This document shows, piece by piece, positions 1 through 64,000 of a DNA stretch of 64,000 bases. Location: NCBI RefSeq assembly GCF_000143415.4, contig NW_003314413.1, positions 124,001 to 188,000 on the forward strand, read 5' to 3'. The position numbers and the translations under genes are program-made. The notes under the pieces were generated by a model, which did not search any database, was not told the origin of the DNA, and worked only from the letters and a program-made list of their open reading frames with translations. Position 1 is the first letter of the stretch. Each line of letters begins with the position of its first letter. Source of the stretch: Selaginella moellendorffii. Lineage: Eukaryota > Plantae > Lycopodiophyta.

Positions 1-309
1 ATCCCGTTGCTCGGTCTTCTTTCAAGCTCCCGCAACGCAAGCTTGCTCGCTCATGCACAGCCTCGGCCCGGACCTACGAGCCCCAAACCTAGAATGGCCT
101 ATAAAACGGCCGTCAAACCCCCCGTGACGGCCACGCCTCAGCTCGTCATGGACCCGTCACCGCACGCCACGGCCTCTCCCGTGCGCTTCTGTGCACGAAA
201 ACAGTGGCATTACTGATAACAAGAAGCCAATCATAGTCTCAACCCTTCTCTCGTTTAGAAAAAAAAATTAAACAATTCAAACGGCTGACCGTTGACAAAT
301 TTTGACCCT

Positions 310-1125
310 CTAGAACCCTAAAACTTCTTTCTTGCGAGCGTTTCGAAACGCGCAGCAGCCCACGGAATAGACGATCACCAGGAAGAAGAACATCACCGCG
401 CTCACGAACGCGACCTTGCGCCAGTCGCGCTTGATGTTCTCGAGCACTCCCGCCTTGCAGGAACCGCAGTCCAGGCACAGATCCTCCTGGTTCCACCGCG
501 AGCAATCCGGGTCGGAATTAGGGTTCTGGGGATCCGCCCAGCTTGTGGCGTTAGCGAAGCCACACGCCGCTGGAGGCCGGCAGCATCCAGACTGCAAAGG
601 GACTAGACACAATCAATCCAATTCGAGGAGATTGGGCCACACCTGCAATGGGGAGTAATTGGTGAATGTAGCTTCTTCCAGGCCGACGCAAACCCTCGCA
701 GCGATCAAGCAGCTCTTGATCTTTGCCCAATTTCCCGGATTCTTGACGCGATCTTGGAGCCAGGGCGAGTAATCCGTGAGCCTATACTCCTCGTAGCCCA
801 ATCCAGCCAGAGAATGCCTGGCACCGCCCCTGCTCGTCACCACAAACGCAAATGCCGTGAATGCCAGCAGCGCTAGGATGAGGAGCAGCATAACCAGGAG
901 ATAGATCCACAGCAGCCACGCGATCCGGAAGCAGCTGCCGATAAATCCCGCCAGGGACACGAGCAGGATGAAGAGCCCTAGCGCGATCACGGGAAACTGG
1001 AGGAATTTCACGCACGCCGTCTCGTGCCGGTGCGCAAGCCAAATTCCCGCCCCAATCACCGCCAGCGAGAGGATCATCGCCACAAAATTCAGGATCCCCG
1101 TGAGGTAGTTGCTCGTCAGACCCAT
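310..1125 (-). CDS. Tetraspanin (plant TET family), 2 exons: 1125-643 and 591-310, ~254 aa
   Basis: Starts MGLTSNYLTGILNF with four hydrophobic segments. Contains the plant tetraspanin EC2 signature SGCCRPP and CLDCGSCKAGVL..I..DWRKV. A 51-nt GT-AG intron (642-592) joins ...SPLQ to SGCC in frame. Confidence 0.93.
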
Positions 1126-1289
1126 CTGATCGATCGATCGATCGGGCTGGAATCGCCTAGAACACTCGCGTACGGAAGCGCGACAAAAATGCCCGGCCTT
1201 GGCATCTGCTGCTCCAGGCCAGCGCGCGTACGGACGGGGATAAGAATGGGCCACCATGTTTAATGAGCGTGACAAGGACCTGACGGGCG

Positions 1290-3590
1290 TCATCTGACCG
1301 TACAGAGGTTGGACATCACGACGTACGCCGAGGAGTGGCCATGGTTCGAGCTCCGGGATGTCCGTACACCCCGGTGTACGTCACCGTGGATGTGGCAAGC
1401 GCCCAAGAGGCTCATCCATTGAGCGGGAGATGGCCACATGGGCATGGTTTGAATGAGCTCCTCAACCTTATCAAGACGCCCGGCGCGGCCGAGAAGATCG
1501 ACGAGGCACCCGTAGTTGTCCTCCAGTGGCTCGATCGAGTAGTCCCCGATCATGAGATGGAACTGGTGGCGGGCCTCTCGGATCGATCCGGCATGCGCGC
1601 ATGCGAAGAGCACACAGGTGAAGCTTATCACATTCGGCGCCACGCCCTCTTGATCCATTCTTTGCAGTAGGCCCATCGATTCGCGCAGGTCACCCTGGTG
1701 AGCGTAGGCCCCGATGATCGCGTTCCAGGAGATGGAGTTCTTGCCCCGGATCTCCTCGAACGCGGCCCTCGCGCTGGCGAGGGCGCCGCAGCGATCATAC
1801 ATGTTGACTAGCGCGGTGCCCGGGATCACGCTGCTTGAGAGCCCCTTGGCGGCGATGGTGGCGTGGATCTTCCGCCCTTCTCGCAGGTCCTCGCACGCAT
1901 CCAGCGCGCTCACCAGCGTCAGCTGGTTGGGATGGATCCCTTGGAGCTCCATTCTACTCAGTAGCAGCAGGGCTTGATCACTGTGACCCTGGTGAGCGCA
2001 AGCAGTGATCATCGACGTCCACGGGATCACATCGTCCCTCCGCTCGTCGCCCATTTGATCGAATACTCTCCAGGCGCTCTCGATGCTACCGCAGTTGCCA
2101 TACATGTCAATGAGCGCCGTCTCCACGCTTTGGGACTCGTGGATTCTATTGCTCTGATATTCTTCGTGGATCCTCCTCCCTTCCTCGATCAATTCCGGCG
2201 CGTTTGAAACCGCCTCCAGCACGCTCAAGAACGCGATCTCGTCGGGCTTCGTCCCTTCCGCGTCCATTTGCTTGAAGATCTGGAGAGCTCTCCGGGGGAA
2301 TCCATGCTGGGCATACGCAGCGATCAGCGACGTCCACGACACGATCGTCCTGCACGGCAACGAATTGAAGACGCTCTCGGCATCGATCAAGCTCCCGCAT
2401 TTGCCATACATCGTCACCAGCGCATTGCTCAACCGGGTGGAGCTCTCGTCGATCACTCCACTGGCGGCGATCCTCTCGTGAATTCTCCTCCCATCCCCCA
2501 GGAACTCCGCGCTGGAGCAAGCGCTCAGCGCAGTCAAGAATGTGTTCTCCATCGCCCTCACGCCCTCGCAATCCATGAGCTTGAGCAAACGCAGCGCCTC
2601 CTTGGCCTTCCCATGCTGAGCATGAGCTCCAATCAGAATGCCCCACGTCACCCCGTTCCTGTACGGCATGCCCACGAATACCGCCATGGCCTCGTCCAGG
2701 CTGCCGCACCGCCCGTACATGCTCACCAGCGTGTTCCCGATTAGGGCTTCACGCTCGAGGCCGCGAGCGGCGAGGTCGCCATGGAGTTTCTTCACCGAAT
2801 CGATCGATTCGCAGGTTACAAGAGTGCTCAAGAACGTCGATCGATCGGGCGCCAGGCCCGCGGGTTCGATACGGTAATACAGCTCCAGCGCTAGATCTCC
2901 ACGGCCGTGAAGAGAATAGGCTGCGATCATCGCGTTCCAGGCGATAATATCCCTCTTTCTCATCCGGTCGAAGAGATCCCGAGCTCGATCGAGGCCGCCG
3001 CACCTGGCATACATGCTCACCAGCGCCGTGCCGAGATTTCCACTCAGATCGAACCCGCTTGCCTCGATCCGGGCGTGGAGGCGCTCGCCCCCGGCGAGAT
3101 CCATTGCCAGGGTGCAAGCGCCCAGGAGATTGATAAACGTGACATGGCTGGCCTTGACGCCGTGGAGATCCATGCTTCCGAGAAGATCCAGCGCCTCCCG
3201 CAAATGCCCATTCTCGGCATACGCAGTGACGAGAATGCTCCAGGAGAAGACGTTTGGATGCTCGATGGACTCAAATGCGGCAATGGCGTCGTCCAGAGCT
3301 TCGCATTTCCCGTACATTCTCACGAGGAGATTGCCGAGAATGGTGTCGCCGCCGGCGCCCGCGCTGTTGATCTGGGCGTGGAGGCGCTTGCCCTGCGGCA
3401 GATCTCTGGAGCTTGCGCAGGCGCGAAGGAGATCCATGTAGGTGGAGAAATCCGCCGCAGCTCCTCGTTCCTCGAGGCGATCCAGCCTCTCGCAAACATC
3501 ACTGTGGCTCGATTTCGCGGCTCCATCTCCATATCCAGCGCAAGAGCAGAAAAACCTTCTTGCTCTTCCCGAGACACGTCTTTGCAACAT
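1290..3590 (-). CDS. PLS-class pentatricopeptide repeat protein with partial E domain (organellar RNA editing factor type)
   Basis: Intronless ~766-aa ORF with repeated motifs (ALVSMYARCG, SWTSLIAAYAQHG, VSALDAC). It ends with YGCLVDLLGRAG...WMSLLGACHIHG...SAYVVMSN and has no DYW domain. First ATG is at 3590. Confidence 0.93.
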   Translation of the reverse strand: MLQRRVSGRARRFFCSCAGYGDGAAKSSHSDVCERLDRLEERGAAADFSTYMDLLRACASSRDLPQGKRLHAQINSAGAGGDTILGNLLVRMYGKCEALDDAIAAFESIEHPNVFSWSILVTAYAENGHLREALDLLGSMDLHGVKASHVTFINLLGACTLAMDLAGGERLHARIEASGFDLSGNLGTALVSMYARCGGLDRARDLFDRMRKRDIIAWNAMIAAYSLHGRGDLALELYYRIEPAGLAPDRSTFLSTLVTCESIDSVKKLHGDLAARGLEREALIGNTLVSMYGRCGSLDEAMAVFVGMPYRNGVTWGILIGAHAQHGKAKEALRLLKLMDCEGVRAMENTFLTALSACSSAEFLGDGRRIHERIAASGVIDESSTRLSNALVTMYGKCGSLIDAESVFNSLPCRTIVSWTSLIAAYAQHGFPRRALQIFKQMDAEGTKPDEIAFLSVLEAVSNAPELIEEGRRIHEEYQSNRIHESQSVETALIDMYGNCGSIESAWRVFDQMGDERRDDVIPWTSMITACAHQGHSDQALLLLSRMELQGIHPNQLTLVSALDACEDLREGRKIHATIAAKGLSSSVIPGTALVNMYDRCGALASARAAFEEIRGKNSISWNAIIGAYAHQGDLRESMGLLQRMDQEGVAPNVISFTCVLFACAHAGSIREARHQFHLMIGDYSIEPLEDNYGCLVDLLGRAGRLDKVEELIQTMPMWPSPAQWMSLLGACHIHGDVHRGVRTSRSSNHGHSSAYVVMSNLCTVR

Positions 3591-4265
3591 CAATCCATTG
3601 AGATCCTATGACCTTATCAGATTGAAAGTGAGAATCCCGCACTTCAATTTCTCTTGTTGTGGCCCCAGATATCGGAACCATTCAATGTTCTTGCAGTAGC
3701 CCATGCGGGAACAAATGATATGTCTTAGGACATAAAGCAGCTACCTTTGGGATCGCAAGTCAGCACCTCAGGTTGATTGAAAGTGAGAATCCCACACCTA
3801 TCCTCGCAGAACTTGGAGGCGGGGATTGATGAAAGTGTGGAAGTGCTAGCTCCGGCAGCAAAGCTTTGTACGATTCGTGCTGCCCGTAGGCTCGTTCTGA
3901 AAATGTTAAATAAAATATAAGACCTATTGGCTCGCAGGATACCTATGGGCCAGATAGACAATCGTAAAACTCATGTTATTCCTCTATGTTTCAAGCAGTT
4001 GTGTTTCCTGCTGGCTATATGATTCTTGATGAGGTGGATGAGTTTCGTGTGGTTTTTCTTGGTGATCATGCATGAAATTATTGAGTTCGATTATAATTAT
4101 TTGACGTAAAATAAAAAATAATGATTAAAAATGACCAATAAATTCTTAATTATCAAAATAAAATCCAAAATAAGCATCTTTCAAAGATGCAAATTGTCAT
4201 ATTGAAATTGACTTACCCAAAATAATGACACAATAAAACAAAATAATAATAATGAACATATACTG

Positions 4266-4273
4266 TATATAAA
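4266..4273 (+). promoter_or_regulatory. Putative TATA box of the Hog gene
   Basis: TATATAAA about 40 nt upstream of ATG 4313. The AT-rich context weakens the call. Confidence 0.4.
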
Positions 4274-4312
4274 GCATCTCCCTTCCAATAATTTCGTTAG
4301 ACAGTTTCAGAA

Positions 4313-5319
4313 ATGACTAAACTTTTTATTTATGTTTTTTTATTTCCTAGTATTTTTCCCTTCATTAATTCTCAAGTTGATCCATGTAAACATGATTCAG
4401 ATTGTATTTCAGGTTATCACTGCGATAATGCTAATTGTGTAAAAAACAAATCATGTTTTCCAGGTATAGTTCACTTTATCATATTCGTAGCTCTAAGTTT
4501 ATTACTAGGTGATGCTAGTTTAAAGCTTTCTAATGGTAAACGAAAACAAATAAAGGATATTTCAATTGGTGATAAGGTTTGTAAGATTAATCACTTAATT
4601 TTACTCTTAACTGTTGCAATTAGGTTGCAATCCGAAATAAAGATGGCAAAATAGATTATTCTGATATATATGCTTTTGGACATAAAGATATTGAGCCTTA
4701 TGAAGAATTTATTCATATTAATACTGAAAATAATAAGAGTATTGAGTTATCTAGTTTACATTTTATACCCATTAAAAGTAAGAATTTTTATTTACTATTT
4801 CATGCATCATATTCCTAATAATCCATTTTTAGATTCAAAATCAATACTATATAAGTATGCAAAGGATATTACTTTTGCAGATACATTATTAGTTTTGGAT
4901 GAGCAATCAGGAGAACTATTACCTAATAATATAACAGGTAAGTATTAATTTTAAGCTTTTTATTTTTTAATAATTCATCTATAGATATTTATATATCAAA
5001 AAAGTATGGCCTTTACAATCCATTTACATTGACTGGTGATTTAATTGTAAATGATATTGTAGTATCAACTCACAGTGATTGGTTTTTAGATGAGATATTT
5101 GAATATTTAAAACTAAGCTATTTATTACCTGATATATATCATGCTGTTTTATTTCCAATTCAATTACTATATAGATATTTAAATATTGATATTTATTTAA
5201 AATTATACAACTTAGTGGATACCATGCTTAATAATATTAGCTCTATTATGCTAGTTTCTGCTTTATCAATGTTTATTAAAAATAAAAGTAAAGATAATAA
5301 AATAATTAATAAAAAATAA
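4313..5319 (+). CDS. Secreted Hog (Hedgehog/intein Hint + SRR-like) domain protein; 5 exons 4313-4463, 4509-4576, 4624-4777, 4833-4937, 4985-5319; 270 aa
   Basis: Four GT-AG introns of 45, 47, 55 and 47 nt give an 813-nt open frame. The protein is a signal peptide, then QVDPCKHDSDCISGYHCDNANCVKNKS, then CFPGDASLKLSNGKRKQIKDISIGDKV (Hint block A), YSDIYAFGH, ELSSLHFI (block B S/TxxH), YAKDI, GLYNPFTLTGDLIVNDIVVSTH (Hedgehog-type C-terminal Hint motif) and YHAVLFPIQLLY (SRR-like). Confidence 0.85.
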
Positions 5320-5396
5320 AACAGAAATAATGAAATAATTCTAATTAATATTTAACTTTTAAATGGTAATTTCTTAGTATAGATTAGAAAAATATT

Positions 5397-5398
<2 letters not shown>

Positions 5399-5453
<55 letters not shown>

Positions 5454-5538
5454 TTATATATATGTATATATGTATGTTTATATGTATGTATGTATGTATA
5501 TGTATGTATATATGTATGTTTATATGTATGTATGTATG

Positions 5539-5570
<32 letters not shown>

Positions 5571-5638
5571 TATGTATGTATGTATGTATATGTATGTATG
5601 TATATATGTATATATGTGTATATGTATATATGTGTATA
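5399..5638. repeat. Compound microsatellite (TA)n followed by (TATG)n-like units, running into an assembly gap
   Basis: Directly visible. Confidence 0.97.
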
Positions 5639-5738
5639 NNNNNNNNNNNNNNNNNNNNNNNNNNNNNNNNNNNNNNNNNNNNNNNNNNNNNNNNNNNNNN
5701 NNNNNNNNNNNNNNNNNNNNNNNNNNNNNNNNNNNNNN
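5639..5738. other. Assembly gap (100 N)
   Basis: Run of N. Confidence 1.
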
Positions 5739-6929
5739 AATAAAAGAAGAAAATATTTATGACAAGAAAAATACGGTGGCATATAGGTACATCTTTCTTA
5801 CTTACTTTTTCCATCCATATGTTATTGTGGCAGAACTCCCATAATCTTGATCAGCTCTCTTCTTAGAATAGCAAAATCTTGCACCCTACTTTCAATTTTA
5901 CTATTGCATATCCCCTAAGATTTAGCATCATCACAATGCCATGACTTCAATATGCAGCATTTGATTCCAGGAAAAAACAAAACAAAACCATTCAAACGTC
6001 ATATGCATGTTAATGCCCAAGATGCATTCAAAGATTATTTGGTGAGTCATATAGTGTGTTTAAACAATTCAAACACATGTGTTTTAAATTGATTTTATCT
6101 TGCAGTATAATTGATTTATAGTGTGTTATTTATATCCAAATGAACCCTGCAACTTCACACATACACACTCTACATAGTAGATTCCCATTGGTTTAAACTG
6201 ATTTTCACTTGCCACAAGTACTGAACGCCCAAATATATTCCAGCAATCTCTTAGCAGGAATATACTAAGGATCCAATGGCCATTTCATGGTCATCCAATA
6301 AGATGGGATGGTTGGAATCATAGCCCATACATGCTATTGACATCCATGCCTTTGATTTAGGTTGTTTGGTCAATCATGTTTGTGGACTTCTTTAGCAGTT
6401 GCAATCCCTTTCATAAGTGCATTAACATAGGTGTCAAAAGACATAAAAATGCTGTTTGGATTGTCACTGATTTGTAGTTTTGTGATATAAATAGTCTTTC
6501 TCATTATATTCTTAAATACTTTTAATAGTACTCTCTCTCTATTCATCAAGTAGATATTGAGGAACTCCAAAGTCTCTATCTATTGCTTGTATAGAAGCCT
6601 TAATTTTGTAATGTTGTAAATTATATTATTTGGAGTTTTGTTCACTACCAAACTAGCATATGTGTAATTGAGAAAAATGAAGTGCTCAATATAAAATTTA
6701 TATTCATGAGCAAAAATTTCTGTTATAGTCTTTAACCATTCCTTTGGACTGTAATTATTTATAATGCATATTAGTTTTTTCAACTTTAAAGACTTTACAT
6801 ACTAAACTTTGTGCTTAATTTATACAAAGTTAGCCAAGAACCCTTCCTAACATTTAGAGGCACAACTTCATATACATCTTTCTTGATCTTCAAAACATTT
6901 CTATAAACAAAAACAATAAAAAATGACAC

Positions 6930-7650
6930 TATATCTAAATGTTTTCCCATAATTATATACGTTATCCAAATCTCATTCTATGATCACTAAATCTACCAAT
7001 CTTTCTATTATAAAATCTCATTCCATAATTATATATGTTATCTAAATATCATCCTATGATCATTAATTCTACGAATCTTTCGATTATGAAATCTCATCCC
7101 ATGATCACATGTGTTATTTAAATCTCATTCTATAATCTATAAATCTATCTATTGTGTATATTAACTTTTTGATGTGAGGCAACTAATCCCAGAAGGGATA
7201 TTTTATTGCTAGAACTTTTCGGATAACTCAATGGTAAAAGTTTCATTTTTTAACCCCCTTTATTAAATATTAGTTGGATTTCATGCCCTTTTCTTTTGTG
7301 AGGCTCTCTAGCTCTATGAAAAAAGGTATAATCATCATATTGCAACTACTTTTGGTTTGCTTAAATACATTTGTTTGTGGATTGAGCATACTCCTTTTGG
7401 TTTGCTTGGATACTTTTGTCCATAAATTGAGCATACTTTTTTTGGTTTGCTTGGATACCTTTGCCTGTGGATGAATGCTCAATACATATCATTTCAAATT
7501 TAAGGGTAGAAATATATCTACTTAAAGGTATATAATGGATGCTTGATGAGAGAGCCTTTAGTAGTTATTTTATCCCTATTTATCCTTTAAGGTTTTAAGG
7601 ATTCACGGTGACAGTATATCTAAATCTCATCCCATGATCACATGTGCTAC
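6930..7650. repeat. AT-rich dispersed repeat with internal tandem units (AAATCTCATyCyATGATCAC; ~42-nt TACTyyTTTTGGTTTGCTT units); inverted homolog at ~62050-62700
   Basis: 7550-7640 (TAGTAGTTATTTTATCCCTATTTATCC...GGATTCACGGTGACAGTATATCTAAATCTCATCCCATGATCAC) matches the reverse complement of ~62105-62135 and ~62520-62575. Confidence 0.7.
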
Positions 7651-10600
7651 ACACTCCCACTCTCAACTATTCAAGTCAGAGTTTTTAGTCCAAATATGTT
7701 ACACTCGTTCACTTTGGCCATTACCACGTGGCTTAGGGATATGTGTTTCACAACTCCACCACCCATGGATAAAGTTTGATGTCCTCATTGAATAATAAAC
7801 CATTTTATAAAGTAACCCCATAATGGATTACCACTTTTTATCCTTAGCACCCAGCTAATATTTGTCAATGGTTTGACACTGAAGGCTCACCATGCCTTGT
7901 CCACATAATCTTCTTAACTTAGAGACTCATTAGACCACTTATGGTGGTCCTTCCCCTTATATTTGTTTAGTTCATGCTAAATTCATTAAAGACACCTTCT
8001 CTCTTTCAATTTTACTATTCATTTAGGAGTAGTTTTGGCTTTTACTAACATAACCATCACACTCTAAAACTTTAATATTGACATCTTATATCAATTTCTT
8101 AAGTGTGTTCGACACTTTGCATTGCACCGGTTATGCAAATCCCATTTCCCCATCTTATTCTTCACTAGAGGGCATTATCATCCTCTCTTTTAACCTTTGG
8201 AACTAAATTTCACTTACCCATAATTCATGCTAGGGTTATCCATGGCCCTATCATTTGGTTACTTTACTACTCCATCTCTTTTAAAATTTTTCCTTCTCTA
8301 AATTGAAGCATTTAGAAATCCATATTTAAAAATATTTTTCCCCTCCCACAATCTGTTAACATTGACCACATGGGTGTTCCTTGCCTAATTTGTCATTTGG
8401 ATTCCTTTCAATAATTTATATGACCTAATCTTGGCCATTAGTCTTTTGCTCATATGCTTTGTTGCACTAGGCAACATAAAATCACTACTTCCATCCTTGA
8501 GATATCCTTTTGATTCCATAACAAAAGCTCTATTTTGCCAAGTCTAAGAGGTGTTTACCCCTAGTAAGTCTCTTTAATATTTTCTACTATAGGCTCTATC
8601 CATAACCCAACTTTGCGACCCACCCATGGGTCCTTCTTTAGAGACTATTTTCTTAAACTCACAATACTATTGCATCGTCGTAGTTCATTTTCCTTAAGTG
8701 TGCTTTTTTAGTCACCTTGACCAAGCCACACCATTACCAATAGTTCAAATTAACACTTTGAACTAGGAATTTTATTCCTTAACCTCACAAGGACTTTATC
8801 CTTGTTTAGCCGTAAGATCATCCAATGATCTAATCTTGACACATTAACAAGTTTGTTAATAGATATTAGGTTTACCAAACCTTTAAGTTGTTAACCATGA
8901 CCCCGGGGGCATCCCTTACACTTGGTGGTGCACCCAAGCCAGCCCTTCTAACTAAGGGTTCATAGCAATTGAGATTAGGTGTCCTTATCTCATTCACTAC
9001 GTCTTTGGTGCCACTTGCAGTAAAGTGTTTAAGTTAGATATGTTGAGCTTTCACACTAAGCAATCTAATGATGCATCACAACTTTAGGGCATCCCTCACT
9101 TGGCGATGTGCTTAAGCTAGTTTCCTTATTAAGAGTTTATGACCACCGAAAAATGAATGTCCTCATATTCCAAACCATCACCATGCTTTAGTGAGTTGGG
9201 ATTTGAACTCAAGCACTAAAGGGTTGAGACTTGAACCCAACCTCCGTATATACATCTATGGATGGCATCACCCAAGATGCCTGGCATGACTCCCCATGCT
9301 AGTGCACTAACTTATACCCAAAGGGCACTACAGATCACAATTTAGGAACTTAGTTCCTCTAAATTACCAAGTCCTGTCATTTAACAAGTTTATGATCATG
9401 CATGAGTTCCTCCATACTTGACCTCATAAGCCACCCCTTTTGAAGTCAACACTTTCAACTAGTGTTTTTGTTTCCTCAATTTGCCAATCTCGTTTAGTAA
9501 TGAAAACCAACTAATCCCTAACCTTGATAGCCTCACCTCATGACAAATTTCAAGACCACGTTTTTGCTATACCATTCTGATTTCGTACGTTCCTATAAAT
9601 CATTTACACTTGTCTTTCTAGGTACTAATTTATCTCGAATCATTTTTAGGAACATTGAAAGGACCCTATCCTTTAGCTTGCCAAGACTCCTCTTTTTGCA
9701 AGCTTTTCAACTACCATAAGTTCTAACATGGCAATTTCCCACTTTAGACTCTTTATGGCTCTATGATTACCAATAGCACCACCTTCGAGCATCCACTTGA
9801 TTATCCACTCCTCAACTTGTATAATCACTCTTAGTTATGCCCTTCAATTTCTATGATTTGGTTCTATCCGCTTTAGCAAATATTCTTAAGGATGAACCTA
9901 TCCAATGGCATAGGGAGTGGTTCCTTAATCTAGATATGCTCACTTTATAATCCCACACACTAAGATCAATATTACTACTTATAGGATTTTGTATGCCCAT
10001 CACTAACCTAGCTAAAATCTTTTTTGGCTTTGTTCACTTTTTGATGGATAAACTTCTCCTATTTTTAGCTTTTTGCCATTTTGGATGTTAGATAATACCT
10101 TATATCCATTATTCTTTAGGGACTTAATTCATAGGGCCTTATTTAATGCCCTTATGATACTAAATACCACTTCCTAGGTGTTCAAGAGTGCTTAGGTGTC
10201 TCAGTGATAGACTTATTTGACAATGATCATTTCCTTTTATAACCTTGATTCACTATATTACAACATAAACAATTTATCCCCCGAATGATATATTTATCTT
10301 CCTTCTTATCCCAATAAAAGGTCTTGGGAAGTTGACTTCCAATCAATTATGCCATATATTTTGCTTAGTTACTTTATAGTTATCAGCTAGTGCTTTCACA
10401 CTTCCATCATTATTTGGGTCCACACAATTGAATTATATGCCTTCCCGCTTATGCTATGCCAATTTTAGTTCTATTGAGATTTCTTTGGCAAAAGGTTCTC
10501 ATAAACCAACCAACTTGATTTTAAGGCCTCATCCCTTAAGACACTTGGGGTCTCCACCCTATCTGCTCCACGAGCCTACTTTCACGACACTTTCCATTTG

Positions 10601-12097
10601 TGTCTAGGTCTTTGCTAAGACTAAAGCAGTCATTTCTTATACCAACTATTAGTTAGCATTACACCATAGTGTTTACACACAAACTCTATGCCAAAGTTGT
10701 TTTCTTCTGGGAATACCTTTCCCATAACTTTAGTATAATATATTATGTTATCAATGAAATACCCACTGTTCTCATAATCCTCCTCATCTTTCGTAGGGTA
10801 CAACACACCTCAATCCAAATGTTTCCATCAATCTTTTAATATCATTCCTTGACTTCACTTGAGTCTTTCAGGTTTTTGGACTTTGCTAATATAACGACCC
10901 ATAAGATCTTAGCCTCATGGCTAGTTTTGATGTGCTAGTTCTTTTGGAATATTACTTCTTGTATTCATGTCCTACTCACAAAGACCATATTTGCAAATAT
11001 TAATTTGACACTTGATTATTCTTTGTTTTATGTGGGCTACCTTTACCTCTTAGGACTATCTGTTCATATGATAAAATATCAAGTCATCCTCTAAGTACAC
11101 CCCCAACTCCTTGAGCTATTCTAACATTTATAGGTAGTGCCGACTACCATTTCAAGGACTTATGTTTTCATTTGTATTTAACCTCCTACAATCACCAACT
11201 TTAATGTTAAATTCTTGAGCACCATCCTCAACTATAAGAGGATAACTTTATAACTCCTTTATTGTTTAGGAGTTTCCATTATTCCCATGATCTAACTGTA
11301 GTTGTTTATCACAACCACATTAGCTAATTTGCTAAGTCAAACACTTATATGGATTATATCCTCAACTCTTAAAAAAAACTTTCTATTATTCCCAAGATCC
11401 CAAATTCGTGGACCTTTTCTATTCACCATATTGCTAACATGTTCACATATGAACTAAGGTGGAGAGTCATGCCCTCTTGATATGCTATTCCTCGAGGAAG
11501 ACCCACTCATAGAACCTTTCAATGTTAATATCAAGTGGTGATATACTTAACTATCAATAAGAGTTAGACTAAGGAATGGCTTTAATACCAAATTGTAAGT
11601 GACTAAATTTTCCATTCTACTTTAATCACTTAACCACACTTTTGACCACTTTGAGGAGTCTCACTCACAACCTCCATAAGTTTTACTCTAGACTTGGGGA
11701 CTTGCTAGCCAAATAAATGGCATTTATGCCACTTATCTTTTGCTCTTGGTCTAAGTGCTCCACATGTTTGATCCTATGATCGACACCTAAATGTTCCACT
11801 AGCATATCAGCCCATTACACTAATGTCATGCCCATTCACCTTTGTCACCCTAGTGGTCCAAAACCAACTACATCACAAACCCATTTTTTAAAGACTAGGC
11901 CATTAGTCTATGAGTGGTCATCTTATGATCACACTTTAGCATCCTTAGGATGCTAGAAGACATGAGAAATACCTTTCCCTAATGTCCTTTCTTTAGTTCC
12001 CACTAAATCTCCATCCACGGCCGTTCTCACCAACACTGCCATTGGGTCAAGGCCTGAAGGCCCAACCACTAAGTCCCACCGACATTTGGGACTTCCT
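7650..12097 (-). mobile_element. Old, CpG-decayed copy (A) of the gypsy-derived non-coding LTR family: 3' LTR remnant ~7650-7752, internal region 7753-11593, 5' LTR part 11594-12097 (interrupted by copy B)
   Basis: Colinear with 19400-24090 but with many C>T/G>A changes. A degenerate tRNA-Met PBS lies at ~11579-11590, and the LTR boundary TGTAAGTGACTAA starts at 11594. Confidence 0.85.
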
Positions 12098-15000
12098 TGT
12101 GAGACACAAAATCCCTAGGCCCCAAAGTGGAGCCACAAGGGTGCCATGTGGTAATGGCCGAAGTGAAAGCCAAATAAGCATAACATGTTTGGACTAAAAG
12201 TTTTGACTTGAAAGGTCGAGAGCGGGAGTGGAACTCCCAACGAAGTGCTCGAGGAACAAGCACGAAGCAAGCAATAAGTAAGTCTCTAGAAAAGGGATAT
12301 AGGAGGACCAACATATGATACATAGAGGAATTCGAGATGGACCCAAGATAGACCTGAGATGGAGTCCGAGATGGCGTTCGAGATGGACCCGAGATGGACC
12401 TAAGATGGAGTCCGAGATGGACCCGAGATGGAGTTCGAGATGGACCCAAGATGGAGTCTGAGATGGAGTCTGAGATGGACCTGAGATGGAGTTCAAGATG
12501 GAGTCCAAGATGGACCCGAGATAAAGTTCGAGATGGACCCGAGATGGAGTCTGAAATGGAGTTCGAGATGGACCAGAGATGGAGTCCGAGATGGAACTGA
12601 GACCGAGATCGAGTCCAAGTCCGAAACCAGACCGAGTCCGAGTCCGAGTCCGAGTTCAAGTCTGAGTCCAAGTCTGAACACTAATATAGGCTATTGGGTG
12701 AAATCCCAAAGGGATTGTCCCCTTGGGGGGGGGGGGGGGGGGTTGCAGGGGGTCCAAAAGTATAGTAAGGAGAGTATAGGGGTTGGAGCCCACTAATGGA
12801 GCCAATTTGGCCATGAAAGGCTAGTTTGGCCTAGGAATGCTATACCCAAGTGTTGGGGGATGAGCTAACCACTGGGAAGTCCAAGACTAGAGTGAATACG
12901 AACCAACAAGTGGGGTAGTTTGGTGAAATGTTCAAGAGCCAGCTCCAGTTCCCCTGGGAGATCGAATAGTCAATGCTCCCAGTCCAAGTATGGGTGGCAC
13001 TACCACCTTGGATACCTGGTGTGGCTCAACGGAACCTCGCTCTAAGCCCATGGTTAGAGCACCCAAAGGCAGAAGGTAGAGAGAGTACCCAAGAGGCTCG
13101 CGTAGGGCCACATTGTTCCGAAATGTTGTCCCAAAGTCTCAGACTATGGAAAGTAAGAGGAGTAGTCCTTTGGTATAGAGACCAAGGATACGGTCATGTG
13201 AGGAAGAAGTCCCAAAGGACTGTGGGACTTAGTGGTCGGATTTATGGGCCTTGATCCAGTGGCAATGTTGGCAAACATGGCTATGGACAGAAAGAGACTT
13301 GGTGGGGACCGGAAAAGGGATATTGGGGAAGGCTATTCCCCATGCATGCGGGCATCCTAAGGATGCTAAAGAATAAATCTAGGATGATCATTCATGGAAT
13401 GGATGGCCCAATTTTTAAGAAATGGGACTGTGATGCAAGTGGTGTTAAACCACCGGTGTGAGCAAAGTGAAAGGGCATGGCCTTAGCGTAATGGGCTGAT
13501 ATGTCAGTGGTACTTTGGGGTGTCGATCATGGGATCAGACATGTGGAGCACTTGGACCAAATGCAAAGTTTGAGTGGTAGGGATGCCATTCTCAGGGCTA
13601 CCAAGCCCAAGTCTGGAGTGAGACTCCTCCAAGTGGTCGGAGGTGTGGTTAAGTGATTAAAGTAGAATAGAAAAATTAGTTGCTTACAAATTGGTATCGG
13701 AGCTGTTCTTTAGTCTGACTTTTATTGGTGCTCAAGTATATCACCACTTGTATTGGCATTGAAAGGTCCGAGAAGTGGGTTTATCCTTGAGGAGTAGCAG
13801 GTCGGGAAGATATGGCTCTTCACTACAGTTTATGTGTGAACTTGTAGGTGAGGTGGTGGATAGAAAAGGGCCAATAATGGAATGACTTTGGGATCTAGGG
13901 AACAGTATAAAGTTTTCTTCAAAAAGTTGAGGATGTGATTCAGATGAATGTTTGACTTAGTAAATTGGCTAATGTAATTGTGGTAAACAACTATAGTTGG
14001 GATCACGGGAAAAATAAAAACTCCAAAACAATAAAGGAGTTACAAGATTATCCTCATATAGTTGAGGCTGGTGCTCATGAATTTAAGATTGGAATTGATA
14101 ACCATGAAAGATCAAGTATAGATGAGGACACAGGTCCTTGAAATGGTAGCCAAGGCTACCTTTTATAAATGCTGGAACAAACCCAAGGAGTTAGGGGTGT
14201 GCTAAGAAGATGAGTTGGTATTTTCATCATATGGAGAGATAGTCCTAAAGGGCAAAGATAGCTCACAGAGAACAAAAAATAATAAAGTGTTGGAAGTAAC
14301 ATTTGGAAAGATGGTCCTTATGAGTAGGACATAAATACACAAAGTTGTATTTTAGCGAGCTAACACCTCAAAAATAGGACCTTACAAGTCAGTGGATTAG
14401 CAAAGCTCAAAAATGTTGGATGACTCGAGTAAAGTCAAGGAATGGTTCTAAAGGATTGGTAAAAACATTTGGACTAAGATGTGTTGTGCCCCACGAAGGT
14501 TGGAGAGGATCATAAGATCCAAATATGAGAACAGTGAATATCTAATTGATGGCAGAATATACTATACTAAAGTTGTGGGGAAGGTGTTCTCAGAAGAAAA
14601 CAACTTTGACACAAAATTATGTGTAAAGGAGTGTGGTGACCCAGATAATAATGGAGGTGTGGAAGCACCAGTAATGAGTTGTAAAACTTGACAACTATGA
14701 GGGAATTAAGCAAAAGGTGCAAAATAATCGGTTAAACTAGTAGAAGGTAACTACCTAAAACTTTTTAATGGCATAAGGAAGTTATATATACCCTTATGAG
14801 GGATAAATTGTTTATGTTGCGATATAATAAGTCAATGTCATAAAAGGGAATGCTCATTGTCAAACATGCCATCATTGGGACACCCAAACACTCTAAAACA
14901 CCAGGAGGTGGTGTTTGGTGTCGCGAGGGCAATAGATAAGGCCCAAGGGACTAAGTCCTTAACGAATAATGGATAGAAGGTGTTATCCAAACGTCCAAGG

Positions 15001-15510
15001 TTGCAAAGACATGAGAAGACCATCTATCTGAATTGGACAAAGTTAAAAATGGAATTTTGGTTAGGCTAGTGATGGGCATATAAAGGCCCATAAATAGCAA
15101 CGTTAATCTTGGTGTGTGGGATTGTGAGGTGAGCATACCCAGATTGAGGAACCACTCTTTAGGCTATCAGGTAGGTTCATCCTTAAGGATACTTGCTAAG
15201 GCATGGTAGAAAGTGCAAAGCTATCCTCTTAGTCTGAAGGAGAATAACTGAAAGAAAGGTGTAAGGTCAAAAGCAAGTAATAAAGGGAAAGAACCAAACC
15301 ATAGAAATCGAAAAGCATAACCAAGGGTGGTTATGCCAGTTGGGAGTGGAGAATCAAGTGGGTGCTCAAGCATGTTGTTACTAGCAACCACGATACCATA
15401 GAGAGTCTAAAGCATGGAATTGTCCATGTTAAACCCTATAGCAATTAGAAAGCTTGTGAAAGGAGAAGCTTTAACAAACTAAGGGACAGAGTTCCTTCAA
15501 AGTTCCCAAA
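12098..15510 (+). mobile_element. 3'-truncated copy (B) of the same LTR family: 5' LTR 12098-13688, PBS 13692-13703, partial internal region
   Basis: LTR starts TGTGAGACACAAAATCCCTAGG and ends ...TTACA, followed by TGGTATCGGAGC. The internal part is colinear with 28250-30305 apart from a ~250-bp deletion. Confidence 0.88.
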
Positions 15511-15909
15511 GGACTCCATTTCGGACTCCACCTCGGACTCCACCTCGGACTCCATCTCGGGTCCGTCTCGGACTCCACCTCGGGTCCATCTCAGACTCCA
15601 CCTCGGGTCCATCTCGGACTCCATCTCGAGTCCATCTCGGACTCCATCTTAGGTCCGTCTCAGACTCCATCTTGGACTCCTCCACGTGTCATGTTTTGGT
15701 CCTTTTGTGACCTTTTTCTAGAGACTCACTCATTACTCACTTCGTGCTTGTTCCTCGAGCACTTCGTTGGGAGTTCCACTCCCGCTTTTGACCTTTCAAG
15801 TCGGAGCTTTTAGTCCAAACGTGTTACACTTGTTTGGCTTTCGCTTCGGCCACTACCACGTGGCACCCTTTTGGCTCCACCTTGAGGCCTAGGGATTTTA
15901 TATCTCACA
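15511..15909 (-). mobile_element. Outer part of a minus-strand LTR of the same family (probably the remainder of the copy A 5' LTR)
   Basis: GGACTCCATCTC tandem units followed by the LTR terminus ...CCTAGGGATTTTATATCTCACA at 15909. Confidence 0.75.
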
Positions 15910-17864
15910 CTAACTTGCACTTGCTAGTGTTGGGAACGCCCACGATATTGAGCTTGGTCCCTCAATATTTACTAGATGATAGCTTACCATGTCTGCCAAA
16001 CACCCTCACTATTATACACCTTATGTTAGTAATATTCGGTCCCAATTGTTATTTATAGAAAGTGTCTAGATTTACTCATTTGGCATATCTACGAAATGTA
16101 GAGATTATCTTGAACACAATATCCCGTGTCCAAATTCGCAATCTAGAAACATTCCATATTTAGTAAATTTTGAGTTAATCCCAAAGACTAACTCTTGGTA
16201 CTAAAGATGGCTAAGGGTGAAAGCCCAAAGCGTGTATTCTTCAAGGGGGGGAGTGGGGCAATAGAGGGTTTCAAATGTATAGTAGAGATAGTAGGTAAGT
16301 TGGGTATGGTCGACTAACTAATACATAGTTTAACTCTCGCTTGCATGCCTGTCTTTGTTTTGCATCCGGGTTGGGTTTAAGCCCAAGTTCCATACCATGC
16401 TAGTTGGTAGAGTACCCATATCCTTGCGTTAAGCCACCAATATGCTGAAATAACACAACTCCGTTTGGCTCAGTTTTATGTGTTGGTTTTGGCATTGGGA
16501 TATTGGATGTTCTAGGACTGTTCTAAGTCGCTCCGTGCTCCTGTCCCTTCACTCCTTGGGCTAAACACTAGAAAGTTACTCCATATCACTCTTTAGTTCC
16601 ATGCTTAGGAGTTTGGCTCCATTCCTTCATTCAATAGCCCAAGGCTCTGAAACTTGGGTTCTGCACAATTGTCTTTGGGACACATGGCATATGGCATATG
16701 ACACGTGGCTCATGGAAGGTTTAGGTTCTACTTCATGGCTATCCTATAGTATATCGCTATAGGATAAAATATAAAAACCATATGTACTACATTTAGTGTC
16801 AAAGGATACGTCTCAGAGAGTACTATCCAATGAAATTGGGCAACTAGTCTTGTTGCATACACAAAGATGAAAATGATGATCTGAGTGGTACATATTTAGG
16901 TGCTAAAACTTCGTATTCATTCCTTGGGTATAAATTTTGGTTACCTTTTTTGTACCATATTATATGAGATTGCTCTTGGGCTTATAAAATGGACGAAAAT
17001 GTTCTATTTTGCATGAGTTTGCACTTGGGTTTGTGAATGAGGCACATTATCAACATAAGGTTACACTTTGAGTTGGCAGGATTAATGTTAGTCTATCAGT
17101 GGTTCCATGAGTTATTCTATATACCGTGGATGAAAGTAAACCTCCCCTGGGTTTGCTAAGAGTGGTAGATAGACTGGTTCGTAACTATTTAGCACGACAC
17201 TAGTGAATCCTTCTTAGGCATGATTATAAATGGATCAATCAAGACTGTAAGAATTAGTCTATTGGTTTAAATAGTCATTTCTGTGCTCTTTCATAAACTT
17301 TTCTTAAATTGGACTAAAAGCAAGTTTGAGGTTTAGTCAAAGGTGAGACTAAAAAGAGAGTTATCAAGGACAAAGGATTGAATATATAAATCATTTTCTT
17401 TTCTTGGAGAGATGATTTGCAATAAGGTGTTAATTTGTTACTCATACTCACGTTATACAATTAAAAGTCCCTACCTTGATGCATGTTAGAAATGATGGTT
17501 TTACAAATGAGTTATAGGATAGATAGTAGTGAAGCACTAAACCATTTTGTCTAAGCTTGCTATTGAAGACTTGGGTTACAATGCTTAATTCTTTTCCAAA
17601 GAACCTTGCTATTGCTCTTTGAGTGGCTTAGTATTGAATTAGTTTTGAGTTTGGTTAGAAAGAGAGTGGTATGAGTTTGTTTGTGTTGTGAATAAAAGTT
17701 AGTGGTGTTAAGTGTTGTAATCTTTATCAGTGGAGTGTGGCAATTATATTGTATTTTATCAAATCGAGTTGGCATTTGATATTCACGTATACTTTTGAAG
17801 TAATAATATAAGCTTAGTCATAGTATTGTTCAATTTGATCAAGTTATTGTGATTTTTATATCAT

Positions 17865-20800
17865 TGTAAGTGACTAATTTTTCCATTTTACTTTAGTCAC
17901 TTAACCATACCTCCGACCCCTTGGAGGAGTCTCATTCACAACTTCCATAAGTCCTAGTTAGGACTTGGGGCTTGCTAGCCTTGAGAATGGCATCCATGCC
18001 ACTCCACCTTTGCACTTGGTCCAAGTGCTCCACGTGTCCGATCCCATGACTGACACCCCAAGGTACCATCGACATATCACCTTGTTACACTAAGGCCATG
18101 CCCCTTCACCTTGGGTCACACCGATGGTCTAACTCCACATGCAGCACAGTCCCGTCTCTCGAGGACTGGGCCATCTGTCCATATGTGATCACTCTATATC
18201 CACTCCTTAGCATCCTTCGGATGCCTATAGACATGGGGAATAGCCTTCCCCAATATCTCCTTTCCAGTCCTCACCAAATCCCTTTCTGTCCATGGCCGTG
18301 CTCGCCAACACTGCCACTAGACCAAGGCCCACAGGCCTGACCACTAAGTCCCATGGTCCTCTGGGACTTCCTCATCATGTGACTGTGTTCTTGGTCACCA
18401 CACGGGAGGGCTACTCCTCTTCCTTTCCACAGTCTGGGACTTTGGGACACCATTTCGGAACACCGTGGCCCTACGTGGGCCTCATGGGTACTCTCCCTGC
18501 CTTCCGCCTTTGGGTGCTCTAGCCATGGGCTTAGAGTGAGGTTTCGTTGAGCCACGCCTGGTATCCAAGTAGGTAGTGCCACCCACACTTGGACTGGGAG
18601 CATTGACCATTCGATCTCCTGGGGGAACTAGAGCCGGCTCTTGAACACTTCACCAAACTACCCCGCTTGTCGGTCCATATTCACTTTAGTCTTGGACTTC
18701 CCAGTGGTCAGCTCATCACCCAACACTGGGTATGGCCTTCCTGGGCCCAACTGGCCTTTCCTGGGCCAAACTGGCCTTTCCTGGCCCAACTGGCTCCACT
18801 AGGCTCCAACCCCCACACTCTCCCTACTATACTTTTGGAACCCCCCGCAGCCCCCCCTCCTGGGGGACGATCGCTTTGGGCTTTCACCCAACTGCCTGTA
18901 TTAGTATTCGGACTCGGACTCGGGCTCGAACTCGGACTTGGACTCGGTCTCGGTCCTGGTTTCGGACTCGGACTTGGTCTCAGTCTCGGTCTCGGCCTCG
19001 GTCTCAGTCTCGGTCTCGGTTCCATCTCGGACTCCATCTCGGGTCCATCTCGGACTCCATCTCGGACTCCGTCTTGGGTCCATCTCAGACTCCATCTCGG
19101 GTCCACCTCGGACTCCATCTCGGACTCCATCTCGGGTCCACCTCGGACTCCATCTCGGACACCATCTCGGGTCCATCTCGGACTCCATCTTGGGTCCATC
19201 TCAGACTCCACTTCGGGTCCATCTCGAACTCCATCTCGGGTCCATCTCTAACTCCGCTTCGGGTCCATCTCGGACTCCATCTCGGACTCCTCCACGTGTC
19301 ATGTGTTGGTCCTTTTTTGGGTCCCTTTTTGGAACCTTGCTTATTAGTTGCCTCGTGCTCGCTCCTCAAGCACTTTATTGGGAGTTCCACTCCCGCTCTC
19401 GACCTTCCAAGTCAGAGCTTTTAGTCCAAACGTGTTACGCTCATTTGGCTTTCGCTTCGGCCACTACCATGTGGCACCCTTTCCGGCTCCACTTTGGGGC
19501 CTAGGGATTTTGATTCTCACAACTCTACCACCCATAGACAAAGTTCAATGTCCTCATCGAATAGTAAACCCTTTCATAAAGTAATACCCACACGTGTTAC
19601 CATTTCCATCTTTGGCACCTAGCCAATATTTGTCTATGGTTTGACACCAAAGGCTCACCATGCCTTGTCCATCCTCTAAGGAGCATAGTCTCTCCAACTT
19701 AGAGACTCATTCGACCATTTGTGATGGTTCTCTCCTTCTATTGGTTCAGTTTTCACTAAACCTGTTAGAGACCCCTTCTCTAACTCGATTCTCACTACTC
19801 ATCCTCGAGTAGTCTTAGTGTCCATCGACATAACCTTTGCACTTTAGAACTTTTAATTTTGACTTCTCAGAGTCAATTTCCTAGGTGTCTCCAACACCTT
19901 ACATTGCACATGGTGCAACTCCACTTCCCCATCCTAGGAAGTTCTTTACTTGAGGACACCTTCATCCTCTCTTCGATATCGTGCCACCTTTGGCACTAAG
20001 TTCCAGTTATTATAATTTGTGCTAGGGCTGCCCGCAGCCCTATTATTTGGCTACCTTACTGCTCCCCCCCTTGGAGCTTCCACTTTCGCCAAATCAGAGC
20101 GGTTGGGAATCCATCCTTGGGAAAACATTGCCTTTCCCACAATCCATTAGCACCCAACATATTAGTGTTCTCGGCCTGATTTTTCCATTTGGATTCTTCC
20201 CCCTAATTCCCATGGCTCTTTCTTAGCCACTAGTCTTTTGCTCCTATCCTTGATTGTTGCACCCAGCAACATAGGATCGCTACCTCCATTTTCGAGGTAT
20301 CCTTTCGGTTCCATAGCAAAGACTCTCCTTTGCCAAGTCCGGAAGGTGTTCACCCCTAGTACGTCTCTTTAGCATTTTCTGTTGTGGGCTTTATCCACAG
20401 CCCAACTCTATGACCCTCCCATGGGTCTCTTATAGAGACTACTTTCCTTAGACTCACTACGTTATTACATTGACATATCTCATTTCCCTAAGGTGTCCTT
20501 CTCACTTGGTCACCTTGACCAAGCCACACCATCATCAATAGTTCCAATCAACACTTTGAACTTGGAACTTTATCCCTTAACCTCATAAGGACTTTGTCCT
20601 TGTTTTGGCCATAAGATCACCTAGTGATCTAACCTTGGCACCTTAACAGGTTTGCCAATAGATACTAGGTCTTCTAGACCTTCAAGTTGTTGACCATGAC
20701 CCCGGGGGCATCCCCCACACTTGGCGGTGCACCCAAGCCAGCCCTTCCGGCTAAGGGTCCATAGCAACTGAGACTGGGTGTCCCTATCTCATTCACCCCG

Positions 20801-23800
20801 TCCTTGATGCCACTCGCACCTAGTGTTCAAGTTAGATATGCCGAGCCACACTAAGCAATCTAACCGTGCATCACGACTCCGGGGCATCCCCCACTTGGCG
20901 GTGTGCCCAAACCAGTCTCCTTACCGAGAGTCCATGACCACCGAAAAATGAGTGTCCTCATATTTCAAACCATCACCGCGCCCTAGTGAGTTGGGACTCG
21001 AACCCAAGCACTAGAGGGTCGGGACTCGAACCCAACCTCCGTATATGCATCTACGGACGGCATCACACAAGATGTCTGGCGTGACTCCCCACGCTGGTGC
21101 ACCAACTTTTATTTAAAGCACGCTACAGATCACAGTTTAGGAACCTAGTTCCTCCACACTGCCAAGTCCTCTCACTTGACACATCTGTGATCATGCATGG
21201 ACTCCTTCATGCTTGGCCCCATTGGCCACCCTTTTGAAGTTAACACTTTTAACTAGGGTATTTGTTCCCCCCGTCTTGCCAATCTCACTTAGCAAGTCAG
21301 CCGGCCACTGTAACATGGTTCGTGCATAAGCGTGAAAGTCCTTAATCATTGACTTTTGTTCAAAGCCCTCTCTTTGAACACTCAGGAACTACTTCCCCAA
21401 CCTTGATAACTTCGCCTCATGGCAAGCTTCAAGACCACGCTTTTGCTGCGCCACTCTGATTTTGCGCGTTTATGAACCATTTACACTTGGCTTTCTAGGT
21501 ATCCAGCTACCCTGAACTGTCTTTGGGAACCTTTCGAAGGAACTCTGTCCCTTTAGCTTGTTAAGGCCTTTCCTTTCGCAAGCTTTCCAATTGCCATATA
21601 ATCTAATATGGATAATTCCACATTTTAAACTTTTCATGGCATCGCGGTTGTTAGTAACAACATCCTCGAGCACCTTTTTGATTTTCCACTCCCAACTTGC
21701 ATAACCACCATTGGTTATGCCCTTCAATTTCTATGGTTCAGTTCCATCCCAATACTACTTGCCCTTTGGCCTCATGTGTTTCCTTTGGTTATTCTTCTCA
21801 AGACTAGGAGGATAGCTTTGCACATTCTACCATGCCTTAGCAAGTATTCATAGGGATGAACCTACCCAATAGCTTAGGGAGTGATTCCTCAATTTGGGCA
21901 TGCTCACCTTATAATCCCACACACCGGGATTACCTTTGCTACTTATGGGCTTCCATATGCCCATCACTAGCTTTGCCAAAATCCCATTTTTAGTTTTGTC
22001 CAAATCAGGTAGACGGATTCCTCCCGTCTCCACAACCTTGGACATTTGGATAGCACCTCCTATCCATCATTCGCTAGGGACTTTATCCCTTGGGCCTTAT
22101 CTATTGCCCTCGCGACACTAAACACCATCTCTTGGTGTTCTAGAGTGTTTAGGTGTCCTAATGATGGCCTCTTTGGCAATGAGCATTCCCTTTACGACAC
22201 TGACCTACTATTTCACAGCATAAGCAATTTATCCCTCATAAGGGTATATCTAACTTCTTTATCCCAATAAGAAGTGTTAGGTAGTTGCCTTCTACTAGTT
22301 TAATAAATTATTTTGCACCTTTTGCTTAGTTGTCTCATAGTTGTCAAGTCCTACAACTCATTGCTGGTGCTTCCACACCTCCATCATTATCTGGGTCACC
22401 ACACTCTAACCGCATGCCTTCTAGCTTAGGCTATGCCATTCCTATTTCCATTAGGATTCGTTTGGACGGGGTTCTCATGAACCCGCCAACTTGACCTCAA
22501 GGCAGCACGCCTTGGCACCTTCGGTGTCTCCACACCATCGGCTCCACGAGCCTACCTTTATGACACTTCTTACTTATGTTTAGGTCTTTTTGCCAAGACC
22601 AATATGGTTGTCTCTTATGCCAATTATCCACTAGCATTGCACTATAGTGTTTGCACCCAACTTTGGGCCAAAGTTGCTTTCTTCTAGGAACATCTTTCCC
22701 ACAACTTTAGCATAGCACATTCTGCCATCAATGAAATACCTACTGTTCTCATACTTGGATCTTATGATCCTCCCCATACCTCATAGGGCACCATACACCT
22801 CAGTCCAAATGCTTCAACCAATCCCTTAGGACCATTCCCTGACTCCACTTGAGTCATCCAGCATTTTAGACTTTGCTAATCTAACGACCTGCGAGGTCTT
22901 AGTCTTCGAGGTGCCAACTCGTTGGAATACAACTTCTTGTATTCAAGTCCTGCTCACAAGGACCATCTTTGCAAGTGTTCCTCTGACACTTGATTTGTTC
23001 TCTTGGGGCAACCTTTTGCCCCTTAGGACCACTTGTCCATGTGATGAGAATACCAACTCATCCTCTAAGTACACCCCCAACTCCTTGGGTTGTTCCATCA
23101 TTTATTAGAGGTAGCCCTGGCTACCATTTCAAGGAATTGTGTCCTCTTCCGTACTTGACCTCCCACGGTCATCAATTCCAGTCTCAAATTTATGAGCACT
23201 TGCCTCAACTATGTGAGGATAATCTTATGACTCCTTTATTGTTTTGGAGTCTCTATCTTTCCCGTGATCCCAACTATAGTTGTTTACCAAAACTACCTTA
23301 GTCAATTTGATGAGCCAAATGCTCATCCGGATCACATCCTCAACTCAATAAGGAAAACCTTGCACTATTCCCAAGATCCCAAAGTCGTTCCATTATTGGC
23401 CATTTTCTATCCACCACCTCGTTTACAAGTTCACACGTGAACTGTAATGGAGAGCTATGTCTTCCCGACTTGCTACTCCGCAAGGATAGGCCAACTCCTC
23501 GGACTTTCTGATGCCAACACAAGTGATGATATACTTGAGCACCAATAAAAGTCAGACTAAAGAACAGTTTCGATACCAAGTTGTAAGTGACTAATTTTTC
23601 CATTTTACTTTAGTCACTTAACCGTACCTCCGACCCTTTGGAGGAGTCTCATTCACAACTTCCATAAGTCCCAGTTAGGACTTGGGGCTTGCTAGCCTTG
23701 AGAATGGCATCCATGCCACTCCACCTTTGCACTTGGTCCAAGTGCTCCACGTGTCCGATCCCATGATGGACACCCCAAGGTATCATCGACATATCACCTT

Positions 23801-24552
23801 GTTACGCTAAGGCCATGCCCCTTCACCTTGGGTCACACCGATGGTCTAACACCACCTGTAGCACAGTCCCGTCTCTCGAGGACTGGGCCATCTGTCCATG
23901 TGTGATCACTCCATATCCACTCCTTAGCATCCTTCGGACGCCTATAGACATGGGGAATAGCCTTCCCCAATATCTCCTTTCCGGTCCTCACCAAATCCCT
24001 TTCTGTCCATGGCCGTGCTCACCAACACTGCCACTGGACCAAGGCCCACAGGCTTGACCACTAAGTCCCATGGTCCTCTAGGACTTCCTCACCATGTGAC
24101 TATGTCCTTGGTCACCACACGGGAGGGCTACTCCTCTTCCTTTTCACAGTTTGAGACTTTGGGACACCATTTCGGAACACCGTGGCCCTACGTGGGCCTC
24201 ATGGGTACTCTCCCCACCTTCCGCCTTTGGGTGCTCTAGCCATGGGCTTAGAGCGAGGTTCCATTGAGCCCCGCCTGGTATCCAAGTAGGTAATGCCACC
24301 CACACTTGGACTGGGAACATCAACCATTCGATCTCCCAGAGGAACTAGAGCCGGCTCTTGAACANNNNNNNNNNNNNNNNNNNNNNNNNNNNNNNNNNNN
24401 NNNNNNNNNNNNNNNNNNNNNNNNNNNNNNNNNNNNNNNNNNNNNNNNNNNNNNNNNNNNNNNNGTTACGCTCGTTTGGCTTTCGCTTCGGCCACTACCA
24501 TGTGGCACCCTTTCCGGCTCCACTTTGGGGCCTAGGGATTTTGATTCTCACA
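17865..24552 (-). mobile_element. Complete copy (C) of the non-coding LTR family: 3' LTR 17865-19521, 5' LTR 23582-24552 (contains gap), TSD ATCAT
   Basis: TG...CA LTR ends on the minus strand. A perfect 5-bp TSD ATCAT is at 17860-17864 and 24553-24557. PBS is at ~23567-23578 and a purine tract at 19522-19536. Confidence 0.93.
24365..24464. other. Assembly gap (100 N) inside an LTR
   Basis: Run of N where the LTR tandem-repeat tract is expected. Confidence 1.
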
Positions 24553-26712
24553 ATCATATCCATGTGATAGTGAACAATGTGTTTGCAAAGTTATTTGGTC
24601 AAATAATGATCAACCCCAAAGTGGTTGATGGAGAAGTTAGTCTATTTGCATATAATAGCATTGAAGATGGTGATTCATTATGCTAATCTTGAGTTAGTAC
24701 CTTATTTTCTTGAGAGTTTGCCCATAAGGTGTTAAAAAGGGTTATAACATTCACTTACTATAGCTTGTTAGTGAATTCATTGTATTTGGAATAGATTATT
24801 GGATGGAGAAGGTGTGTAGTTAAGGCATTGACATCGTTAACACTTGTGTTAATGGAAGTGGCATTGTTATTTAAGTGATATGAGGAATTTTCCTTAAAAT
24901 TTAATTTTCCATATCATTTTTCTTGTTAGTGTTTTGGCTTCACATTAGATTTTGAAGGTGATTAAAGAAGAGTGTTAGTGCAATATGGATATCCAAAGAT
25001 ATGGTCTTCGTGATCAAGCCTTGGATGTTCATTTTAAATGTTGATCATGCATAATTAACCTCTTCAATGCATGCTTAGAGCTGTTGGCTAAACTCATTAA
25101 TAAGGTTATTGCAGTTGATGGATTTGAATGGTCATTTAGTTTATACTTGTCTATGTTCCTATATCTCATACCTGGGATATTACGTTTATATTAGACAAAT
25201 ATATGACTTGATGGCGCAAATTTAGTGTTTGAGTCTTGTGAAAGGCAAGTTTAAAAAGTGATTCTTAGTTGCTTTGCAACTAGTGATTGCTTGTAGACTT
25301 TGTCGATGACTATTGATATTTACTTCACTTGATGATGATTTAGTAATGATAGACTTACTTTATTGAAAGGTGTTACAGAGGATTGTGTCGTGGCTTGCAT
25401 AATTTATCCATGTTGGTATGTTGACTCCTTTGTCAATATCATTTGGTTATATTTAGTCTATAGTGTTGGATTTCATAAAGTCTTAGATGTGGTGATTCAC
25501 TCTTTGATTAAATGTTATCTATAGCTGAGTATTGTTGAAAGATTAGTCTCGGGTACTAAATATAATATTTTCAACTTAGTTGCTAGAGAGTTTTAATGGT
25601 GGTTCACTTTTTCTTTCTATTAGCTTTGTTATGGTGATGATGGCTGAAGTGATGCCCTGTCATTGATATTATTGATATTGAGATTTTAGTGAAATGAGAT
25701 GTCTCTTAGTATGATTGATATTGAGTTTCATTAGTCTCGATGCAGATAATGTTGATGATTTGGCTATAGTTTTGTATTCTTTAGCATCCATGCATTTGCT
25801 AATTAACAATTATTTTGGTGTTCAAACGAACTAAGTTGCAAATTTGAGTTAGTTATGTTCTAGACAAGATTGTTTAGTTAATGTTGAGCTTTGGCTTTTT
25901 CTTGAAAAGTGATTTAGTCATGGACTATACTAACTTTATGAGAGGAAAAGTTAATAACCGATATTAAAGATATTGATTCTTTAATGGATTTGAGTTGAGG
26001 ATATATCAATCATTAATGATTCTTCTTATACTTGTTATAAAGTGAGTTATGTCTTGCTATAAATATGGATTCATAAAGGATCATTTAGTGATCATTTGTT
26101 GAGCATAACTTTATTATGCTTAACTTTTGAATTGATGCAGACATACTTTTCATTAGCTTTGCATTATAAAATTTAGCTTCTAGATGTGTTAAGAAGGATA
26201 TTATAGGTTGTATCATAATTTCTTCTTTACTATTGAAATTAGTACTTGTGATCATTATTAGGCGAAATTTGGCTATAGTCTTCTTTAAGCTTTTGGTTCT
26301 TTGAATTTTATATTTATTATTTCATTTGTTTGGAATTATTAGGGAAGGCATTTTGGCTTATTAACTTTGATATTAAAGTTAGTACTTGTATCTGGCAATC
26401 ATTGGTGATGATTGACTGTCATCTAAGATAGTTGATTATCCTTGTTAAAGGTTTTGTTTAATTATTTTTGATCTAAAATGATTTGCTATTCTTCAATATG
26501 GTGGATTTTTTCTTCGATAATGATTATACATTTCTTTATTGATGGGATGATTGATGATCTTTCATGATGGTTAATTGTTTTCTTTAATAGTTTTTGGCTT
26601 TTCGCATTACCACATGTTTGGGTTTGAGACATCAATAGGATGTTGTTGACACTTGTTTAAGCAACTTGAGTTCCTTTGTATTGTTGACTAGGATTTATTT
26701 AAATTGGCTAGT

Positions 26713-29700
26713 TGTGAGACACAAAATCCCTAGGCCCCAAAGTGGAGCCGGAAAGGGTGCCACGTGGTAGTGGCTGAAGCGAGAGCCAAACGAGCGTAAC
26801 ACGTTTGGACCAAAAGCTCCGACTTGAAAAGTCAAGAGCGGGAGTGGAACTCCCAACGAAGTGCTCGAGGAACGAGCATGAAGCAAGCAAAAAGCAAGGC
26901 TCCAAAAAGGGACCCAAAAGGACCAACACATGACATGTGGAAGTGTCCGAGATGGACTCGAGTTGGAGTCCGAAGTGGAGTCCGAGATGGACCCGAGATG
27001 GAGTCCGAGATGGAGTCCGAGGTGGACCCGAGATGGACCCGAAATGGAGTCCGAAATGGAGTCCGAGATGGACCCGAGATGGAGTCCGAGATGGAGTCCG
27101 AAGTCGAGACCGAGACTGGGACCGAGACCGAGACCGAGACCGAGACCAAGACCGAGATCGGGACCGAGAACGAGACCGAGGCCGAGGCCAAGACCGAGCC
27201 CGAGCCCGAGTCCGAGTCCGAGTCCGAGTCCGAGTCCGAGTTCGAGTCTGAGAGGGTGAAAGCCCAAAGCGTTCGTCTCCCAGACCCTGGGGGGTTTGGT
27301 GAGCTCCAAAAGTATAGTAGGGGGAGGACTGCAGTGGAGCCAGTTTGGCCAGGAAAGGCCAGTTTGGCCCAGGAAGGCCGGACCCAGTGTTGGGTGATGA
27401 GCTGCCCACTGGGAAGTCCAAGACTAGAGTGAACACAGACCGACAAGCGGGGTAGCTTGGTGAAGTGTTCAAGAGCCGGCTCTAGTTCCCCCGGGAGATC
27501 GACTGGCCGATGCTCCCAGTCCAAGTGTGGGTGGCACTACCTACTTGGATACCTGGTGTGGCTCAACGGAACCCGCTCTAAGCCCATGGCTAGAGCACCC
27601 AAGGGCAGAAGGCGAGGAGAGTACCCAGGTGGCTCGCGTAAGGCCACGGTGTTCCGAAATGTTGTCCCAAAGGCCCAGACTGTGGAAAGGAAGAGGAGCA
27701 GTCCTCTGGGGTAGTGACCAAGGACACAGTCGGGTGGTGAGGAAGTCCCAGAGGACCGTGGGACTTAGTGGTCAGGCCTATGGGTCTCGATCCAGTGGCA
27801 GTGTTGGCAAACACGGCCAGGGGCAGAAAGGGACTTAGTGGGGATTGACAGAGGGATATTGGGGAAGGCTATTCCCCTTGTCGGTGGGCATCCTAAGGAT
27901 GCTAAGGAGTGGATCTGAGAGGACCACTCACAGATGGTTTGCCTAGTCTTGGAGAGCCAAGACGGTGATGCAAGTGGTATTGGACTACCAGTGTGGCAAA
28001 GGTGATTGGGCATGGCCTTAGCGTAACGGGCTGCTATGTCGGTGGTACCTTTGAGTGTCGGTCATGGGATCGGACACGTGGAGCACTTGGACCAAGTGCA
28101 AATGTTGAGTGGCATAGATGCCATTCTCGGGGCTAGCAAGTCCCAAGTCCTGGATTGGACTCATGGAGGTTGTGAATGAGACTCCTCCAAGTGGTCAAAG
28201 GTGTGGTTAAGTGACTAAAGTAGAATGGAAAATTTAGTCGTTTACAACTTGGTATCGGAGCTGTTCCTTAGTCTGACTTTTATTGGTGCTCAAGTATGTC
28301 ACCACTAGTGTTGGGATCGGAAGGTCCGAGGAGTGGGCCTATCCTTGAGGAGTAGCAAGTCGGGAAGACATGGCTCTCCATTACAGTTCATGTGTGAACT
28401 TGTAGACGAGGTGGTGGATAGAAAAGGGCCAATAATGGAACGACTTTGGGATCTTGGGAACAGTGCAAGGTTTTCCTCATTGAGTTGAGGATGTGATCCG
28501 GATGAGCATTTGTCTCAGCAAATTGGCTAAGGTTGTTGTAGTAAACAACTAAAGTTGGGATCACGGGAAAGATAGAGACTCCAAAACAATAAAGGAGTCA
28601 CAAGATTATCCTCATATAATTGAGGTTGGTGCTCATGAATGTGAGACCAGAAATAATGACCGTGGGAGGTCAAATACGGAAGAGGACTCAAGTCCTTGAA
28701 ATGGTAGCCGGGGCTACCTTTAATAAATGCTGGAACAACCCAAGGAGTTGGGGGGTGTACTTAGAGATGAGTGGTATTCTCATCACATGGACAAGTAGTC
28801 ATAAGGGGCAAAGGTGGCCCCCAGAGAACAAAATCAAGTGTCAGAGTAACACTTGTGAAAATAGTCCTTTTGAGTGGGACAGGAATGCACGAAGTGTATT
28901 CCAGTGAGCTAGTGCCTCACAAGTAGGACCTTACGGGTCTGTGGATTAACCAAGTCCAAAATTGCTGGATGACTCAAGTAGAGTCAAGGGATGGTCCTAA
29001 AAGGACTGATGGAAGCATTTGGACTGAGGTGTGTTGTACCCCACAAAGGATGGGGGGGGGATCATAGGATCCAAGGATGAGAACAGAGGGTATCTCATCG
29101 ATGGCAAAATGTGCCATGCTAAAGTTATGGGAAAGATGTTCCCAGAAGAAAACAACATTGACACGAAGTTGTGTGGGACCTCTATGGTGCAGTGCTAACG
29201 GATGGTTGGCATGAGAAAGAGCAGTGTTGGTCTTGGCAAAGACTTAGACACGAAGGGGAAGTGTCATAGAGGTAGGCTCGTGGAGCCGATGGTGTGGAGA
29301 CACCAAATGTGCCAAGGTGTGATACCTTGAGGCTATGTTGGTGGGTTCATGAGAACCCCTTGCTAAAGGAATCCCAAGGGAAACGGGAATGGCATAGCCT
29401 AAGCTGCAGAGCATGCAATTGGAGTGTGGTGATCTAGATAATGATGGAGGTGTGGAAGCACCAAGCAATGAGTTGTAGGACTTGACAACTATGAGGCAAC
29501 TAAGCAAGAAGTGCAAAATAACTGGCTAAACAGGTAGAAAGTAGCTACCCAAGACTTCTTAATAGCATAAGGAAGTTGGATATACCCTTACGGGGGATAA
29601 GTTGCTTATGTTGCGATATAGTAAGTCAATGTCATAAAAGGAAATACTCATTGTCAAGAAAGCCATCATTGGGACACCCGAACACTCTAGAACACCAGAA

Positions 29701-32700
29701 GGTGGTGTTTGATGTCGCGAGGGCAATGGATAAAGCCCAAGGGACTAAGTCCCTAGCGAATGATGGATAGAAGGTGCTATCCAAATGTCCAAGGTTGCGG
29801 AGACAGGAGAGGACTGTCTACCCGAGTGGGACAAAGCCAAGAATGGAATTTTGGCAAGGCTAGTGATGGGCATGTAAAGGCCCATAAGCAACAATGTAAT
29901 CCCAGTGTGTGGGATTATAAGAAGAGCATACCCGGATTGAGGAACCACTCCCTGGGCTATTGGGTAGGTTCATCCCTAAGAATACTTGCTAAGGCATGAT
30001 AGAAAGTGCAAAGCTATCCTCCTGGTCTGGAGGAGAATAACCACAGGAAACATATGGGGCCAAAAGGCAAGAAGTATTGGGATGGAACTGAACCATAGAA
30101 ATCGAAGGGCATAACCAAGGTTGGTTATGCCAGCTGAGAGTGGAGAATCAAATGGGGGCTCAAGGGTGTTGCCGCTAGCAACCGTGATGCCATGGAGAGT
30201 CTAAAATATGGAATTGTCCATGTTAGACTATGTGGCAATTGGAAAGCTTGCAAAAAGGGAGGCCTTAGCAAGCTAAGGGACAGAGTTCCTTCAAGGTTCC
30301 CAAAGACGATTCTAGGTAGCTTAGTACCTAGAAAGGCCAAGTGTAAATGGTTCATAGAACGTGCGAAATCAGAGTGGCGCAGCAGAAGCGTGGTCTTGAA
30401 GCTTGCCATGAGGCAAGGCTGTCAAGGTTAGGGAAGTAGTTCCCGAGTGTTCAAAGAGAGGGCTTTGAACGAAAGTCGATGGTCAAGGACTTTCACACTT
30501 ATGCAGGAACCATGTTACAGTGGTCGGAGGACTTGCCAAGCGAGATTGGCAAGTCGGGGGAACAAATACCCTAGTTGAAGGTGATAACTTCAAAAAGGGT
30601 GGGCCATGGGGCCAAGCATGGAGGAGTCCATGCATGATCACAGACTTGTCAAGTGAGAGGACTTGGCAGTGTGGAGGAACTAGGTTCCTAAGCTGTGATC
30701 TGTAGCGCGCTTTAAATATAGGTTGGTGCACCGGCGTGGGGAGTCACGCCAGGCATCTTGTGTGATGCCGTCCGTAGATGCATATACGGAGGTTGGGTTC
30801 GAGTCCCGACCCTCTAGTGCTTGGGTTCGAGTCCCAAATCACTAGGGCGTGGTGATGGTTTGGAATATGAGGACACTCATATTTCGGTGGTCATGGACTC
30901 TCAGTGGGGAGACTGGTTTGGGCACACCGCCAAGCGAGGGATGCCTCGGAGTCGTGATGCACGGTTAGATTGCTTAGTGTGAAAGCTCGGCATATCTGAC
31001 TTGAACGCTTTGGTGCAAGTGGCACCAAGGACGTGGTGAGTGAGATGGGGACACCTAATCTCAGTTGCTATGGACCCTTGGCCAGAAGGGCTGGCTTGGG
31101 TGCACCGCCAAGTGTGGGGGATGCCCCCGGGGTCGTAGTTAACAAGTTAAAGGTCTGGAAGACCTAGTACCTATTGGCAAACCTGTTAAGGTGCCGAGGT
31201 GAGATCACTAGGTGATCTTGTGGCTAAATAAGGACAAGGTCCTTGTTTGGGTTAAGGAATAAGGTTCCTAGTTCAAAGTGTTGATTTGAACTATTGATGA
31301 TGGTGTGGCTTGGTCAAGGTGACCGAGTGGGAAAAGCACCTTAGGGAAATGAACTATGTCATTGCGATGGCATAGTGTGTCCAAGGAAAGTAGTCTCTAA
31401 AGAGACCCATGAGAGGGTCACAAAGTTGGGCCAAGGATAGAACCCACAGCAGAAGATGCTAAAAGAGACTTACTAGGGGTGAACACCCTAGTCTTGGCAA
31501 AGCAGAGCCTTTGCTATGGAATCAAAAGAATACCTCAAGAAGGGAGGTAGAGATTCGATGTTGCTTGGTGCAACAATCAACGGATAGGAGCAAAAGATGA
31601 GTGGCCAAGATAGGGCCGTGGAATCCCTTGGAAGGAATCCAAGTGACAAAGTTAGGCGAGGAACACTAATGTGTTGGACGCTAACAAATTGCGGGAAAGG
31701 AAGTGTGTTTCCAAGGATGGATTCCAAATTGCTCCGATTTGGCGAAAGTGGAAGCTCCAAAGGAGGGAGCGGTAAGGTAGCCAAATGATAGGGCGATGGA
31801 CAACCCTAGCACAAAGTGTGATAAATGGAACTTAGTGCCCAAGGTGGCACGAAATAGAAGAGAGGATGATGGTGCCCTCAAGTAATGAACTTCCTAGGAT
31901 AGGGAAGTGGAGTTGCACAATCTATGCAACGCAAAGTGTTGGAGACACCTAGGAAATTGACTTCCAAAAGTCAAAAGAGTAAAAGTTCTAAGGTGCAAAC
32001 ATTCAATAGATGGAAATTGAGACTACTCGAGAAGGAGTAGTGAGATTGACTTAGAGAAGGGTCTCTAAGAGGTTTAGCGAGAACTAAACCAATAAAAGGA
32101 GAGAACCACTACATGTGGTCCAATCAGTCTCTAAGTTGGAGAGACTACCCTCCTTAGAGGATAGGCAAGGCATGGTGAGCCTTTGGTGTCAAACCATTGA
32201 GGCATATGCAAAAGGCATGGTGAGCCTTCAATGTCAAACCCTTGACAAATATTGGCTAGGTGCCAAGGATGGAAATGGTAACACATGCGAGTGTTACTTT
32301 ACAAAATGGTTTACCGTTCGATGAGGACATCGAACTTCGTCTATGGGTGGTGGAGTTGTGAGACACAAAATCCCTAGGCCCCAAAGTGGAGCCGGAAAGG
32401 GTGCCACGTGGTAGTGGCTGAAGCGAGAGCCAAACGAGCGTAACACGTTTGGACCAAAAGCTCCGACTTGAAAAGTCAAGAGCGGGAGTGGAACTCCCAA
32501 CGAAGTGCTCGAGGAATGAGCACGAAGCGAACAAAAAGTGAGGCTCCAGAAAGGGACCCAAAAGGACCAACATATGACACGTGGAAGTGTCCGAGATGGA
32601 CTCGAGTTGGAGTCCGAAGTGGAGTCCGAGATGGACCCGAGATGGAGTCCGAGATGGAGTCCGAGGTGGACCCGAGATGGACCCGAAATGGAGTCCGAAA

Positions 32701-33794
32701 TGGAGTCCGAGATGGACCCGAGATGGAGTCCGAGATGGAGTCCGAGATGGAGTCCGAAGTCAAGACCGAGACCGGGACCGAGACCGAGACCGAGACCGAG
32801 ACCAAGACCGAGATCGGGACCGAGAACGAGACCGAGGCCGAGGCCGAGACCGAGCCCGAGCCCGAGTCCGAGTCCGAGTCCGAGTCCGAGTCCGAGTCCG
32901 AGTCCGAGTCCGAGTCCGAGTTCGAGTCTGAGAGGGTGAAAGCCCAAAGCGTTCGTCTCCCAGACCCTGGGGGGTTTGGTGAGCTCCAAAAGTATAGTAG
33001 GGGGAGGACTGCAGTGGAGCCAGTTTGGCCAGGAAAGGCCAGTTTGGCCCAGGAAAGGCCAGTTTGGCCCAAGTGTGGGTGGCACTACCTACTTGGATAC
33101 CTGGTGTGGCTCAACGGAACCCGCTCTAAGCCCATGGCTAGAGCACCCAAGGGCAGAAGGCGAGGAGAGTACCCAGGTGGCTCGTGTAAGGCCACGGTGT
33201 TCCGAAATGTTGTCCCAAAGGCCCAGACTGTGGAAAGGAAGAGGAGCAGTCCTCTGGGGTAGTGACCAAGGACACAGTCGGGTGGTGAGGAAGTCCCAGA
33301 GGACCGTGGGACTTAGTGGTCAGGCCTGTGGGTCTCGATCCAGTGGCAGTGTTGGCAAACACGGCCAGGGGCAGAAAGGGACTTAGTGGGGATTGACAGA
33401 GGGATATTGGGGAAGGCTATTCCCCTTGTCGGTGGGCATCCTAAGGATGCTAAGGAGTGGATCTGAGAGGACCACTCACAGATGGTTTGCCTAGTCTTGG
33501 AGAGCCAAGACGGTGATGCAAGTGGTATTGGACTACCAGTGTGGCAAAGGTGATTGGGCATGGCCTTAGCGTAACGGGCTGCTATGTCGGTGGTACCTTT
33601 GAGTGTCGGTCATGGGATCGGACACGTGGAGCACTTGGACCAAGTGCAAATGTTGAGTGGCATAGATGCCATTCTCGGGGCTAGCAAGTCCCAAGTCCTG
33701 GATTGGACTCATGGAGGTTGTGAATGAGACTCCTCCAAGTGGTCAAAGGTGTGGTTAAGTGACTAAAGTAGAATGGAAAATTTAGTCGTTTACA
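26713..33794 (+). mobile_element. Complete young copy (D) of the non-coding LTR family: 5' LTR 26713-28246, PBS 28250-28261, internal ~4.1 kb, 3' LTR 32357-33794, TSD CTAGT/TTAGT
   Basis: Near-identical TG...CA LTRs, tRNA-Met PBS TGGTATCGGAGC, purine tract GGGTGGTGGAG before the 3' LTR, and a 5-bp TSD with one C>T difference. No long ORF in the internal region. Confidence 0.94.
26945..27250 (+). repeat. LTR-internal minisatellite: 11-nt GAGATGGAGTCC/GAGATGGACCC-type units followed by GAGACC and GAGTCC hexamers (also at ~12335-12675, 18910-19290, 32590-32930)
   Basis: Directly visible. Unit number differs between LTR copies. It is the source of the low-complexity ORFs in the track. Confidence 0.95.
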
Positions 33795-36700
33795 TTAGTG
33801 TGATAGTTGGCATAAACAAGTGTTGTTGGTTTTGCCGCATTCATTTTGTTCTACTAATTATTGTTATAGTTAGTTCTGACAGATTGGATGTTATTTCCTT
33901 TGAATGATATATTCGCAAGCATTTTACTCGTTAATCAATGATATTTTGTGTTCTTTGAGTTATCTTATACAAGTTGTTTAGCATGCTATCTACATTCTTT
34001 GATAGTTAAATTTAATCATTAAGTTTCTTGATGATATATTGGCTATTGAATTTTGTTGGATAAAAATCCTATGTTTTCCAATTATGATGCATTTGGTGGT
34101 TTTTGTACTCTAATACTAGTTTATCGAATGATAATTTACTTGAAATACTTTTGTGTTCTAACCTAAGATTTATTAACAGATAATTAAGTCTTTAAGATAT
34201 CATTGTCTATGACTTTGATATTATTTATCTATTGATCTTTGGTTTGAGCCAATATAGGCAGATTAGCTTTGGCACTTTGTGTGTATGAGGAAATCTTTAG
34301 TCATAGGGTAGCTAGTGTGGACTGATTTCATCACTTACCTCTTTGTCAATGTTCCTTATTCCATAAAAAGGATATAACTGTGTAAACAATTTTAATTGTC
34401 TACTTACAGTAGTCTACCTAAACCTTACTAATGGGTTTGGTTTCTTTGCTCATAAGAGTTGAGGTCTCTGGCTTCTCTCTCTATATCCCTGCAAACAGGA
34501 GTGTATCACACTTTTGTAAGTTGAGTGATACCTAGAGCAGCAAGGATGGCTAACTCCGTTAATCATTTCCTTGTCAATGACGGCCGGAAGGTGTTTAAGT
34601 TGGTAATGCATTCATGTTAAACAAAGAGGTTACCTTAACTCATTTAAGTTGATGCATTTCTTATATAATGTGATCATTATGAACTTTTTCTAGAGTTGTT
34701 TCCTTATCGGTGGTTTAGACTAGAGTATGTATCAATAAGGACATCGATCTTTCCTAAGGGGGGAGAGTGTCGCGAATGTGATTTTGGTATCAAAAGTTAC
34801 CTGTCGGCTAATCCTTTCAAATATTCTTTCCTTACTACCACGATGGCAAGAAGTCAGTATTACTGGATCCTTTATTAATCTCTGCCTAAGCTAGTTGAGA
34901 AATTGGTCTTCACGTGTGCACTTGATCAAATAAGCATAAAGACGGAATTCCTAAGTGTTATTAGTCAAGCATACTTGATTTGGTTAGAGAAACTCATTCG
35001 CTAACTTGCACTTGCTAGTGTTGGGAACCCTCACGATATTGAGTTTAGTCCTTCAATATTATAGATTATTGTGTTTGCCAAACACCCTTGCTATCATGCA
35101 CTTTATGTTAGTATTGTTCAGTCCTAATTGCTATTTATGGAAAGTATCTAGATTTGCTCATTTCGTATATTTATGAAATGTAAAGATTGTCTTGAACACA
35201 ATGGTGTTCGTCCCATGTTTAAATTTGCAATCTAGGGACATTCCATATTTATTAAGTTTGGAGTTAGTCCCAGAGAATAACTCCTGGTACTAAGGATAGC
35301 TAAGGGTGAAAGCCCAAAGCATGTGTTCCTCAAGGGGGGGTTATAAGGGGTTTTAAATGTATAGTAGGGATAGTGGGTAGGTCGGGTATGCTTAACCAAC
35401 TTGAGGCATAGTCTAACTTTCACTTATATGCTTGTCCTTGTTTTGTGTCCAACTTGAGTCTAAGCCCAAGTTCCATACTATGCTAGTTGGTGAAGTACCT
35501 ATATCGCGTTAGGTTATCGGTATGCTAAAATAGCACTAGACTTCGTTTGGCCGTATTGGTCTTAGCATTAGGATGCTAGATGTTTTAGGACTATTCCAAA
35601 TCATTCCATGTTTCTGTCCTTTCACTCCTTAGGTTGAATGCTTAAAAGTCACTCCATACTTCAGTTCCTTCGCTCCTTAACTCCATGCTTAAAAATTTGG
35701 TTCCGTTCTTTCATTTAGTGGCCCAAGGCTTTAAAATTTGGGTTTTATACTATTGTCTTTGGGACATGTGGCATGTGGCAAATGGCATGTGACATGTGGC
35801 ACATGGAGGGTTTTAGGTTCCGCTTCATGGTTATTCTATTGAAAATTACTATAAGATAAAGGGTAAAAACCACATGCACTACAATTATAACATTCACTTG
35901 CTATAGCTTGTGGGGTTATCTGTTAGTACTTAGAGTAGATTTTTGGATGGAGAAAGTGTAATTCATTTATTATAACAATAGTCAAAAAGGAATTCTCTTG
36001 GAAAAAGCATACAATTAAGCATAATAGTTTACATTCTTTATATCTAGGAATTGTAAGGCTTAATGATTTTATCTTTACTTGAGTGAATTTAATTTCTCCC
36101 TCACAGTCACCGGCCATAAAAAAATTATAAGTAAATATAAATTTAATGTGCAACTAAACGTTTTAACTATATCAACTTAATGTATAACTAAATGCCCATT
36201 TAGCTTAGGTCTTTTGTACAATGAATCTAAAGTCTTTTGATCTAGAAAAACAAATGAAAAATAAATTTCATATTCCAACTCAATATTTGGATAGAGAAAT
36301 ATTTAATGTTCACCATTTGCTATGATTACAGTTTTGGATCCATCCACTCTCTTTAATACTCAAAACAACAATGTCACTTCCACTAATACAAGTACTAGTA
36401 AAATTAATGCCTCAACTACACATGCTAATGAAAATGCCAAAGAGACTCAATCATAGAATTGCAGTGTCAAAGTCTTGGAAATAACATTTATCTTGAACAC
36501 ACAAAAAACTCTCATACCTTATGAGGTATATAAACTTCTAAAATAACTTGCTCTAGATTAATTATATTATTTTTATTTGAGTCTCTTTCCATCATTCCTC
36601 TTGTAAAATATGCTATAACTTCAAGCGATCATTGCCACCACCATGAACGATCACTCATAGAGTCATTGTGAATATGAACAATTTATCATTAGAAATATCC

Positions 36701-37223
36701 CTATTTTGATATAACTATTACTTACACTAAATTGATGCTTCCAATATGCAACTAATTTGATTGGGCAATTGAATAGGTCTAAAGTGAATGTAAGGTTTTT
36801 TATTCAAAGAACCAGGGGAGCATATATTACAATTCTATTACTTGATGTTTAAGCTTAATATTATAATGTCTATCATGACTTTATTAAATGTCAAATTGAT
36901 TAAACATAATGTCTCTTTAGACTTACTTATATGCAATCACAATTTATATATAATTTATAAACAATGCAAAAAAGGATTTTACATTGCACCTTTTGCACTT
37001 AAATATAGGTGGATCTTTAAATGCATGAAATGCTTTTTGTTCTTTGTTCTTGCTGGTTTTTATATGTTTATCTTTACACCTAAATAATAACTAGGTTGAC
37101 GACTTGATGTATGACTTACATCATCAACATCCACCTCGAGATGTCCAATAATTGAAATGCTTATTTTACCCCTTTAATAATATCAATATTTATAATCTTT
37201 ACCACCATCTTCATCCAAGTCTA

Positions 37224-37900
37224 ATACACAGATCCCTAAGTCCAAAAATGGAGCCAAAGGCATGCCATATGGCAGTGGCTAAAAGAAAAGTTTAACAAGT
37301 GTAACATATATAGACTAAAAGCTATGATTGGAGAAGTTGAGAGTAAAAGTGGAACTCTTAAAAAAGTACTAAAGGAATAAGCATGAAGTAATTGATAAGT
37401 AAGTTTTTAAAAAGGGATAAAAGAACAACTAATATATGGCAATTGTTGTGACATATAGAAGTGTTAAAACTGAAGTTGTAAGACCGAAAAACTTGAAGTG
37501 GACCAATATCAAAACCATCTCACCCCACTAAATCAAAAGCCATATATGTCCAAGGCCTAATATATCCAGAGACAGATATATTCATGGCTAGAGGGTGAAG
37601 TGAAAGCCTAAAGTGATCATTTCCTAGATTCTAAGGGATTTGGTAGGTTTATATAGCATAGTGAGGGAGGACTTATGGGAACCAATATGATCAAAGATGT
37701 CTATATTTATATGGTGGGTGATAATATAAACATTAGATATAGATGGATAAATAAGGTCACATTTAACAAGCATACCAAAAGAGCAAGAGTGGGATCCTAC
37801 TAAAAAAGAAACTCTAAGCCTAATGACTAAGAAAATGAAAATACACTATATAAATCAGCTTTAAAACATCTAGAGTTGCACAAGGAATGAGCACAATAAA
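37224..37900 (+). mobile_element. Highly degenerate LTR fragment related to the A-D family
   Basis: ACACAGATCCCTAAGTCCAAAAATGGAGCC...AGTGGAACTC resembles the LTR start ACACAAAATCCCTAGGCCCCAAAGTGGAGCC...AGTGGAACTC. End boundary is approximate. Confidence 0.6.
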
Positions 37901-37949
37901 GATGGGTATGGCATGAAGCCATGACAGGCATCAATTAAAAAGAATATTT

Positions 37950-39030
37950 TACGAAGGATATTTAGTTAATATCTAGACTGTCTCTAGGATCAGGCTACAT
38001 GGGATTCGGTTCCTCTCCAGCATGGAATGGAAGAGAGCTCTGGCAACAGCCATTTTGCTGCCTCTCAAATGCCATGATGATTGCATTGAAAGCGGATATC
38101 TACAGGATTTAGTGAGTTGGACTCTATCATTATGGGATATGTGCAATCTGGAGAAGGCAAGATAGCTCTGGAGCTGTTTGCTGAGATGGAAGAGAATGGT
38201 GTCTAGCTAGACAAGCAGATCTTCTTTGCAGTTGTGGTGTTTATGGCTTGCGGCAGCATAGCAGTTGGGGAAGCAAAGTGGATGGAAGGATGGTTAAGGT
38301 GGCATGCTTGGAGAAATGAAAGGCTGTTCATTCCCGGCTTGCAAAGTTGGTGTTCGTGTGAAGCTCGCTGGTGGATCTGAATTGTGGCAGCATGGCAGAT
38401 TCTCGAGGAGTTTTTGACAGAATGATCTGCCACGACCTTAATTATCTCATGGAATTGAGCCGGGAAGTTGAGCTTGCCACGAGAAAATGCCACACAGCGG
38501 TATGCGGTTTCCTGGAATTCACCTATAGCAGGATTCGTGCAGGGTGGAAGATCGAGACAGCTTTAGACACATATCAACATATGCTGGACAAAGGCTTTGT
38601 CCCAGACTCTCGGACTTACGTCTCGGCTCTCGGCTCTCTTGGTGGCGAGCAAGCCAGACACTGACACGGACATCTCCCTCCTGGACAAGGCTATAGCAAT
38701 TTAAAGCAGAGAGGCTGCCATCTCGACACTTGCGTGGCCAGCACTCTCGAAGCTTACGTCCAGTGTGGAAGCATAGCCGAAGCACAGGACGCGTTCGACG
38801 GGACTGTACAGCCGTGACGTTGTCTCATGGAATGCCATGGTTTGTGAGCGAGGAGCTATTCCAGCAAATGCAGGACCAAGTTTCGTCCCAGACGCTGCAC
38901 CGAACGTCTGCAGCAGTCTCGAGGCGGGAGGGAAGTTTTCCAGGGGAGTTTTGGTTCGAGAGATCCACGCGAGCTCGACGTCTTCGCAGCAAATACTTTG
39001 CTCGAAATGTTTGAGAGGATGCAAAGTCAC
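37950..39030 (+). pseudogene. PLS-PPR pseudogene
   Basis: Fragmented PPR motifs (IIMGYVQSGEGKIALELFAEMEENGV*LDK, CGSMADSRGVFDRM, ALDTYQHMLDKGFVPDSRTYVSAL, DVVSWNAM) are broken by stops and frameshifts. Confidence 0.82.
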
Positions 39031-39187
39031 GCCCACCAAAAGATCATATAGGATCTCGAGGTAGTCCTTTAGGTGGCGAAAAGCAAATCTACGTAATCAT
39101 CCTTTACACAAACGAGTTCGATCAACGTAGGTTGATCGATGGTTAGATTCACGAAACACTGCAAGAAAAGACGTACGGCGGCATCCA

Positions 39188-40240
39188 TTAGCGGTACGGC
39201 GCCTTGTTGCTGAAGTACTCGTCGCGGCGGGCGTTGCGGAAGGCGCAGCATCCGACGGAGTAGGCGACGACGAGGAAGACGAAGACGATGATGTTGATGA
39301 TGGCCACCTTGCGCCAGTCCTTGCGGATGTTCTCCAGCACGCCCGCGCGGCACGAGTTGCAATCGAAGCACAGCCGGTCGGCGGCGTTGTTCCACGCGAA
39401 GCAATCCGTGTCGGCGGCTGGCGAGGCGCTGTTGATCCAGGACGTAGCGTTCTGGTAGACGAACCCACACGCGGTGGGGGGCTTGCAGCACCCGGACTGG
39501 ATCGATCCAACACTAAAACATCAGTGGAAGAGGAAGCATCGCCCAGCAAAGACCACAAAGACCAAGGAAGAATCTATCAAGCGCAAGAAGACGAAACATC
39601 GCAATCCAAGAAGAGATTATTTCGCCAGAGAAGGGAGAGAGAGAGCGACGGGAATCACATCATCCAGGGAATCGCGATCAAGCTCAAGAATGCCACAAGA
39701 GTCGCAAGCGATAGGGTGAGCGAGAGAGAGAGAGATTCTTGCCTCGAGAGGAGTGAGCCGCGCGGCGGAGAATGCAGCCTCGGTGGGATACTCGTTGTCG
39801 AGATCGCGGCAGACCTTGGCGTCGGCGAGGCAGCTCTTGATCCTGTTCCAGTTGCCCGTGTTCTTGACGCGGCGCTCCAGCCAGGTGGAGTAATCCCCGA
39901 GCCGGTACTCCTTGTAGCCCTTGCCGGACAGCGCGTGGCCGGCGCCCCTGTTGGTGACCGCGAACGCGAAGATCGTGAAGGCGAGCAGCAGCACGATGAG
40001 CAAGAACATGACGAAGAGATAGATCCACAGCAGCCATGACACCCTGAAGCAGCTGCCGATGAATCCCGCCAGCGACACCACGAGGATGAAGACGCCGATG
40101 GCGATCACCGGGCCCTGGAGGAATCGCATACAAACCGTGTCGTGGCGCTGCGATAGCCAGATCCCAGCGCCGATGACCGGGATTGCCAGCGCCAGCGTCA
40201 AGAAATTCAGGATTCCTGTGAGGTAATTGCTAAGCCCCAT
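39188..40240 (-). CDS. Tetraspanin (plant TET family), 2 exons: 40240-39743 and 39496-39188, ~268 aa, GC-AG intron
   Basis: MGLSNYLTGILNF...RLTPLE joins SGCCKPPTACGF...CFDCNSCRAGVLENIRKDWRKV...NKAPYR*. Donor GAG|GCAAG and acceptor CCAG. The intron position matches the first tetraspanin. Confidence 0.93.
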
Positions 40241-40530
40241 TTTCTCCCCTCTTGCTCTTCCCTCCCTGTTCTTCGTCTTCCCTTCTTTTCTACACGATTG
40301 ACCTAAGGGTAAGGGCGAATATCCCTCGGGTAGACCTGGGATATTCGTTCCTTAGGCTTGACGAGCCAGGTGTCAGTAATTCAAACTGGCCCCTCGGATT
40401 AGCCACGTCACATCTCCGTCCTTAAATATCGGGCGTGACCACGTGTCCTGAAAATATCTGAGACATACGGTCGTACAGATATACATTCACAATCAATACA
40501 GAAGAGGTTTTGGTACATGGCCGCCATAGC

Positions 40531-40590
40531 TAGGGTTTAGGGTTTAGGGCAGGAGAGAGAGAGAAAGAGAGAGAGAGAGAGGAGAGGGAA
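40531..40590 (+). promoter_or_regulatory. Telo-box-like TAGGGTTT repeats followed by a (GA)n tract upstream of the BPC gene
   Basis: TAGGGTTTTAGGGTTTAGGG then GAGAGAGAGAGAAAGAGAGAGAGAGAG. (GA)n is the known BBR/BPC binding site. Confidence 0.6.
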
Positions 40591-40790
40591 AGCAAAGAGC
40601 GCAACGGTCACGGCATTCGTAGCGGCAGTGGCTGCGGCGGCGGCGCAAGCGCCAGCGACGGCGGCATTCCTTGCGAGGCAGAGATCTCTCGATTTCTCGG
40701 ACGATTGGAGGTGAGCTCGCGATTCAGTCGGCCACAATAGCTAGATTCCTCCAGGTAGTCACCATAGGGCAGGAGGGCAATGGGGCGTAC

Positions 40791-41609
40791 ATGCCCGCGT
40801 TGCCGCCCATGGGCTGCAACGAGCTAGCGGAGCTGGAGCTCGAGTCAGTGGCGCTGTCGGCGGCGCACCACCACCACCACCACCACCACCAACACCACCA
40901 ACACCACCAGCCGGGGCTGCCCACGGCGGCGGCGGCGGTAGCAGCAGCGGCGGCGGTGAAGCAGCCCAAGCCCAGGAGCGCGGCGCGCAAGCAGCCCAAG
41001 ATCGAAGCCCTGGATTCCTCGTCGCCGCCGGGGCAGCACGACCACACCAAGCTGGGCGTGAGGAGCAATGCAAAGTTTAAGAAGCCGATGCTCAACCCCG
41101 GCCACGCCTCGGGCTGGCTGGCGATGATGGAGACGGACGCGGCGGGGTTTCTCCTCGGCCACCACCAGCAACAGCAGCAGCAATGCGAGCAGGAGCAAAT
41201 CGCGGGTGGCGTCGCGAGCAACAACGCCGCGGCCTCCCCCGCTGCCGCCACCGCCACGAAGGCCGAGAAGTCGGGCAAGAACAGTGGTGGTGCCAAGGCC
41301 GAGAGCTCCACCACCCGGAAGTACTACCCGGCTCCGTTCTGCTCGTGCACCGGGACGAACCAGCAGTGCTACAGATGGGGGAATGGAGGGTGGCAGTCGG
41401 CTTGCTGCACGACCAAGATCTCCATGTATCCGCTGCCCATGAATCCCAAGAAGAAAGGCTCGCGAGTGGCGGGGCGGAAGATGAGCGCCGGGGCGTTCAT
41501 GAAGCTCCTGGACAGGCTCACGGCGGAGGGCGTGGACGTGAACTCGTCGGTGGATCTTCGCCCGCACTGGGCCAAGCACGGCACCAATCGGTACGTGACG
41601 ATTAAGTGA
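40791..41609 (+). CDS. BPC: BBR/BPC (BASIC PENTACYSTEINE) GAGA-binding transcription factor
   Basis: C-terminal [30 protein letters not shown]....G.R..GRKMS..AF.KLL..L..EG......[16 protein letters not shown], with His/Ala/Gln low-complexity N-terminus. Start taken as the first in-frame ATG. Confidence 0.95.
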
Positions 41610-42586
41610 TGGACAAGGCTCTTTCTCGGCTCGATCATCTCTTTGGTTCTTCTACTCTCGTTTCTTTCTTTCTTTCTTTCTGCGTCTAATATCACAGGAG
41701 AGAGCTTTGATCGTCGATCGAGACCACAGCACGCACTCCACAAACGCACATCAACCATGGTATACAGCGAGAAATTACAAGGTGTAATTCTACCGATGAT
41801 GATGAAGTCTAGAAAACAAAAAATGTAGCTATGGAGATTTTTAAGGGAGGGCGAGAGAGGGTTATGTACATTTGTGAAGCAGATTGAGAGGAGAGGGAAA
41901 TTATTTGCAAGGGGCAACACTACTTGCTTATAACTGTACATGGTTTTTCTCTCTATATTATTTCTCCCTCGCGGAACATGCTTTGGAATATTTTTAGCAT
42001 TATAGCCGTACAGATATTTAGGGTTCTTCGGCGCAACAACGCCGTTGTGGAGATCTGGCGAGGAGCTTTGAATGCTGGCCAGTGATCGATTGGCTTTGGA
42101 AGGTATTTTGCTAGAGTTGGATGTGATAGTATCGTCTGCCCGAAATGCCGTTGTCGAGATCTTGCGAGGACCTTTGTTTAACAATGAATGCTGGTGAGCG
42201 ATCGATTGCCTGAAAGGTATTTCGCTCCAAGCGCTACGCATATACTGATTGGCTGCTTGAATGAAGACAGCTTGGATATCATCTGGATTTACAGGAAAGG
42301 CAAGTTCCAATTGTGACTGATGCACAATATCAACATCGACGATCTAAATATACGTTTCGGACTTGATGTTGTTGCTCAAGGACGCGATTTCTTCTCACCA
42401 ATCCACGGATTTATCATTGGACAGTAGATTTGGAGCACTGCAAAGGTATATAAACAGCTCGGTAAAACCGTTTTGGAGTTTCATATAATTGTCCTGGTTC
42501 GTCCTCTGATAGTTTTCTGTTCGTTTTTTTATTCTTCTTCAGCTAAAAAGCATTTCCGCACTTCCAACGATGTTCTTGGTCCTTAA

Positions 42587-42987
42587 GTTCTTGCTCAATC
42601 TTACGACTGTAAGTTTGGAACGATTTGCCTTTTATGACTGAGCTGAATCAGTTCTCAACAAAATTTTTTCCTGGAAGATAGCTGGTTTTTTTTTTTTCCT
42701 TTACGAGCATCATCAGTCTTACCAGTCCCGACAAGAAGACAGAACAATCTGGAAACTACGAAACAAATCCTGTTCTTGAGTTCTCGCTCAACCTTACGAC
42801 GGAACAATTTGCCTTTCATGACTGAGCTGAATCAGTTCTCAACATTTTTTTTTTCTGGAAGACAGTATCCTTGTATGTAGTTGCTGGTTGTTTTTCTTTC
42901 TTTCTTTACGAGCATCATCAGTTTTACCAGTCTTATAAAACACCGACAAATAGAGACAGAACAAACTGGAAACTACGAAACAAATCC
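42587..42987. repeat. Imperfect tandem duplication of ~190-210 bp
   Basis: ATGACTGAGCTGAATCAGTTCTCAACA...TTTACGAGCATCATCAGT...CTGGAAACTACGAAACAAATCC occurs twice (42587-42770 and 42780-42987). Confidence 0.85.
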
Positions 42988-45706
42988 AGGCCTAAATACA
43001 CGCGGTCCAGCGCGTGCCAAATGTGCAGTGAATACTACACAAAAGCAAGACGTGTCGAGTGACTGCTGCTCGATGCTAACTTGGACGCTCAACCAAATCC
43101 AAAACAAATCTCAACAGCCGCAGGTCAGTGTTTGTTTGTTTTCATGTTTCCTTTGTACTCCTCCTCCACAAACTTTGGTGCCGTTTGCGAGCAGGAAAGC
43201 AAGATCTGTGGTCACGAGCCGGGAGTTTCTCAAATCCGATCTATCCAGGACACTCTGGAATTAAGAGATAAGGCGACATCCAGCCAGTAAGATATATTCA
43301 TATATCCGCGAATTCAGAAAGCTGGTATGCGGTTTGATGTTTACATGTAGCAGAGCTCTTTCTTTGCAGCTTCGCGAGGAAGACGCTCGCGGACGCCTCC
43401 TCGCCCGCTGGCTCCACTATGACTTCCACTGCTGCACACAAGACAGGCGGAACGCTTGTCTTTGCTTGAAATTTATGGCAACTTGGAACAAGCGACGAGC
43501 GAGGGGTGAGCGAGTGGTGAGCTCCTTACTCGGGCTTTTATTGTTGTTCTTGTGTTCTTTTTTATCATTTCCTGTCTTACGAACACGCTCCACAGCGCAG
43601 TGCATGACACAACAGTGGAGCCGCTTTGAAAAAACTTAGCGCCGGAGCGCAATGGAGACGAAACAGAAGGCAAGCACAAGCGTCAAAGTTTTGCGAGCTC
43701 TGAGAAAGAAACAGACAAAGTTTTGCAGAACTTCGCGTTTTTCTTTTGGCAGCGGCATGACCTCACGCAGCAGTACACCGAAAAAGTTTGAAGAGTTTGA
43801 AGCTTGACTGTACTCGTTCCTAGACCACGGACAAATGCCAATTGGGACCAGCCACGGGAGCTTTTGTGTTTTTCTCGTTGCTGAAAGGTAAAGAAAGAGA
43901 GAAAGGTAGACCGGCTATTGTTTGCGTGCTCTTTAACTACTTACAGCTGCCTCGCTGTGTGCACTGGTCCCGAACGTTCCCTTTTTTGCATTCCTTACTC
44001 TCACCAGTCACCATTTCTTTTTTTTTTTTGGTGGTGTGCAATCCAGGAACAGAAGATACGTATCATCAGCTCAGCTCCGACGGAAACGAAGGGTGCTCCG
44101 GTCAGCTGACTGAGAAGCAGGAGCAGAAGCTGCTGGTGTGTACAGGTGCAGGACCAGTTTTGGAGTTGTAGATTGTATTCCCAAAGCAGAGCTAGTGGCG
44201 CAGTTGTTACGTAGGTATGCATTGGTTTAAGAGCTCTGTTTTGGTTGTAGAGAATCAACTTCACCAAGTTGGTGCTTTCCCTAAAACTTCTCAAGTTTTT
44301 CTCTTGCTTCACAACTTAGTGATTGATTGAGCTGGCTGTGGTGCAGCTTTATCGGGGCGGGGGACCCTGATTTGAAGATAGTTCTAGAGGATTTTAGTTG
44401 GAACTGAAGAATCATCTCTGTGCGTCTCGAGAGCCTTCCTCTCATAAGATGATTATAAAACGCGTTTCATCAAAGACAAGGGCTCTCTCTCTCTCGTGAC
44501 TCCCAGCTCGTGTGATAGAGACAAGCTCGCAGGAGCCAAAACGAAACGACTTGTTAACTGCTAGTCACTATATTGCTCGCACTCAACGCACGAGCTTGGT
44601 TTTCTTAACTTCTAGATCTTCCTAGATTGTTAAACTCGTTCTAGAGCATTTTTGTTGGAAGCGGTGCTGGCCTGGCCAGCCAGCGTCTGGTTCTTCATCC
44701 CTGTCGAGAAGATCTTTGAAATGCTCGGGAAATATCTAGAGAGGCGTAACGAGTGGCTCAACAAGGCACAACACACACGCAGACATCTCAACACTTGTAA
44801 GGAGAGATCGAAGATTTGCCCCGCTTTGGTCGTTTTCTCCCAAGGAAGACCTGTGACCCTCCCAGGGCCAGGCTCCTCTTTCTTTGCACAAAGTATACAA
44901 CACTTGGAGCTAAAGTTTGGATCGAGCTAGGCTGGCTTACATGTGAGATATGTGCTTAAATCCACGCTTTCCAACAAAAACACACACTAGATTCGATTGG
45001 TCATGTCATTCCATCCATTCAATCCATCGCTTCCAGGGGAGCGGGGAATAAACATGAATGGAAAAGGTGGTGTACAAATGTGTGGTTAATGCCGCGGCAG
45101 GGAGGACAGCAGCAACAAATCCACGAGATGGTGTTGGTTTTTGTTGCTTTGCATTTGTGCTCATTCCCACCATAATCCTGTTATCCACCGCCCAAAGGCA
45201 TCTTTTCTGCAGTTGGTTGGAGATCATGGAGGCAAAGCCCACACTTATAACCGATGATCGTCACATTCTTATATATAACTTTCTATAGCTTTTGTATTTC
45301 TTAGTTTAATAAGGTCTGTACACGGATGCGGTCGCTCGTAGGCGACAATTAAAAACGCTGCTGCATTCCAGCAAGTAGAAAAAGAAAGAAGAGAAGAGTA
45401 TGTATGGGAAGAGAGGATAATTCGTCCCGGATTTTGGCTGCTACCTTTGGTGGCGTCGATCAAATTCCCTGGAGCAAATAGTGCTACTGCGAGCACTATC
45501 AAAAAACGGGCCTCCATCGATGCCATCCGCTTGAGTAGCAGGAAAAAAGGAGCGAAGGAAAAAGCGAGAGAAAGAGAAAGAGAAAGAGAAAAAGAGTGTA
45601 AACCCCCATTTCGTATGTGTAGATGCTGCTGCTTGTGTTGCTGATAGTAGTTTTTTTTGTTTTTCCTCCGCGTGATTTTGCGGTTTTCTTTTTCGTCAGT
45701 TGTTTG

Positions 45707-47002
45707 TCACTGTGCCGGAACTTCAATCGATGTCGGAACCTCAAAGTCCTTATTGATGTTCATCATGGCGAGCCTTGAGTCGAGGAAGTTCTCAATGTAA
45801 AACTTCCTGCAATGGAATAATCGAAGAAAATGTCGATAAGTTTGCGAGTCTAGATAGCTTATCAATCGACGCTTTTTTTGCCCACCTTGCTTTGCTTTCT
45901 TCCTCGGACTGATGCGATCGTTCGTGTTGTGTCCTGCATGGAACATCCGTGTAGAGAAGCAAGGCCTAGACAAAGCAAAGAAGAAGAATGCCAAACATTG
46001 AGACGGAAGGAAAAAAAGAGAGTGCTTTTTCGGTACCTCGATATAGTTTGTCACATCCAGAGTGAACCTATGAAACATTCCCGGAGGCAAGACGATGAGA
46101 TCGCCCTTGCGGACACGGAAGCGTATCCACTTATCATCGTAGTCACGAATGTCCCAATATCCTGGAAAAGAAGTTCCAAGGATGAAGCAATCAATCCCCC
46201 AAAACAAAAAATCTTCGAGGTGGGCGGCTCTCACCTTCGCCGTCGAGGATGAGACGGATCTCCTCCTGCGAATGCATATGCTCCTCGAAGAACATCTTTA
46301 TCTTCTGCTCGTAGTCTTCCATGGCCTCCGGCGACACGATCTTGGTCTCCTGCAAGAACACCCATCAATGAGAACGAGGCAAAAAAAAAAGGGAAAAAAA
46401 GAAATCTTTTTCCAAGTGTGAAAAGGAGAAAAAAAACAATTAAGAAAAGAAAGAAAGGAAAAGAAGGAAAGAAAAATGCTCTGGCAAACGGCGAAACGGA
46501 ACGTCCACCATAGCTAGCTACGAAGGAAGGAAGGAAGTCGCAAATATCTTCTTCCATTCTTACCGCATACTTGTATCCGCGCTCCTTCTTAATCTTCTCG
46601 AGCATTGGACTGTTATTCCAGTCCGTCACGTCCAGCTTCCATGTCAAAACTCCCAATCCTGGATCAGCAAGAAAACCGTAAGAATGCGAGGAATTGGATC
46701 GCAAAAATCGATTTTTGGAGCTCCCACTGCATGGGAACTGCAAAAGAAAGGAGGAGTTTGTACCATGGACGTGTTCCAGAGGGACTGGCCTGTTTGGGGA
46801 GTACTTGTGAGGCAGCCTCTGATCTTCATCGCTGGGATTGTACTCCCAGGCTTCGATGTCCGACACATAACTTTGTTGCTGCAAAAACCAAGAACAAAGA
46901 GAGAGAGAGAGAGAGGGAGTGAGGGAGTGATATAAAAATCAGTGGATGGACGCTCACCTCCTCATTGCCAGCAACTTTGCAGTAGTCTTCAGCCTTGGCC
47001 AT
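45707..47002 (-). CDS. ARD: Acireductone dioxygenase (ARD/ADI1 cupin family); 7 exons 47002-46958, 46878-46764, 46658-46564, 46349-46235, 46161-46037, 45965-45886, 45806-45707; 224 aa
   Basis: All introns are GT-AG and give a 675-nt open frame. Motifs: [51 protein letters not shown]...[21 protein letters not shown]. Confidence 0.92.
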
Positions 47003-50000
47003 GATGTTTTGGGAGGGATTACGAGCTTTCAAGATTTCTCTCGTCTACTGTAAGAGAAGAAGAAGAAAAAAAAGCTCCCGCTTTGCTTCTTAGCTGTAGT
47101 CAAGGGCCGAGCGAGAAGCAGGAGTTTGAACGGCAACCTCTCAAAAACAGATCGAGCGACCGAGAAATCGAGAGTAAGAACAAGATTTGGAGAGCGGCGA
47201 AGAAGAACAGGAGAGATTCCAGAATGGAATGGAAGTGAATGAAGCGGAATATAGGATACATACGCATATATATATTCTTCCAAATTATATGTTAGCTTAA
47301 CCCATGTATTTTGATATGACACGATAGCCACCATAGCTAGCTGTTACCTTACCACCACCACCACCAGAGAATTTTCCTGGTTTTAATCTTTCCAGGGAGA
47401 CAAGGAGAAAAAGAAAAGGGTGAAATTTTCCTTTTTTGCCTTTTTCTTTCTTTCCTTTTTTTTTCTTGGAGAATGCTGGGGCTGCTTTGGGCTTCAAGCT
47501 TTGTGCTTTGTGTGTAAGCATCATTGCAAACACAAATAGTTAGGCAAAAGTTGACAAGGAGGGCATGCCTAGCCTTGAGCTCTTTCTACTGAAATGGCTA
47601 ACAAAAGCTTATGTGATCATCCATTCCAAGGTTTGGAAGCCAAAGTTTTTACCCAAGATTTCGAGCTTTTTCTTCCTTTTTTTTCCCCATGACCTTCTAC
47701 TTCTTTTGGTGTACGAAGGAAGAAAAAAGATGCAGTAGCAATGGAATCTTTCCAAGCGAATGTCGGGAAGCTGTACCCTCGACTGGTTGCATCGGAGTCT
47801 GCTATTTGGCAAAGCCTTTATGTTGGATGCCAGGCTAAAAGGGAAACCATGAGAGTCGCGAGGGTGACGAAAGAACCAAAAAAAAGAAAGAAGAACAAAG
47901 AAAAGCTTGTAAACTTTGTGGTGACACCAACATCACATTTTTATAAGCATTAGAGCGACCACTTTGGTTGGTCCCTCCTCAGTGGTTTAGTCAAAACACA
48001 AAAACAAAGCTTTGCTAAAAGGAGAGATCTCTAGCTTTTGTTTTAAAGATCTGTGTCTCTGTGTCTCTTCTTACTGTGAGAGTGTCATTTTTGTAACAAC
48101 GAAGCAATCACACAGATCAAGAAGGAAACGATCAGCACTAGGCTCTTGCCCCTTTCCTTGTTCTTGCAGTCTTTCTGCTAGATTCTTTCAGGAATGACGT
48201 ATGAACATTGGTGTTTCGGCTTTCGAGTGGTGTTACGAGTCAGATATTTTGTCCTGCGGCGATTCCGTTTCTCATACGACCGCGATCGCCCACTCCAAAA
48301 CGATATAACAATTCGTCCAGAAAAGAAGAAACACTTGGTTTTGTACAGCATGACTTGTTGTTTACAAGCGACACACCCCCTCGGTAACATATTCCACTAG
48401 AACGCAACGTACACTGGAGGGGAATCTTCTGATCTCTACGGTTACAAAGTGTTCCTTTTGCTTCGAAAATGCCCAACCTTCTTTCGGTGCTTGCGTAAGA
48501 AAACCATGTGGTATAGTGTATCTCTGTGATGCAAAAGGCTACGTATGGCGCTATGACTTCCAGTTTTCTCGGTGTTGAATTAAACAAGCACACACTCATG
48601 CCACTATATGCTTTGCCTGCTCGCTGCTGGTCTTTGGAAAGACCACCACCTTGGAACTTTGCGAGCGATCATAGCTTTGCGTTGTGCTTCGTCAGAGACA
48701 GTCAGAGGGAGTCAGAGAGCCTTGACCCACACATCAATCTTCCATGGACAGATCGCTCCATGTATAACAAAACAACAACAGGAAAAGAAAAGAAAGAAGT
48801 TGCCTTACACTCGATATTCTAGATACGAGCTATTGTATTCCACGACCTTATCAATCCGTGTTGTTTGTCGCGAATTTCCGTCCACTGACCCGATCCCTCC
48901 AAAGAGTGAGAACTTTCACCAGAAGTTGGGAGGGACAATTATATCAAAGTTGGGGTCACGTATCGATCGATCAGTGACTTGTAAGATTGTGCTGTGGGCC
49001 TTATATATATTCTCCTGGCCCTTCCCAGGAGCCAAGAAAGAAGCATCAATCCAGTACACTATAGCGATACGAAATGAAGAACCCTAACTCTTTATCAATC
49101 CTAGAGCCCAGTTCCATTTGGTTGGATCCAGCCAAGCTCACTGGGCTTCCTCGATCACGCACTTTGGTCGTCTGATGATGGTACTTGATCTCCAAGGACA
49201 ATCATAGCAAAACAACACAAGAAAAACAACACCGGAATGATCTGATCAAACAATTTGGAAAGAAGAAAAGAGTTTCTAAACACAACATTGATGAATGTTC
49301 TCCCCAGCAAGCAAACAAATCAATCAAAGCTGCCACACACGGAGCAAAAAGAAAAGAAAAGAAAAGAAAATCGAAAATTCTAGATTTTTTCAAATTTTAA
49401 AAAACTTGCCCGCGCTTTACCTCATCCGCCAAGTCGGCACGCCAGCGTGGCGGTCGTGGCGCCACAGCCTTGAATGTGGCAGCCGTCGACCCATCCATTT
49501 GCTCCGTTTATCTCGCCGCGAATCGTGGCGCCTCCGTAGCCGGTGGAGGGATCCAGTACAACTGCAGATCTTTTGCCTCGTCCGGGCACACAATTTTTTC
49601 TTGGAGCTTTTGGGGGGTTCATTCCAATGGTTCGTGAGGGACCAGTGAGACTGGAACAAGGGTGTCGCAGCATTGATTTCACCCCGAACAAGCGGCCAAA
49701 GCATCGGAATGCCGTGACATTATCAATGCGCGTCGCCATCGCCAATCGCCAAAAATCCACCCATTGATATGCGACCAGCGATTTGAGGAGCTCGCTCTAG
49801 ATCGGTGGATCGCCCATTTGACGAGATTGATGGTCTCCAGCTCCAAATTCTTTGATGTGCCAGGCCAATGTCAATGGCCCCCAATTTAATCCCGGTTCCG
49901 GCTGCCCTGGGGACAAGTCAGTCCGAGAAAAGAGCGACCCCATCGCTTGCGTTGCGGGTAGTGAGGTGTCGCGCGTTTGTCGTGTACAAATCATCGCGTT

Positions 50001-50226
50001 CTCTCTCTTTTTTTCTATGCTATAAAATTCGTATAGCGACCTTTGCTTGCATAATCGCCATGTGAAGATCATCCGTCCATCGTAGGGGGAGGATTTTTTA
50101 ACAAGGAAATACCACTCTCGCGTTCCATGCGCACATTAAAAAACTACGTACCGACCAAAAAGCTTCCTCTTTGGAGGGCAAAACATTGAAAAAGAGAATG
50201 TCAGTAACAGGAGCTTGTGGTGGGCT

Positions 50227-50298
50227 GGAGGTATAGCTCAGTGGTAGAGCAATTGACTGCAGATCAATGGGTCTCTGGTTCGAATCCGGATATCTCCT
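50227..50298 (+). tRNA. tRNA-Cys(GCA)
   Basis: Cloverleaf: acceptor GGAGGTA/TATCTCC, D arm GCTC/GAGC, anticodon arm ATTGA-CTGCAGA-TCAAT, T arm TCTGG-TTCGAAT-CCGGA, discriminator T. Confidence 0.92.
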
Positions 50299-50319
50299 CT
50301 TTATGTGCACTGATTTTGA

Positions 50320-50458
50320 TCCATTTTCAGCAGTTTTATTTGTATCCATAGTTATATAAAGATGAGGCTGTGGAGAACTTAGATCTTGTCCATTTTCAGC
50401 AATTTTATTTGTATCCATAGTTATATAAAGGTGAGGCTGTGGAGAACTTAGATCTTGT
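50320..50458. repeat. 69-bp tandem duplication just downstream of the tRNA
   Basis: TCCATTTTCAGCA(G/A)TTTTATTTGTATCCATAGTTATATAAAG(A/G)TGAGGCTGTGGAGAACTTAGATCTTG occurs twice. Confidence 0.95.
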
Positions 50459-51382
50459 GGATAGAAGCAGCAGTGAGGCTGTGCAAAGCATAAGTTGATG
50501 ATCAAAGATAACGAACTGTCTCTTCTACCACATGATACCCTATTATATGGTATCAACAACCATGACTTCCAATCAAACAAAACTCAGTTGGAAGTAAGAC
50601 ATGTATATATTTGGACTACTTGAGATTTAAATAATTTAACATATTATCGTAAAAGAATGCACTGTAAAAAGGTATTATATTTTATCTAATTTTTTCATTA
50701 ATTAATTTCACAACCAATAAGATTTTATAGTATTTATGGACGAGTAGTGTCCCTTTTTTAACATATCATATGCAGTTGGGACTATAATCAGCTTCTTGAT
50801 CAAGTCCACCACAGCCTTGTCCAAGGCAGCTTAAACTCAATTGAACTCAATCTCGTCTTGTAAGTTCTTGAGCCTATCAGAAACTCTTCTTCCCTACTGG
50901 CTACCAAGAGAGACTTCAACATCAGGAAATATGACTCAGTAGCAGTAGCTTGTGTCAATGGAATAGACGACACTTCGAAACACACCAGGAACTGGGAAGA
51001 CTGGCTAAGTTTCTAAGAAGTAGCATGCAAGAAGAGAAAGAATCACAGTACCTCAATACGGCCGCGAGGGTCATCTCCTTATGTTGCATGTCGATCACTG
51101 ATTCCTACATCCAAGAGAAGTCAGTTACCAGCCATTCTTGTGTCCCATTCGGGCGGCTTACATGTTTTTGGACGCTGCTCAGCGAGCACACCCTCCATTT
51201 AACTTGTAAGAGTTTTTTATTGCAAGCTTTTATCGCATGGATCCGCGCGGACAAAAACGCCGGCTCCATGCGCCTTCATCCGAAATCCTGAACTGCTTCT
51301 GTTTGAAAACGGTAGAAACCTAGCTTTCAGAATAAAATACCTGCGTAGCCAAGACGGAGCTGGAAGCTTGCGCTGTTGGAAC

Positions 51383-52594
51383 TCAGTGAAAAGAGGTCTC
51401 GGCCCTGTGTATGCTGGACAGGAGTCCATACGCACTTGAATCGCCTGAGTCCATCGTCGAAGCATGGCCGTGAGCATGAGTACCAATCCCGACTTCGTTG
51501 TGGCTCCGGCAAGCACCCAGCAGACACCTCCACGACGCAGCATCGGCTTTCGTCGGCATCGACTTCAACAGGTCCTCGGCCGCATCCACCTGACCAATGC
51601 GACCGAGGAGGTCGATGAGGCACGAGAAGTGTTCCAGCGTCGGAGCAATGCAGTGGTCCTCGACCATGGAGTTGAAAAACGTCCAGCCATGTCTCAAGAG
51701 CCCCCCGTGGCTGCAAGCCGATAGAATGTTGGTGAAGGCAATCTGGTCTAGATCGTTGCCTTCCAGTCTCATCTTCCAGAAGTTTTCCAGTGCGCTGCTG
51801 CCTTTGCTTCCTCGAGCGTATGCAGCGACCAAAGAGCTCCAGCTTATCGTGTTCGGCGTCTCTAGCTCGGCAAAGACGTTCTTGGCGAGCTCCAAGCAGC
51901 CACACTTCCCATACATGTGTACAAGCGCGTTCCCCAGGACGACGTCGAGCGGCGCTTCTCCGGCGAGTAGAAAGCTCTGGTGGACGAGCTTCCCGTCCCT
52001 CAGAGCCCCGGCCTTAGCACAAGCGGATAGAACTATCGAGAGCGTGCCCTGGGACGGTTTCATCCCTTCCAGGTCCATGAGCTTCAGCAGCTCAAACGCC
52101 TGCTCCTTCTGATCGTTTTGTGCGCAGGCTGCTATGGTTGCACCCCAGGCGTCGAAAGTTGGCTCGGGAATAGTCCGCAGCATCTTTCTGGAATCCTCTA
52201 CCTGGCCTCGGAGGCCATAAGCCGCGATCATCACTGTCCATGATATGCCGCTCCACCGCGGCATTCTGTCGAACAAGCTCTTGGCAGCCTCGAGACACTT
52301 GCCATGTCGACCAAACGCAGTGATCAGTGCGTTCCACGACACAACAGTCCGCTGCTCCATCCTGTCGAACGTCCGCTTCGCATCGGCCACCCTCCCACTC
52401 CGGCCATACTCCGATAGCTTGACGTTCCAGGACCAGACACTGTCCTCCACCTTCGCTGCTTCAGTCGCAAACCTCCGGACGGTGGCATTTTTTGCCACCT
52501 TCACGAACAAGGCCCGCGGACATAGAGATCGCATATACCTTGCATGAGCAAACCTTGAGCTATAAGGCTCTTGGGCTATATATAAAAAAACCAT
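51383..52594 (-). CDS. Short PLS-class PPR protein with partial E domain (true start may be the second Met, MRSLCPR)
   Basis: Motifs VVSWNALI, LGNALVHMYGKCG, FTNILSACSHGG, HFSCLIDLLGRIG and WRCLLGACRSH. The N-terminus resembles an organellar transit peptide. Confidence 0.9.
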   Translation of the reverse strand: MVFLYIAQEPYSSRFAHARYMRSLCPRALFVKVAKNATVRRFATEAAKVEDSVWSWNVKLSEYGRSGRVADAKRTFDRMEQRTVVSWNALITAFGRHGKCLEAAKSLFDRMPRWSGISWTVMIAAYGLRGQVEDSRKMLRTIPEPTFDAWGATIAACAQNDQKEQAFELLKLMDLEGMKPSQGTLSIVLSACAKAGALRDGKLVHQSFLLAGEAPLDVVLGNALVHMYGKCGCLELAKNVFAELETPNTISWSSLVAAYARGSKGSSALENFWKMRLEGNDLDQIAFTNILSACSHGGLLRHGWTFFNSMVEDHCIAPTLEHFSCLIDLLGRIGQVDAAEDLLKSMPTKADAASWRCLLGACRSHNEVGIGTHAHGHASTMDSGDSSAYGLLSSIHRAETSFH

Positions 52595-52646
52595 ACATAC
52601 CCTTTGTGCCCGTGAGTTGTGTTGTTGTCACAGGGAGCTTGGAGCC

Positions 52647-53855
52647 ATGTCTGAAGACGTTGGAGCTATCCCGGTTGAAATAAAGAAGCTATGCAAGACC
52701 CCCTTCATCGCCGGAGCGGTGGCGCTGGACAAAACCATCCGGATCAGCTACAAGGTAAACAGGGACTGCTTCGTCTTCGAGCACCCGAGCAAGCTCAAGA
52801 ACAACATCAGTGATCTCCACCAGGCCTGCAGCACCAAAAAGGATTACTCCCTCGAAAGGCCAAAAATCATGGCGAGCCTGGGCTTGTCTGGTATCCTGGA
52901 CGAGGTGAAAACGTTCATGGGACCCGACCAGTTTGAGCACGAGCTCGTTCGGCTGTCGGTCTTCACGAATAAACACGAGTCGCCGGTATGGAGGAATAAA
53001 GGCGAGCACTGCGCCACCCTTTTGGTGCTGCTGCCAGGATTCAGAGGTGGCGATCTGGTTGTCAAGAGCAACGATGGCCTGGAACTCTTCCACGAGTGGC
53101 ACAACAATGATCTCAACTGGGTGGCAATCCGGAGAGGGTATGAGTACCAGCTGGAAAAGGTGAGCAAAGGGACATGTGTGATGCTCACGTACCACATATT
53201 CGCTGCTCGAGCTCCAAAGACGATGAAGGTGGTGTCGCCGGTGCTGCCCGAGTTCTTGGCAAAACTCCACACAAGGGTCGAGCGCAAGGAGGTGTTTGGA
53301 TTCCCGTGCGAGAACTTGTACCACAAGGCGCTGCTGGAGACGTGTAGCGCCGAGTGCCTGGCCAAGATGCTGCGCGGCCAGGACGCGGTGCTCTACAGCG
53401 CTGCCAAGGCCGCGAAGTTGATGGTGGAGGTGGTGAAGATCTGGGAGTCCTCCGGGGACGACGAGGGACAGAAGGACATCTACATCGATCGCGCCTTCAA
53501 GGGATTCGAGGTGTCTGGCTACCGCTACAACAGGAAGGACGACATCCACCGGGTCGAAGATATGATCAATGCCGGGAAGTGCCCCAGGGAAGTGGAGAGG
53601 GACGATAACATTGTGTGGGAGCCGGGCAAGCACCAGTGGCTGACGGGCGCGGTCCACCCCTACGACGACGAGGACGAGAAAGGCGGTGCGGTGACTGGGA
53701 TTACGAGCGTACACTGCGCCGCCGCGATCCTAGTGACTGTCTTTGGCGCGACAGTCACCAGGACCAAGACCAAGACGAAGCGAACGCGGCAGGCCGATCA
53801 GGAATCCGAATCCATCGAGAAGAAGGCCAAGAGCGAGGAATCTAGCAAGGAGTAG
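52647..53855 (+). CDS. Intronless 2OG-Fe(II) dioxygenase-fold protein lacking canonical metal ligands, 402 aa
   Basis: ATLLVLLPGFRGGDLVV...WVAI...YEYQLEKVSKGTCVMLTYHI and FGFPCENLY...LRGQDAVLY resemble the prolyl-hydroxylase-like 2OG-Fe(II) pattern (LVVxLP..xxGGxL.V...W.AF..DC.HEV..V..G.R..LTYN; LKG.D). TATA-like TATATATAAA at ~52577. Basic C-terminal tail. Confidence 0.65.
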   Translation: MSEDVGAIPVEIKKLCKTPFIAGAVALDKTIRISYKVNRDCFVFEHPSKLKNNISDLHQACSTKKDYSLERPKIMASLGLSGILDEVKTFMGPDQFEHELVRLSVFTNKHESPVWRNKGEHCATLLVLLPGFRGGDLVVKSNDGLELFHEWHNNDLNWVAIRRGYEYQLEKVSKGTCVMLTYHIFAARAPKTMKVVSPVLPEFLAKLHTRVERKEVFGFPCENLYHKALLETCSAECLAKMLRGQDAVLYSAAKAAKLMVEVVKIWESSGDDEGQKDIYIDRAFKGFEVSGYRYNRKDDIHRVEDMINAGKCPREVERDDNIVWEPGKHQWLTGAVHPYDDEDEKGGAVTGITSVHCAAAILVTVFGATVTRTKTKTKRTRQADQESESIEKKAKSEESSKE

Positions 53856-54199
53856 CAGCGAGAGGAGCCCTAAGCCCAGCCAAGAACCCTAAAGTGGGGA
53901 AAAGGGAGTGGACATTTTTTTTTCTTACGAATCGAACCTTCGTTCTCTAAACAAAAATAGGGTAGCAATTTGCTAGAATAGAAAAGATAAATGAACCCCA
54001 CCTCATCACCTCCAACCTCTGTTCGTGCCTGAGATTCGTCCTCATCGGGCAAGCCAAGGTCTCCCCGAGGTCATCTGGGAAAGCCTCCATGCTTGTCAGT
54101 ATCACGCGCCTCAGCTCAATTCTTGCATTTGTCACCCTGCAGTAATACGCAACACCTCCCTGGTTCACCTGGGGCTGACCTGTTCGTCAACCTCTTGCG

Positions 54200-54700
54200 C
54201 TCCATCCCTACACCCACCCAGCAAAGCTCCTTTATCAAATGGAGAACATACTGTTCTTCGACCTGAAGGCAAAATCCAGCTCCTCGAACCTGTGCTCAAT
54301 AGCTTCGCAATCCCCCTTCTTCACCCATTTGATTCGTGGGTTGTTTGCCAGCCAGCCTTGTACCACTTCACAATATCTCTCTGTCTGCTGCTCCTCCCAG
54401 TAGAACTCGTCTCCCAACATCCTTGCCTTTAACGCATTTCCCATCTATGTCTCTGAACAACCCCTCCAATCCGAGTGCGTTAACCACTAGTTCTAAGTCC
54501 TCATCGTTGAGCGAGACTTTTTCGCATAGAGCGTCAAGATCTACGCGAACACAAGGATAGTGTTAACTTTAAAGTAATGGCAGGAGAGGCTTTCATTTGC
54601 TTTGAAGTAGAGGACCTTGCTGTCTGGGAATTCACCTTCAAAGGCGAGCAGGCTCTTCCGTGGAGCCGACAGAAACGGAGGACAACTGAGCTGCAGGTCG
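54200..54700 (-). pseudogene. Fragment of an unidentified repeated gene family (copy 1)
   Basis: Nucleotide similarity (GCTTTCATTTGCTT, AATTCACCTTCAAAGGC, TTCACCCATTTGAT, TTTGCCA.CCA.CCTTGTACC) to 61290-61680 and 63590-63900. Contains frameshifts and stops. Confidence 0.6.
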
Positions 54701-54899
54701 TGGACGTTGTTAGGAAGAAGCCACAACAACTGCGGACAGTCATCAGCGAGATGGCAATGACGCACTCTCGCATCGGAGATGGCACCAGGATCGCGGCAGC
54801 GCAGTGGACGCTCGTAATCCCCTTGCCTTACTCTCGTTCGTAGGGGTGGGCTACTGCTACGTTGGGCTGGCCGCAGTTATCGTGGCTATCGTTTCTCGG

Positions 54900-55432
54900 G
54901 GGAGAGATCCGGATGCTGTGCGCCGACGAGGATCTCTAAGAATTCTTCCTGATACGGCCGCTTCTCAGCTATTTGGGAAGTTCGACGAGGAAGACTTTGA
55001 AGGTGAATTACCACATTCTGAGAAATGTCGAGAGATGAGGTACGAGGATCTGGAAATTCAGTTCGAGGGCCTGAATTACGCCTTGAGCTCGAAGAACGAT
55101 ATGATTGTAATGTCGAGGATCTTCGGGCTCAGGGCGCTTTCCTGGGTGTGAAACACCAGAGGTTGACGAACAAGTCACTGCGGGAGGCCATAGTAGACTC
55201 CATTGTGTGGGCTGATGCGTCACACTTCCCGTTTGTTCAGTTCGTAACAGGCATGCACAAGGGAGGTGCTGTATTCTACTGCAAAGCAACGAGGGGCATT
55301 GAGATGGGGCAGGTGATGCTAAAAAGCATGGAAGAAGTCAAGAAGTGGCTTTCCCATATGACCCATGGCCTCATCATCCTGAAGACCTTGCCCTCTAAGG
55401 AAGAAGTTAAAGCAATTGAGCCCGGTGGCTGA
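54900..55432 (+). pseudogene. Frameshifted member of the same unidentified family (inverted relative to the other copies)
   Basis: KNDMIVMSRIF / QGAFLGVKHQRLTNKSLREAIVD is homologous to LKNDMVVMSKTF..QGALLGV.MKHKRLMKRSLWQAMVD encoded at 63371-63595 (-). Confidence 0.6.
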
Positions 55433-58070
55433 AAAACGAAGGCGATGTTGCAATAGAGACTTGCTATGCAGTAGAGAATGAAGGTTTGTAAGTGAAGCTC
55501 TTTCAAAACATGATTTGTAAAGGAGAGCTTGCAATTCGAGTTGGGGCTGAGCGTGGCGCTGCCCAGAAGTTCTGCCGGGCATGCTGGAGCGAAGGAACAA
55601 TGGTGGCGCGCTGAAAAATCCTGTGATAGGCCGAGGATATCGTTGACCCAGGCTGACTTACGATCTCTCGACAGGAGTATCAGTCTTAAGTAATGAATTT
55701 ATAATCAAATATTATAATTTTTATAATAATTTAGCATATTACATTTTAATACAACCTTGTACAACAGCTAGATTACTACAAATATAAATTTTATTTCAAT
55801 TTGGATCGCCAGGGTCGCCATGGGCGACCACAACAGTAAGATTTTCAGCTCAAGATTCTTCATTGGAGATCAGTCCTCAACGTTGCTAGGCAGATTATAG
55901 GTAGCGCCATTCTTTGTTTCTACATTCCTTACCTCACAGGCTTGTCTTCTAAGATCCACCAGCTTCTAGCTTACGTTTGCGCAGTCAGATCTAAGTGCTC
56001 CAGCTTGTGCTCTCGTTCGATTTCCTCTTCATGTTGTTCCTTTGAAGGGATTTCAGGAGCTAGAAAACGGAGTACCATAAAACGAAACTTGGAATACATC
56101 CCGCGCCACGTTTGATTAGATGGCTAAAGCTCTGGCGTTCAAAAATTTGCTAATCATATATCTCAAAACTTTGTTCCAATGGTAAGCATATACTTCTTCG
56201 CTGAACATAACGGACTTGACATGGTTCACTTTCCAGGTTGTTGGTGCATCAGTTGTACGTGAAGCTTCTAGTTTTGTGCTTGGTATAGATTAATTCGAGC
56301 TAGTGCCTAAACACAAGGTAATTATGTGAGATAAAATCAGTATGCTGAAATGACATGCTTGACAAAGTATTCTCACTGAGAGACAAAGCCATTCTACCAG
56401 CCTAGTTGGCTTGTGGTTGGGTTCTTCTCCTCTGAATTCTCGAATTCAAATTCAGGCTCTTGCTGTGGTAGTATATACTGAGTTGGAGGATTTGAACTGG
56501 GACCTGTTGTGGAGGTGGGGGGTGAATGGCTTCTTGGGATCTTCATGGTGGAATCTATAAGATCTAAAACAGAAATTTACATACATTTCAGAACATTTTT
56601 TACTGCTTCTTCAACTCCCTCATACTTAACTATTGCCATGGATGCTCGTTAGCCTGTGTCAAAAACAACATTATTAAATTGCTTTTGACATTTCACTCAA
56701 TACCTCCACACAAGCAACAAGGTCTCTTTCAATACCTCCCCACTGGCAACAATGTTGAAAACCTTATATGTACATGCTTTATGTGACGAGGTATGTTGGA
56801 TGTTTCACGCAAGGTAAAGAACAAGGCTTTAGTTGAGGTTCCCTCAGCACTCCACATGACAAGGAGGATGCTCTAGCTATCAAGGTGAATGCTCCTTACT
56901 ATGTAATGGTTACAAGTGAGGAGGTGGAAGTGCCATGCAATAGTCATGAGGTGGAGGTTCTTTATGACTTACTGGTTCCAAGTGAGGAGGTGTAGGCTCC
57001 ATGCAAGCCTCCTTGTGAGCATGAGGATCTATGAAAGCTTAGGAGGGTCCTTCACCACCTCATATTTGTCAACAATCTTATATTCAACCACAAACTCACA
57101 TTTATCCACCACCTTATGCTGTGAATTGTAAAATTGCATTATAGGGTTTGCAGCAGTAAAAAGATCTACTAGTATTCAATGCAAAGCTTATCTATAGTGA
57201 TATAAACTCCATCTGGTGTGATATCTTGCACTTGCAAAGTTGTTTCTTTTGCATTTTTGAGATCGAACACCGCTTCTTCTGCAATCTCCATGGCACTCTT
57301 CTACCACTCCCTCTTCACCTTCCTCCATAGCATCATCCTCTGCTTGTGCTATTGGCTCCATGACTTGCAAGGGGGGTTGCATAAGACAACCCCCTACACG
57401 CCACACACATGCTTGTTATGTCAGGAGAAAAGAAGATGACATGTCTCCAATCTTGACCTTGCACCTCACCAAGTATTGCTGCTAAGATACACCTGAGAAT
57501 TCCCAGCACCCAATTTAATAGAGCATGAAGCCTTTTATTGGAAAGAAAAATAAAACACACAAAAGCATAAATATATGGAGGTATATACAATACATAAACA
57601 TACTAGTATCCCAGCATGCAAACTCTAACATCCTGCTATCCTTAGTTAACATAGCAATGCCTTAATTCCCAACACTCTGCAAAAGAAATGAGAGGAGCTG
57701 GGCTGCGATGGTGGATGCCCTAGGTATCCTGGACACCCAGCATGCCGAGGGATTCACACCACACCTCCACCTGTTCACAAGACGATAGTCAATGAACTGC
57801 TAAGCGAGGGGCTGGGTAGTTTTTGAGCTGAGCTCACGAGTTGAGCTCAAGTCAATGAAACTCAATGAAAGTCAATATAGTCCACCAAATACAAAAGTTG
57901 ATGTTTAAATGATTAGTTCAGGACGAATTAACAATTCTATTCAAAACTTAAGACATATTTTCAGTCTAAGAAAAAGCTAAATAATATAAATTTAATAAGA
58001 AAATAAATATTATAAGTCAAAGAAGAAACTCTATATTACCACTAAAAAATTTGACTAAAAAAAAAAAAAC

Positions 58071-59280
58071 TTAGTCTTCCTTGGCATCCACATCCACAAA
58101 AGGAGGAATTTGTATAGTATTATGCTCTTTAACTGTGTGCTCTTGTTGTATATAAGCTTGTGCCATTGCTTTTGCATAACATAGCAAATTATAGCTCATG
58201 TCATCGATCCACCTAATATACACAACCATGATGGAATTATTATAAGGAGAAATTTATACTTTATTATCACCTGTTATGAAATGTCCCAAAAACACTTTCA
58301 AATGCACTCTCCTTCTCTAGTGCAAAAATTGCATGCCTAGTCTCTTTAGCCGCTAGCACTATCGAACCAAAACCTGCTGTAGCATCAAGCACAATCCCCT
58401 TAGGAGGACAAAACAACTCTAGGAGGATTTGCATAGCCTTTGGTGAATGGTGTCAATAATTAGGGAACTTTATATGATGGTCCTCATTGATGACATTTAG
58501 GATGATATTTGTTGAGCTATCATATCCTGGCAATGCCAAATCTACACATCATCAGCTCGTGTAATACTATGGCAAGAGTAGCAGCAGAGAGCATGGTAGT
58601 TCCATGCTAAAGCCTACAAGGAAAAGAGGCAATCAATTTAAGATATGAAAAATAAGGAAATGCAAACCTTTTGGATTTGGCCACCTGCTCCTTTTGTTTC
58701 AACCGGGATGTTTGAGAGTAGGCAGCCTGATGCAAACTCAACCAATCTAGAGTCATCATTCTCCGCCATCGTTGCAAGAAGACCTCCCCAAAATAAGGAA
58801 CGAGGAAGAATGACTAGCATAATGCCCTTGTATCGCAACACCTTGGATGCCACATCCACTGCTTGAGAAATATGGTCCGGTTGAAGGATGTTCCAGGATG
58901 GAGTGTCATCTTGTAAAGGTGATAACCCATCAAGCAGGTCAAAGAATGCAAGGTTGATGCTGAAAGTATTGTTCATTCCCAATCCTTGCATCCATCAATG
59001 GAACATAGAAGACTCTTGGCTCATGTTGTTGGAAAGCTGAAAGTAGTCCCCAATAACTATTTCACGTTGCCAACACTTCCCATAAGAGAAAGAGGGTGAA
59101 CCTGAATAGTGTTTAAAACCAGGAAATATTAAATTTAATACATGTTTTTTTTCATACCTGTTTATGTGAAGCCGATGAAAATAACTCTTGGAGGTCATCC
59201 TCTGTAGCAATGGGGAGGGATGGAAAGAATGCATTTGTATGTCGATATATAGAGTGTTGGTTGGTTTCTCTGACATCTAC
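58071..59280 (-). pseudogene. Decayed, intron-containing beta-class N6-adenine/N4-cytosine DNA methyltransferase-like gene
   Basis: Motif order is IVIGDYFQL, SINLAFFDLLDGL (motif IV position), ASKVLRYKGIMLVI, then SPKAMQILLELFCPP/GIVLDATAGFGSIVLAAKETRHAIFALEKE (SAM-binding motif I at the C-terminus). GT-AG introns at about 59157-59102, 58667-58614 and 58270-58213. Several stops and frameshifts. 5' boundary uncertain. Confidence 0.72.
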
Positions 59281-59573
59281 AACCAAATTACAAAGTTCTT
59301 GCTCCCGTGTAGTGGTGACCAGAAAACAAGTTTTGGTGGCAGTTAAATTGTTTTCATTTGCTCAAAGCATGGGCATGGTGGTGGTGATTGTCAGATGTTA
59401 TGTAGAAATGCATTGAGTTGGTGGCTAAAGGTGCAAAATAAAAAACATGGCTGTGGTTGCCACATTGGTGCCTACACCAATATGATTGAAATAATCTTTA
59501 GCTTAACAATAGTTATCAAGCTCCACAAAGAAATGAAAGACAAATCCAGACACACTTTGTAGCATATAGTTTT

Positions 59574-60200
59574 TGGTTTGCTTAAGCAAACTTATACGGG
59601 GACTGGGATAGTAGTGGATATACCTAGAATATGCTTGGATATTTTAGGATATTCTACCATCTAATGGTTGTTATTCATTTAGATTAATCTTGTATTTATA
59701 ATTTATAAACATATTTATAATTTATAAACTTTTAAAAACCTTTTCTAGTATATTCTTTTTTGTTCTACCATCTAATGGTTGATATGCAATAAAATTAATC
59801 TTGTATATATAAATTACAAACATGCTTATAATTATAAACTTTATTTGATCAATTGGATTAATAAGTAATAATAACACTAGTATTAAGCAAACCAAGCGTT
59901 GCTACATGCATAGCAATTTATTTAAAATTTAATTAGTTGCAAAATTAGGTAATTAAATTATGTGGTCTTAATTAGGAAAACTTCTGGGAGTGGTTTTCTT
60001 TGGAACAATAGTTAGGGTTTGTATATTAAAGATAAATAGTTTTTAGTTTCTTGAAGCAAATGGGGATGGTAGTGGATATATCTAAAATATGCTTAGATAT
60101 TTTGGGATATTTTGCCATCTAATGGTTGTTTTCATTTTTACTAATCATATATAATCTGTAAACATGTTTAAAATTTTTAAACTTTCCTAAACATTTCCTA
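59574..60200. repeat. AT-rich direct repeats with a short inverted-repeat pair (possible MITE or transposon subterminal repeats)
   Basis: GTAGTGGATATA.CTA.AATATGCTT.GATATTTT.GGATATT...CCATCTAATGGTTG occurs at ~59611 and ~60069, with a partial copy at ~59763. TTGGTTTGCTTAA (~59573) and TTAAGCAAACCAA (59883) are inverted. Confidence 0.6.
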
Positions 60201-61059
60201 GTGTTTTCTAGTTTATTCTATTATTTAATAAGATTAATCTTCTGTTTTATATGATAGTAAATAATAAGAAATATTATTAAGAATTATTAGTCTAGTTTGC
60301 AATTAGAGTATAAATATTTTCCATTATAGTTTGATCCTATAGCATGAATGTTTTTTAGTATAGTTGAGCTATGTTTTGTTAATTAAAAATAGTTTTTTGA
60401 TCTGATATATGAAACATGGGTGGCTTTGTAACTTTGCCACCTCTTAAGTTTGTAGCATGTTTACTCCTTGAAAGAGAAAAAAAAAATGAAAGCCTTTAGA
60501 AGAGAATAAAAGATTGCATACCTCTTATTGCAAACATGAAGGACAAAAATAAGAAAAAAAGGTTGGATTTGGAAAGAGTAAAATTAAAAAAGTTTTACCA
60601 ATCATATTGTTGGGGTGCTCTCATGATCTTGCAATGCATGACTTAGTCTGGCCATAGGGCAGCTATGCATATACAACTAACTATGGCAGCTATAGTGTTG
60701 GCCATGGTAGTAACAACACTTATTAATTTTTAGGGTTTAGGGTTCAAGGAAATAGTTGAAGACATGTTTTAATCTATGTGACTGCAAAGAGAGGAGATCC
60801 ATTGGGATATTCCCCAACATACTTCATCATTCTCTCTCATGTAGGATTCTTCTTGTGCAATTCAAGAAAGACTGTGGCCTCCTAACTCAACTAGTTGGTT
60901 TTTCTAGCCAATGAGCAAGTTGGGTAGCCTTGGATGTGCTCATCCTTTGCTGTAGTTGCTTCCACATTTCTTGGGGGGATGCCCAATTGTGCCATATGGC
61001 AAATTTGGGATATTTTTTGGATATATGGGCAAATGATGCTAGTATCACCTTGCAGCAGA

Positions 61060-61690
61060 ATTCATTATATGGGCTGATGCATCATTCTTCCCATTTGCTC
61101 AGCTCATAATAGGCATGCACAAAGAAGTGTTGAAGTCCACTATGGCCTGCCATAAAGACCTCTTTATCAACCTCTTGCACTTCACTTAGCAAAGCTTTCT
61201 GATCAAACAACTTCCTGAAGGTTCTTGACATTACAATCATGGTGAACTAAAAGCCCTTGAAACTCCTCTGAATACCTTCTCAATCCCTGTTCACCCATTT
61301 GATCCGTGGGTTCTCCTTCCTGTTTGCCAACCAACCTTGTACCTCTTTAGTATGCTTTTGTCTCTGCTACTCCTCATACATTGCACTCTTCTCAAATCTT
61401 TAGCAAGGTTTCCATCTATATCTTTGCTGATGGACTAGTAGACTCCAACCTTATTCATCACTTGTCTGAAGTCTCATAATTGATACCTAATGCACTTTGC
61501 ATTTCCAAGTCAGCATCGAACTTATGCCTTTGTTCAAGCATGTTTGCAAGTGCTAATGTAACACAATGATAATGGTCATGTGATGCTAGGAGAAGCTTTC
61601 ATTTGCTTACTAGCACTGGGTAAGATGACCTTGACATAAAGGACCTTGGTATCTGATAATTCACCTTCAAAGGCAAGCCAAAAGAGGGCA
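61060..61690 (-). pseudogene. Decayed copy of the unidentified repeated gene family
   Basis: ATGGCCTGCCATAAAGACCTCTT.ATCAACCTCTT is shared with 63426-63460 and the copy is colinear with 63380-63900. Confidence 0.6.
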
Positions 61691-63059
61691 AGGTCTTCCT
61701 TGAGAAAATGTGGAGCTGACAAGAATGTCAAAGACAAAGGACAAATGAGCAACTAGTGTAAATAGTTCACAGAATCATTAGAAAGAATTGTTAAAGTTCC
61801 TCTAGTATGCACACTATTTGGATCTGGCTTGAGACCATCTAGTAGGAATGCTAAAGACTAAAGAGCTACTAGTGCAAGTAGGTACTGAAATTGTTAGGAA
61901 GAATTTTTAGAGTTTTTTCAATATGCAGACCATCTGGAGTTAGCTTGGGATTATAATACATGTAGAGGTGGTTCTCAATTTGGCATTTTTGTTCAACATT
62001 AGAAACATGTTGTCGATATATAGCTCTAATTTCCATTAGAACCATATTGTAGTATTATGGGATGAGATTTGGATATATTATTACCATTAATCCTTTGAAC
62101 TTTGGGGGATAAATAGGGATAAAATAACTACTAAGAACTTTCTAATCAAGCAATTGCCCTTCTTTTAGTTGGATTAAAAGAAGAGAGATAGAGTGTGTTA
62201 TATATAGTATCAACATGGGTTTGATTTTTATTAATTAGTAGCTACTTAAAATATAATATACCCTTACCCCTAAATTTAAAATTGTATATATATTAGGCAT
62301 CCATGTATATGTCTTTCCTCTTATGGAGCATCCACGGATGAAGGCATCTATAGTATGGGTGGATGATTAATTGCTTCGTATAGAATAATTAATTTATATA
62401 TTAAAAAATATTGATAAATTCAATGTGGAAATAAAGGTGCTAATTCACTTTAACTTAGTAAGGGTTGTTAATCAATAATCAATAAAGACATTGACATCTC
62501 TAAAGGGGGGTGTAATGCATGTGATCATGGGATAAAATTTAAATATACTATTACTGTGGATCCTTAAAATTTTAGGGGATAAGGATGAGAAAAGGAAACC
62601 GAACGGAACGACAAGCATTACCCCTTTTTTAGTTAGTTTAAGGGGAGAGAGATAGAGTGCGCTACATATATATTGCTTATATAATAGTTGCTCCAAGATT
62701 AGAGCTGTTGGATGAAGAACAAAAGTTTGATAATAACACTTTAATCATCATTCTTGTAATTGATTGTTATAGAGAATAACAAGATCAATGGTAATCATGA
62801 AAAATGTTAGATTTAGATGAGAAAGCATGAGATTTTTAATATCATCATAAATGCCTATGGTGGAAATACTCCTTGAGAGCTGCATTATCCCATAAAATAT
62901 TAGTGTGAACGTTATTAGTGTTGGCATTGACATGATCAAAACAATCTTTATCTTAATAACTCCTAGTGCTGTAAAGCTCTACAAGGAAATGAAAGAGACA
63001 AATACTACACCTGATTTATATTTTAGTTTCAGTAGGCTACTATTAGAAGGAGTCAAGGT

Positions 63060-63900
63060 CCATCACATTAGCTAAGTTTGGAATATCACCTTCATTTTTT
63101 ACCATCCTAGCTATTGTCCACATGGCTTTTTGCCATTTAGTAGGTACCCTTCTTCATCTGGCTTCTCTAGTTGCTTCAACTTCTTCCTCTATAGGTAAGC
63201 CAAGGTCTTTGGGATGATGATGCCTTCAGAAGAGGTCATCTAGGAAAGTAGCTCACACCTGAGATACAAACTCCTTAACTTCCTCCATGCCTTATAGTAT
63301 CACCTACCTTATCTCAATGCCCATGCCATCGCCTTGCAGTAGAATGCAACACCTCCCTTCTGCATGTTTGTTACAAGCTGAACAAATGGGAAGCATGATG
63401 CATTAGCCCACACAATAAGTCCACCATGGCCTGCCATAAAGACCTCTTCATCAACCTCTTATGCTTCATGTTAACACCCAGCAAAGCTCCCTGATCGAAT
63501 AGCTGCCTAAAGGTTTTTGACATTACGACCATATCATTCTTCAACCTCATAGTGAATTTAAATGAAACTACATTGAATAACTTCCCAATCCCCATTCACC
63601 CATTTGATCCATGGGTCTCCTTCCTATTTACCATTTTATTCCTTACACCCTAAGCCAACTCTACCTCTTTAGTATGCTATATCTTGTTCCAAAAGTTGTT
63701 GCTAGGTCTTTATCTTCAATGAGGTTTTCAGCTATGTCTTTGGTGATGGGCTTGTAAACTCTAAGCTACTTGTCTGAATTCCTCATCATTGATACCTGAT
63801 GTGCTCTGCATTTTAGAGTCAGTGTCCAACTCATGCCTTTGTTCAAGCATACTAGCAAGTGCCACTGTAATATGATGACAATGGTTATATGATGCTAGGA
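63060..63900 (-). pseudogene. Decayed copy of the unidentified repeated gene family
   Basis: Homologous to 61060-61690 and to both the 54200-54700 (-) and 55050-55430 (+) segments. Confidence 0.6.
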
Positions 63901-64000
63901 TGGGCATAAATCTGATCCTCATATTATATCCAGTGGGCCAGTGGGGAAGGTAAAATTAAAAGTAAAGGCATCTCAACAAAAAGTGATTATACCATGGATC

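What the first reader, a model, noticed from the sequence alone, without database searches (positions are those of the whole stretch)
4313..5319. Hedgehog-type self-cleaving Hog protein in a plant: a secreted 4-Cys micropeptide fused to a Hint domain and a sterol-recognition-like helix
Seen in sequence: removing four tiny GT-AG introns joins three unremarkable ORF-track pieces into one 270-aa frame. Its architecture is signal peptide, 27-aa Cys-rich peptide, S|CFPG Hint domain with SxxH block B and GLYNPFTLTGDLIVNDIVVS, then YHAVLFPIQLLY and a hydrophobic tail. Established: in Hedgehog, the Hint Cys1 and TxxH drive an N-S acyl shift, and the SRR (HxAFAPxRL-like helix) supplies cholesterol, which is attached to the released N-fragment. 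Seed plants lack Hedgehog signalling. As I recall, Hog genes have been noted sporadically in non-animal eukaryotes, including early-diverging plants and a glomeromycete fungus, mostly without functional data. Inference: the locus may make a self-released, possibly sterol-anchored extracellular peptide, a lipid-modification route not described for plant peptides.
Basis: partly seen in the sequence, partly recalled or inferred. Interest (0 to 1): 0.9.

Follow-up and report, generated by a model that had tools for sequence, protein, structure and literature searches.

The report
Unannotated AT-rich spikemoss Hog gene
This is a real, intact but unannotated and apparently silent spikemoss gene that joins a tiny secreted four-cysteine peptide to a Hedgehog-type self-cleaving domain; it is one more, oddly AT-rich, copy of a plant gene family published in 2008 whose chemistry nobody has tested.

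Summary
Removing four GT-AG introns (45, 47, 55 and 47 nt) from 4313-5319 gives one 270-aa frame. It reads signal peptide, 27-aa four-Cys peptide, S|CFPG Hint module, SRR-like helices, hydrophobic tail.

A family profile built without this protein scores it at 224 bits. Three of the four introns sit where an annotated Selaginella moellendorffii paralogue has them. An independent DNA run carries the gene joined to the GC-rich PPR neighbour at normal depth, so it is native DNA.

It is not a new kind of gene. Buerglin (2008) described Hog proteins from this species, and about 17 paralogues are annotated ("warthog protein 4/6", Hint PF01079), two with a similar four-Cys cargo. This scan has already reported other unannotated, AT-rich, silent Hog copies elsewhere in this genome.

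Three things are particular to this locus:
- It is absent from the protein collections searched.
- Its composition is extreme: GC3 is 13%, against 47% in a paralogue and 74% in the neighbouring gene.
- The conserved catalytic residues are all kept despite that drift.

No RNA read covered it, so the splice junctions, self-cleavage and any sterol adduct remain untested.

The parts
4266..4273 (+). TATA-like box (TATATAAA) 40-47 nt upstream of the ATG; a possible core promoter
   Evidence: Read directly in the sequence. This is inference only; no transcript start was seen.
4313..4463 (+). Exon 1: start codon, signal peptide (codons 1-20, 4313-4372), 27-aa four-Cys cargo Q21-S47 (4373-4453), catalytic Cys48 (4454-4456) and F-P-G(1st base)
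   Evidence: 4313 is the first start codon after a stop. Hydropathy reaches 2.27 over residues 4-18.
4464..4508 (+). Intron 1, 45 nt, GT..AG, phase 1, splitting the Gly codon of CFPG
   Evidence: The annotated paralogue P0151 has an intron at the same position and phase.
4509..4576 (+). Exon 2 (G51-K73: ...DASLKLSNGKRKQIKDISIGDK)
4577..4623 (+). Intron 2, 47 nt, GT..AG, phase 0, after IGDK
   Evidence: P0151 has an intron at the same position; there it is a GC-AG intron.
4624..4777 (+). Exon 3: holds His93 (4681-4683, at the place of Hedgehog Asp303) and block B S116-S-L-H119 (4750-4761)
   Evidence: Pfam Hint PF01079 E 7e-5, profile positions 43-86. Aligns to PDB 6TYY. Coordinates.
4778..4832 (+). 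Intron 3, 55 nt, GT..AG, phase 1; it holds an in-frame stop if retained; P0151 has no intron here
   Evidence: The alignment runs across the junction without a gap.
4833..4937 (+). Exon 4 (N125...T159)
4938..4984 (+). Intron 4, 47 nt, GT..AG, phase 1
   Evidence: P0151 has an intron at the same position and phase.
4985..5319 (+). Exon 5: end of the Hint module (GLYNPFTL..., motif J S187-T188-H189-S190 at 5065-5076), SRR/ARR-like region with motif K helix Y211-Y222 (5137-5172), hydrophobic tail N243-I257 (5233-5277), Lys-rich end, stop at 5317-5319
   Evidence: Pfam Hint E 1.6e-4, profile positions 133-161. 345 relatives at E<=1e-3..
5345..5638 (.). (TA)n/(TATG)n microsatellite that ends the contig piece at the 100-N gap (5639-5738); it bounds the locus downstream

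Best explanation
The locus is a native, intact, five-exon nuclear gene of the spikemoss Selaginella moellendorffii. Gene annotation missed it. It is a divergent, very AT-rich paralogue of the land-plant Hog family (Hint module plus SRR/ARR-like helices).

Most likely mode of action, by homology with Hedgehog C-terminal domains:
1. The signal peptide (residues 1-20) takes the precursor into the ER.
2. Cys48 attacks the Ser47 carbonyl (N-to-S acyl shift), helped by Ser116/His119.
3. The resulting thioester is resolved by a second nucleophile: a sterol hydroxyl activated by His93, or water.
4. This frees the 27-aa, two-disulfide peptide Q21-S47 into the secretory path.
5. The Hog part probably stays behind on its hydrophobic C-terminal tail.

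Shown here: the gene structure (by homology), family membership, conserved catalytic residues, and native genomic context.
Inferred: secretion, cleavage, and the nature of the adduct.
Not shown: any transcription.

My odds: Hog-family coding gene 0.95; still functional or expressed somewhere 0.5; cleaves itself if made 0.7; adduct is a sterol 0.25.
For: The spliced frame is 270 aa.

Family membership:
- Pfam Hint hits two exon pieces in collinear profile positions, 22.9 and 21.8 bits.
- BLASTP gives 1e-57 to PF01079 proteins.
- A family profile built without this protein scores it at 224 bits, covering profile positions 2-204 of 211.
- 32 of 41 family positions conserved at 80% or more are kept, including every 100%-conserved one: C48, G71, H93, H119, G168, N171.

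Native origin:
- Introns 1, 2 and 4 are at the same positions and phases as in annotated paralogue P0151.
- A 2201-nt contig from an independent DNA run spans 2486-4680 across the GC/AT switch, at the depth of the flanks. It has no indel or stop in the gene.
- The neighbours are a PPR gene and a tetraspanin gene.
- An AU test does not reject a clade with the Selaginella paralogues (p 0.84).

Fold and chemistry:
- The predicted structure of the paralogue matches the Drosophila Hedgehog Hint domain (TM 0.86, E 2e-13).
- His at the Asp303 position is nearly invariant in the family. The engineered D303H Hedgehog keeps sterol ligation (PMC9163320).
Against: Expression: no RNA read lay on 4137-5638 in three RNA runs. 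About 12% of each run was read, and the neighbouring genes had depth 1-10. Fifteen RNA contig sets hold none of its sampled words.

Genomic setting: the locus is CpG-depleted (o/e 0.40) and borders a CpG-poor, AT-rich, repeat-bearing block. That looks like silenced chromatin.

Departures from Hedgehog and from its own family:
- Cys400/C143 of Hedgehog is Thr188.
- The motif K Arg (92% conserved in the family) is Gln219.
- The family's FGxxxGG stretch before the tail is missing.

Coverage: the last 97 codons (5028-5319) were not covered by the independent DNA contigs.

No plant Hog has ever been assayed; nothing was found.
Confidence: 0.8

Rival explanations
1. Silent relic: the copy is a Hog paralogue that has been switched off in methylated, AT-drifting chromatin. 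It no longer does anything, and its open frame is left over from past selection.
For: There are zero RNA reads while the neighbours are expressed, and none of its sampled words in 15 RNA contig sets. The gene is unannotated. CpG o/e is 0.40 with a TG/CA excess. GC3 is 13%. It carries R219Q and lacks a family motif before the tail. Between the reference and run X1 there are 2 replacement and 2 silent differences, which shows no sign of constraint.
Against: At 24% GC a 270-codon frame stays open by chance with p about 1e-11. All four splice-site pairs, the start codon and all invariant catalytic residues are intact, and most substitutions at conserved sites are conservative V/L-to-I. So the AT drift happened under protein-level selection. 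The RNA sampled was limited: three runs from one study, a fraction of each read, tissues unknown.
Confidence: 0.35
2. Self-cleaving protease only: the Hog domain releases the peptide by hydrolysis, or hands it to a non-sterol nucleophile. No sterol-anchored peptide is made.
For: Hedgehog Cys400/C143 is Thr here; a 2025 paper's title (seen, not read) says it forms a branched intermediate. The motif K Arg is Gln219. Buerglin named such regions ARR (adduct recognition region) because the adduct of non-Hedgehog Hogs is unknown. The SRR-like part is only about 30-40% like other plant Hogs.
Against: The family keeps a long helical region after the Hint module, with a motif K-like Y-x-x-x-L-x-P helix. 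His at position 303 supports sterol ligation in engineered Hedgehog, with a wider sterol range.
Confidence: 0.45
3. Foreign or misassembled DNA: the AT-rich gene comes from a contaminant (nematode, fungus, protist) or a recent horizontal transfer, joined to plant DNA by the assembler.
For: GC drops from about 58% to 23% within about 200 bp. A scaffold gap lies 320 bp downstream of the stop codon. The gene is a long branch with odd amino-acid composition in the tree.
Against: One contig of an independent DNA run crosses the GC switch and reaches into the gene at the same depth as the flanks. Three intron positions and phases are shared with a native paralogue. The nearest relatives are land-plant Hogs: Selaginella, Diphasiastrum, Ceratodon, Adiantum. 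The AU test favours a Selaginella clade. A 51-nt intron in the neighbouring gene is spliced in RNA, so tiny introns are native here.
Confidence: 0.03

Closest known systems
Selaginella moellendorffii 'warthog protein 6' (P0151, 265 aa; tandem pair on GL377597.1) and SELMODRAFT_446381 (P0023)
   Same: Same species and same layout: signal peptide, about 27-30-aa four-Cys peptide (C-x5-C-x9-C-x4-C versus C-x5-C-x5-C-x4-C here, alignable), G/S|CFPG, Hint, SRR-like helices, hydrophobic tail. Three shared intron positions. Both cargoes give Pfam Nodulin_late as the best hit, below its cut-off.
   Different: Only about 40% identical. Those genes have CDS GC 47%, are annotated, and earlier scan notes call them transcribed. 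This one has GC 24%, an extra intron and a 4-residue insert (RNKDGKID) that the short Selaginella clade lacks. It has no FGxxYGG motif, has a Lys-rich end, and no RNA was seen.
pSm Hog / pPp Hog of Buerglin 2008 (BMC Genomics 9:127; ESTs DN839649, DN837769; P. patens JGI 232119)
   Same: The published plant Hog family: CFPGDA, SDIYAFGHKD, GLYNPFTL, HSxWFLD, a motif K helix, the motif J Cys replaced, a hydrophobic C-terminus.
   Different: pSm Hog has almost no cargo (signal peptide, then ..NTS|C). pPp Hog has a cargo of about 240 aa. This locus was not among those described.
Hedgehog C-terminal autoprocessing domain (Drosophila Hh-C, PDB 1AT0; D303H variant 6TYY)
   Same: Hint fold (shown on the paralogue model: TM 0.86, rmsd 2.1 A). 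Cys1 nucleophile, T/SxxH, and a helical region after the Hint module.
   Different: There is no Hedge signalling domain. The general base Asp303 is naturally His93. Cys400/C143 is Thr188. The motif K Arg is Gln. There is an extra hydrophobic tail. Activity is unknown.
Nematode Hog proteins (warthog, groundhog, quahog) and Glomus GmGIN1
   Same: A Hog domain behind an unrelated, often Cys-rich secreted N-terminal domain; the adduct is unknown.
   Different: The N-terminal domains are different. RefSeq's name 'warthog' for the Selaginella genes reflects the Hog domain only; no Wart domain is present.
Nodule-specific Cys-rich (NCR) / late nodulin peptides, Pfam PF07127
   Same: Signal peptide plus a short peptide with C-x5-C ... 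C-x4-C spacing.
   Different: The scores (17.0 here, 23.6 for P0151) are below the cut-off of 30.4. NCRs are free-standing legume peptides without a Hint domain. This is a resemblance only.

Membership tests
Hog proteins (Hint module PF01079 + SRR/ARR; Buerglin 2008) | Sequence-profile match to the Hint module | tested here: met
   Exon 3 and exon 5 pieces hit PF01079 at 22.9 and 21.8 bits, in collinear profile positions 43-86 and 133-161. Each piece alone is under the 29.7-bit cut-off. The whole spliced protein scores 224 bits against a profile of 75 family members built without it. BLASTP gives 1e-57 to proteins carrying PF01079. The whole spliced protein could not be given to Pfam because it has no reference.
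Hog proteins (Hint module PF01079 + SRR/ARR; Buerglin 2008) | Catalytic Cys as first residue of the Hint module (motif A, CF..) | tested here: met
   Cys48 in S47|C-F-P-G; this column is 100% conserved in the family alignment.
Hog proteins (Hint module PF01079 + SRR/ARR; Buerglin 2008) | Block B T/S-x-x-H | tested here: met
   S116-S-L-H119 aligns with T-P-A-H of Drosophila Hh. The His is 100% conserved in the family.
Hog proteins (Hint module PF01079 + SRR/ARR; Buerglin 2008) | Motif J and an SRR/ARR region with motif K after the Hint module | tested here: met
   Motif J is VVSTHSDWFLD, with the Cys replaced by Thr as reported for plant Hogs. Motif K is the helix YHAVLFPIQLLY, which keeps Y211 and P217 but has Q219 for Arg.
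Hog proteins (Hint module PF01079 + SRR/ARR; Buerglin 2008) | Hint fold | tested here: inconclusive
   Only the annotated paralogue P0151 (40% identical) was folded: pLDDT 84, best PDB matches 6TYY/1AT0 at TM 0.86. The spliced protein of this locus has no reference, so it was not folded.
Hog proteins (Hint module PF01079 + SRR/ARR; Buerglin 2008) | Autocatalytic cleavage at the residue before Cys1 | not testable with these tools
   This needs a recombinant precursor and a cleavage assay.
Hedgehog proper (Hedge + Hog, cholesterol-modified morphogen) | N-terminal Hedge signalling domain | tested here: not met
   The cargo is a 27-aa four-Cys peptide. Exon 1 gave no Hedge hit in Pfam.
Hedgehog proper (Hedge + Hog, cholesterol-modified morphogen) | Asp303 general base and Cys400 (C143) | tested here: not met
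   His93 aligns with position 46/303, matching the engineered D303H structure 6TYY. Thr188 stands at the Cys400 place.
Hedgehog proper (Hedge + Hog, cholesterol-modified morphogen) | Sterol esterified to the released N-fragment | not testable with these tools
Late nodulin / NCR peptides (PF07127) | Profile match at or above the curated cut-off | tested here: not met
   17.0 bits against a cut-off of 30.4; the paralogue scores 23.6 bits.
Expressed, spliced gene | RNA reads across the four junctions | tested here: not met
   No reads lay on 4137-5638 in three RNA-seq runs, while a 51-nt intron of the neighbouring tetraspanin gene was seen spliced in 11 reads. No RNA contig set holds the sequence. 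Absence in these samples does not prove the gene is silent.

The most novel reading that the evidence does not exclude
This gene, together with the other unannotated AT-rich copies noted elsewhere in the genome, forms a hidden Hog subfamily. It would be expressed only in unsampled conditions (reproductive structures, gametophytes, infection). Its natural His general base would esterify a phytosterol onto a defence-type four-Cys peptide. That would be a sterol-peptide conjugation route in plants, using in nature the same Asp-to-His swap that widens sterol tolerance in engineered Hedgehog.
Probability: 0.1. Interest if true: 0.8.

Novelty: new member of a known kind. Interest (0 to 1): 0.3.

Why it matters
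The locus adds a missed gene to a plant family that has the Hedgehog self-cleaving domain but no known function. It also shows that annotation pipelines overlook very AT-rich, tiny-intron, unexpressed copies in this genome.

The family as a whole is the interesting object. Its Hog domains sit behind small secreted Cys-rich modules: four-Cys peptides here, and hevein chitin-binding domains in relatives. They also carry, naturally, the His general base that broadens sterol use in engineered Hedgehog. If any member attaches a phytosterol to its cargo, that would be a new lipid modification of plant peptides.

This copy, being silent in the data at hand, is not the best member on which to test that.

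Full report
**What is in the sequence**

The region 3900-5800 was read and its ORFs listed. Joining 4313-4463, 4509-4576, 4624-4777, 4833-4937 and 4985-5319 removes four GT..AG introns of 45, 47, 55 and 47 nt. The result is an 813-nt frame of 270 codons plus a stop.

The ATG at 4313 is the first start codon after an upstream stop. A TATATAAA lies 40-47 nt before it.

The protein reads, in order:
- a hydrophobic N-terminus, residues 1-20;
- Q21-S47, with Cys25/31/37/42;
- S47|C48-F-P-G;
- ...IGDKVA...YSDIYAFGH93KD...ELS116SLH119FIP...YKYAKD...;
- G168LYNPFTLTGDLIVNDIVVS187-T188-HSDWFLD;
- ...LPDIY211HAVLFPIQLLY222...;
- a hydrophobic stretch, 243-257, and a Lys-rich end.

**Is it more than chance?**

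At the local base composition (A 0.36, T 0.40) a random 270-codon frame stays open with p about 1.6e-11.

Pfam's Hint module PF01079 hits the exon 3 piece (E 7e-5, profile 43-86) and the exon 5 piece (E 1.6e-4, profile 133-161) independently and in the right order.

The spliced protein, used locally, gives BLASTP E-values down to 1e-57 against proteins that carry PF01079. The matches are collinear over residues 41-242, that is across all four junctions. A profile built from 75 family members without this protein scores it at 224 bits in one stretch, profile 2-204 of 211. The best of 200 shuffles scores 3.8 bits.

Retaining intron 3 would bring an in-frame stop. So homology strongly supports the splice model.

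**Which genome, and is the DNA native?**

An earlier scan note names the genome as Selaginella moellendorffii. In agreement, the closest annotated relatives are proteins of that species. The neighbours are a 767-aa PPR protein (1290-3593, minus strand) and a tetraspanin (310-1293, minus strand).

The gene is compositionally alien to its surroundings. GC falls from about 58% to 23% between 3900 and 4100, and a 100-N gap follows a microsatellite at 5639. I therefore tested contamination and misassembly.
- In an independent DNA run (X1), one 2201-nt contig spans 2486-4680 across the switch, at word depth 243, like the flanks. A second contig covers 4653-5027.
- Within the gene this sample differs at 4322 (L4F), 4441 (silent), 4647 (silent), 4899 (D147G) and two intron sites. 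There is no indel or stop.
- The last 97 codons were not covered.
- A 51-nt intron in the tetraspanin gene is spliced in RNA reads, so introns of this size are normal here.

The DNA is native.

**What family**

Buerglin (2008, PMC2362128) described Hog proteins (Hint plus SRR/ARR) from S. moellendorffii (ESTs DN839649, DN837769), S. lepidophylla and Physcomitrella. He noted motifs J and K, and replacement of the motif J cysteine.

A search with a full-length relative returned 20 proteins. Seventeen are annotated S. moellendorffii entries named 'warthog protein 4/6' or 'Hint domain-containing protein', and 16 of these carry PF01079. Other named relatives come from the lycophyte Diphasiastrum, the moss Ceratodon and the fern Adiantum.

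The exhaustive representative search with the exon 5 piece found 345 relatives at E<=1e-3, but none above 55% identity. The two word-indexed searches found no entry for this protein either. So the gene is missing from the collections searched.

**Relationship to the paralogues**

The locus of P0151 ('warthog protein 6', a tandem pair next to a PPR gene) has introns after CFP-G (phase 1), after IGDK (phase 0) and before the [ED]IS..GLYNP exon (phase 1). These match introns 1, 2 and 4 here. Intron 3 is extra in this gene.

P0151 and P0023 also carry a signal peptide and a four-Cys peptide in front of CFPG. P0151's spacing, C-x5-C-x9-C-x4-C, aligns with C-x5-C-x5-C-x4-C here.

In the tree this protein is a long branch (1.05) in the land-plant half, unresolved and flagged for odd composition. 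Forcing it together with the ten Selaginella rows gives a better likelihood (by 13.3; p-AU 0.84). Forcing it with the two four-Cys rows is not rejected either (p-AU 0.55). It keeps a 4-residue insert (RNKDGKID) that the short Selaginella clade has lost, so it is probably an early offshoot within the Selaginella expansion.

**Catalytic anatomy**

| Position here | Equivalent in Drosophila Hedgehog | Status |
|---|---|---|
| Cys48 | Cys258 | kept |
| Ser116..His119 | Thr326..His329 | kept (Ser for Thr) |
| His93 | Asp303, the general base | replaced by His |
| Thr188 | Cys400 (C143) | replaced by Thr |
| Gln219 | motif K Arg (92% conserved in the family) | replaced by Gln |

The exon 3 piece in fact aligns best to PDB 6TYY, the engineered D303H variant. 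That variant keeps its structure and its sterol-ligating activity, and accepts a wider range of sterols (PMC9163320). The His is nearly invariant in the plant family.

Of 41 family positions conserved at 80% or more, 32 are kept here, including all 100% ones. Five of the nine departures are V/L-to-I. The family's FGxxYGG stretch before the tail is absent.

The paralogue P0151 folds with pLDDT 84 into a beta-rich module followed by six helices. Its best PDB matches are 6TYY and 1AT0 (TM 0.86, rmsd 2.1 A), ahead of BIL domains and inteins. The spliced protein of this locus could not be folded, because it has no reference.

**Expression**

Fifteen RNA contig sets of the species hold none of the sampled words. 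Three raw RNA-seq runs (about 9 million reads each, 12% of each run) gave no read on 4137-5638, while the tetraspanin and PPR genes had depth 1-10. The four junctions are therefore unconfirmed by RNA. The gene is silent, or very low, in what was sampled.

**The odd composition**

| Measure | This gene | Comparison |
|---|---|---|
| CDS GC | 24% | P0151: 47% |
| GC3 | 13% | P0151: 47%; PPR gene 720 bp away: 74% |
| Intron GC | 23% | P0151: 35% |
| F/Y/M/I/N/K share of residues | 43% | nine relatives: 19-28% |
| G/A/R/P share of residues | 11% | nine relatives: 22-34% |
| CpG o/e | 0.40 | 5739-12000: 0.20; PPR gene: 1.10 |

TG and CA are in excess where CpG is depleted. This is the signature of long-term cytosine methylation and deamination. 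It fits a silenced block that starts at the gene's promoter and continues into repeat-bearing DNA without long ORFs.

Yet the frame, the splice sites and the catalytic residues survived, so the drift took place under selection on the protein. I have no tested explanation for how a gene can be both so constrained and so silent. Expression limited to unsampled stages is the obvious candidate.

**Mechanism proposed**

By homology:
1. The precursor enters the ER.
2. The signal peptide is removed near S20|Q21.
3. Cys48 makes an N-to-S acyl shift at Ser47.
4. A second nucleophile resolves the thioester.
5. The 27-aa two-disulfide peptide is released.
6. The Hog part remains on its hydrophobic tail.

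Whether the nucleophile is a sterol is open. His93 and the helical region speak for it; Thr188 and Gln219 speak against a strictly Hedgehog-like course.

The cargo resembles small defence-type Cys-rich peptides. Pfam Nodulin_late is the top hit, below its cut-off, for both this gene and P0151. Relatives carry a hevein chitin-binding module (38.1 bits, above the cut-off) or a Stig1-like region directly before CFPG. That suggests a family habit of delivering small secreted Cys-rich modules, but it is only a lead.

**Comparison and verdict**

It works like a Hedgehog C-terminal domain and is a member of the Hog family. It is not a Hedgehog, because it has no Hedge domain and the Asp303 and Cys400 equivalents are not met.

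The family has been known in this species since 2008 and is annotated. The library searched holds no functional study of a plant Hog.

Earlier notes of this scan report the same kind of gene on other DNA of this genome, including annotated four-Cys members and several unannotated, very AT-rich, silent five-exon copies. I could not reach their sequences, so I cannot say whether they form one subfamily with this gene.

Verdict: a real feature and a new member of a known kind, of modest interest in itself. The open question is the adduct and role of plant Hog precursors, and that is better tested on an expressed paralogue.

Noticed in passing
window 310-1293 (-): Tetraspanin gene (PF00335, 87 bits) in two ORF pieces. 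Its 51-nt intron at 592-642 is seen spliced in 11 RNA reads, which shows that introns of about 50 nt are normally processed in this genome.
   Followed up: partly
window 1290-3593 (-): 767-aa PPR protein ORF (PF01535, 242 bits), GC3 74%. Six RNA reads show a joint that goes back 294 nt (3213 to 2920) with 9 extra letters. The DNA contigs also break around 2945-3008. The expressed allele, or a paralogue, may differ in repeat number from the reference.
   Followed up: no
window 5739-12000: About 6 kb of 25-37% GC DNA with no ORF of 90 aa or more, CpG o/e about 0.2, strongly negative GC skew, and short tandem arrays (76 nt x3 at 6937-7164; 45 nt x3 at 7345-7479). It looks like old methylated repeat DNA.
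   Followed up: partly
window 12310-12668: Array with 23/12-nt periodicity (GAGATGGAGTCC/GAGATGGACCC units), 13 overlapping copies, inside a 200-aa minus-strand ORF that is probably an artefact of the repeat.
   Followed up: no
L001 1019-1990 and 3001-3969: The annotated four-Cys Hog gene P0151 sits in a tandem pair (about 95-97% identical in the Hog exons), also next to a PPR gene. Its second intron starts with GC (a GC-AG intron).
   Followed up: partly
P0012, P0164 (unnamed Logan contigs, about 1 kb): Relatives in which a hevein-type chitin-binding domain (PF00187: P0012 38.1 bits, above the 27.8 cut-off; P0164 27.6 bits, just below it) is fused directly in front of S|CFPG of the Hog domain. 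In the tree they sit near the fern Adiantum.
   Followed up: partly
window 364-1127: Many single-base differences appear in the RNA runs but not in DNA run X1 (for example 364 G>A, 553 A>G, 733 T>C, 1016 G>A). These are most simply strain or haplotype differences between samples, not editing. They were not resolved.
   Followed up: no
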